This document shows, in pieces, positions 1-32,000 of a stretch of 32,000 bases of DNA (positions within the stretch are counted from its first letter, which is position 1; each line of letters begins with the position of its first letter). The notes beneath the pieces are model-generated. The model worked only from the letters and a program-made list of their open reading frames with translations, was not told the DNA's origin and searched no databases. This DNA comes from an uncultured Nitrososphaerota archaeon (GTDB taxonomy: Archaea; Korarchaeota; Korarchaeia; Korarchaeales; Korarchaeaceae). The stretch lies in contig CAYZRF010000015.1 in NCBI GenBank assembly GCA_964480775.1, positions 15,359 through 47,358 of the forward strand, given 5' to 3'. The position numbers and the translations under genes are program-made.

Positions 1-368
1 CCTTTCTCATGCTAAACAGGTTTCCCTACAACCCAGGCCACTTAATGATCGCTCCCTACAGGCATTTGGGTGATATCAAGGATCTTACACAGGAGGAGAT
101 CCTCGATATTTGGAGGATCCTAAGGCTCTCCATCAAAGCCCTCAAGGAAACCATGTCTCCGAATGGATTCAACATAGGAATTAATTTGGGAAGAGTGGCT
201 GGTGCTGGCTTCGAGGGACATGTACACGTTCATATCGTTCCAAGGTGGAACGGTGATACGAATTTCATGCCTGTAGTTGCAGAAACAAAGGTAATAAGCG
301 AGTCCCTAGAGTCTGTATACAGAGAACTTAAGAAGGCCATTGAAAGAATTCGAGAGGAGAACGCTTAA
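1..368 (+). CDS. HIT-family (histidine triad) nucleotide hydrolase/transferase, 5'-truncated at the window edge
   Basis: ORF 9..368 stays open in frame to base 3. It contains the histidine triad GHVHVHIVPR and FPYNPGHLMIAPYRH, typical of HIT / Ap4A-phosphorylase-like proteins. Stop TAA at 366-368. Confidence 0.85.
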   Translation, partial: FLMLNRFPYNPGHLMIAPYRHLGDIKDLTQEEILDIWRILRLSIKALKETMSPNGFNIGINLGRVAGAGFEGHVHVHIVPRWNGDTNFMPVVAETKVISESLESVYRELKKAIERIREENA

Positions 369-392
369 AATGCAAAAATAAGATTTTTCCGC

Positions 393-487
393 GGGGGCGT
401 GGGGTAGTTTGGTCTAGCCTGAGGGCTTCGGGAGCCCTTGACGCCTTAGAGGCGGGGGAAACCCGGGTTCAAATCCCGGCGCCCCCA
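393..487 (+). tRNA. tRNA-Pro (anticodon CGG at 429-431) with a 20-nt intron at non-canonical position 45/46 (441-460); no encoded CCA
   Basis: Hand-folded cloverleaf. Acceptor GGGGGCG (393-399) pairs with CGCCCCC (480-486). D stem is GGGU/GCCU. Anticodon stem AGGGC/GCCCU carries the 7-nt loop UUCGGGA. T arm is CCGGG-UUCAAAU-CCCGG. The 24 nt between position 43 and the T stem contain a BHB-like fold (see findings). Confidence 0.75.
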
Positions 488-539
488 CTCCTTCTACGAT
501 CTAAGGGTGGTTTCGAAGAAAGTCTCTCTTACAAGCAAA

Positions 540-1292
540 TTACTTTGTTTTTAGTAAATCCATGAACCTAAGGGCGTCCTCATACATGTAAATGTTGTTA
601 AATAGGATGTAGGTTTCTTTGGCTTCGCTGATGCTTTTAACGGATTTTAACAATTTTTCCAGATCTTCGTCCTTGTATTTGTACTTGTACATCTCTTTTC
701 CTGGAGGTTTTCCGTGCAACCTTATGTATCCTATCTTGTGGCTTGAAAAGGCGCAAGGTGAGGTCCTAAACAAATCAACGCAGTGAATTAGATCAAACTC
801 AAGGCAAATATCCCTGACCGTATCTTGATCATTTATCCAGCTAGCTCCCCTAGGTTCCCACACCATCACAAGGCCGGCTCTCTTTATCTTGGAAAAGAAA
901 TCTCTCAACTTGTTTATGTTTTCAGATGTATTCCTGAAGGATGCAGGGGTCTGAAAAAGGATTATCCTTGCTCTCAGAGCCTCGGCTATTTCTTTTATCT
1001 TGTAATATGCTTGTATAGATGCATCTCCTGAAAACAGGTCTTCATGAGTGATTATCCTTGAGCTTTTTACCGTAAACTCAAAGGAGGGATTAATTTCATC
1101 AACAAGAGACCTCCAATTTTCTACGGTCTTAACTCTGGGTATCTTATAGAAGGTGCTATTCACTTCTACAAGGTCGAAAAGGCTTGCATAAGCTTGAACT
1201 TTATGTTTGTACTTCTCCTTCCAGTCAGAAAGGTTCAAAAACTTGTTAGGGTTGAAATAAGACCATCCACAGCATCCTACTTTTATCATCAT
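540..1292 (-). CDS. DUF72 (UPF0759) family protein
   Basis: 250-aa ORF. N-terminus MMIKVGCCGWSY..., then VEVNSTFYKIP and FEFTVKSSRIITH, match the DUF72 family signature as I remember it. Confidence 0.8.
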   Translation of the reverse strand: MMIKVGCCGWSYFNPNKFLNLSDWKEKYKHKVQAYASLFDLVEVNSTFYKIPRVKTVENWRSLVDEINPSFEFTVKSSRIITHEDLFSGDASIQAYYKIKEIAEALRARIILFQTPASFRNTSENINKLRDFFSKIKRAGLVMVWEPRGASWINDQDTVRDICLEFDLIHCVDLFRTSPCAFSSHKIGYIRLHGKPPGKEMYKYKYKDEDLEKLLKSVKSISEAKETYILFNNIYMYEDALRFMDLLKTK

Positions 1293-1430
1293 CTATTTTC
1301 TAAGTTGTTCTTCTTAGTAAATAATGATTGGGGGTATTTGAGAAATCAGCAGAGGGGTAGATCATCATAAGCATCAGCTGTCCCCTCCTTCATTATCGCA
1401 AGCTACTCAACATTGAAAAGGGATTTTCAA

Positions 1431-1518
1431 AGCCCCGGGCGGGACTTGAACCCGCGACCTGCCGCTTTCACTGCTTTGGCATACGAGGCGGCCGCTCTGC
1501 CAACTGAGCTACCGGGGC
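1431..1518 (-). tRNA. tRNA-Thr (anticodon CGU) with a 15-nt intron at canonical 37/38 (1467-1481)
   Basis: The reverse complement folds as GCCCCGG-UA-GCUC-AGUUGGCA-GAGC-G-GCCGC-CUCGUA|intron|A-GCGGC-AGGUC-GCGGG-UUCAAGU-CCCGC-CCGGGGC-U. All four stems are Watson-Crick. Confidence 0.9.
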
Positions 1519-1587
1519 ACTCACTTGGCCGTTTTAATTGAAGACGATGCCTCTATAAATTTTCCGTGTTTAATATAATTGACCAAT

Positions 1588-2115
1588 ATGAAAAAACAGG
1601 ATCTATTGCTTGTGGCACTTACCATCGCACTTGGGGATCCAGAGATCGCAGAGGCTCTACTTAAAGCGTTTAGCAAGGGAGAAGTGGAAACCATGGAACT
1701 CATAGAACTTCTGGACATGAGCCCTGCTGATGTTAGGAGGATCCTTTACAGACTTCATGACCTAAACTTGGCCTTTCAAATTGTGAGAAAGGGGGAAGAA
1801 GGAGAGAGGCTGGTTTTTTGGGTTCTAAACGAGAAGATAGCCCCATCCTTCGTTGAAAAAAGGCTGGAAAGAACGAAAAAAATTCTTGAAGAAGAAATTA
1901 GGGTTGAGGAAGGCGGGGAGTACTACGTTTGCGCTGCAGATCCATCCCATATTAAGATATCCTTTGAAGAGGCTGCATTTGGGCCTGAGAACGGATTTCT
2001 TTGTCCTGTCTGCGGAGCATCCTTGATACCAGTCGACAGAGATAGGGCAGTAGAGAAGATAAAGGAAGCAATACGGCTGATCGACGGGCTACTGAAGGAG
2101 ATGAAGCATGATTGA
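1588..2115 (+). CDS. tfe: Transcription factor E (TFE, TFIIE-alpha homolog)
   Basis: About 175 aa with an N-terminal winged-helix region (ELIELLDMSPADVRRILYRLHDLNL) and a C-terminal zinc-ribbon-like segment (YYVCAADPSH...FLCPVCG). The first CxxC of the ribbon is degenerate. The ATG at 1588 is preferred over the TTG at 1579. An A/T-rich box (TCTATAAATTTT, 1551-1562) lies upstream. Confidence 0.75.
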   Translation: MKKQDLLLVALTIALGDPEIAEALLKAFSKGEVETMELIELLDMSPADVRRILYRLHDLNLAFQIVRKGEEGERLVFWVLNEKIAPSFVEKRLERTKKILEEEIRVEEGGEYYVCAADPSHIKISFEEAAFGPENGFLCPVCGASLIPVDRDRAVEKIKEAIRLIDGLLKEMKHD

Positions 2116-2869
2116 ACTTTTTCTTGCGGAGAAGATTTATGGAAGGGATTTCATTCAAAAACTCGAGCTTTTTGGTCATGAGGTAATGAGACACATCGAG
2201 GATTTGGAAATAGAGGTTGTGAATTTCGAGACATTCAAAGAGTGGGTAAGGGTAACTATCAGCGGAGAAGATGAGATTGCAGCAGCCAATTTCATCAAGA
2301 AAGTTTACGGAGAAGTAAGAAGCCTTTCAGAGATCTCTCCTGGAGATGTGTTGAAGGGATTTGCCAAGGATGTAGGAAAAGTTGGCTATGGGCTGTATTT
2401 GGACGCTTTTATTGAGGAGAAAGACGCATTAATACCGCTGTACTCCCTGAGAGAATCTTTAGCAGCCAACAAAAAACTGCCCCTTCGTACAATTGTAAGA
2501 TATTTTGGAATGGTGGAGCACATGCCTCTAGAGTTCGTGGTTCATAAGATAGAAGGTGAAAAAATAGAAGGCACCCTATCTCCTGCACAAATAAAGGATT
2601 TTGTGGAATTGATGGAGGAGGGCTTAGACGTGCTTGTTATAACAGGAGCATCGAGAAATGAGATAGAAGTTGCTTTGGATAGGTCAGGTCATAGTATAGA
2701 CGTCGTTAGAATAGAAAGACTATCCTTTTTATGTCATAGATTGATTTGTAAAGAAAAAACCATGGCAACGGGCCTTATTCCTGAATTAGGCCCGTTCCTA
2801 AGTGAGAGTTTGTTTGGTGTGTTCTCGCCTAAAAGGATAATAAAGAGTTTAAAAATAGGATATGATTAG
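2108..2869 (+). CDS. Conserved-looking hypothetical protein, translationally coupled to tfe; contains an S1/OB-like motif
   Basis: 253-aa ORF whose ATG overlaps the tfe stop (ATGATTGA). GDVLKGFAKDVGKVGYGLYLD resembles an S1-type OB-fold motif. It may belong to an archaea-specific DUF family, which I cannot verify without a search. Confidence 0.55.
   Translation: MIELFLAEKIYGRDFIQKLELFGHEVMRHIEDLEIEVVNFETFKEWVRVTISGEDEIAAANFIKKVYGEVRSLSEISPGDVLKGFAKDVGKVGYGLYLDAFIEEKDALIPLYSLRESLAANKKLPLRTIVRYFGMVEHMPLEFVVHKIEGEKIEGTLSPAQIKDFVELMEEGLDVLVITGASRNEIEVALDRSGHSIDVVRIERLSFLCHRLICKEKTMATGLIPELGPFLSESLFGVFSPKRIIKSLKIGYD
2848..2857 (+). promoter_or_regulatory. TATA-like box (TTTAAAAATA) about 27 nt upstream of tRNA-Ser
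   Basis: An A/T-rich octamer at the archaeal TATA-box distance from the mature 5' end of the tRNA. It lies inside the 3' end of the preceding ORF. Confidence 0.4.
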
Positions 2870-2878
2870 ATTCAGTCT

Positions 2879-2983
2879 GCCGGGGTACCCTAGTCCGGTA
2901 TGGGGCGGGCCTGGAGTCTGTAGTTGGCGGAGAGCCCGTGGCCCTTTTGGGCCGCGTGGGTTCGAATCCCACCCCCGGCGCCA
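2879..2983 (+). tRNA. tRNA-Ser (anticodon GGA at 2913-2915), class II with a long variable arm, 16-nt intron at 37/38 (2917-2932), encoded CCA
   Basis: Acceptor GCCGGGG/CCCCGGC. Anticodon stem CGGGC/GCCCG with loop CUGGAG|intron|A. Variable arm GGCCC-UUUU-GGGCC. T arm GUGGG-UUCGAAU-CCCAC. Discriminator G followed by CCA at 2981-2983. Confidence 0.85.
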
Positions 2984-3040
2984 TAACAATTAAATTCCAC
3001 TTATGATGGGAAAGGTGAAGTAGGAAGGTGGAGGAGCACC

Positions 3041-3490
3041 TTGAGCCAAGAAACTAAAAGAATCGTAAGGTTAGCTAGAACTTCGCTAGATGGGACTAAG
3101 CCAGCAATAGCCGCCCTTCTGGACATAAGAGGTGTTGGTTTATCGTTTGCACATGCTGTCCTTAGGGTGGCTGAGATAGACCCCTTGAGAAGAATAGGAG
3201 AGATAGAGGACGAGAAGCTCTCACAAATAGAGGACATTTTAACGAATCCGGCTAGGTATGGGATCTCATGGTGGATGTTAAACAGACAAAAGGACTATGA
3301 AACTGGAGAAAGCCTTCACTTTCTAGGGGATGAAGTTAGGCTTGTTGTTGAGAAGGATATAAAGAGAATGAAGGCGATTAGAAGCTGGAAAGGTATAAGG
3401 CATCATCTAGGGCTTAAAGTAAGGGGGCAGAGGACAAAAACAACTGGAAGAACTGGTAGAACAATCGGTTACAAGAGAAAGAAGAGGTGA
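3041..3490 (+). CDS. rps13: 30S ribosomal protein S13 (uS13)
   Basis: RIVRLARTSLDGTKPAIAALLDIRGVGLSFAHAVL and a basic C-terminus are characteristic of uS13. TTG start preceded by GGTGGAGG. Confidence 0.93.
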   Translation: MSQETKRIVRLARTSLDGTKPAIAALLDIRGVGLSFAHAVLRVAEIDPLRRIGEIEDEKLSQIEDILTNPARYGISWWMLNRQKDYETGESLHFLGDEVRLVVEKDIKRMKAIRSWKGIRHHLGLKVRGQRTKTTGRTGRTIGYKRKKR

Positions 3491-3496
3491 AAGTAA

Positions 3497-4045
3497 GTGG
3501 GGGATCCAAAAAAGCCCAAGAAGAAATATGAACGCCCTAGAAAACCTTGGGATAGGCGAGTTCTTGAGGAATCAACTAGACTTGCGGGATTATATGGACT
3601 AAGGAGCAAAAAAGAGCTTTGGAGGGCTGCTTACATTGCCAGAAAATATAGGAGGATAGCTAGAAAATTGCTTGAGCTTCCAAAAGAACAAAGAGTTAAG
3701 TCGGAGAGGATCATAATCGGAAAACTTCAGAGAATGGGTGTGCTTGGCGAGGGCGCAATGTTGGACGATGTCTTAGACCTCTCAACTGAAAACATACTAG
3801 AAAGAAGGTTACAAACGTTGGTTTGGAGGAAAGGATTCGCTAAATCCCCATACATGGCCCGTCAGCTAATAGTTCACGGTAAGGTTAAGGTTGCTGGGAG
3901 GAGAATAAGGCAACCAGGCTACTTAGTGCCCGTTGAAGAGGAAGGATTGATAGAATGCCTGTTTGAGCTCGAACCACAAGTTGAGGAGCCTCCAGAGCCT
4001 AAACCTGAATCTTCTGAGCCGCCAGTTACAAGTGAAGCAGCATGA
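3497..4045 (+). CDS. rps4: 30S ribosomal protein S4 (uS4)
   Basis: N-terminus GDPKKPKKKYERPRKPWD, plus an S4 RNA-binding domain (RRLQTLVWRKGFAKSPYMARQLIVHGKVKV). GTG start after AGGTGA. Confidence 0.93.
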   Translation: MGDPKKPKKKYERPRKPWDRRVLEESTRLAGLYGLRSKKELWRAAYIARKYRRIARKLLELPKEQRVKSERIIIGKLQRMGVLGEGAMLDDVLDLSTENILERRLQTLVWRKGFAKSPYMARQLIVHGKVKVAGRRIRQPGYLVPVEEEGLIECLFELEPQVEEPPEPKPESSEPPVTSEAA

Positions 4046-4054
4046 GGTGATCTT

Positions 4055-4459
4055 ATGTCACGTAGAAGAAGCAGTAAGGAAAGGATTGGAATAGCTCACG
4101 TTTATTCCTCGTTTAACGACACGATAGTCCATATTACGGATATTACTGGAGCAGAAACAATAGCTATTTACAGTGGAGGGATGTTTGTTGATGCAGACAG
4201 GCTTGAAGGTTCGCCCTATGCGGCTCTAAAGGCAGCTATGGCTGCAGCCAGAGACGCGAAGAGGAAGGGGATCACGCAGGTTATAGCAAAGGTTCGAGCA
4301 CCGGGAGGTATTAGAAGTAGAATCCCGGGTCCGGGGGCAACGGCCGCAATAAGGGGGCTGTCGAGGGCTGGCTTGTTAATATTGAGAGTTGAAGATGTGA
4401 CTCCAATCCCCCATGACGGAACGAGACGTCCTCATGGAAGGAGGGGAAGGAGGGTCTAA
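4055..4459 (+). CDS. rps11: 30S ribosomal protein S11 (uS11)
   Basis: [21 protein letters not shown] and [17 protein letters not shown] are typical of uS11. SD-like GAGGTGAT lies upstream. Confidence 0.93.
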
Positions 4460-4495
4460 ATAGGAGTTTATATTCCACTTCGTTGTTGAATAAAA

Positions 4496-5404
4496 TTGGA
4501 GTTGACAACATCACCAAAGAATCTAGGGGACCTAATGCTTAACTGGTATCAAAAGCAGCTTGGCAGCAGAGCCGAGCTTTCAAGGCCTGGTGATGATGAA
4601 TACTCTGTCTACATTCATATTGATGATTTTGAAGGAGGTAGAGAGGTCCTTGCCATTTTTCTAATTCCTGAAAGCGTTGAAGATTTTATTAAGTCTGTTA
4701 GAAACGAAATTAAATATTTAGAGGAGAAGGAAGTCCTCGTTGATTTTATTGATATTTGGGTTCCCCACGATTGGGTTGATAGATTAGAAGAGGTTGTTGA
4801 AGGCTTAAATGAAGAAAGCAAAGGCTTTCCTTTCATTAGGATTAGGGATTCTATCCAACTAAGTATTCCTATTTCAGCCCTAAAGGAACTCATATCAGGA
4901 TCAAAACCACCAGAAGTCACGTCTTTCAGACCAAAGGTTCCAAAGAGGACAGAGTCTAGGTTCAGGGAGGATAAGAGGCCAGCATTAAAGCATAAGAACG
5001 AGAGAGGTGTTGCCCTAACCGAGGAAAGATTAGAGGAGATTCTCGAGAGGGTTATAAGGAAGGTCGAAGGAGAAAGAAGAATAAACGACGTGGAGAAAAC
5101 GGTTGATGAGTTACAAAGAAGGATTTCCCTTTTAGAAGAAGTTATAAAGCTCCTTATTTCTTCCAAAAGTCCTCAACCCCAGTTTCCTCTAGATTCGTCC
5201 CTTATCCTCCCCGAGCATAAAACCGTTGAGAAAAAAGCGGCTAAAAAGTCAACCAAGCTTGAGCCAAAAATGAAAACAGTACCAAAGGATCAGGCAAGAA
5301 AATATTCTCCTGAACTCATTGAAGAGTTTGTAAAGGACAATCCTTGGGCTGAAGTTTTGAAGGAAAGGGGCAGGAGAGAGGAGGATGAAAACACCACATC
5401 ATGA
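4496..5404 (+). CDS. Hypothetical Lys/Glu-rich protein with a predicted coiled-coil, inserted between rps11 and rpoD
   Basis: 302-aa ORF on the same strand, within the operon. I recognise no family. Start is uncertain: TTG 4496 after GGAG, or ATG 4535. The opposite-strand ORF 4615..5166 looks like a shadow of it. Confidence 0.5.
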   Translation: MELTTSPKNLGDLMLNWYQKQLGSRAELSRPGDDEYSVYIHIDDFEGGREVLAIFLIPESVEDFIKSVRNEIKYLEEKEVLVDFIDIWVPHDWVDRLEEVVEGLNEESKGFPFIRIRDSIQLSIPISALKELISGSKPPEVTSFRPKVPKRTESRFREDKRPALKHKNERGVALTEERLEEILERVIRKVEGERRINDVEKTVDELQRRISLLEEVIKLLISSKSPQPQFPLDSSLILPEHKTVEKKAAKKSTKLEPKMKTVPKDQARKYSPELIEEFVKDNPWAEVLKERGRREEDENTTS

Positions 5405-5467
5405 GTGGTGGGAAAGATTATAGCCTAAGATTATCTGCCTCTTATCGTGTCTGATGGGAGTGTTACG

Positions 5468-6259
5468 ATGATGAAATGCAGGGTTTTGGAGTACAAACCT
5501 GATTTCGTTAGGTTGTTATTGGAAGATACCAGGCCAGCACTGGCCAACGCTTATAGGAGGGTAATTCAATCGGAGATACCAATTTTAGCAGTCGATGAAG
5601 TAATATTTCTTGCCAACACAACGGCGTTTTTCGATGAGTATATAGCACATAGGCTCGCCTTAATTCCTTTAAAGACTCCATTGAAAGTTCTAGATTTTGG
5701 TGAAGATTTCTCAGTTAGATTAAGACTTGATGTAACAGCTGAGGAAGAACAAACTATAGTTTATTCAGGACAGCTCGAGAGTTCCGATCCTGAAGTGTAC
5801 CCAGCGAATCCTAACATCCCGATTATAGCCATGAACAAGGGCGAAAGACTTTCTCTAGAGGCCATCGCAAGAATTGGAAGGGGCAAGCAGCACGTTAAGT
5901 GGCAAGCAGTTGCTGCGCTTGGATACAGATACTATCCCATTTACGTTTTCGATCCTCAGAAGTGCCCAAAGGCTAAAGAGCTTTTGGAGGAACTTAACGC
6001 TGAGGTAGTTCAAGAAGACGGCATGCTTCGAGTTCTGGATGCTCCATATCATCCAGAGCTAGAAAAAGTGCTCAGGAGATATGCTTTAGATCTTGGAGAA
6101 CCCGCTGTTAAGGTAGAATACGACGATAGCAGGATTATCATCAAGTTTGAATCTACTGGGGCGCTTGATTGCGATCAAATCCTCCTTCTTGCTGTCGACG
6201 AGCTCTTAAATAAGTTAGAAATTTTAGAAAGCTCCATTAAGGAGGCCAGCCGATCCTAA
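5468..6259 (+). CDS. rpoD: DNA-directed RNA polymerase subunit D (Rpo3)
   Basis: FVRLLLEDTRPALANAYRRVIQSEIPILAVDEVIFLANTTAFFDEYIAHRLALIPLK is the RpoD/RPB3 dimerisation-domain signature. The gene sits in the conserved position after S13-S4-S11. The start could also be the GTG at 5447. Confidence 0.9.
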   Translation: MMKCRVLEYKPDFVRLLLEDTRPALANAYRRVIQSEIPILAVDEVIFLANTTAFFDEYIAHRLALIPLKTPLKVLDFGEDFSVRLRLDVTAEEEQTIVYSGQLESSDPEVYPANPNIPIIAMNKGERLSLEAIARIGRGKQHVKWQAVAALGYRYYPIYVFDPQKCPKAKELLEELNAEVVQEDGMLRVLDAPYHPELEKVLRRYALDLGEPAVKVEYDDSRIIIKFESTGALDCDQILLLAVDELLNKLEILESSIKEASRS

Positions 6260-6266
6260 CTCTAAC

Positions 6267-6274
6267 TTTATAAT
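6267..6274 (+). promoter_or_regulatory. TATA-like box (TTTATAAT) about 30 nt upstream of tRNA-Leu
   Basis: A/T-rich box at an appropriate distance from the tRNA 5' end. Confidence 0.4.
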
Positions 6275-6300
6275 TCTCTTCTGCCATCCGAAGTTACTAG

Positions 6301-6389
6301 GCGGGGGTAGCCAAGCTAGGTCCAAGGCGCCAGCCTGAGGCGCTGGTGGGCGTAGGCCCGCGTGGGTTCGAATCCCACCCCCCGCACCA
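6301..6389 (+). tRNA. tRNA-Leu (anticodon GAG), class II, no intron, encoded CCA
   Basis: GCGGGGG-UA-GCC..GGC-G-CCAGC-CUGAGGC-GCUGG, then variable arm GGGC-GUAG-GCCC, then GUGGG-UUCGAAU-CCCAC-CCCCCGC-A-CCA. Confidence 0.9.
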
Positions 6390-6560
6390 TTCTAGAACGT
6401 TAATCTTGAAATTTAGGGGCTTATTAGTTCCTTTTGCTCATATAAAAATGTAGGAAGATGATGTCGGTTTATGCTAAGGATTATTATATGGGTAGCTCAT
6501 CCACTTGCAGGAATCATGGACAAGCTCAGCAACATCAAATGTAGAGGGAGGTTATAGGGA

Positions 6561-6926
6561 GTGCCCAAACCAACTGGACCAACAAATCCATCAGTCATTA
6601 GACTGATTAACTTTCTAGAAAAGAGTGCGAGGATAAACGGAGCCAAGATATGGAAAAGAGTTGCAGAAATCATACGGAAACCTAGAAGGAAGAGGGTTGC
6701 TGTGAACGTCTGGAAGATAGGCAAGTACGCTCAGGAAGCAAGTGCGGTAGTAGTGCCAGGAGTGGTTTTAGGATATGGTAGATTAGATAAGCCAGTTACA
6801 GTTGCAGCCCTTAAGATCTCTTCAAAGGCAAAGGAAAAGATTATAGGGGCTGGCGGCAAGGTTATTTCCATTGAAGATCTCGTAAAAGAGAACCCAAAGG
6901 GCTCGGGAGTCAAAATAATAGTTTGA
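6561..6926 (+). CDS. rpl18e: 50S ribosomal protein L18e (eL18)
   Basis: 121 aa. PTNPSVIRLINFLEKSARINGAKIWKRVAE...VVPGVVLGYGRLDKPVTVAALKISSKAKEKI matches L18e. It sits in the conserved position before L13. GTG start after GGGAGGT. Confidence 0.88.
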   Translation: MPKPTGPTNPSVIRLINFLEKSARINGAKIWKRVAEIIRKPRRKRVAVNVWKIGKYAQEASAVVVPGVVLGYGRLDKPVTVAALKISSKAKEKIIGAGGKVISIEDLVKENPKGSGVKIIV

Positions 6927-6936
6927 GGTGTCAACA

Positions 6937-7389
6937 ATGAGTAACTATGACCTAATCATCGACGCCGATGGAAAGATCTTGGGCAGACTTGCTAGTTTTG
7001 TTGCCAAGAGACTCTTAGAGGGAAAAAGAGTAGCCATCGTTAATGCTGAGAAGGCAATTATTTCTGGAAATCCAGAAACTATTCTCGAGAAATACCAAAA
7101 GAGGAGGAGCATTGAGGGGAAGCCTAAACCAACCAAGGGTCCAGTTCAACCAAGAACTCCTGATAGAATTGTCTGGAAGACAATAAGAGGTATGCTTCCA
7201 ATGAAAAAAGCTAAAGGAAGGGAAGCCTTAAGAAGGCTTCGTGTATTCATAGGAGTGCCCTCAGAATTAAAGAAATTGAGCGTATTCGAACTCCCTCTAG
7301 AATATACCATCGAAAACTTGAAACCTAAAAAGCGGAAGAAAGAGGTGACAGTTTATTGGTTAGCCAAGAGCCTAGGGTGGAAGGGATGA
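6937..7389 (+). CDS. rpl13: 50S ribosomal protein L13 (uL13)
   Basis: [39 protein letters not shown] is the uL13 signature. Confidence 0.92.
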
Positions 7390-7811
7390 GTGAGGCTAAG
7401 GAAGCTGTAAGGGGAATTGCTACAGCTTCAGCTAAAAGAAAAGAAGCAAGAGCTTTCGCTGTTTTAAGACCTGGTAAAGGAAGGCTCTACATAAATGGGT
7501 TCCCCGTTGAGGTTTATGCTCCTAATGAATTCGTGAGAATGAAGATACTTGAGCCTCTTTGGTTGGCTAAGGACTATGCAAAAACTGTAGACATCAGGGT
7601 AAGGGTCAAAGGCGGAGGTTTTATGGGTCAGGCTGACGCCATAAGGATGACGATAGGTAGAGCCCTTGTTAAGTGGACTGGATCAGAGGAGCTTGAGAGA
7701 ATATACAAGGAGTATGACAGAACCATTTTGGTGGGTGATCCGAGGAGAACAGAGCCTAAGAAGTTTGGTGGACGCAGTGCAAGGGCCAGGTTCCAGAAAT
7801 CTTATAGGTAA
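7386..7811 (+). CDS. rps9: 30S ribosomal protein S9 (uS9)
   Basis: [12 protein letters not shown]...[21 protein letters not shown]...[24 protein letters not shown]. The ATG overlaps the L13 stop (ATGA). Confidence 0.92.
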
Positions 7812-7858
7812 TCTCTCATAGAAGGACCAGGGGGTTGTTGTAATTGGCCATAACAAGG

Positions 7859-8248
7859 ATGTCTGCTAGCGAGTTGAAATCAGGAAGTTACGTCATGATA
7901 GACGGAGAGCCTTGCGTGGTTCTGGACCTATCAAAATCCAAACCAGGTAAGCATGGCTCTGCAAAGATCAGAATAGATGCTCGTGGAGTATTTGACGGAG
8001 TAAGGAGGAGCAAGATCTTTAGGGCGGACGAGTCCGTAGAAGTCCCCATTATAGACAAGAGAACTGCTCAGGTTGTAAACGTCACACCAGAATCGGTTCA
8101 GCTTATGGATATGGAGAGTTATGAGATGTTCGAATTAGAACCTCCAGAAGACGAGGAAATAACATCCAAACTTACTCCAGGAACTGAAGTTGAGTATTGG
8201 ATAGCATTAGGCAGAAGAAAGATTGTAAGAATCACTGGAGGAGGATAG
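7859..8248 (+). CDS. eif5a: Translation initiation factor 5A (aIF5A)
   Basis: GSYVMIDGEPCVVLDLSKSKPGKHGSAKIRI contains the hypusination loop KPGKHG. The start could instead be the TTG at 7844. Confidence 0.92.
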   Translation: MSASELKSGSYVMIDGEPCVVLDLSKSKPGKHGSAKIRIDARGVFDGVRRSKIFRADESVEVPIIDKRTAQVVNVTPESVQLMDMESYEMFELEPPEDEEITSKLTPGTEVEYWIALGRRKIVRITGGG

Positions 8249-8265
8249 CTTTTACTTAGGGAGTT

Positions 8266-9537
8266 ATGAAAAGGGTGAATTTGGATACGAGAGAGGAGAT
8301 ATTGCAGAAGGAGAATGCCGCTAAGAAACAAGCAAAAGAACTTCTTAAGAAGTATCCTCTCTGCGAATTCTGTCTTGGAAGTCTATTGGCTACACTTTCA
8401 GATAGCGCTCCATGGAAATTAGGTAGGAGGATGTTAGAACTTTTATCGAAAGAAGGTGGGGCAGCTGGTAGAAATGCGATTGAAGGATTGGGTGGAAAGT
8501 GTTGGGTGTGTAGGGGGCTTGTACCCTCAGTTCTTCCACAATTGATAAATAAAGCGCTTTTTTCCCTATCAAAAATTGAGTTTAATTCGTTTAAATCGGG
8601 AACTAAACTTCCTGCAGACGTAGTAGAGAGAGAAGATGAATTAAGAGCAATATATGGTATGTGGACTGCTGAAAGCCTGAAAGTTGTGATAAACAAGTAT
8701 GTTGATGAAAGAATTGCGGCAATGACTGGATTTGAGGTTAAATCAGAGAAGCCAGATGTGTTAATTAGCCTTAACTTTGTTCTTAAGGAGGTTAAGGTAA
8801 TTCCTTCTTCAGTTTATGTCTTCGGGCGCTATAGAAAGTTGAAAAGAGGCCTATATCAAACTAGGTGGGTTCCAGGAACAGAAGGAACTATTGAGTCCTA
8901 CATTGGAGAGATAATGATGGCTGCTTTTGAAGCTGAGGACTATAGGCTTCATGCTGCTGGAAGGGAGGATTTCGATGTGAGGATGTTAGGTAACGGAAGG
9001 CCTTTTGTGATGGAGCTAATAAAGCCGAGAAAAAGAACGATAGACCTCAAAGAGCTAGAGAATGAAATTAACAGTAAATTACGTGGGATTGTGGAAGTAT
9101 CTGACCTTAAGATAGCCAGCAAGAACACAGTAATTCTGATAAAGGAATCCTCAAGCCTAATGAGGAAAGTATATCTTGCAAAGGTCTCTGTGGAAGGAAA
9201 AATCTCTCCTGAAATCCTCAAAAAGCTTGAAAAGGAACTTTCTAACAGATTAATCAGGCAAAAAACTCCAACGAGGGTGCTTCATCGCAGGGCAGATCTT
9301 CTCAGAGAAAAGATGGTATACAAGGTGTCTACAAGACCTCTTTCAGAGAATTCCTTCGAAATGACGATAGAATGTGATGGTGGGCTTTATATAAAAGAAC
9401 TGATCAATGGTGATGGGGGTAGAACCAAGCCTAGCGTCTCTGAGATTTTGGGAGAAAAAGCTTTTTGTAGCGAACTTGATGTTATCGACATAATTGTCCC
9501 CGATGAGTTGATGAAAGAGGTAGAGGTGCATGGGTAG
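8266..9537 (+). CDS. pus10: tRNA pseudouridine 54/55 synthase Pus10
   Basis: 423 aa. N-terminal zinc-binding cysteines (CEFCLG...CWVCRG), a THUMP-like middle region and the catalytic block GREDFDVRMLGNGRPFVMEL, typical of Pus10. Confidence 0.85.
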   Translation: MKRVNLDTREEILQKENAAKKQAKELLKKYPLCEFCLGSLLATLSDSAPWKLGRRMLELLSKEGGAAGRNAIEGLGGKCWVCRGLVPSVLPQLINKALFSLSKIEFNSFKSGTKLPADVVEREDELRAIYGMWTAESLKVVINKYVDERIAAMTGFEVKSEKPDVLISLNFVLKEVKVIPSSVYVFGRYRKLKRGLYQTRWVPGTEGTIESYIGEIMMAAFEAEDYRLHAAGREDFDVRMLGNGRPFVMELIKPRKRTIDLKELENEINSKLRGIVEVSDLKIASKNTVILIKESSSLMRKVYLAKVSVEGKISPEILKKLEKELSNRLIRQKTPTRVLHRRADLLREKMVYKVSTRPLSENSFEMTIECDGGLYIKELINGDGGRTKPSVSEILGEKAFCSELDVIDIIVPDELMKEVEVHG

Positions 9538-9835
9538 GAGATCAGCAGGTTTTTTGCATAAGTCAAGGAAGTTCCTCAGAAAGAAGCCAAGAGAGAGGGG
9601 AATGCCTCCTCCTTCTAAATTTCTTATGGAGTATAAAGTAGGACAGAAAGTTGTCATAGACGTTTTCCCCTACTTCAAGGAAGGAGGATTTCCTCATAGA
9701 AGGTATCAGGGTAAGGTAGGAGTAGTTGCAGGAAAGAGGGGTCACTGCTATTTGGTAGACGTAAAAGTAGGCAAAAAAGTCAAGCACCTGATCGTGTCAC
9801 CGATCCACCTTAAGCCTCATCAGGAGCAGAGGTGA
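9530..9835 (+). CDS. rpl21e: 50S ribosomal protein L21e (eL21)
   Basis: RKKPRERGMPPPSKFLMEYKVGQKVVIDV...HRRYQGKVGVV...VKVGKKVKHLIV matches the L21e pattern. It overlaps the pus10 stop by 8 nt. Confidence 0.9.
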   Translation: MGRRSAGFLHKSRKFLRKKPRERGMPPPSKFLMEYKVGQKVVIDVFPYFKEGGFPHRRYQGKVGVVAGKRGHCYLVDVKVGKKVKHLIVSPIHLKPHQEQR

Positions 9836-9841
9836 AAATAT

Positions 9842-10204
9842 TTGTCATTGGAAAAAGCTCCTCCAGAGAAAAGGCCGTTGACCTTAGCTGAGGTTAGGGC
9901 GTTTATCCATGAGAGGTGGGCTAAAGATCAATCCATGCTTGCAAGGGATCAGAAGAGATTATTTGAATATCTTTCAAAGTTTGTTAAGGTAAAGGATGCT
10001 GATTCATGCCGCAAAGCTGTTGAACAGCTAAAAGAGGAGATTGGACTCAGCGAAGAGGATGCTGTGATGATAGTTAACATCATGCCAAGGAGCAAGGATG
10101 AGCTAAGACCCATGCTATTCAGATCTTATCCACTACTCGATGCAAAATCCTACGATAGGATACTGGAGATCCTTAAATCCCTAGAAAAGGGGGAGGAAAA
10201 GTAG
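9842..10204 (+). CDS. rpoF: RNA polymerase subunit F (Rpo4)
   Basis: 120 aa. LFEYLSKF...LKEEIGLSEEDAVMIVNIMPRSKDEL matches the Rpo4/RPB4 HRDC-like pattern. It sits in the conserved archaeal L21e-RpoF-DUF655 neighbourhood. TTG start. Confidence 0.75.
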   Translation: MSLEKAPPEKRPLTLAEVRAFIHERWAKDQSMLARDQKRLFEYLSKFVKVKDADSCRKAVEQLKEEIGLSEEDAVMIVNIMPRSKDELRPMLFRSYPLLDAKSYDRILEILKSLEKGEEK

Positions 10205-10207
10205 GCA

Positions 10208-10783
10208 ATGTGGAGATATGATCCTAGAAGGCAGAGCATGCCTCACGATAGCTGGGCTTACGTGTTAGCTATATATGGGCATCCACTTAGTGCCCAAGTA
10301 ATAGGGGACAAGTATTTTTCCCTAATGGAATTTCTAGCAAGACCTGAAAGTGGAATAGAAGAGAGTATGAAGGTTTTTGTCGGAAAGGGCCCTAGAGAGC
10401 ATGTTAGCAGGTTTATCCGGTACTTAGATTATGAAGAACTAATACCACCTGCTAAGTCCAACCTACCCATGCTTGTAAGTAAGGTAGTTACCGAGAGAGA
10501 AAGTTTTTTCGTTTCTTTTTTTAATGAAAGCGTTCCGATCACTCCGAGATTACATCAGCTTGAGCTTTTGCCTGGAGTAGGCAAGAAAACCTTAATTAAG
10601 ATATTGGAGGAAAGAGAAAGACTTCCATTCGTTTCTTTTGCAGATATAGAGGAAAGAGTTGGTCTTAAAGATCCTGTTGGTGCGATAGTCGAGAGAGTAA
10701 TGATGGAGATAAGAGGAGAGGACAGATACAATATCTTTGTGGCAACAAAAGCAATGTTTGAGAGGAAATACTCGATCATTTAG
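10208..10783 (+). CDS. DUF655 family protein (OB plus helix-hairpin-helix, predicted nucleic-acid binding)
   Basis: The HhH motif LELLPGVGKKTLIKILEERE and the position downstream of L21e-RpoF match the conserved archaeal DUF655 gene. Confidence 0.7.
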   Translation: MWRYDPRRQSMPHDSWAYVLAIYGHPLSAQVIGDKYFSLMEFLARPESGIEESMKVFVGKGPREHVSRFIRYLDYEELIPPAKSNLPMLVSKVVTERESFFVSFFNESVPITPRLHQLELLPGVGKKTLIKILEERERLPFVSFADIEERVGLKDPVGAIVERVMMEIRGEDRYNIFVATKAMFERKYSII

Positions 10784-11543
10784 CTATTATTTCAGTCCCA
10801 GCCAACCCGTTTATTGCCTTTAAAAGGTCTCCTTTTTTCCTATAGCCAGAAATTCTAACTTTTTTACCTTTTTCTGCTAAAATCAATGCTTTCCTAATTT
10901 TTTCTTTTATCCCCCCTGTTACATCTGTTGTTAGATTAAGAATTCCGCTTAACCGGCTTAGATCTTCTCTATAAAGCTTAGGGATGGGTTTTTCTCTCTT
11001 ATCAAGCACGCCAGGAACATCTATCAGAAACAAAATTTCATCAACGACATTTGAGAGTAGAAGGGGTATATCGTCGGCAGATATTATTGTTACACCTTTC
11101 TCTTCGTCAAAAACGACATCTCCCATCAGTAAGGGAGTAATTTTATTCCTTAAAGCTAGTTTAATTGGTGAGATGCAGAATTCCCAGCCCTTTAAAGACT
11201 TGTAAAGCAGAGAAGAGGGATGAAATACTATAACGGGTAATTCTATTTCAAGGAATTCCTTCAAAAAGATCTGTGATAGCTTAGTGAGCCAAAATCTTGT
11301 TTTTGTCACTCCTATCCTATCTTCAGGGTTCAATCCTCTATCTAAACCGTGTTTAGCAGCAAAAGGATGCGCATAAGAACCCCCTCCATGGGCAAGAATT
11401 AGACTTATCCCAGAGTTAACTACCTCCTTAACTTCCCTGCAGAAACTCTTTATCCTCTCCATTCTAGGTTTAGGCTGACCTGAACCTTTTTCGGTAATTG
11501 TTGAGCCACCTATCTTTATGTAAATTGTTTTTTGAGATGTCAT
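10776..11543 (-). CDS. Isopentenyl phosphate kinase (amino-acid-kinase fold)
   Basis: IYIKIGGSTITEK...LILAHGGGSYAHPFAAKHGL plus the C-terminal TDVTGG motif are typical of archaeal IPK. A FomA-like kinase is the alternative. Confidence 0.72.
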   Translation of the reverse strand: MTSQKTIYIKIGGSTITEKGSGQPKPRMERIKSFCREVKEVVNSGISLILAHGGGSYAHPFAAKHGLDRGLNPEDRIGVTKTRFWLTKLSQIFLKEFLEIELPVIVFHPSSLLYKSLKGWEFCISPIKLALRNKITPLLMGDVVFDEEKGVTIISADDIPLLLSNVVDEILFLIDVPGVLDKREKPIPKLYREDLSRLSGILNLTTDVTGGIKEKIRKALILAEKGKKVRISGYRKKGDLLKAINGLAGTEIIAK

Positions 11544-11612
11544 TGTTGACTGAGAGATGTATCAGATAGTTCGCTCATAAAGATTAATTCTCTCAACAAT
11601 TTCGAAATTGTG

Positions 11613-13187
11613 ATGTCAACATACGTAGTAGATGAATACATATTGACCAGTGGGGGCTTAACTGATGAAAGCTCCCTTAAAAAGCTAAGAGGCTCTACTA
11701 TCCTCATTCCGGAAGGGATCGTTAAGCACATGGAAATAAGAGCAAATAAAGGAGATAGGAGGGCGCTTGAAGCCCTTTATCACGTTCTTAAGTTGCGAGA
11801 GATGGCTCCTAAATTAAAAATAGAGGTTAGGATCGCTAAACATTCAGAAAGGGGCTCTAAAGCACTTGAAGAAATAGCGAAAAAACATGATGCTAAGGTC
11901 CTCACTAGCAACTCCATAAGGTGGCTTGCCTTCAGGGCAAAAGGAATTCCAGCCTCATACCTTGGCACTGGAGATTGGCGCCCAGTCATCGAGGAGTTCT
12001 TCCAGAAGGACGTAATGAGCGTACATCTGAAGGAAGGAGTACCCCCCATGGCTAAGAGAGGGCGTCCAGGACACTTCAAACTCGTCAAGCTAAGGGAGGA
12101 GCCTATGAAGAAAGAAGAGATGATGAAGCTTGCTTATGCTCTTATAGAGGGCGCAAGGTCAGATCCAGAGGTTTTCATAGAGATCCAAAGGAGAGACGCG
12201 TATGTCATTCAGCTAAGGGAATACAGGATTCTCATAGCTCTTCCGCCGTTTTCTGATGGCGTTGAGATAACAGCGGTAAGGCCCATCGTAAAAGTTACCC
12301 TGGACGATTATGAGCTAAGTAACAAGCTGAAGAAAAGGTTGAGGGAAAGAGCGGAGGGAATTATAATAGGTGGCCCTCCAGGAGCAGGAAAAACTACGTT
12401 TACAAGCGCTTTGGCCGAATTCTACAAGGATCTGGGAAAGATCGTTAAGAGCTTGGAGTCGCCAAGGGATCTGCAGGTAGGCGATGAAATCACGCAATAC
12501 ACAAAGCTAAACGGGAGTTTTGTGAATACTGCCGATCTACTACTTCTTGTAAGGCCAGACTACGTGTGTTTTGATGAGATGAGGAAGGACGATGATTTCA
12601 ACATATACACAGATATGCGTTTGGCTGGCATAGGCATGGTTGGCGTGATACATTGTGGCTCACCGATCGAGGCAATTGAGCGTTTTATAGGCAGGGTCGA
12701 CTTGGGAATGCTCCCGCATGTGATAGATACTGTGATATTCATAGAGGAGGGGAGAATAAAGAAGGTCTACAGCTTAGGTATTACAGTAAAAGTTCCTCAC
12801 GGGATGAGAGAGGAAGGTCTCGCGAGACCTGTTATTTTGGTTAGAGATTTCGAGAGCGGCCAAGCCGAATATGAGATATACTCCTTTGCGGAGCAGGTTG
12901 TGATAATGCCACTTAGGAGGAGAAGGCCTCCATCCATTGAGATTAGGGAGCCTCCAACAGGCAAGGAGATATATGATTTTGCCGTTAGAGAAGGAAAGAA
13001 ATCGATTATATTAGAGTTTGGAGAATTGGGTGCAAACAGAAGTGTGTCCTTGTACGATGCCGATAGGGAAATCACTACAGTGAAGTTAGGTCCTATGGGG
13101 AGGGCTGCTGTAGGGAAGAGAAGAAAAGTTGGGAGGCAAATATTAAAGGCATGGAGGGCCGGGACTCTCAGAGCCTTCTTCTTATAG
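11613..13187 (+). CDS. PIN-domain / PilT-like ATPase (archaeal COG1855-type)
   Basis: About 524 aa with an N-terminal PIN-like region, Walker A GGPPGAGKTTF and Walker B-like YVCFDEMR. This architecture is conserved across archaea. Confidence 0.72.
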   Translation: MSTYVVDEYILTSGGLTDESSLKKLRGSTILIPEGIVKHMEIRANKGDRRALEALYHVLKLREMAPKLKIEVRIAKHSERGSKALEEIAKKHDAKVLTSNSIRWLAFRAKGIPASYLGTGDWRPVIEEFFQKDVMSVHLKEGVPPMAKRGRPGHFKLVKLREEPMKKEEMMKLAYALIEGARSDPEVFIEIQRRDAYVIQLREYRILIALPPFSDGVEITAVRPIVKVTLDDYELSNKLKKRLRERAEGIIIGGPPGAGKTTFTSALAEFYKDLGKIVKSLESPRDLQVGDEITQYTKLNGSFVNTADLLLLVRPDYVCFDEMRKDDDFNIYTDMRLAGIGMVGVIHCGSPIEAIERFIGRVDLGMLPHVIDTVIFIEEGRIKKVYSLGITVKVPHGMREEGLARPVILVRDFESGQAEYEIYSFAEQVVIMPLRRRRPPSIEIREPPTGKEIYDFAVREGKKSIILEFGELGANRSVSLYDADREITTVKLGPMGRAAVGKRRKVGRQILKAWRAGTLRAFFL

Positions 13188-13751
13188 TGTTTCCTCTGCA
13201 GATGAAATCTCCCTGATGCGCTCCTCTATTCCAATTGATTTGAGGAATTCGAAGACAGCAGGTGGAACGAGAGACTCCCAAGAGTTGTTCCCCTCTAAAA
13301 TCAGTTTTCTAATGTTGGTGGCGGAGTACTTTTTCCTCTCATGGAAGGGGATGGGAAGCACCTTAACTCCCACCTTGGTAAGGTCTTTGATAGTCTCTGG
13401 ATCGTTTGAATAGGCGACATCTATCCTTGGTACCCTGTCCAATACGATCAATCCCCAGTCTTCCTCTGGACTTTCCGTATCTGGAATGTTCCCCAAGAAG
13501 ACCTTTCTTAAAGGAATTCCCTCCTGTCTAAGGGCTCTAACTATCATTTCATATCTTTCATCCACAGAAAGGGGATTTCTAAGTGTGTTAGAGAATTGAG
13601 CACTGCCTATTGCAATTACTATCTCCTCTGCTTGTTCCAATATGTACTTCACGGCATGTAAATGGCCGTAGTGGAATGGTTGGAATCTTCCGACGTATAG
13701 GCCCCTCTTGTACAATTTTTCCACCCTTTTTCTCACAAGCCTGACTTTCAA
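13182..13751 (-). CDS. nadM: Nicotinamide-nucleotide adenylyltransferase (archaeal NMNAT)
   Basis: GLYVGRFQPFHYGHLHAVKYIL...IAIGSAQ...NPLSVDERYEMI carries the (H/T)xGH nucleotidyltransferase signature. Length of 189 aa fits. Confidence 0.9.
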   Translation of the reverse strand: MKVRLVRKRVEKLYKRGLYVGRFQPFHYGHLHAVKYILEQAEEIVIAIGSAQFSNTLRNPLSVDERYEMIVRALRQEGIPLRKVFLGNIPDTESPEEDWGLIVLDRVPRIDVAYSNDPETIKDLTKVGVKVLPIPFHERKKYSATNIRKLILEGNNSWESLVPPAVFEFLKSIGIEERIREISSAEETL

Positions 13752-13785
13752 GGATCAGGATAAAATCTTAACTCATCTTAATTTA

Positions 13786-14610
13786 ATGGGAATCTCGATG
13801 AGGGTAGGATATGTCCAGACATCTCCTGTTTTAGGAGATGTGACAAGAAATGTTGATTCTGCTCTAGCATTAGCCTCAGGTGAGGAAGCGGACTTGTTGG
13901 TCTTTCCAGAACTCTTCAATACTGGATATCTCTTTCTTAACAAGAAGGATCTATCGAAGGTTGCAGAACCAATTCCAGGCGGGCCTACTACAAAGAAGTT
14001 GATGAAATTTGCTGCAGAGCACTCCGTCTCAGTCATTGCGGGTATTGCTGAGAAGGAAGGCTCGAAATTCTACAATTCTGCTGTGGTCATAAACTCTGAT
14101 GGGGATTATTTAGGAACTTACAGGAAGTTACATCTGTTTTCGACCGAAAAGCTGGTATTTGAACCTGGAAACCTCGGCCTCCAGGTCTTTGACCTTGGAA
14201 AGATAAGGGTTGGAGTGATGATCTGCTTTGACTGGATTTTTCCAGAGGCAGCGAGGGTGCTTTCGCTTAAAGGAGCCCATCTGATAGCTCATTCAGCTAA
14301 TTTGGTGTTACCTTATGCGCAAACAGCCATGTTGGCAAGATCCATAGAAAACAGAGTATTTACCATAACCGCCAACAGAATTGGATCTGAAGAAAGGAAT
14401 GGCGTGAGGTTACGCTTCACAGGGATGAGTCAGATAACGTCTCCAAGGATGAAAGTTCTGAAAAGAGCTACTGAAGACTCCGTAGAAGTAGGTGTGATCG
14501 ATATTAATCCAAAGGAGGCGGAAAATAAGAACATCACAGAACTGAACAACTTATGGGAGGACAGAAGGCCTGCTGAATATTCCCTTTTAGTTAGAGAAAA
14601 GCTGGGCTAA
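13786..14610 (+). CDS. Carbon-nitrogen hydrolase (nitrilase superfamily)
   Basis: The Glu-Lys-Cys catalytic triad contexts are present: VFPELF, YRKLHLF and GVMICFD. Start trimmed to ATG 13786 (or 13798), because the longer ORF overlaps the divergent nadM start. Confidence 0.85.
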   Translation: MGISMRVGYVQTSPVLGDVTRNVDSALALASGEEADLLVFPELFNTGYLFLNKKDLSKVAEPIPGGPTTKKLMKFAAEHSVSVIAGIAEKEGSKFYNSAVVINSDGDYLGTYRKLHLFSTEKLVFEPGNLGLQVFDLGKIRVGVMICFDWIFPEAARVLSLKGAHLIAHSANLVLPYAQTAMLARSIENRVFTITANRIGSEERNGVRLRFTGMSQITSPRMKVLKRATEDSVEVGVIDINPKEAENKNITELNNLWEDRRPAEYSLLVREKLG

Positions 14611-14611
14611 G

Positions 14612-15379
14612 GTGGATTACATGTCTGATGGCAAGCCTAACAACAGGGAATATCCTGAGTTGCCCATGGTTGGGGTAGGAGGGGTTGTAATAAGAGATGA
14701 CATGATTTTGTTGGCTAAGAGGAGCCATCCTCCGGGCAAGGGCTTATGGTCAATTCCTGGAGGACTTGTTAAACTTGGTGAGACCTTAAGAGAGGCAGTC
14801 AAGAGGGAAGTTAGGGAGGAATGCGGCCTAGAAGTTGAGCCCACTAGCTCGATTAAGGTCTTTGATGTGATTGAAAGGGATATCAATGGAAAGGTTAGGT
14901 TTCACTACGTCATAGTGGATTATCTATGTGAAATCAAGGGAGAAAGCACTATTCTCCCAGGAGACGATGTTGAGGAGGTTAGATGGATTAGCCTCGACGA
15001 AGCCCTTAGTCTTGATCTAACTAAGGGTACCAGAGAGCTAATAACTGGTCTCAAAAAGAGGCTTTTAGTTGTTAGGAACTCCGACGTCGAGAAAGTTCTA
15101 CTTGGTGCTCCAAAAGGACACAAGCACATAAGAGGCTTAATCTTCCTGAAAAACGGTATTATAATAGTTCTACAGCAGGCAACCCTTGAAAACATCGCTC
15201 GTGGCGTGATAAGTTTGATTACGCATCCCTTAAAGAAGGCTTTGTGCCTCAGATGTGTTAGGTTGGAGGATAGAAAGGCAGATTATGCGGAATACCAACT
15301 TATCGAAGAGGATAGAAGAGATGAGGAAGTAATAAACGAGATAACGCTTCATCTCGCTGACGAGCAACCAAACCTATAA
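14612..15379 (+). CDS. Nudix hydrolase with an uncharacterised C-terminal extension of about 110 aa
   Basis: The Nudix box GGLVKLGETLREAVKREVREECGL fits GX5EX7REUXEEXGU. Residues from about 145 to 255 match no family I recognise. Confidence 0.8.
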   Translation: MDYMSDGKPNNREYPELPMVGVGGVVIRDDMILLAKRSHPPGKGLWSIPGGLVKLGETLREAVKREVREECGLEVEPTSSIKVFDVIERDINGKVRFHYVIVDYLCEIKGESTILPGDDVEEVRWISLDEALSLDLTKGTRELITGLKKRLLVVRNSDVEKVLLGAPKGHKHIRGLIFLKNGIIIVLQQATLENIARGVISLITHPLKKALCLRCVRLEDRKADYAEYQLIEEDRRDEEVINEITLHLADEQPNL

Positions 15380-15415
15380 GTGTGGTGCCTCATTAACCAG
15401 TGGGAAGAAATATAG

Positions 15416-17770
15416 ATGGGAGAAGCCAGGGACTCTTACTTGCTCTCTATGCGAGATATTCTCGAAAGGGTGGAAGATGAGAGAATTCTTTCCTTTTTGA
15501 AAGAATTGGGTGAGAGAGGCTCGATTAGCGTCGGGAGTTTTAAGGTTAGAAGGTTGGCAGCAGCCCTATATCATAATGCGGTTCCATCTAAACACGAGGA
15601 GATAAGCCTTCACCCTGATGTAAGAAGGATTCTCAGTGAAAGAGGGTTGCTTCTCCTTTTTACACATCAATCAAGAGCCATAAGGGCGATTAGAGAAGGT
15701 AAGAACGTCATCGTCGCAACGCCTGCGGCTAGCGGGAAGTCCCTAGTCTATTTGATTCCCATCTTCGAGAACTTTTTAGAAAACCCCAGGATGCACGCAC
15801 TCTACCTTGCCCCAACTAAAGCATTGGAAAGAGATCAGCTCCTAAAGATAAGAGATCTTTCCAAGTCAATTGAAGGATTTGGAGTTGCAGCCTACGATGG
15901 AGGGACTCCAACTGAGGAGAGGGTTGAGATCAGGAGGAACCCCCCGACCCTTCTCCTAACGAATCCAGATATGCTGCACTACGGTATCTTGCCCAACCAC
16001 AGGAGATGGAGTTCAGTTTTCTCCAGCCTTAAGTTCATAGTTCTCGATGAGGTTCATGAGTACAGAGGGATATTCGGGGCCCATGTAGCTAACATCCTAA
16101 GGCGGACGAAGCGTCTTGCTGAGATGTATGGGTCAAAACCCATATTCATCGCTGCCTCCGCCACCATTGCTAACCCCAAAGAGCACGTTGAAAGGCTAGT
16201 TGGTGAGAAGTTCGAGGTAATACAGGAGAGCGGCTCTCCTAAAACGGCTAAAATCATTCTTTTTTGGAATCCCGTCCCTGTTTTCGATCCTTACACCGAT
16301 GCTGAGCGTCTTTTCATTGGGGCCATCTCAGCTGGTTTGAAGACAATTGTATTTTGTAAATCAAGAAAGGCAGTTGAGATCATGACCCGGAACGTCAAGA
16401 GACACCTTCTCAGACTTGGTAGGGAGGATCTCCTCGAAAAAATAGCGTCCTATAGGTCTGGTTATCTTCCAAAGGAGAGGAGAAGGATTGAGAGGATGCT
16501 CTTTTCTGGAGAGCTTAGAGGCGTCGTGGCGACAAGCGCGTTGGAGCTTGGAATAGACGTGGGGGAGCTTGATTGCTGTATACTTGTAGGTTATCCTGGC
16601 TCAAGGATTAGCACGTTGCAGAGGGCAGGAAGGGTGGGAAGGAGAGTTGGAAAGGCTGGAATAATCATAATGGTAGCTTTGGAAGACGCCCTTGACCAAT
16701 ATTTTGTGAAAAATCCAGGAGAGCTATTTTCCGGAGAGGTCGAGAAGGCATTTGTAAATCCTGAGAACGAAAGGTTGCTTCCAATGCACGTGCTGTGCGC
16801 ATCCTCTGAACTACCCGTTAGGGAGGAGGATTCCACCTACTTCGGAAACAAGCTTCCTAACATTTTAGAGGGCTTAGAAAGAAAAGGAAAAGTGAAGAGG
16901 ACTGCCTTTGGTTATGTCTCATTGGTGAGCAGACCTCACGCCGAGGTTAGAATAAGGTCGATAGAGGACCCATTCACCTTGGTTAACGTAGATGCTGGCA
17001 AAGAGATAGGCCATGTGGATGGCGCTAGGGTTTTCAGGGAATGCTATCCTGGAGCCATTTACCTACACATGGATAGAGCATATCTTGTTGTAGGCCTAGA
17101 TATCGGTAGCAAAAAGGTTCTTTTGAGGAAAACTTCATTGAGGTACTACACCCAAGAGCTCGTATCCTCTGATGTGAGGATAACAAAGGTGTTGAATGAC
17201 TTTAGCAAAGGAGACATTAGGATAAAGCATGGAGAGGTCAGAGTTACCGAGCGCGTCGTTGGATTTAGAAAGAAGCCGATAAAAGGGGGAGCATCGATGG
17301 AAATCGTGCCTCTCTCCTTACCTCCTTATGAATTCGAATCTGAGGCCATATGGTTTGAGCTTCCGATGGAAATGTTGCGTTACGTAGAGGGTAAGGGTAT
17401 GGACTTCCACGGGGGAATTCATGGGAGTGAACACGCTTTGATAGCTATGGCCCCTTTGTTCACCCTATCTGACAGAGCTGATTTAGGCGGTGTTTCAACT
17501 CCATACCACTCTCAACTTGGTGGTCCAGGCATCTTCATATATGAAGCATATCCAGGAGGCGTAGGTATAGTGGAAAAGCTGTACAACGATGTTTTTTCTT
17601 GGGTGGAGAAGACCTATATCAACATTAAAGAGTGCGCTTGTGAATCGGGATGTCTTAGCTGTGGTCTATTGAGCCCAAAGTGCGGAAATGAGAACCAACC
17701 CCTGGATAAGGGGGCTGCAAAGTCCATATTGCTTTACATCCTAGGAAAAGAGGGTGAGGGATGGAAATAG
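15416..17770 (+). CDS. Superfamily-2 DEAD/DEAH helicase with a C-terminal DUF1998/MZB cysteine-cluster domain (Hrq1/MrfA/YprA-like, COG1205)
   Basis: Motif I ATPAASGKS, motif Ia APTKALERDQ, motif II DEVHEY, motif III SAT, motif VI QRAGRVGRR. The C-terminus has HGSEHALI...CACESGCLSCGLLSPKCGNEN. Confidence 0.85.
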   Translation: MGEARDSYLLSMRDILERVEDERILSFLKELGERGSISVGSFKVRRLAAALYHNAVPSKHEEISLHPDVRRILSERGLLLLFTHQSRAIRAIREGKNVIVATPAASGKSLVYLIPIFENFLENPRMHALYLAPTKALERDQLLKIRDLSKSIEGFGVAAYDGGTPTEERVEIRRNPPTLLLTNPDMLHYGILPNHRRWSSVFSSLKFIVLDEVHEYRGIFGAHVANILRRTKRLAEMYGSKPIFIAASATIANPKEHVERLVGEKFEVIQESGSPKTAKIILFWNPVPVFDPYTDAERLFIGAISAGLKTIVFCKSRKAVEIMTRNVKRHLLRLGREDLLEKIASYRSGYLPKERRRIERMLFSGELRGVVATSALELGIDVGELDCCILVGYPGSRISTLQRAGRVGRRVGKAGIIIMVALEDALDQYFVKNPGELFSGEVEKAFVNPENERLLPMHVLCASSELPVREEDSTYFGNKLPNILEGLERKGKVKRTAFGYVSLVSRPHAEVRIRSIEDPFTLVNVDAGKEIGHVDGARVFRECYPGAIYLHMDRAYLVVGLDIGSKKVLLRKTSLRYYTQELVSSDVRITKVLNDFSKGDIRIKHGEVRVTERVVGFRKKPIKGGASMEIVPLSLPPYEFESEAIWFELPMEMLRYVEGKGMDFHGGIHGSEHALIAMAPLFTLSDRADLGGVSTPYHSQLGGPGIFIYEAYPGGVGIVEKLYNDVFSWVEKTYINIKECACESGCLSCGLLSPKCGNENQPLDKGAAKSILLYILGKEGEGWK

Positions 17771-18803
17771 GTTGGAGGGTGCCTTACGTTCTTCTAGAAC
17801 CGCTCTCGTAAGAATTTCTGAGGAAAGCAGGGTTCCTCTTATTGGTGCCATTCCATTTGGGTTGATAGATAGAGGAACAAATGTCATTCAGGTTAGGCCC
17901 TCATCTATGTGCCCCCTTTCATGCATCTTTTGTTCTACAGATGCTGGTCCAAACTCAAGAACAAGACTTGCTGAGTACCTCGTTGATTTGGATTATATGA
18001 TCGCGTACTTTGAAAAACTGGTTGATTTCAAGGGGATAGATGACATAGAGGGGCATATCGATACCGTTGGAGATCCCCTAACTTATCCTTACCTTACAGA
18101 CCTCATTAAGAGGTTAAAACAAGATCCTAGAGTTAAGATAGTCTCAATCCAGACTCACGGCCATCTTTTGACCGAGGAAAAGGTATATGAGATGGAAGAA
18201 GCTGGTTTGGACAGGATAAACCTCAGCATAGACTCGCTTGATGCTGGGCGTGCTCGACTTCTCAGCGGTTCTCCCTATTATGACGTTGGAAAAGTGAAGG
18301 AACTGGCCAAAACAATAACAGAACGCACGAATATTGATCTTTTGATAGCTCCCGTTTGGGTTCCAGGAATTAACGATAAAGACATGCCTAAACTGATAGA
18401 GTTCGCTTTGTCCATAGGTGCTGGCAAAAGGTGGCCGCCCCTTGGAATTCAAAAGTACATTCCTCATAGGCTCGGGAGGAAGCCAAAAAACATCAAACCG
18501 ATGAGTTGGACCAAGTTTTATTCTGCTTTAGAACGTTGGGAATCCGAATTTGGTGTTAAGTTAATTCTCTCACCTAAGGACTTTGGAACTCATCTAGCCC
18601 CAAAGCTTCCAAACGTAATGAAGCTCGGCCAGGTTGTAAGGGCTAGAATAATTGGGCTTGGTTGGCGAAAAGGCGAAGCTCTTGCCGTGGTTAAGAACAG
18701 GGCCCTTATGATCCTAAATGCTGCAAGTCTACCTTTGGGCTCTGAGGTAAGAGTAAGGATAATCAGGGATAAAGACAACATCTACATGGGAAAGCTTGTT
18801 TAG
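17754..18803 (+). CDS. Radical SAM protein with a C-terminal TRAM/OB-like domain
   Basis: The CxxxCxxC cluster motif is present (MCPLSCIFCS). The C-terminal segment GQVVRARIIGLGWRKGEALAVV...GSEVRVRIIRD resembles a TRAM domain. The GTG start overlaps the helicase 3' end by 17 nt, but the start is uncertain. Confidence 0.72.
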   Translation: MRDGNRLEGALRSSRTALVRISEESRVPLIGAIPFGLIDRGTNVIQVRPSSMCPLSCIFCSTDAGPNSRTRLAEYLVDLDYMIAYFEKLVDFKGIDDIEGHIDTVGDPLTYPYLTDLIKRLKQDPRVKIVSIQTHGHLLTEEKVYEMEEAGLDRINLSIDSLDAGRARLLSGSPYYDVGKVKELAKTITERTNIDLLIAPVWVPGINDKDMPKLIEFALSIGAGKRWPPLGIQKYIPHRLGRKPKNIKPMSWTKFYSALERWESEFGVKLILSPKDFGTHLAPKLPNVMKLGQVVRARIIGLGWRKGEALAVVKNRALMILNAASLPLGSEVRVRIIRDKDNIYMGKLV

Positions 18804-18931
18804 ATGGATTTATTCCCAACATTGAATAATGATCTCAAGGGCTTCAGTTTTTAAAAGGTGAAATTCCTGTCGGATTGGAATCCCTGATAACCCCAAGATA
18901 ATAACATGAGATAGGAGGTTAATCTAGAAAG

Positions 18932-20173
18932 ATGAAATCCAGTTCTATATCCAAGTATAAGTTCAGAAAACTGCTAAAAATGCTCAAGGAGAAACAGGGG
19001 AGAGGCACTGAACTAATCTCGCTGTACATACCTCCAGGCAGGAATATCTTCGATGTAGGCAACTATTTGAGGCAGGAGCAAGACCAAGCAGGGAACATAA
19101 AGGACAAGTTAACGAGGAAAAACGTTCAATCATCAATAGAGAAGCTCATCCAATACCTGAAGCTCTATAGGAAGACGCCACCAAATGGTCTGGCGCTGTT
19201 CTGTGGAGCGATTCCTAGGGGTCCAGTAAGAGGGACCGAGAAGATAGAGATGTACGCGATAGAACCCCCTGAACCGGTAAGGTCCTTCATGTATGTATGC
19301 GACCAAACCTTCTATCTGGAGCCGTTAGAGGAGATGGCAAGGGAAAAGGACGTTTACGCCCTTCTAGTACTTGACAGAGGCGGCGGAACTATAGCGCTGT
19401 TGAGAGGAGCAAACTACTCTATTGTTAACAAAGTTTCTTCGGACGTGCCTCCAAAGCATAGTGCAGGTGGTTGGTCTCAGAGAAGGTTTGAGAGAATAAG
19501 AGAGGAGAAGGTCCATGAGTTCTTCAAGAAGTTTGGAGATGCGGCTAACAAATCTTTGCTTCCCTACCTCTCGGAACTCAAGGGGATAATCATAGGAGGC
19601 CCTGGCGATGCGAGGGAATTATTCGAACAGGGGAATTATCTGGATTATCGCCTGAAATCGAAAATCCTTGCCAACTTGCCCCTCTCGTATTCAGGGGAAG
19701 GCGGGCTCAGAGAGCTCATTGAAAAATCTATGGACGTCCTGAAAGGCGCTGCTCTAGTGGAAGAGAAGGAAGCTGTAGATAAGATCTTCAGGACCTTGGC
19801 GAGAAATCCAAACCTAGTGGCTTATGGAGTTAAGGACGTGCTACAGTCTTTGATGAGCGGACAGGCAGAGATGGTAGTTGTCCTGAACGACTTGAATTAC
19901 CTACACGTAAAACGAACTTGCCAGAACTGTGGTTTTGAAGAAGAGAAGCTCATAAAGGCCGAAGAGTTTGAAACTCAGGAGAACTCCATGCCCTGCCCGA
20001 AGTGTGGATCCACAACTTTTGAGGTTGAGAAAGAAGATATAATCGACTACATCGTTACTTTAGCAGAAGCGATATCTGCAGACGTCGTCGTTATATCAAG
20101 CGAGACTGAATGGGGCGAACAGTTAAAGTCCCTTGGGGGAGTAGCCGCCTTACTTAGATATGAAGCAAGCTGA
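18932..20173 (+). CDS. prf1: Peptide chain release factor aRF1 homolog with atypical GGW (for GGQ) and NIKD (for NIKS) motifs
   Basis: Collinear with aRF1/eRF1: GRGTELISLYIPP, NIK-loop AGNIKDKLTRKNV, YVCDQTF (YxCxxxF), KHSAGGWSQRRFERIREE, and a C-terminal CxxC...CxxC mini-domain. The codon at 19472-19474 is TGG. Confidence 0.85.
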   Translation: MKSSSISKYKFRKLLKMLKEKQGRGTELISLYIPPGRNIFDVGNYLRQEQDQAGNIKDKLTRKNVQSSIEKLIQYLKLYRKTPPNGLALFCGAIPRGPVRGTEKIEMYAIEPPEPVRSFMYVCDQTFYLEPLEEMAREKDVYALLVLDRGGGTIALLRGANYSIVNKVSSDVPPKHSAGGWSQRRFERIREEKVHEFFKKFGDAANKSLLPYLSELKGIIIGGPGDARELFEQGNYLDYRLKSKILANLPLSYSGEGGLRELIEKSMDVLKGAALVEEKEAVDKIFRTLARNPNLVAYGVKDVLQSLMSGQAEMVVVLNDLNYLHVKRTCQNCGFEEEKLIKAEEFETQENSMPCPKCGSTTFEVEKEDIIDYIVTLAEAISADVVVISSETEWGEQLKSLGGVAALLRYEAS

Positions 20174-20176
20174 TAA

Positions 20177-20186
20177 CTTTTTATTT
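20177..20186 (+). promoter_or_regulatory. TATA-like box (CTTTTTATTT) about 24 nt upstream of tRNA-Ala
   Basis: A/T-rich box at the appropriate distance, immediately after the aRF1 stop. Confidence 0.4.
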
Positions 20187-20205
20187 GGCTAACGGAGAAA
20201 TCTGT

Positions 20206-20309
20206 GGGCCGGTAGCGCAGTCTGGTAGCGCGCCGCTCTCGCACTAAAAACGGTGATTTGCCGTCTTTGCGAACAGCGGAGGTCGCGGGTTCGAATCCCG
20301 CCCGGTCCA
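20206..20309 (+). tRNA. tRNA-Ala (anticodon CGC at 20240-20242) with a 30-nt intron (20244-20273, boundary ambiguous by 1 nt)
   Basis: Acceptor GGGCCGG/CCGGUCC contains the G3:U70 alanine identity pair. Anticodon stem CCGCU/AGCGG. The anticodon region UCGC pairs with GCGA at the intron 3' end. T arm GCGGG-UUCGAAU-CCCGC. No encoded CCA. Confidence 0.9.
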
Positions 20310-20313
20310 CTCC

Positions 20314-20343
20314 TTTTTGATTCCACAACTTTCCTCCTTTTTT
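20314..20343 (+). terminator. Oligo-T tracts (T5 at 20314-20318, T6 at 20338-20343) downstream of tRNA-Ala
   Basis: Archaeal RNA polymerase terminates at oligo-T runs, and two such runs lie directly after the tRNA. Confidence 0.4.
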
Positions 20344-20458
20344 GGCCTTCGACTAGCACGGGAACATTAGTTGAACCCTCAAGGTAATTAGCTTATTTCG
20401 TTTAGAACATCTCGATTTTCAAAATAATTAATGATAACAGAGAGTTTTTACTTAAAAG

Positions 20459-20530
20459 AGCCGGGGCCGGGATTTGAACCCGGGATCTGCTGGTCTGCAG
20501 CCAGCCGCCTTGCCACTCGGCTACCCCGGC
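20459..20530 (-). tRNA. tRNA-Cys (anticodon GCA), no intron
   Basis: The reverse complement reads GCCGGGG-UA-GCC..GGC-G-GCUGG-CUGCAGA-CCAGC-AGAUC-CCGGG-UUCAAAU-CCCGG-CCCCGGC-U. The U73 discriminator fits Cys. Confidence 0.92.
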
Positions 20531-20613
20531 TTATCCTACAAAGATATCGGCTTGGCTTATTTTAATCTTCCGACATTGAATTAAAATCAGTAAATCGCTT
20601 CTTACCTTCTCTC

Positions 20614-21903
20614 TTAGGCAAGTTTTCCCTTTATTTCTTCTATAAGCCTATCTAGAGGGATTTCTAACTCCTCACCACTATCTAGATCCCTTATTTTTAC
20701 TGCCTTCCTTTCAAGCTCCTTCCTTCCCAGCAAAACCGCAAACTTACACCCTCTCTTATCGGCATATTCAAGCTGCTTAGACAAAGGTCTCTCCCTCAGC
20801 TCTACCTCTGTTTTTATCCCAGCCGTTCGAAGATCCCTTGCTGTCTTAAGGGCAATGGGTTTTAGCTCTTGTCCTATGTAGGCGACAAAGACAGGCCTCC
20901 TTTCCCCTACCTCAATTATCCTCTTCTCCATAGCCGCTTCGACTAGACGATCGATTCCAAACGACATGCCAACGCACGGGATGTCTCGTCCTCCGTACAA
21001 GCTTATGAGATTATCATATCTTCCCCCTCCGCAAACCGAGTATGGTATTCCCTCCACCAAAATCTCGAAGACCATGCCTGTGTAGTAGGCTAATCCCCTA
21101 ACGATGTTTGGGGAAAAGAGAATCCACTTGCTTAATCCCATCTCTTTTCCAAGGTCAAAGAGCTTGGTTAAGCGCTCTATGACCTGCCTTAGCTTGGGCT
21201 CCTTCAGCATTGCAAGAGCCTCTCCTGGAGACTTCTTCTTCAATCCTAAAACGAACATTATCCTATCGAAGAGCTCTTTTCTGTCATCTAAGGCAGATAA
21301 AAGCTCTCGTTCAAACGTTTCTTTAGTAACCTTGTTTTTCTTGTCGATAACTAGCATCACCCTGTATTGTTGGCCAGGATCAAATCCTTCTTGTCCCAGC
21401 ATCTCCCTGAAGATCCGAACATCGTTTACTTCAACCCTAAAGTCCTTAAAACCCAGAGCCAACATTGAATCGATTACTAGGGATATAACCTCGAGGTCCG
21501 ACTCTACGGAGGATGCACCTATCAGCTCGACACCTGCCTGCCAAAACTCCCTATACCTCATTTTCTGGGGTTCATCGTATCTGAACACGCTCCCGAAGTA
21601 ACTCCATTTGACGGGAAGCTTTAGCTCCCCAGCCTTCTGTACGAAGAGCCTAGCTATCGATGGGGTGAATTCTGGCCTTAAAGCCACTTTTCTGCCGCCA
21701 AAGTCAGTAAAGGTATACATATGCCTCTCTATTTCCTCTCCAGACTTCCTTTCGAATAGAGAAAATGGTTCCAGCGTAGGTAATACAACTTCTTCGAATC
21801 CGTAGAGAGTAAATACCGTTCTTAACGTATCCTCTACCCTTTGAAGTACCCTTACTTCCTTGGGTAGCAGTACCCTAAAGCCCCTTAGCGGTGAGAAATC
21901 CAT
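20614..21903 (-). CDS. hisS: Histidyl-tRNA synthetase
   Basis: 429 aa with class II motifs: LRPEFTPSIARLF, FRYDEPQKMRYREFWQAGVELIG and GGGRYDNL, plus a C-terminal anticodon-binding domain. Confidence 0.93.
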   Translation of the reverse strand: MDFSPLRGFRVLLPKEVRVLQRVEDTLRTVFTLYGFEEVVLPTLEPFSLFERKSGEEIERHMYTFTDFGGRKVALRPEFTPSIARLFVQKAGELKLPVKWSYFGSVFRYDEPQKMRYREFWQAGVELIGASSVESDLEVISLVIDSMLALGFKDFRVEVNDVRIFREMLGQEGFDPGQQYRVMLVIDKKNKVTKETFERELLSALDDRKELFDRIMFVLGLKKKSPGEALAMLKEPKLRQVIERLTKLFDLGKEMGLSKWILFSPNIVRGLAYYTGMVFEILVEGIPYSVCGGGRYDNLISLYGGRDIPCVGMSFGIDRLVEAAMEKRIIEVGERRPVFVAYIGQELKPIALKTARDLRTAGIKTEVELRERPLSKQLEYADKRGCKFAVLLGRKELERKAVKIRDLDSGEELEIPLDRLIEEIKGKLA

Positions 21904-21927
21904 CCCAAGAGTTGTCCAGCATGAATA

Positions 21928-21937
21928 CTTAAATAAA
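21928..21937 (+). promoter_or_regulatory. TATA-like box (CTTAAATAAA) about 26 nt upstream of tRNA-Arg
   Basis: A/T-rich box in the hisS / tRNA-Arg divergent intergenic region. Confidence 0.4.
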
Positions 21938-21958
21938 CCCTAGGTCTCTCCTACCATC

Positions 21959-22051
21959 GGGCCCGTAGCTCAGTAGGATTAGAGCGACGGCCTCCTAGGC
22001 CTCGTCGAAGAAAGCCGTAGGTCGCGGGTTCGAGTCCCGCCGGGCCCGCCA
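21959..22051 (+). tRNA. tRNA-Arg (anticodon CCU at 21994-21996) with a 15-nt intron at 37/38 (21998-22012), encoded CCA
   Basis: GGGCCCG-UA-GCUC..GAGC-G-ACGGC-CUCCUA|intron|A-GCCGU-AGGUC-GCGGG-UUCGAGU-CCCGC-CGGGCCC-G-CCA. Confidence 0.9.
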
Positions 22052-22094
22052 TAATTCCTTTTTAGCTGGAAATGGAGACTATGGTAGAGGTATA

Positions 22095-23108
22095 ATGAGG
22101 CTGCAGAAACTTTCAATAGCGTGCTTGATCTTGGTCTTAACAACCCTCTCGGCGTTACAAGTGGGCACACAGCAACCTCAGGCCCCTACGTATGGAGCTA
22201 TCGTGGTGCGTGGTGATATATATGCTGACTGGACGTTAGCCATGGCTTTCTCCATGAAGGAAAGGATTCCAGTGCTTACGTTGTATAAAGAGGTAAATGA
22301 GGAGGAAGTTATTGGGGTTTTAACTAGCTTGTCAGAGGCAAGACGATCTGTTCTTATCGTCGGGGACTCTATGGCTGTTCCTAGGGGATTTGAAATCATC
22401 CTAAAGTCCATGGGGATAGATGTGGACAGGGTTGGAGGAGCTACAAGATCAGATACATCCCTTCAGATGATAATAAGAGGCTTTTGGGTTGAGAGCAAGG
22501 AGTTAATTGTGGTCGACGGTCAGAAGAGGGAGCTTTACATTCCAGCTCTCTCTTTATCATCAACATGTTTGGCTCCTATAATCTACTCCACTGAAGGACG
22601 TCTCCCTGAGAATTTCTACAAAGTCCTAGAAAACTACATGCCAAATCTTGAAACGATATTTGTTATAGACAACTCTCTTGCCGATGAAGACTTAGCGGAT
22701 TTAATTAACAAAGGCTATGAGATAAAGAAAATGAATATTACGACTGTAGAGGTTCCCAGCAAGAGTTCATTTGAACAAGCATTGATGTGGCTAAAGGGAA
22801 AGGCCCTAGGAATTATTGTTGGCCTAATTACGGGAACGGTTGTGTCCTATGCTATGATTTTGAGGAGAAAAAGGTCTTCCACTGAATTCCTGATGAACTT
22901 CTTAACGAGAGACGAGAGGACTCTCGTTGAAGTAATCAAGAAGAATAAAGAAGTAAAGCAGGAAGATCTTCCAGATTTGACAGGCTTTTCTCGCCCTAAG
23001 ATAAGTAGAATGGTAAACGAACTAGTAAGTAGGGGCATATTGGATAAAGAAGTTTCAGGGAAGACGTATGTGTTGAGGGTTAGGAATCTATTTAAGGAGG
23101 GAACTTGA
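22095..23108 (+). CDS. Membrane-anchored winged-helix protein: signal peptide, extracytoplasmic domain, one TM helix, cytoplasmic MarR/TrmB-like wHTH
   Basis: N-terminal hydrophobic signal (LSIACLILVLTTLSALQ). The roughly 200-aa ectodomain has segments reminiscent of cell-wall-binding-repeat-2-type folds (VVRGDIYADWTLAMAF, VGGATRSDTSLQM). TM segment is ALGIIVGLITGTVVSYAMIL. It ends with LTRDERTLVEVIKKNKEVKQEDLPDLTGFSRPKISRMVNELVSRGILD. Confidence 0.6.
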   Translation: MRLQKLSIACLILVLTTLSALQVGTQQPQAPTYGAIVVRGDIYADWTLAMAFSMKERIPVLTLYKEVNEEEVIGVLTSLSEARRSVLIVGDSMAVPRGFEIILKSMGIDVDRVGGATRSDTSLQMIIRGFWVESKELIVVDGQKRELYIPALSLSSTCLAPIIYSTEGRLPENFYKVLENYMPNLETIFVIDNSLADEDLADLINKGYEIKKMNITTVEVPSKSSFEQALMWLKGKALGIIVGLITGTVVSYAMILRRKRSSTEFLMNFLTRDERTLVEVIKKNKEVKQEDLPDLTGFSRPKISRMVNELVSRGILDKEVSGKTYVLRVRNLFKEGT

Positions 23109-23137
23109 CCTAACCATTCGAGGTTGGAGGGTCAGAG

Positions 23138-23311
23138 ATGTCAAGAGAAGAATTGTATTGCACGTCCTGCGGAAAGAGGGTAACATATCAGCCTTCGTTG
23201 GTGGTCTTTTCCTGTCCGAACTGTGGCGAGGCCACCATAGTACGCTGTAAAACATGCAGACAGCAGGCAAACTGTTATATATGTCCTGTGTGTGGTTTCG
23301 AAGGTCCTTAG
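23138..23311 (+). CDS. Small zinc-ribbon protein with four CxxC motifs (COG2888-like, conserved neighbour of aEF-1beta)
   Basis: 57-aa ORF absent from the supplied track because it is under 60 aa: MSREELYCTSCGKRVTYQPSLVVFSCPNCGEATIVRCKTCRQQANCYICPVCGFEGP. GGAGG lies upstream. Its stop is 12 nt before the aEF-1beta ATG. Confidence 0.7.
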   Translation: MSREELYCTSCGKRVTYQPSLVVFSCPNCGEATIVRCKTCRQQANCYICPVCGFEGP

Positions 23312-23323
23312 AGGTTGATAAAC

Positions 23324-23590
23324 ATGGGTAGCGTTTTAATGGAAGTGCGTGTCCTGTTAGAGGTAGAAACAGATCACGAGAAGGTTCTGGATTCTATAAG
23401 AAATTCTCTATCGGTGAGCAATGCTGAACTCCTTGAGTTCAACAAGGTACCAATAGCTTTTGGAATAGAGGCCCTAAATCTATTAATACGAGCTCCTGAG
23501 GAGGAAGAGATAACTACTAAGGTGGTAGACGGTATAAAGAATGTGGAAGGAGTAAGTAGTGTTGAGATTGGTAGAACTTCTAGGATGTGA
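23324..23590 (+). CDS. ef1b: Elongation factor 1-beta (aEF-1beta)
   Basis: About 88 aa. VPIAFGIEALNLLIRAPEEEE...VEGVSSVEI matches the aEF-1beta pattern and length. Confidence 0.85.
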   Translation: MGSVLMEVRVLLEVETDHEKVLDSIRNSLSVSNAELLEFNKVPIAFGIEALNLLIRAPEEEEITTKVVDGIKNVEGVSSVEIGRTSRM

Positions 23591-23596
23591 GCTGAA

Positions 23597-23866
23597 ATGG
23601 CTGTTGCTAGTATGTCTCTTCCTGTTTGGTACGTAATTTATGGTTTTCTAAAGAAATGTGGTGAGGAGGGAATTACAGACAAAGAGCTGTACGAAAAAAT
23701 CGTTTCTGAAAACCCATGGATCTCCCTCCCTCAAATCTCTGAGGCTTTGCTCAAGCTAGAAGCAGCGGGGAAGATCAGAACTGTGAGAGGAGGAAAGAAA
23801 GGTACTCTTGTTATTGAACTGTTGGAAGGACGTAAACACCGATATGTGCTCTCGGATGAGGATTGA
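23597..23866 (+). CDS. Small hypothetical protein, possibly winged-helix
   Basis: 89-aa ORF on the same strand, directly after ef1b. ITDKELYEKIV...ISLPQISEALLKLEAAGKIRTV resembles a wHTH recognition helix plus wing. I recognise no family. Confidence 0.45.
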   Translation: MAVASMSLPVWYVIYGFLKKCGEEGITDKELYEKIVSENPWISLPQISEALLKLEAAGKIRTVRGGKKGTLVIELLEGRKHRYVLSDED

Positions 23867-23869
23867 GTG

Positions 23870-24889
23870 TTAAAACCAGGCTTCTAGCCCTTCTGAGGAA
23901 GGTTTACTTTTTCCAAGCTCTTCTAGAGTTTTTTCTACCCTTTTTGGGGAGAATTCATGTTGATTCACCATAAAATCGTACAGTTTCTCCTCATCAACTG
24001 GTTTTAGACTTAGATCATATTCGTCTGAAGTTGGAGGTTCCAAGAAAAACTCGAAAATCTCCTTTGGATCGATTTCAAACTCCCATTTTACGTGCTTGAG
24101 GATTTCTTCAAGCGTTTCGCAAGATTCAACTAATTTTAAGGCCTTCTTAGGGCCTATCCCTTTAATCCCTCCAGGATTATAGTCTGTGCCAACGAGTATG
24201 CCCACTATTATCAGTTGTTCTCTGCTTATACCTAAGTTATCCAGCACCTCCTTGAGTAGGATTTCCTCCGGATAGACCTTTACATATCTTTGCGTCCCTG
24301 GCAATTTCCTCCTTTCAGAGAAGGTTAAGTTCCTCACGAGTCTTGGAGATCCAAAGAGGAGTGAGTCATAATCCTGGGATCCTGCTGCCCATACATCGCC
24401 TTTTCTAGCCATATAGGCTGCTTGAGCCTCACCCTCACTTGGTGCTTGAACTAAAGGAACCCCCATGTATTCGAGGATCTTTTTTGCATCCTCTATCATC
24501 TCTGGAGTCAAAGATAGAGCTGCTTGAGCGTACTTCCTTGCATCCTCTAGTCTTCCAGCTGCAAGTGCTTCTCGCCATTTCTCCATAGCTTCTCTCCTTG
24601 CCTCCTCCCTTTCTTCAACGGTTCCTCTTTTGAAAGGAGGCGGTTCTCCATCGAACACATAAACTGGGGTTATGCCCATCGTTAGAAGTTTTGCTGTCCT
24701 GTAGAAAATACCAGAGTGAACCGATGTTATCTCACCACTGCTTGTCATCAAAGGAGTTCCGTCTCTTTGCCTTATGATCGATAAGAACTGGTACATCGCG
24801 TTGAAGGCATCAATAGCTACAGACTTCCCCCTAAGGTCTTCTAATTCTATCCTATGGGCTATAACTAGGTCGCTTATCTTAACCCCCAT
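23870..24889 (-). CDS. fen: Flap endonuclease FEN1
   Basis: MGVKISDLV...[27 protein letters not shown] is the XPG-N signature. XPG-I and H3TH regions follow ([22 protein letters not shown]), and the C-terminal PIP box is GLEAWF. Start trimmed to Met40 of the listed ORF. Confidence 0.93.
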
Positions 24890-24950
24890 CAGTTGTCGAG
24901 TAATTTTACTTTGGTTTAAGGATAAAAACAAATCTGGGGAAGTAATTTCA

Positions 24951-25325
24951 ATGGAACTCGAAAAGTGTCCTACAAAATACAAGCAGGTAATTGTGGTTAA
25001 TTCCAACGTGAAAATGAGTAGGGGGAAAACTGCAGCCCAAGTAGCTCATGCGGCATGTGAAGCCTCTGAAGCAGCTAGAAAAATGGTTCCTAATATATGG
25101 CGGGCTTGGAGAGATGAAGGAGCTAAAAAGGTTGTGTTAGCAGCAAGTGAAGAAGAACTTATCGAGATTTATCGGAAAGCTGAAGTGCTGAATATGCCTA
25201 GAGCACTGGTTAGGGACGCTGGTTTGACAGAATTAACCCCTGGAACCCTTACAGCCGTCGCTATAGGTCCTTACGAGGGAGAAAAGATAGATAAGGTAAC
25301 TGGACACTTGAAAATCCTGAAATAA
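24951..25325 (+). CDS. pth2: Peptidyl-tRNA hydrolase, archaeal type (Pth2)
   Basis: [25 protein letters not shown]...[21 protein letters not shown] is the Pth2 signature. Start trimmed to ATG 24951, because the upstream part of the ORF overlaps fen on the opposite strand. Confidence 0.9.
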
Positions 25326-25327
25326 TC

Positions 25328-25741
25328 TTATAACGTTTTGATTTCCAGCAAAAGGTCTTCTTCTCTCTTTAACATCTCTATTATTGATCTTGGAATATCT
25401 TTTGCCGCAGCAGTCGCCCCTATAGCTATCGTACGTTCATCTATGTAATTTGATTTCCTGAAGACAATCTCTTTATCTGATGTAAGCTTTAATTTCCTGG
25501 ATCCTCGCGCTTTGAATGAGAATTCGCTGTTTCCTACCGAGATCACGACTTCTATTTGACCTCCAGCCAGCAAATATCTCTTTAGCTCAGAAGAGAGGGT
25601 TTTAACGGCTTTATCTGCCATAACTCCAATTATACAATCAGCTCTAATTGATATCGTAGCTTCTCTGGTTACTTCAATCGTTGTTTTGTGCTTAGCAGTT
25701 ATGTTTGGATGACCTTTTGCTCGTATGACATCTTTGATCAA
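25328..25741 (-). CDS. DUF371 family protein (archaeal, function unknown)
   Basis: 137 aa. AKGHPNITAKHKTTIEVT...ADCIIGVMAD matches my recollection of the DUF371/COG2090 signature. Confidence 0.65.
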   Translation of the reverse strand: MIKDVIRAKGHPNITAKHKTTIEVTREATISIRADCIIGVMADKAVKTLSSELKRYLLAGGQIEVVISVGNSEFSFKARGSRKLKLTSDKEIVFRKSNYIDERTIAIGATAAAKDIPRSIIEMLKREEDLLLEIKTL

Positions 25742-25780
25742 TCCAACAAAATTATCTCTTACCCAAGCATAAAAAGCAAG

Positions 25781-26514
25781 ATGGTTGAGAAGAAAGAAGG
25801 TTATGCCGCGAGGCGAGCTAGACTAGTTGAAAGCTTAGTTATGCAGGGAATCATCAGGTCCGATTCTGTAAAAAGATCAGCCATGAAAGTTCCAAGAGAA
25901 AAGTTTGTTCCGTTGGGACAGAGGGAGTATGCCTATGACGATGCCCCTCTTCCGATTGGGGAGGGTCAAACCATAAGTGCGCCACACGGATCCCCTCGAG
26001 GGGATTCGGGCGAGACATGGTTTTCATGATGAACGAACTCCTTCAGTTGGAAGAGGGCATGATAGTTTTTGAGGTGGGTGCTGGGAGCGGATATCATGCA
26101 GCGACGCTGGCAGAAATAGTAGCTCCAGAGGATTTGCCCATGGAAGAGTGGGGTCACGTCTATTCGGCTGAGATAGTCAGGAATCTTGCTGTAAGAGCTT
26201 GGAGAAATATCAGGGAGGTCGGATACGCTGATAGAGTAAGCGTTCTGCACTGCGATGGAAGTTCTGGATTCCCCTTGAACATCAAAGCTGATAGAATTCT
26301 AGTAACTGCTGCGGCCCCTTCGCTCCCGAAGCCATTGATGGATCAGGTGAAAATAGGCGGAAGAATTGTTATCCCCATAGGCTTCGCTCAAGCGTTGTTC
26401 TTCGCCCAAAAACTTGTGGTCGCGGATAAGGTAGATGAGGGTAAGTTCGACGTTAGGGAGGTAGCTGACGTCGCTTTCGTACCGTTAAGAGGTAGATATG
26501 GATGGAGAGGTTAA
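25781..26514 (+). CDS. pcm: Protein-L-isoaspartate O-methyltransferase (PIMT), reading frame interrupted by a 29-nt BHB element. Exon 1 is 25781-25985 and exon 2 is 26015-26514
   Basis: The two listed ORFs (25688..26029 and 26017..26514) together cover a complete PIMT: ...PLPIGEGQTISAPH / MVFMMNELLQLEEGMIVFEVGAGSGYHAATLAEIV...FVPLRGRYGW. Removing 25986-26014 gives one 234-aa ORF (205 + 500 = 705 nt). Confidence 0.85.
25986..26014 (+). other. Candidate bulge-helix-bulge (BHB) intron within the pcm mRNA
   Basis: Outer helix h is GUG 25977-79 paired with CAU 26016-18. Central 4-bp helix is CGCC 25980-83 paired with GGCG 26009-12. The 3-nt bulges are ACA 25984-86 and AGA 26013-15. Inner helix is 9 bp (25987-95 with 26000-08) capped by a UCGA loop. 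Cleavage after the second bulge nucleotide on each strand removes exactly 29 nt and restores the frame. Confidence 0.65.
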
Positions 26515-27128
26515 TAGCTAGCGGAGCAGAGGCAAGAATTTATGAAATCGATTTCTTTGGATATTCAGCCGTCAAGAAAGTTAGAATAAAGAAGGATTAC
26601 AGGATTCCTGAATTGGACTCCCTTCTTAGGAAGAGGAGGACTTCTAAAGAGGCAAAGGCGCTTCATAGAGCCAAGAGATTTGGGATTCCCTGCCCCTCCA
26701 TTTTGGACATTCATGAGTACGAGATCATCATGGAAAAGGTTGATGGGGTTACTCTTAGAGATCAACTGCTAGAGATAGGAGATGAGGACTTGGCTATGAT
26801 CTCTAACTTGATAGGGGCTATTGTAGGTAGGCTTCACAAGGCTGGTCTGGTTCACAACGACCTCACTGGTGTGAACTTCATTCTAATGGGCCGAAATAAG
26901 GTGTGTCTCATAGACTTTGGTCTTGTTGAGTTTTCAGAAGATTACGAGGATAGAGCGGTAGATTTACATGTATTCAAGCAATCCGTTGCTGCTGTAGATC
27001 CTAGAAGGCTCGATTTTATAATGGATAGGTTCATTGAAGGTTATTCCAGGGAGTTGGGTGAGAAATCTAAGGAAGTATTAGCTAGACTAAAGAACATAGA
27101 GAGGAGAGGAAGGTATAAAACGAGGTGA
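26502..27128 (+). CDS. bud32: KEOPS-complex kinase Bud32 (PRPK-like atypical small kinase)
   Basis: 208 aa. GAEARIY...AVKKVRIKK, catalytic HNDLTGVNFIL and LIDFGL. The small size is typical of archaeal Bud32. It overlaps the pcm 3' end by 13 nt. Confidence 0.85.
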   Translation: MERLIASGAEARIYEIDFFGYSAVKKVRIKKDYRIPELDSLLRKRRTSKEAKALHRAKRFGIPCPSILDIHEYEIIMEKVDGVTLRDQLLEIGDEDLAMISNLIGAIVGRLHKAGLVHNDLTGVNFILMGRNKVCLIDFGLVEFSEDYEDRAVDLHVFKQSVAAVDPRRLDFIMDRFIEGYSRELGEKSKEVLARLKNIERRGRYKTR

Positions 27129-27134
27129 TGCTAT

Positions 27135-27704
27135 TTGGATAAGCTCAAATTCGTTACATCAAATCCTCACAAGTTTCGGGAAGCTGAGAGCATACTAAAA
27201 GGATATAATATCGAAGTTAGGTGGATTAACCTAAAATATCCAGAGCTTCAGGCAGATACGCTTGAAGAGATTGTTCTTCACTCTTTAAAGTGGTTGGAGA
27301 ATAAGGTCCCAAAGCCATTTTTCATTGAAGATGCTGGGTTGTTTATTCATTCTTTGAAGGGATTTCCTGGTCCTTTCTCTTCGTATGCGTACAAAACTAT
27401 AGGTAATGAAGGTATCTTGAGGCTCATGGAAGGTATAGAGGAAAGGGAAGCTACGTTTAAGTCGGTTATTGGTCTTATCATAGATGACAAGCATTATACC
27501 TTTCGCGGGGAGACGGATGGTCTTATTGCTTATTCTATTCGAGGGACTATCTGGGGATTCGATCCTATATTCGTTCCTAAGGATATGGGCGGACTTACAT
27601 ACGCTGAACTAGGCGCAAGGAAGAATTTAGTTTCTCATAGAAGGAAATCCCTTGAACTCATGGCTTCTTGGTTTACGAGAAAAGTTAAAAAAGCGCAAAA
27701 TTAA
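27135..27704 (+). CDS. Non-canonical purine NTP pyrophosphatase (Ham1/RdgB/ITPase family)
   Basis: KFVTSNPHKFREAE...EDAGLFIHSLKGFPGPFSSY...FGFDPIF...SHR are Ham1-family motifs. TTG start after AGGTGA. Confidence 0.85.
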   Translation: MDKLKFVTSNPHKFREAESILKGYNIEVRWINLKYPELQADTLEEIVLHSLKWLENKVPKPFFIEDAGLFIHSLKGFPGPFSSYAYKTIGNEGILRLMEGIEEREATFKSVIGLIIDDKHYTFRGETDGLIAYSIRGTIWGFDPIFVPKDMGGLTYAELGARKNLVSHRRKSLELMASWFTRKVKKAQN

Positions 27705-27728
27705 ATGGGATGGATTAGGTGAGTCCTT

Positions 27729-28169
27729 TTGGAAAGAGGAGAAGAAGAGGCGCACAGACACTTCTCTGGCGGGGAAAGGCCAGAATGGGTATCAATGAGC
27801 CCAGAAGACATCATCTCATTGATTGTAAAGATGGGTAGGAGAGGAGTTCCTCCAAGCCAAATCGGGATGGTTCTAAGGGATGTTTACGGAATTCCATCAG
27901 TCAGACAGGTTCTAGGGAAGAGGATAACCGAGATACTGGAGGAACAGGGCGTTGCCCAAAAGATACCAGAGGATCTGCTTTCTCTCATGAAAAAAGCTTA
28001 TAAAATCAGAAAACATCTTGAGACCCACAGGAAAGATTTCCATTCTAAAAGAGGACTACAACTCACCGAATCTAAGATAAGGAGGCTTGTTAAATACTAT
28101 AAAAGGAATAGAAAACTTCCTGAGGATTGGAGATATGATCCAAGCATGTTAGAAATGATCATAACGTGA
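27729..28169 (+). CDS. rps15: 30S ribosomal protein S15 (uS15 / S13e type)
   Basis: PEWVSMSPEDIISLIVKMGRRGVPPSQIGMVLRDVYGIPSV...HRKDFHSKRGLQLTESKIRRLVKYYKRNRKLPEDWRYDP. TTG start after AGGTGA; the N-terminus is divergent. Confidence 0.9.
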   Translation: MERGEEEAHRHFSGGERPEWVSMSPEDIISLIVKMGRRGVPPSQIGMVLRDVYGIPSVRQVLGKRITEILEEQGVAQKIPEDLLSLMKKAYKIRKHLETHRKDFHSKRGLQLTESKIRRLVKYYKRNRKLPEDWRYDPSMLEMIIT

Positions 28170-28184
28170 GAGGGATTCTCCTAA

Positions 28185-29633
28185 ATGGAAGATTTGGATA
28201 GGGCATGGGACTCACTGAACTCAAAAGCCAAGAGAATAGCAGATCTCATTTACGACTTGGGAAAAAGCGGTCCTGTTAGGGTAATTACGCACATCGATGC
28301 AGATGGATTGTGCGCAGGTGGCTTAATTTCAAGAGCTCTAAGAAAGTTAAAGGTGCCTTTCCATCTCTCTCCTGTGAAGTTTCTAAGTAAAGATCTCATT
28401 TCTGAAATTATGTCCAAAAAGTACGGCCTATTCATATATCTAGACGTGGGAGCAGGATACCTAAACGAGATTCAGGAGGCTTTGAATTCCAACGATAAGA
28501 AAACAATCCTCATATTAGACCATCATCCACCAGTTAAAGCACAACAAAAAGAATCCTTTCACGTGTTAAATCCCTTCTATGAAGGATTAAATGGAAGTTA
28601 TGAGATTAGCGGGGCTGGAGTTGCCTACCTTGTTTACAGACACTTAGTAGGAGGAGACGATGAAAGCATTATTATGGCAATTACTGGAGCGTTGGGGGAT
28701 CAACAGGCTGGCGACAACGGTTTTTCTGGCATAAACTCCAAATTTGTTAAGATGGCGAAAGAATTAGGCTTTCTTGAGGTTAAAAGGGACTTAAGACTTT
28801 TTGGAGGCCCTGATTATCCACTAATCCCTGCTCTTCAGAGAACTTACGATTTAGTCCTCCTTGGCTTGTTTCAGGAAGCTAGAGATGCTGTAAATTTATT
28901 GGAGCGACTCAAAATACCCCTAAAAATAGAAAATAGAGCTGTAAGGCTTTCAGATTTAACTATTGAGCAAAAAAGGGAGCTTTTCAATGAAATCGTGAAG
29001 CAAATTGTCTCTAAGGGGGAAAGTGGCCTATCTGCACTTACAAATCTTTTTGGAGAGGTTTATCTCGCGGTTTCAGAGCCAGTTGGTTCACCAGCTAGGG
29101 AACTAAATGGTCTCTCAACCCTTCTAAATGCTTGTGGTAGGATGGGAAGGCCTGATCTTGGCATTGCTTTAGCAATGGGCTTCAGAGGGCAAGTTCTGGA
29201 GTCAGCTCTGCAAACCTTATCCGACTACAGGAAGACACTAGCAAGGGTATTAGCTCAGATCATGGAAGACTCTGGTAAGATAACTAGGAAAGAGGGGAAA
29301 ATACTCTTTTTGTTAGGAGAGGAGGAGATTAAGGACACTATGATAGGCACCATAACATCAATCATGGCAAGAAGCAGGTTTTCAAAGGAATTTCTCATGG
29401 TAATCGGTCTAGCAAAGAGCGATACTGCTGTAAAAATATCTGCGAGGCTAACAGAAGGAGGAATTAAGGCTGGAATAAACTTAGATCATCTGATGAGGAA
29501 GAGTTGCGTCAGAGTAGGTGGGATTGGAGGCGGGCATGCCCATGCCGCTGGTGGTTATGTCCCTGAAGGCAAGGAAGAAAACTTCATTCAATCTGTCTTA
29601 AATTGTTTATACGAGGCCAAGGCTCTCGAGTAG
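28185..29633 (+). CDS. DHH/DHHA1 phosphoesterase, archaeal RecJ/Cdc45-like (GAN-type)
   Basis: DHH motifs ITHIDADGLCAG, YLDVG and LDHH, plus DHHA1 GGGHAHAAGG. The rps15-recJ-like adjacency is a conserved archaeal arrangement. Confidence 0.8.
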   Translation: MEDLDRAWDSLNSKAKRIADLIYDLGKSGPVRVITHIDADGLCAGGLISRALRKLKVPFHLSPVKFLSKDLISEIMSKKYGLFIYLDVGAGYLNEIQEALNSNDKKTILILDHHPPVKAQQKESFHVLNPFYEGLNGSYEISGAGVAYLVYRHLVGGDDESIIMAITGALGDQQAGDNGFSGINSKFVKMAKELGFLEVKRDLRLFGGPDYPLIPALQRTYDLVLLGLFQEARDAVNLLERLKIPLKIENRAVRLSDLTIEQKRELFNEIVKQIVSKGESGLSALTNLFGEVYLAVSEPVGSPARELNGLSTLLNACGRMGRPDLGIALAMGFRGQVLESALQTLSDYRKTLARVLAQIMEDSGKITRKEGKILFLLGEEEIKDTMIGTITSIMARSRFSKEFLMVIGLAKSDTAVKISARLTEGGIKAGINLDHLMRKSCVRVGGIGGGHAHAAGGYVPEGKEENFIQSVLNCLYEAKALE

Positions 29634-29945
29634 TTGCTTGAGCTCCTTCCTGGTCTCAGACTCTTCCTTCTTATACCTCTCAAGAAGGGTTTCTGTTAGC
29701 TCTTTTCTAGATTTTAGGTCTTCCACGAGTTCTTCCTTATTTCTCTTGATAAAGACGTGTCCTGCACGCTCATATACTTCTGCACTCCCTTCAATCTTCT
29801 CCAATTTTCTCAAAGCCTCCTCCATTGATCTTAGGTCCAACTCAAGTGTGGCGATCTGATTTCTCAAGGACTCAATCTTGCTGACAAGCTCTCTATATTT
29901 TGCTTGGGCATATTGCATACTTTCATCGGACGACAATTGCATCAC
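29607..29945 (-). CDS. pfdB: Prefoldin beta subunit
   Basis: 112 aa with two coiled-coil arms flanking a beta-hairpin region (VYERAGHVFIKRNKEEL), which is the typical prefoldin-beta layout. Confidence 0.78.
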   Translation of the reverse strand: MMQLSSDESMQYAQAKYRELVSKIESLRNQIATLELDLRSMEEALRKLEKIEGSAEVYERAGHVFIKRNKEELVEDLKSRKELTETLLERYKKEESETRKELKQLLESLGLV

Positions 29946-29995
29946 GTGGATAGTCTTGTCTGTAGATCTTTTAATTTGATCCTTCAGATAATGGA

Positions 29996-30499
29996 CTATC
30001 GCTCAAGCTCCACCAAGGCTGACTTTTCCAGTATAATAAGCTCCTTTCTTTCTGAGCAAGATGAGAAATTTTCTAATCCAAAATCCTTTATTATGTCCTG
30101 TATAGAGCCGAATTCGTTGATTTGAACAGCTCTTAAGGTTTCACATATTTTTGCAGAAAGTTTGTCCCATTCCATCTGTTGAGCTGAGACAAGGATAGAA
30201 ACCACCTTTTCGGACCCTACTGGATTCACTTGTGCTAATGCCTTGTGAATCTGTCTCTCGCCTGTGAGGCACACTGCTATCTCTGATTCTAAGTTTCTGG
30301 TAATGTTTTTTCCCTCTCTAAATGCTCTTAGTGCCCTATATGCAGCTATTGCAGCGTGTTTTGAGGATACAACTGTAGAAGATCTGGTTATTATCAATTT
30401 AACTTCGTCTAAAATGTTTTCGGGGAGTTCCTCTAGAGGCTTAGAGAGCCTTAGAGCCATAACAGCTATGTGTCCCTCGGATGTTCGGAAAACGTCCAT
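29996..30499 (-). CDS. cgi121: KEOPS-complex subunit Cgi121
   Basis: 167 aa. EIAVCLTGERQIHKALAQ and the C-terminal ILEKSALVELER align with the ILVRASGQRQIHEAIK / LEKIALIELKK blocks I recall from M. jannaschii Cgi121. Confidence 0.68.
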   Translation of the reverse strand: MDVFRTSEGHIAVMALRLSKPLEELPENILDEVKLIITRSSTVVSSKHAAIAAYRALRAFREGKNITRNLESEIAVCLTGERQIHKALAQVNPVGSEKVVSILVSAQQMEWDKLSAKICETLRAVQINEFGSIQDIIKDFGLENFSSCSERKELIILEKSALVELER

Positions 30500-30657
30500 T
30501 TCTTACACCATAAATTTCTACTATATCTCATGGAATGGAAGATAATTGCTTATTTAGATTCTTTTTTAGGATTATTTGTTAATAAATTGAGCTACCAAGG
30601 CTTTATGGATCTGATGCATGGACCCAACAAGCTTATAGGATGTCTCGAATCCCCCTA

Positions 30658-32000
30658 ATGGGGCGCCAAATGGACATTGAACTTATAGAAGAACTCTCAT
30701 CCAACAGGATTCTTAGGACTGCGTGGTATTCCATCGTGGTCGGTTTCTTCTTTTTGTTCGTCCTGATACCTCCCATATACCTTTTTGCTTATTTAGCTGG
30801 AAGTTTTGACAAACTTCCTCTTATCCTAAGTAACCCCGAAATAGTTAAGGATATGAAGAGTGCCATAAGTTTAAGCTACGCTGTTGCCGCAACTGTCACA
30901 ATAATAGATGCAATAGCTGCCCTCCCTATGGCTTGGATTCTTTTGAAAAAGGAATTTCGTTTAAAGCGTTTTCTTGACACGTTGTTGGATCTTCCAATGG
31001 CACTACCGACATCAGCCCTTGGTTTCTCTGTAGCGATGTTCTGGCTCAAAATGACAAGTCTCAGAAGTGCTTTTTGGGGAGTAGTAGCATTGCACGTGGC
31101 AATGAGCTATCCCTACATGCTTAGAACTTTAATAGCTTCCTTAAAGGCCGTGAAATCTCAATATGAGATTGCTGCCCGCACTCTAGGCGCCCATCCTTTC
31201 ACGGTGGCTAGAACAGTTACTCTTCCTATTGCAAAACCCGGCATAATCGCTGGGAGCATTCTTTGTTTTGCGAAAAGCTTGAGTGAAACTGGAGGAACTG
31301 CAGTAACCCTTTCAATAATAGGAGCAATAGAACGGACGGGTCCCGTTCTTATTAAGGCTTGGAAATCAGCTGAAACGCAAACTGAGGTTTTTTTCCTAGC
31401 AGGAGGCATCCTAAGTGCTATATTGATCATTTCATCCTTGGTCGTTTTGTACTCTTTTAGGATGCTAGCTTCTAGGTGGAAACTACCCATAAAGAGGATA
31501 TGGTCTTGGGAGAGGAGGATAAGTCGAAGGCCGTTTACCTCTATTAGAGATTTTCTGTCGATATTTTTCTCTATATTTTTTGTTCTCATTCCTTCAATGT
31601 TCATAGCTCTTTTTCCCCTTTGGTTGAATGTTGAGGGAGTTCCTAGAGGTCTTTTTTCTGCGATCTGGAACTCAGTCCTAATAGCTTTGATAACTACGCT
31701 GATAAACCTATTTACTGGGGTACCGCTCTCAATCTTGATAGCACGCTCTAAATCCCCCGCTGTAGCAAGCTTACTTGATGCTCTAGTTAACATCCCCCTT
31801 ATAGTTCCCACAACAGCCTTAGGATTTTCAATATCTCTTTTCTGGAGTAGAGGGATTGCTCTAGGTCTCTCCGACCTATCTGTGATCTCTTTAGCCCACA
31901 TATCTTTTACCCAACCATTGCTGGTAAGAAACGTGATAGCATCGCTTGAACAGTTAGATCCATCCTTAGAAGACACTGCAAGAACGCTTGGCGCAAATCC
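30658..32000 (+). CDS. ABC transporter permease with two fused MetI-like transmembrane domains (FbpB/ThiP-type), 3'-truncated by the window edge
   Basis: Open frame from ATG 30658 to the window end, so it is not in the supplied track. It is strongly hydrophobic and carries two EAA-type loops: YEIAARTLGAHPFTVARTVTLPIAKPG and LEDTARTLGAN... Confidence 0.75.
   Translation, partial: MGRQMDIELIEELSSNRILRTAWYSIVVGFFFLFVLIPPIYLFAYLAGSFDKLPLILSNPEIVKDMKSAISLSYAVAATVTIIDAIAALPMAWILLKKEFRLKRFLDTLLDLPMALPTSALGFSVAMFWLKMTSLRSAFWGVVALHVAMSYPYMLRTLIASLKAVKSQYEIAARTLGAHPFTVARTVTLPIAKPGIIAGSILCFAKSLSETGGTAVTLSIIGAIERTGPVLIKAWKSAETQTEVFFLAGGILSAILIISSLVVLYSFRMLASRWKLPIKRIWSWERRISRRPFTSIRDFLSIFFSIFFVLIPSMFIALFPLWLNVEGVPRGLFSAIWNSVLIALITTLINLFTGVPLSILIARSKSPAVASLLDALVNIPLIVPTTALGFSISLFWSRGIALGLSDLSVISLAHISFTQPLLVRNVIASLEQLDPSLEDTARTLGAN

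Follow-up and report, generated by a model that had tools for sequence, protein, structure and literature searches.

The glutamine of the GGQ motif of class-I release factors has been described as universally conserved, and it is the residue that Mtq2 methylates (PMC6144793). Its main-chain amide is regarded as the critical catalytic group (Q-to-P substitution abolishes release), with the side chain assigned roles in packing and water selection (PMC4691834; PMC5799190). Laboratory mutants of this glutamine have been produced in RF1, RF2 and eRF1 (Shaw & Green 2007; Santos et al. 2013; Seit-Nebi et al. 2000) and, as summarized in PMC4691834 and cited in PMC12440015, these show no strict requirement for the side chain in the chemistry in vitro, in contrast to the main-chain NH. 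A catalytic motif of the form GGxSQ has been described in the Vms1-like release factors aVLRF-1 and acVLRF-1 (Burroughs & Aravind 2019, PMC6514570). A literature search identified no paper pairing GGW with release factors and none reporting a Q-to-W mutant, and no published description was found of an aRF1 in which the glutamine of GGQ is naturally replaced.

The DNA analyzed here (the window) is a stretch of 32,000 nucleotides containing an aRF1 gene with GGW in place of GGQ. The features of this gene and its surroundings, numbered from the first nucleotide of the window, are as follows.

17754-18803, plus strand: radical-SAM gene (ORF), the upstream synteny anchor within the GGW clade, with the same neighbour found in Kor4, L013 and L097
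18914-18919, plus strand: Shine-Dalgarno-like GGAGGT read from the sequence, its last base 12 nt 5' of the aRF1 ATG
18932-20173, plus strand: aRF1 gene encoding the GGW class-I release factor (413 aa, ATG start, TGA stop; from the ORF listing)
19094-19105, plus strand: stop-codon-recognition motif NIKD (N55-D58; AAC ATA AAG GAC), the Korarchaeia/Thermoproteota form
19292-19312, plus strand: intact YxCxxxF stop-codon-recognition motif YVCDQTF (Y121-F127) from a motif scan, with Y121, C123 and F127 invariant in the Korarchaeia alignment
19466-19474, plus strand: GGT GGT TGG encoding G179, G180 and W181, with Trp (codon 19472-19474) in place of the catalytic Gln of GGQ
19475-19489, plus strand: S182, Q183, R184, R185 and F186, with Gln183 (CAG, 19478-19480) at +2 forming a GGxSQ motif; S182, Q183, R184 and R185 are invariant in the Korarchaeia alignment
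19919-20005, plus strand: zinc-ribbon-like insertion CxxC...CPxC in the C-terminal domain (C330, C333, C355 and C358, all four invariant in the Korarchaeia alignment)
20206-20309, plus strand: intron-containing tRNA directly downstream of aRF1 (Rfam tRNA, 59.5 bits; found by ARAGORN only in intron mode, so that the anticodon call is unreliable)
20458-20530, minus strand: tRNA-Cys (GCA)
20614-21903, minus strand: histidyl-tRNA synthetase (HisRS) gene, the downstream synteny anchor (tblastn synteny and Pfam labels)

The aRF1 ORF scored 478.1 bits against the equivalog HMM TIGR03676, about twice the cut-off of 234.7, with the match extending over residues 8-411 of 413, and the Pfam domains eRF1_1 (PF03463, residues 13-135), eRF1_2 (PF03464, 142-271) and eRF1_3 (PF03465, 276-411) followed in order as the N, M and C domains. 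These matches bear out the preliminary description, in which the ORF was considered collinear with aRF1/eRF1 over its whole length. Matches to aRF1/eRF1 proteins in the PDB reached E=5e-77, the value for 4AF1, with which the protein is collinear, and an AlphaFold model of the protein had a mean pLDDT of 85.8. The three domains, the NIKS-type and YxCxxxF motifs and the orthologous position and phylogeny expected of a class-I release factor were all found, the catalytic GGQ tripeptide was not, and the protein is thus an aRF1 ortholog by descent, a variant without the hallmark glutamine. The zinc-ribbon-like insertion, being present in GGQ Korarchaeia as well, has no connection with the GGW change. 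The GGAGGT sequence 5' of the gene is a putative Shine-Dalgarno element.

Direct reading of the gene confirmed the previously noted GGT GGT TGG at 19466-19474 to be in frame, and residue-by-residue alignment with solved aRF1 structures placed W181 exactly at the Q of GGQ (4AF1 'kggqsaqrf' and 3AGK 'mggqsqrry'). In the AlphaFold model this residue lies in the loop preceding helix 183-212. Around it, K175, A178, G179, G180, S182, Q183, R184 and R185 are the same in all GGW and GGQ Korarchaeia aligned, and the loop does not vary in length. Fixed differences between the two groups were confined to 11 positions (Y50Q, M147L, R193K and others), among which no compensatory co-substitution for W181 was obvious. 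Gln183, encoded by CAG or CAA depending on the relative, is a candidate for a relocated amide; its presence is ancestral in Korarchaeia and therefore provides no lineage-specific signal.

An alignment with orthologs from the closest relatives, as the preliminary description had proposed, revealed GGW in all seven protein clusters (P0001-P0007, from 99% down to 68% identity) of a Korarchaeia subclade represented by about 14 assemblies, mostly from hydrothermal sediments, obtained from NCBI, JGI, ENA and Logan. The TGG codon is kept throughout while the preceding glycine codons vary synonymously (GGTGGT, GGAGGG, GGCGGA, GGCGGC and GGAGGT). In the tree the GGW clade is monophyletic inside Korarchaeia, with normal branch length and no long stem. 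Values of dN/dS within the clade were 0.02-0.045, compared with 0.024-0.17 for GGQ pairs, and conservation of aRF1 exceeded that of neighbouring genes (84% versus 65-81%, and 93% versus 78-91%). These data demonstrate that the GGW change is real, fixed, orthologous and under strong purifying selection, and the best explanation is that Q to W arose in the ancestor of the subclade and then became fixed. A metagenome scan for further members of the clade produced few extra contigs. Two loci considered as members, L093 and L094, were rejected as they encode ordinary crenarchaeal NIKL/GGQ aRF1s.

The arrangement of aRF1 on the plus strand followed by HisRS on the minus strand was also detected by tblastn in GGQ Korarchaeia (L009-L012), and this order, common to GGW and GGQ genomes, indicates positional orthology of aRF1. 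A PTH2 gene is also located near aRF1 in syntenic contigs, about 5 kb away in the neighbourhood. Searches by tblastn of the window and of all retrieved loci gave no second aRF1 and no pelota-like match. GTDB genomes, the sources being MAGs of unknown completeness, were also scanned with two peptide patterns of Korarchaeia type, and among the best 80 loci the GGW genomes Kor4 JAVCBX01 and CAZUBM01 each contributed only their GGW locus, a weak negative given the narrowness of the two patterns and the restriction to 80 loci. The GGW gene is most likely the working aRF1 of the organism, and the genome probably encodes no other class-I release factor.

The reading of NIKD at 19094-19105 in the preliminary description was also correct and in frame, whereas the weight placed on it as an oddity was not justified. 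NIKD occurs in every Korarchaeia aRF1 examined and in other Thermoproteota, amounting to 54 of 231 aRF1 sequences, and Korarchaeia loci with a NIKD aRF1 have all three stop codons in use. As the norm of the lineage, the motif was dismissed as a sign of altered stop specificity. The stop codons used in the window are TAA (14), TGA (14) and TAG (10), in agreement with the earlier statement that all three codons terminate genes. Long ORFs account for 88% of its length, ribosomal and other conserved genes gave full-length Pfam matches, and none of the window's seven tRNAs was called as a suppressor type. Together these observations rule out an altered genetic code for the window and uphold the earlier impression that the code is standard. 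The share of genes followed by a tandem in-frame stop was 26.4% for GGW loci and 26.9% for those of GGQ Korarchaeia, so that in this small sample there was no excess of the kind expected as a signature of leaky termination. The demand for termination looks normal.

Replacement of the glutamine was also observed elsewhere in the archaea. Of the 119 clusters in a large clade assigned to DPANN from NCBI names, 114 have GGW. GGM occurs in a monophyletic clade of Bathyarchaeia, and GGF, GGW or GGM in additional representatives with NIKS and YxCxxxF retained. On a rough neighbour-joining tree these replacements have at least eight origins. The variants have 30-49% identity with the window protein and fall in other parts of the tree, indicating that the Korarchaeia GGW had an independent origin and was not acquired by transfer. 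Many of the DPANN variant genes contain an intein at GGx|S. Glutamine occupies +2 in 12 of 16 representatives with a variant motif and in 24 of 93 with GGQ (Fisher p=2.5e-4, without phylogenetic correction), and in five lineages on the same rough tree the closest GGQ neighbours have GGQSA and the variant GG[WF]SQ. Exceptions to the +2 glutamine are 30 DPANN clusters with GGWSA (mostly GGWSAN) and P0101 with GGMSARRF. Sequences with neither Gln at +2 nor Asn or Gln at +3 numbered 2 of 142 variants and 236 of 352 GGQ proteins, again uncorrected for phylogeny. The near-universal presence of +2 Gln or +3 Asn/Gln in variants suggests that the amide may have been relocated. Judged from these alignments and trees, glutamine replacement is recurrent in archaea and convergent, rather than a single oddity.

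Several explanations other than a functional GGW release factor were considered. A Q-to-W change at a site described as universally conserved is a typical first suspect for an artefact, and the preliminary description, whilst arguing against a sequencing error, had kept error among its possibilities. TGG, however, recurs across about 14 independent assemblies that come from different projects and were built with different assemblers, and the sequence around the codon differs synonymously among them. The ORF is also intact and full length, with dN/dS of 0.02-0.045; the argument is upheld, the possibility is refuted, and the chance that an error or pseudogene lies behind GGW is negligible. The preliminary description also raised the possibility of a divergent or inactive paralog. 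Here the GGW copy would serve in rescue, in regulation or as a decoding block, leaving normal termination to a canonical GGQ aRF1 encoded elsewhere. Some archaea do carry two aRF1 genes, and the scan for a second copy was narrow, using two Korarchaeia-type patterns and the best 80 loci in genomes that are MAGs. Against this, the gene lies beside HisRS, where sister Korarchaeia have their single GGQ aRF1, branches at the place of the species lineage without a long branch, has a dN/dS as low as canonical aRF1, and retains an otherwise intact loop, intact stop-codon motifs and the C domain, and the best 80 loci included no further copy from either JAVCBX01 or CAZUBM01. Furthermore, the GGQ Korarchaeia sequences closest in NIKD context (L010 type) adjoin HisRS in other genomes and are thus orthologs rather than co-resident paralogs. 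A specialized paralog is disfavoured by these data and is unlikely, and the third possibility raised earlier, a lineage-specific tolerated variant, is the best fit to the evidence.

Two further explanations were considered. The protein might recognize stop codons without hydrolyzing peptidyl-tRNA, with Pelota-style splitting driven by ABCE1 to follow and the peptidyl-tRNA cleaved off the ribosome by another enzyme such as Pth2. In model systems the glutamine is reported to be indispensable in vivo, aRF1 has its M and C domains in common with Pelota, a protein that functions without GGQ (pelota HMM 75.7 bits; PMC6514570), and the nearby PTH2 gene in syntenic contigs would also fit such a scheme. 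However, in families that have lost catalysis (Dom34 and baeRF) the loop has decayed and is of variable length (PMC6514570), whereas here neither the GG, S, Q, R and R residues nor the length of the loop varies, and dN/dS values are very low. The proximity of Pth2, a housekeeping gene general to archaea, is a matter of shared synteny, no genomic sign of impaired termination was seen in the form of a tandem-stop excess, and repeated origin of the same substitution is easier to explain if function was kept; a terminator dead for hydrolysis is accordingly improbable, even more so than a paralog. Alternatively, residue 181 could be glutamine after all by way of recoding, RNA editing or a UGG-reading tRNA-Gln, the genomic tryptophan being only apparent. 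Such a mechanism would need to affect one UGG alone or alter all Trp codons, and other conserved tryptophans such as W394 in TEWGEQL are common to GGQ relatives. No single recoding accounts for the convergent M (ATG) and F (Phe codon) variants either, and this explanation is very hard to sustain.

The interpretation we favour, and consider somewhat better than evenly supported, is that the GGW protein is the ordinary, orthologous and probably only aRF1 of the hydrothermal-sediment Korarchaeia subclade, in which GGW was fixed in the ancestor and full function was most likely kept. The N domain, with NIKD and YxCxxxF, would read UAA, UAG and UGA, and aEF1-alpha would deliver the factor via the C domain. 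The GGW loop would then enter the peptidyl-transferase centre and trigger hydrolysis of peptidyl-tRNA, with the two glycines preserving loop geometry and the main-chain NH of residue 181 still coordinating the attacking water. The bulky tryptophan may assume the packing role of the normally N5-methylated glutamine side chain, and the adjoining Gln183 (GGW-S-Q) could supply a side-chain amide or carbonyl in a GGxSQ arrangement as in VLRF-1-type hydrolases. A simple register shift of two residues is sterically doubtful, as W and S would come to lie at positions that permit glycine conformations only (PMC4691834). With no glutamine at 181, methylation of this position by Mtq2 is impossible. Catalytic competence and the roles of W181 and Q183 are thus predictions from sequence, and the reports that every GGQ residue is essential in vivo in model organisms (PMC9589212) and that yeast Q182E could not be propagated even beside a wild-type copy (PMC12440015) count against competence of GGW.

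On the broadest reading, to which we would give even chances, several archaeal lineages (the Korarchaeia subclade described here, one subclade of Bathyarchaeia and much of DPANN) end all protein synthesis without the glutamine of GGQ. In these lineages W, M or F would fill the peptidyl-transferase pocket, the amide would have moved to Gln at +2 or Asn/Gln at +3, and Mtq2 methylation would have become obsolete or been retargeted. Whether the side chain serves in water coordination, nucleophile selection or packing has so far been debated on the basis of mutants that in vivo are unstable or lethal, and natural, strongly selected GGW, GGM and GGF factors would represent evolutionary experiments on the same question. 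They predict that viable substitutions are large hydrophobic residues and that the accompanying second-site change is Gln at +2, predictions that could be tested by swaps such as GGQSA to GGWSQ. The variants also bear on retention of Mtq2/Trm112 in the lineages concerned, on annotation rules in which the presence of GGQ decides whether a release factor is labelled active, and on release-factor engineering for genetic-code expansion.

Comparison with described systems places the GGW protein closest to canonical aRF1. The Vms1-like factors aVLRF-1 and acVLRF-1 resemble it in belonging to the aeRF-1 superfamily, in having an RNase-H-like M domain and in the GGxSQ motif (here GGWSQ, residues 179-183), and the Pfam acVLRF1 model matches residues 144-233, as it does on ordinary GGQ aRF1s. 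Unlike the GGW protein, aVLRF-1 has an N-terminal coiled coil and is without the C-terminal Pelota-type domain, acVLRF-1 is without the codon-recognition domain, and both have a longer catalytic loop. Assignment to either family was ruled out by the full N-M-C architecture and a score of 44.5 on NF041024 (cut-off 125). Pelota/Dom34 is similar in its M and C domains, in having no catalytic glutamine and in being delivered by the same GTPase family, but differs in its Sm-like N domain, its degenerate loop and the absence of NIKS or YxCxxxF. This assignment was also ruled out, with a TIGR00111 score of 75.7 (cut-off 177.65) confined to residues 140-411 and an eRF1_1 N domain bearing NIKD and YxCxxxF. 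The laboratory GGQ mutants share substitution of the same residue and, in the accounts cited above, are lethal or unstable in vivo, in contrast to the natural fixed state of the GGW lineages. The DPANN and Bathyarchaeia GGW, GGM and GGF aRF1s are alike in having a large hydrophobic residue for Gln in an otherwise canonical aRF1, mostly with GGxSQ, and differ in forming separate, divergent branches. With canonical aRF1/eRF1 (TIGR03676; PDB 4AF1, 3AGK/3VMF and 1DT9) the GGW protein shares the three domains, NIKx and YxCxxxF motifs, and the loop length and flanks KHSAGG-x-SQRRF, its C domain carrying the zinc-ribbon insertion of other Korarchaeia, and it differs in having tryptophan where these factors have the glutamine of GGQ.

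The window protein is a full-length aRF1. It matched the aRF1/eRF1 equivalog HMM TIGR03676 (NCBIfam) over residues 8-411 with 478 bits against a cut-off of 234.7, and all three Pfam eRF1 domains were present in the expected order. Direct reading of the DNA confirmed both motifs reported in the preliminary description, GGW in place of the catalytic GGQ and NIKD in place of NIKS, at the following positions:

18932-20173 (+), aRF1 open reading frame, 413 aa (ORF call)
19094-19105 (+), NIKD, read directly as AAC ATA AAG GAC
19466-19474 (+), GGW, read directly as GGT GGT TGG

In HMMER alignments with solved aRF1 structures the tryptophan, W181, aligned exactly with the glutamine of GGQ (4AF1, 'kggqsaqrf'; 3AGK, 'mggqsqrry'). 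In an AlphaFold model built with 32 relatives as input (mean pLDDT 85.8), W181 closes the loop that leads into a long helix (183-212), as predicted for a GGQ loop.

To collect relatives, 5.8 billion proteins were searched and the hits scanned for motifs. GGW was present in all seven of the closest clusters (P0001-P0007, identity 99% down to 68%) and GGQ in every more distant relative, from 65% identity on. The GGW sequences formed a single clade within Korarchaeia on a stem branch of ordinary length in a neighbour-joining tree, and derive from independent NCBI, JGI, ENA and Logan assemblies, including the MAG Kor4 (GCA_037917635.1), the GTDB representative CAZUBM01, Guaymas-type 'GBSed' sediment and other hydrothermal-vent metagenomes. 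Within this clade the TGG codon is invariant while both Gly codons vary (GGTGGT, GGAGGG, GGCGGA, GGCGGC, GGAGGT), the codon for the glutamine following GGW-S (Q183) is CAG or CAA, and synonymous sites are saturated for most pairs (dS > 1.6). Retention of TGG amid synonymous changes in seven clusters from independent assemblies bears out the earlier argument against a sequencing error, and the alignment of closest orthologs, also proposed there as a check, identifies GGW as a fixed lineage trait.

The gene order in the window is helicase, radical-SAM, aRF1, two tRNAs and then HisRS on the opposite strand. The arrangement aRF1(+) then HisRS(-) is shared with GGQ Korarchaeia (loci L009-L012), so the GGW gene holds the normal aRF1 position. 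Identity of aRF1 exceeds that of its neighbours in comparisons with Kor4 (84% versus 65-81%) and with relative locus L013 (93% versus 78-91%), and across the GGW/GGQ divide it is 63% compared with 44-46% for HisRS. Pairwise dN/dS within the GGW clade, where dS was measurable, was 0.02-0.045, no higher than in pairs of GGQ Korarchaeia (0.024-0.17). Only 11 positions are fixed differences between GGW and GGQ Korarchaeia, the only ones in the loop region being V172 (for I) and W181 (for Q), and K175, A178, G179, G180, S182, Q183, R184 and R185 are invariant across both groups. GGW is a genuine and fixed feature of an orthologous gene under strong selection.

Another of the 11 differences is Q50 (19079-19081), Gln in all GGW-clade members and Tyr in 23/23 GGQ Korarchaeia compared, which adjoins the conserved Glu preceding NIKD in the stop-codon-reading region. 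At L096:8429-12440 (ENA ERZ584659 contig, P0005, 85% identical) aRF1 has kept its place but is flipped against the neighbouring genes, the order being HisRS(+), aRF1(+), radical-SAM(-) rather than the radical-SAM(+), aRF1(+), HisRS(-) of the window. In Kor4 (L003:3136-4839, JAVCBX010000114.1) a mobile-element insertion interrupts the housekeeping block, which is syntenic elsewhere: compared with the window, a resolvase gene and a Cas12f1/TnpB-like gene are added between the genes for the CTP-transferase-like and CN-hydrolase proteins.

It is possible that the GGW protein is a specialised paralog acting alongside a canonical aRF1, the search for a second copy having spanned the window, the fetched loci and the best 80 scan loci, but synteny, phylogeny and selection all argue against this. 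No second aRF1-like sequence was present in the window or any fetched locus. Among the best 80 loci of a genome scan with the patterns QA[GS]NIKDK and AGG[QW]SQRRF, the two GTDB genomes with GGW were each represented by the GGW locus alone, a weak negative given the cut to 80 loci, narrow patterns and genomes that are MAGs. Alternatively, a GGW aRF1 might be dead for hydrolysis, with termination proceeding via ribosome splitting and off-ribosome hydrolysis, for which a PTH2 (peptidyl-tRNA hydrolase) gene lies approximately 5 kb away; this fits poorly because the catalytic loop is perfectly conserved, whereas inactive relatives of aRF1 let theirs decay (PMC6514570). Of the three possibilities raised in the preliminary description, a lineage-specific variant, an altered paralog and an error, the lineage variant is favoured; error finds no support, and nor does recoding of the single UGG codon at 181.

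No sign of a changed genetic code or of defective termination was seen. Long ORFs make up 88% of the window, ending with 14 TAA, 14 TGA and 10 TAG codons, full-length Pfam matches were obtained for ribosomal proteins, RNA polymerase subunits, aIF5A, Pus10 and other conserved genes, and a stop-codon anticodon was called in none of the seven window tRNAs, in agreement with the standard code claimed earlier. The share of genes followed within 5 codons by an in-frame tandem stop was 26.4% at GGW loci (110 genes) and 26.9% at GGQ Korarchaeia loci (427 genes). NIKD, previously singled out as notable, is ordinary: it occurs in every Korarchaeia aRF1 examined, GGQ or GGW alike, and in several other Thermoproteota lineages (54 of 231 sequences in total), and the loci of NIKD Korarchaeia use all three stop codons. 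Intron-containing tRNAs at 20206-20309 (+) and 2879-2980 (+) were found by Rfam and missed by ARAGORN in default mode. Allowing introns shifted the ARAGORN calls at 21959-22051 (Arg-CCU to Trp-CCA) and 1431-1518 (Arg-UCG to Ser-UGA), so the identities of these tRNAs are uncertain. Two ORFs inside the ribosomal-protein/housekeeping block, 4496-5404 (+), 302 aa, and 31158-31976 (-), 272 aa, had no Pfam match at E<=0.001.

GGW recurs convergently in other archaea. A HMMER search, exhaustive over 1.84 billion representatives at 50% identity, and subsequent motif scans showed W, F or M at the GGQ position in approximately 20 of the best 150 representatives, most keeping NIKS-type and YxCxxxF motifs. 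Three Bathyarchaeia aRF1s with GGM (GGMSARRF or GGMSAQRF) form one clade with mutual identity of 69-79%, in which the ATG codon is kept amid differing Gly-codon contexts.

L101:176-1429, Bathyarchaeia GGM aRF1 (P0123)
L102:2385-3650, Bathyarchaeia GGM aRF1 (P0101)
L103:279-1532, Bathyarchaeia GGM aRF1 (P0129)
L104:10001-11197, further scattered variant aRF1
Further GGF representatives: P0238, P0270, P0310
Further GGM representatives: P0258, P0261, P0271, P0295
Further GGW representatives: P0243, P0311, P0343, P0358

The L102 metagenome (JGI Ga0164311) is also the source of a 99% relative of the window gene. In two GGE sequences (P0297, P0331) the N-domain motifs are degenerate; these have the appearance of divergent paralogs or of aeRF1-like proteins from bacteria. 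A search seeded with P0236, itself one of the approximately 20 variant representatives, recovered a large DPANN clade (P0236 and P0382-P0499; locus L105:10001-11212), with members named at NCBI as Aenigmarchaeota, Nanoarchaeota and Micrarchaeota, in which GGW appears to be the norm since it is present in 114 of 119 clusters (83 GGWSQ, 30 GGWSA, mostly GGWSAN, and one with an intein), compared with GGQSA in only five. A rough tree with motif columns removed suggested at least eight separate origins of the replaced Gln, and the Korarchaeia GGW clade, only 30-49% identical to the other variants, represents an independent one. Many archaeal aRF1 genes contain inteins exactly between the third GGQ/GGW/GGM/GGF residue and Ser (GGx|C...HN|S), giving representatives of 500-1450 aa (e.g. 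P0254, P0256, P0259, P0265, P0284, P0295), some with a further insertion near residue 120 (YxC motif); these inteins occupy the release factor's two functional motifs. In the literature collection searched, GGW was not linked to release factors in any paper and no Q-to-W mutant was reported; recent papers still describe GGQ as universally conserved and propose its methylation in archaea generally (PMC6144793; PMC5799190).

The GGQ glycines adopt conformations possible only for glycine, the Gln main-chain NH coordinates the attacking water, Q-to-P abolishing release, and the side chain packs a pocket and selects water, with N5-methylation improving packing (as summarised in PMC4691834, PMC5799190). 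A Trp, Met or Phe in place of this glutamine retains the main-chain NH and could supply the packing. The variants almost always read GG[WFM]-S-Q, with Gln at +2 in 12/16 variant versus 24/93 GGQ representatives (Fisher p=2.5e-4, uncorrected for phylogeny), and in five separate lineages a GG[WF]SQ variant has GGQSA as its nearest GGQ neighbours. Among 499 fetched sequences, Gln at +2 or Asn/Gln at +3 is missing from only 2/142 variants, compared with 236/352 GGQ sequences. The Korarchaeia ancestor was already GGQSQ, so one residue change sufficed for GGWSQ. Because the main-chain NH is kept, variants favour the +2 Gln and Korarchaeia already had GGQSQ, we infer that W181 may fill the pocket and Q183 provide the amide; simply moving the register by two residues would be doubtful on steric grounds. 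The 30 DPANN GGWSA clusters, without the +2 Gln, count against a relocated amide.

The GGW-type factors are probably the sole release factors of their organisms. If so, nature can do without the 'universal' glutamine of GGQ, and the variants offer a direct handle on the purpose of the Gln side chain and its methylation.

Compared with known families, the local motif matches the GGxSQ of the Vms1-like VLRF-1 release factors; this identity was rejected, since the protein has a different architecture and scores below the cut-off of the family HMM. Pelota was likewise rejected on an HMM score below cut-off and a canonical N domain. The HMM score, the domain architecture, the motifs for stop-codon recognition, synteny and phylogeny all agree with aRF1, and the gene is an aRF1 ortholog by descent; however, since the hallmark GGQ is missing, it is a variant rather than a standard member of that family.

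Follow-up and report, generated by a model that had tools for sequence, protein, structure and literature searches.

The pcm locus and its two reading frames

The window analyzed here, i.e., the whole stretch of DNA of 32,000 nucleotides, contains a pcm gene for protein-L-isoaspartate O-methyltransferase (PIMT) that is read in two frames and overlaps the KEOPS kinase gene bud32 at its 3' end (Table 1). The exon-1 open reading frame ends in ...GQTISAPHGSPRGDSGETWFS and is closed by the TGA at 26027-26029, and the second frame, 26017-26514, opens with the residues MVFMMNELL. The start methionine of exon 1 is identical to that of the N-terminal database fragment P0131. An earlier note on this DNA had given these frames and coordinates, which were correct on re-reading the window, and had placed the overlap of bud32 with the pcm stop at 13 nt, in agreement with a bud32 start at 26502. 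The overlap of the two genes is likewise found in relatives.

Table 1. Features of the pcm locus; positions are those of the window.
Feature	Position	Strand	Description
pcm exon 1	25781..25985	+	ATG 25781; MVEKKEG...GQTISAP plus base 1 of the His codon; from ORF translation
Predicted BHB intron	25986..26014	+	29 nt, ACGGAUCCCCUCGAGGGGAUUCGGGCGAG; removal restores the frame and SAPH/MV; orthologous inserts at the same codon
pcm exon 2	26015..26514	+	AC completes the His codon, then ATG GTT; stop TAA 26512-26514
Premature TGA	26027..26029	+	closes the exon-1 frame when the insert is retained; overlaps ATG 26026-26028 (ATGA)
bud32 (KEOPS kinase)	26502..27128	+	13-nt overlap with the pcm 3' end; context, outside the intron
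Candidate outer helix h, 5' strand GUG	25977..25979	+	pairs with CAU 26016-26018; weak
Central 4-bp helix H, 5' strand CGCC	25980..25983	+	exonic; partner 26009-26012; invariant in 10/10 variants
5' bulge ACA	25984..25986	+	predicted cut C25985/A25986; unpaired in all single-sequence folds and in the RNAalifold consensus
Inner helix h' with UCGA loop	25987..26008	+	9 bp, 25987-25995 with 26000-26008, one G.U
Central 4-bp helix H, 3' strand GGCG	26009..26012	+	intronic; invariant in 10/10 variants; in each variant's minimum-energy fold at 37 and 80 °C
3' bulge AGA	26013..26015	+	predicted cut G26014/A26015; nt 3 is exonic, base 2 of the His codon
Candidate outer helix h, 3' strand CAU	26016..26018	+	pairs with GUG 25977-25979

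The insert of 29 nt separates the His codon from the Met codon in the conserved SAPH/MV motif of pcm. Its deletion yields an in-frame protein of 234 aa that reads ISAPH-MVFMM across the junction, so that the proposed excision restores both frame and motif, as had been claimed, and gives a full PCMT domain. The spliced product matches Pfam PCMT (9.6e-55) in a single stretch over both exons, covering profile positions 3-208 of 210, and its alignment with the PIMT structures 2yxe and 1jg1 is gapless at the junction. The premise that PIMTs are continuous at this point was borne out as well: the SAPHM-type motif is contiguous in all 114 full-length homologs within the top 120 matches. Among those 120, the sole protein with extra residues at the motif, P0001, represents read-through of a 27-nt insert. 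No full-length protein of the spliced form from the insert-bearing clade was present in a collection of 5.8 billion proteins, which means that no assembled metatranscript showing the junction is represented there.

Insert-bearing relatives and the predicted RNA fold

Ten distinct relatives, drawn from independent metagenomes and MAGs (JGI, ENA, Logan and NCBI assemblies), bear an insert at the identical pcm codon, within syntenic loci of the order PTH2-DUF371-pcm-bud32-HAM1-S15. The insert occurs in >25 contigs from varied projects and assemblers, and its sequence varies by lineage; the MAGs with it include that of the window, GCA_037917635.1, GCA_027491375.1 and CAZUBM01. Lengths of 23, 26, 27, 28 and 29 nt correspond to phases 2, 2, 0, 1 and 2, so all three phases are represented, and the cleavage rule that gives an in-frame SAPH/MV holds for every one of the 10 variants; the 23-nt form belongs to the lineage of variants L028 and L015. 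These were set against 12 genome loci with an intron-less pcm. Insert-bearing and insert-free genes coexist across related lineages, the site being always the same codon; the core insert-bearing clade is monophyletic, and the lineage of variant L028 is placed among intron-less sequences. Among named organisms, Korarchaeota are the closest (62% for aRF1, 58-63% for Pcm). The phylum labels on the MAG records of the relatives disagree, being given as Nitrososphaerota, Thermoproteota or Crenarchaeota.

The earlier note had folded the insert and its flanks into a canonical hBHBh' (bulge-helix-bulge, BHB) motif, and each pairing it listed, in the central, inner and outer helices with their bulges, exists in the sequence. 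RNAfold of positions 25970-26025 recovered the central helix, the 5' bulge and the inner hairpin at -25.3 kcal/mol, compared with -15.0 ± 2.6 in shuffles (z = -3.95; 0 of 200 as good), and favored a different outer helix, in which ACCAU 25970-25974 pairs with AUGGU 26017-26021 instead of GUG with CAU. The helix-bulge-helix core stood throughout: it is the minimum-energy fold in 10/10 variants at both 37 and 80 °C and was independently obtained as the RNAalifold consensus. The outer part of the motif did not fare as well. The GUG/CAU helix, 3 bp including one G.U, would close the 3-nt AGA bulge; it is intact in 7 of the 10 variants and broken in three, shows no covariation, and is absent from the RNAfold and RNAalifold folds. 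The alternative ACCAU/AUGGU helix is intact in 5/9 variants, and in L015 both candidates are broken. The BHB motif is relaxed (HBh') in some lineages, with an outer helix that is weak and not conserved, and to call it canonical, as the earlier note did, overstates the case.

A loose BHB scan of the window returned 29 motifs versus 38 ± 6 in dinucleotide shuffles, and when the inner helix had to be 9 bp or longer, one was observed versus 0.28 expected; BHB-like geometry by itself is not statistically unusual in the window. The chance that such a motif falls at one of only three equivalent excisions restoring frame and motif was computed, from the scan with shuffles, as roughly 1e-5 to 1e-7. Scanning the window with strict geometry gave no other convincing intron candidate. 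A covariance model of the element, run over 208 kb of sequence, matched at pcm sites only, and thus nothing points to repetition or mobility of the element.

Two further structures were considered and rejected. A group I or group II self-splicing intron needs a core of hundreds of nucleotides; the inserts measure 23-29 nt, and Rfam finds only tRNAs in the window. An exon-exon clamp helix joining positions ~25941-25963 with ~26038-26060 (window fold z = -5.7) was not counted as part of the element. Its duplex energies lie well above those of shuffles in the window, L003, L009, L015 and L028, and not above them in L001, L006, L008, L010 and the 8 intron-less outgroups. In a common register, 72% of cells are paired versus 71% in shuffles, and no covariation was detected.

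Selection on the element and alternative readings

The alignment of the 10 variants revealed strong constraint on pairing within the inner helix. Between 98.8 and 100% of its cells are paired, with compensatory double changes in five of the nine pairs, and its covariation score of 0.258 compares with 0.120 ± 0.021 in shuffles, none of 500 reaching that value. When the register was slid, just 27-50% of cells paired. The earlier note had suggested a look at related pcm loci, and the insert is indeed present at the same codon there, its inner-helix pairing kept by compensatory changes. Six wobble cells (G.U or U.G) and zero A.C cells occur in the helix, such wobbles forming on the sense strand only, and the covariance model scores 50-65 bits on the sense strand versus 11-17 bits on the antisense. 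Among variants, the inner hairpin ranges from 6 to 9 bp, and the 4-bp helix and both 3-nt bulges are fixed in length. At the 3' bulge, the variants have A or G in position 1, any of the four bases in position 2 and always A in position 3; variation at the two intronic positions beside a fixed exonic one matches the prediction of cleavage after the second nucleotide. The central helix CGCC/GGCG never varies, and is therefore backed by conservation and not by covariation.

Both pcm exons are under strong purifying selection, with dN/dS relative to relatives of 0.04-0.13 for exon 1 and 0.04-0.07 for exon 2, at synonymous sites near saturation. No further stops or frameshifts were found in pcm of the 10 insert-bearing lineages. 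The codons GCG CCA CAC are invariant in 10/10 insert-bearing genes, whereas in the 8 intron-less outgroups the same codons vary (Ala GCT/GCA/GCG/GCC; Pro CCC/CCT/CCA; His CAT/CAC). Only in genes that bear the insert are synonymous sites fixed in the exonic strand of the central helix.

A disrupted frame may also mark a pseudogene in decay, or an error of sequencing, assembly or cloning, and the window copy contains BamHI and XhoI sites (GGATCC and CTCGAG) that had raised this worry at the outset. It proved unfounded: the sites are not conserved in relatives, most variants being without them, and three separate run-level assemblies match the window allele exactly. With dN/dS of this order in both halves, an absence of other lesions in the 10 lineages, and recurrence of the insert in contig after contig, decay or artefact can be practically dismissed.

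Direct covariation support is limited to the hairpin pairs, and the BHB has a weak outer helix. Both would suit a conserved sense-strand hairpin that has some other role, be it in regulation, protein binding or stability, and is never excised, pcm being then non-functional or functional in pieces. We regard this as very improbable, since it leaves unexplained the strong purifying selection on the exons and the exact repair achieved by canonical BHB cleavage, as well as a 4-bp helix and 3-nt bulges that stay fixed beside a hairpin of 6-9 bp.

Of all rival explanations, a genuinely split gene ranks highest, although it too is highly unlikely. It would produce an N-terminal polypeptide of ~82 aa and a C-terminal one of ~162-165 aa, which assemble non-covalently, the latter starting by termination-reinitiation at the ATGA of 26026-26029 or from the ATG at 26017. 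Gene callers do annotate two ORFs that match PCMT, and in the window and other phase-2 variants the exon-1 TGA overlaps an in-frame exon-2 ATG. This layout is not uniform, however: phase-1 variants read 110-161 nt into exon 2 before a stop, and in L001, of phase 0, the frame stays open across the insert, which adds 9 aa. The break would moreover interrupt a motif that every full-length homolog inspected has in one piece, and the covarying hairpin, the invariant CGCC/GGCG and the frozen synonymous exon sites would have no explanation.

Translational recoding, either as programmed frameshifting or as a bypass like that of T4 gene 60, with the hairpin as stimulator, appears less likely again than the split gene or the unexcised hairpin. 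A stable hairpin directly downstream of the break is in its favor, and cbf5 introns were themselves formerly mistaken for frameshifts (PMC2738675). Yet with inserts in phases 0, 1 and 2 no single shift suffices, and a frameshift would leave 8-10 foreign residues inside the SAPHM motif, contiguous in 114/114 homologs. Bypass fits the codons poorly: take-off would occur at CAC and call for a matching triplet just ahead of the exon-2 ATG, where the variants have GAC, AAC, UAC or CAC, and the codon following take-off is GGN and no stop. Taken together, the three phases, the covariation, the purifying selection, the frozen codons and the independent assemblies exclude that pcm is a pseudogene or the insert an error of assembly, and they equally exclude programmed frameshifting and a split gene of uniform layout.

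Proposed splicing of pcm and its relation to known introns

We therefore favor, with a probability of roughly 0.85, the reading that 25986-26014 is a tRNA-type (BHB) intron in the pcm pre-mRNA, excised by EndA and joined by RtcB. The central proposal of the earlier note, a BHB intron interrupting pcm, is in this sense supported by sequence-level tests: the spliced PIMT, the 10 variants, covariation and purifying selection. In the transcript, exonic CGCC would pair with intronic GGCG to leave a 3-nt bulge on each strand, with the stable 9-bp intron hairpin stacked inside this central helix. EndA would cut each bulge after its second nucleotide (C25985/A25986 and G26014/A26015), and RtcB would ligate the exons to GCG CCA C/AC AUG GUU, coding for SAPH-MV; it probably also circularizes the 29-nt intron. 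A full-length, active protein-L-isoaspartate O-methyltransferase would then be encoded by the spliced mRNA only.

Rfam identified seven tRNA genes in the window, of which five carry inserts of ~15-30 nt, the same number of intron-bearing tRNA genes as had been counted before. A strict BHB scan of these five genes found no motif at the right place. With one mismatch allowed in the 4-bp helix, canonical 37/38 introns were obtained in the tRNAs at 21959, 2879 and 20206; the tRNA at 1431 fits a BHB with two mismatches, and in the tRNA at 393 the insert sits in the variable region. Genes for EndA, RtcB and Cbf5 were sought within the 32-kb window and none was found, and the inserts in 5/7 tRNA genes serve as an indirect pointer to splicing machinery in the host. 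According to a review, the EndA of Korarchaeota is of the alpha4 or alpha2 type and of strict specificity (PMC4090602), which would fit awkwardly with the relaxed motif in pcm.

The predicted pcm element follows the plan of pre-tRNA 37/38 introns, with a helix, a 3-nt bulge, a 4-bp helix, a second 3-nt bulge and a helix, cleaved after bulge nucleotide 2. Its length falls within the size range of tRNA introns, 11-175 nt (PMC2738675). Unlike in pre-tRNA, there is no tRNA body, and coding sequence forms the outer helix, which is weak. The 4-bp helix is perfect in pcm, whereas it has one or two mismatches in the window tRNA introns.

The closest parallel is the intron of cbf5, reportedly described by Watanabe in 2002 and Yoshinari in 2006 from Crenarchaeota (Aeropyrum and Sulfolobus, in Desulfurococcales and Sulfolobales). 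Both are short BHB-type introns within an archaeal coding sequence, often with a relaxed cleavage motif and with the gene mis-annotated as frameshifted or split. Distribution is patchy in both: cbf5 introns come and go among related lineages, implying gain and loss (Yokobori 2009, PMC2738675), and for pcm, a monophyletic core clade stands apart from L028. The host genes differ, pcm encoding a protein-repair methyltransferase and cbf5 a pseudouridine synthase, as do the lineages, since cbf5 introns are crenarchaeal and the predicted pcm intron belongs to an uncultured hydrothermal TACK/Thermoproteota group near Korarchaeota. For Ca. Korarchaeum cryptofilum, 0 cbf5 introns are listed (PMC2738675). 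Splicing of cbf5 is confirmed experimentally, whereas that of pcm is predicted from sequence.

In Haloferax volcanii, HVO_1309 carries a BHB intron of 46 nt in its 5' UTR that is processed by EndA, and the same 2020 study gives the cbf5 intron as the only other non-tRNA, non-rRNA BHB intron reported (PMC7714728). As in pcm, this BHB is an mRNA element; unlike in pcm, it lies in the leader and leaves the frame intact, whereas the pcm element must go for the protein to be made.

Eukaryotic HAC1/XBP1 mRNAs are cleaved by IRE1 and then ligated by tRNA ligase or RtcB, in a stress-regulated switch. They share with the pcm proposal a spliceosome-independent, protein-catalyzed removal of a short intron, a change of frame and the use of a tRNA-splicing ligase, and differ from it in the nuclease (IRE1), in a motif of two stem-loops and in being stress-regulated. 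That the pcm intron is an analogous conditional post-transcriptional switch, responding for example to temperature or stress and setting the levels of Pcm and, via the gene overlap, of Bud32, and that mRNA splicing through the tRNA-splicing enzymes is ancient, repeatedly lost and present outside Crenarchaeota in a lineage related to Korarchaeota, is a tentative extension that we consider unlikely. It is speculation, too, that splicing gates translational coupling to bud32 through the 13-nt overlap.

For over two decades, no archaeal coding sequence other than cbf5 has been known to contain an endonuclease-dependent intron (PMC7714728). The literature search found no paper joining isoaspartate with bulge-helix-bulge, no report of a pcm intron and, including 2015 and 2019 onward, no additional coding-sequence BHB intron; a structural paper of 2025 (PMC12397907) cites cbf5 work only. 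If our reading is correct, pcm would join cbf5 as the second family of protein-coding genes in archaea that is known to require splicing, and mRNA splicing by the tRNA machinery would be recurrent in archaeal genes and no one-off. As a second system, it would allow one to ask, with PIMT activity as a simple read-out, how EndA finds a BHB outside tRNA and how splicing competes with coupled translation, and to examine whether pre-mRNA introns rely on a broad-specificity, hetero-oligomeric EndA, as has been proposed. Gene callers split or truncate pcm in every genome of the insert-bearing clade, and annotation pipelines for archaeal MAGs accordingly need a BHB-aware step.

Reading frames and the motif in the window

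The gene for protein-L-isoaspartate O-methyltransferase (PIMT), pcm, occupies two overlapping reading frames, the first ending ...GQTISAPHGSPRGDSGETWFS at the TGA at 26027-29 and the second running from 26017 to 26514 with the N-terminus MVFMMNELL. The 3' end of pcm overlaps bud32, which starts at 26502, by 13 nt, and the overlap is kept in relatives. This layout had been described in an earlier note, which proposed a tRNA-type bulge-helix-bulge (BHB) intron at 25986-26014, and it is borne out. In silico removal of these nucleotides restores the frame and the SAPH-MV motif, as the note had predicted. The resulting 234-aa protein matches Pfam PCMT (9.6e-55) in a single stretch over nearly the whole model, and it aligns without gaps over the junction with the solved PIMTs 2yxe and 1jg1, whose motif is ISA(I/P)HMV. 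Less than 3 kb separates bud32 from cgi121, both of them KEOPS components.

Queried against proteins, the spliced sequence matched five clusters of C-terminal fragments, 162-179 aa long and 81-91% identical, and one 243-aa protein whose layout differs only by nine residues, GFQLEPGRN, between H and M. The latter stems from locus L001/L002 (GCA_037917635.1, JAVCBX010000056.1), where a 27-nt insert stays in frame and gene callers report a PIMT with a 9-aa insertion within SAPH-MV; this normal-looking annotation is probably wrong. The SAPHM-type motif is contiguous in all 114 full-length proteins among the 120 best homologs, the read-through of this insert being the sole exception.

Features of the window
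Feature	Position	Strand	Details
tRNA with anticodon-loop intron	21959-22048		15 nt
tRNA with anticodon-loop intron	2879-2980		16 nt
tRNA with anticodon-loop intron	20206-20309		30 nt
tRNA with anticodon-loop intron	1431-1518		15 nt
tRNA-Pro, anticodon CGG	393-487	+	insertion of ~21 nt in variable region, not anticodon loop (Rfam alignment)
ORF	4496-5404	+	302 aa; no Pfam match; inside an S13-S4-S11-RpoD ribosomal protein/RNA polymerase gene cluster that is standard apart from it
ORF	11610-13187	+	525 aa; no Pfam match
Exon-exon helix	25941-25963 with 26038-26060		~20 bp; PLPIGEG codons (exon 1), LLQLEEG codons (exon 2); brackets intron; fold z = -5.7
Outer helix candidate	GUG 25977-79 with CAU 26016-18	+	able to pair
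Central helix	CGCC 25980-83 with GGCG 26009-12	+	4 bp
Bulges	ACA 25984-86; AGA 26013-15	+	3 nt each
Inner hairpin	25987-95 with 26000-08	+	9 bp, one G.U, UCGA loop
bud32	26502-27128	+	KEOPS component
cgi121	29996-30499	-	KEOPS component

All base pairs listed for the proposed motif exist in the sequence. RNAfold of 25970-26025 (-25.3 kcal/mol, z = -3.95 against shuffles) recovers the hairpin together with the 4-bp helix and the 3-nt bulge on its 5' side, but closes the 3' side of the minimum-energy fold by ACCAU/AUGGU instead of the proposed GUG/CAU. BHB geometry by itself is not rare: a simple scan of both strands of the window gave 29 loose motifs versus 38 +/- 6 in dinucleotide shuffles, and requiring 9 bp or more in the inner helix left one motif versus 0.28 expected. 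Significance comes from position. Among ~7 million (position, length) combinations in the scan space, only three equivalent excisions yield the SAPH-MV product; by arithmetic from the window scan, the chance of a loose motif at such an excision is ~1e-5, and of one this strong ~1e-7. Comparative data on relatives weigh more than this estimate.

Conservation of the insert and competing explanations

DNA of relatives came from the clusters of the protein search, from JGI metagenomes scanned with a pattern, from scanned GTDB species genomes and from a search for N-terminal fragments. Ten distinct insert-bearing variants, including the window, were recovered, all with the gene order PTH2-DUF371-pcm-bud32-HAM1-S15. 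Alignment of their pcm loci, a check suggested in the earlier note, places the insert between the same two codons in every case. Its length is 29 nt in the window and L010, 28 nt in L003, L006, L008 and L009, 27 nt in L001, 26 nt in L051 and 23 nt in L015 and L028; thus, all three reading phases are represented. When the same splicing rule is applied in silico, nine variants encode an intact PIMT free of further lesions, and the frame of L015 is open up to the contig end.

These intact products, the low dN/dS relative to the window (0.04-0.13 in exon 1, 0.04-0.07 in exon 2), the recurrence of the insert in ten variants and three run-level assemblies identical to the window, insert included, exclude a pseudogene or an artefact. 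Among the variants, the BamHI and XhoI sites occur in the window allele only. A programmed frameshift crossing the insert cannot serve phases 0, 1 and 2 alike, and translational bypassing should require a landing triplet matching CAC, where GAC, AAC, UAC or CAC is found depending on the lineage. A split gene with two products has one point in its favor: in the unspliced mRNA of the phase-2 variants (window, L010, L051, L015, L028), the exon-1 frame's TGA overlaps an in-frame exon-2 ATG as ATGA (26026-29 in the window), a classic termination-reinitiation arrangement. However, the frames overrun by 110-161 nt in phase-1 variants and the phase-0 variant is unsplit, both without ATGA. All of these explanations leave the conserved bulge-helix-bulge dimensions unaccounted for.

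Selection on the RNA structure

The flanks GCGCCACACGG ... CGGGCG(A/G)NACAUGGU are invariant in the ten variants, while the hairpin in between differs in sequence and length (6-9 bp). Nevertheless, 98.8-100% of hairpin cells are paired, with compensatory changes on both sides in five of nine pairs and a covariation score reached by none of 500 shuffles; registers slid by 1-3 columns are only 27-50% paired. Since the six wobble cells are G.U or U.G and never A.C, and a covariance model scores 50-65 bits on the sense strand versus 11-17 on the antisense, the structure is that of mRNA-strand RNA rather than a DNA palindrome. The same helix-bulge-helix core appears in the fold of each variant singly, at both 37 and 80 C, and in the RNAalifold consensus.

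Being invariant, the 4-bp helix lacks covariation support. Its exonic strand lies in codons GCG CCA CAC, identical in all ten insert-bearing genes despite near-saturated synonymous sites at other positions (pS 0.4-0.9), whereas the codons vary in eight intron-less outgroups (GCT/GCA/GCG/GCC, CCC/CCT/CCA and CAT/CAC). These constrained codons give the helix indirect support. In the 3' bulge, position 1 is A or G, position 2 is G, A, U or C, and position 3 is always A. Under cleavage after bulge position 2, and only then, this A is exonic, as the second base of the His codon.

The description of the motif as canonical hBHBh' overstates the outer helix: 7/10 variants keep GUG/CAU intact and 5/9 the alternative ACCAU/AUGGU, neither covaries, and L015 has neither intact. 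In Marck and Grosjean's terms, the predicted motif spans hBHBh' to relaxed HBh'. The long exon-exon helix, strong in 5/9 insert-bearing lineages and 0/8 intron-less ones, was rejected as a conserved part of the element, as its register is not conserved and it does not covary.

Structure, relatives, selection and the restored PIMT together support, at the sequence level, the BHB intron proposed for pcm. We consider it likely, at a probability of roughly 0.85, that the insert is excised by the tRNA-splicing machinery. A regulatory role of the intron or a link to bud32 translation is speculation.

Lineage, known introns and the splicing machinery

Among named organisms, Korarchaeota MAGs are closest to the window in aRF1 (62%) and Pcm (58-63%); phylum labels on the clade's MAG records are inconsistent. 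In a Pcm neighbor-joining tree, the core insert-bearing group was monophyletic in 194/200 bootstraps, and all insert-bearing genes in just 15/200. L028 (Ga0180302_10012497) and L015 (Ga0180302_10027725) form a GC-rich, deeply divergent lineage, with Pcm ~57-60% identical to the window. This L028 lineage, with a 23-nt intron and an identical BHB core, is placed among intron-less, Korarchaeota-like sequences, which, on a 234-aa tree, suggests either an old intron with losses in several lineages, as proposed for cbf5, or lateral transfer.

Within archaeal coding sequences, an intron has been confirmed only in cbf5 of Desulfurococcales and Sulfolobales; its motif is often relaxed and its distribution shows gain and loss (PMC2738675). 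A BHB intron in the 5' UTR of Haloferax HVO_1309 was reported with cbf5 as the sole other such mRNA case (PMC7714728), and a 2025 structural study of archaeal endonucleases still cites only cbf5 work for mRNA (PMC12397907). In the literature library searched, isoaspartate and bulge-helix-bulge occur together in no paper, and searches from 2015 and from 2019 onward gave no coding-sequence BHB intron beyond cbf5. If the prediction holds, pcm would be the second family of protein-coding genes to carry a BHB intron, in a new lineage; like that of cbf5, its motif ranges to relaxed and its distribution is patchy.

Five tRNA genes with BHB introns had been counted in the window. Inserts are indeed present in five of its seven tRNA genes, but the 4-bp helices of the anticodon-loop introns fit the canonical BHB only with one mismatch (21959-22048, 2879-2980, 20206-20309) or two (1431-1518), and the variable-region insertion of tRNA-Pro is a candidate intron at a non-canonical position. 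The pcm motif is cleaner than these tRNA introns of the same genome. The mismatched helices and the variable-region insert hint at a tolerant endonuclease; as an intron, that insert would point to a broad-specificity one. Genes for the splicing endonuclease EndA and the ligase RtcB were looked for in the 32-kb window and not found. Korarchaeota EndA has been assigned to the alpha4/alpha2-type in a review (PMC4090602); if this lineage shares it, the pcm intron would test the proposed link of mRNA introns with hetero-oligomeric EndA.

Elsewhere in the window, a ~300-nt gap between pus10 and an Rpb4-like gene (9538-9841), without an ORF of at least 110 aa or an Rfam match, contains a loose BHB-like motif on the minus strand at 9581-9616.
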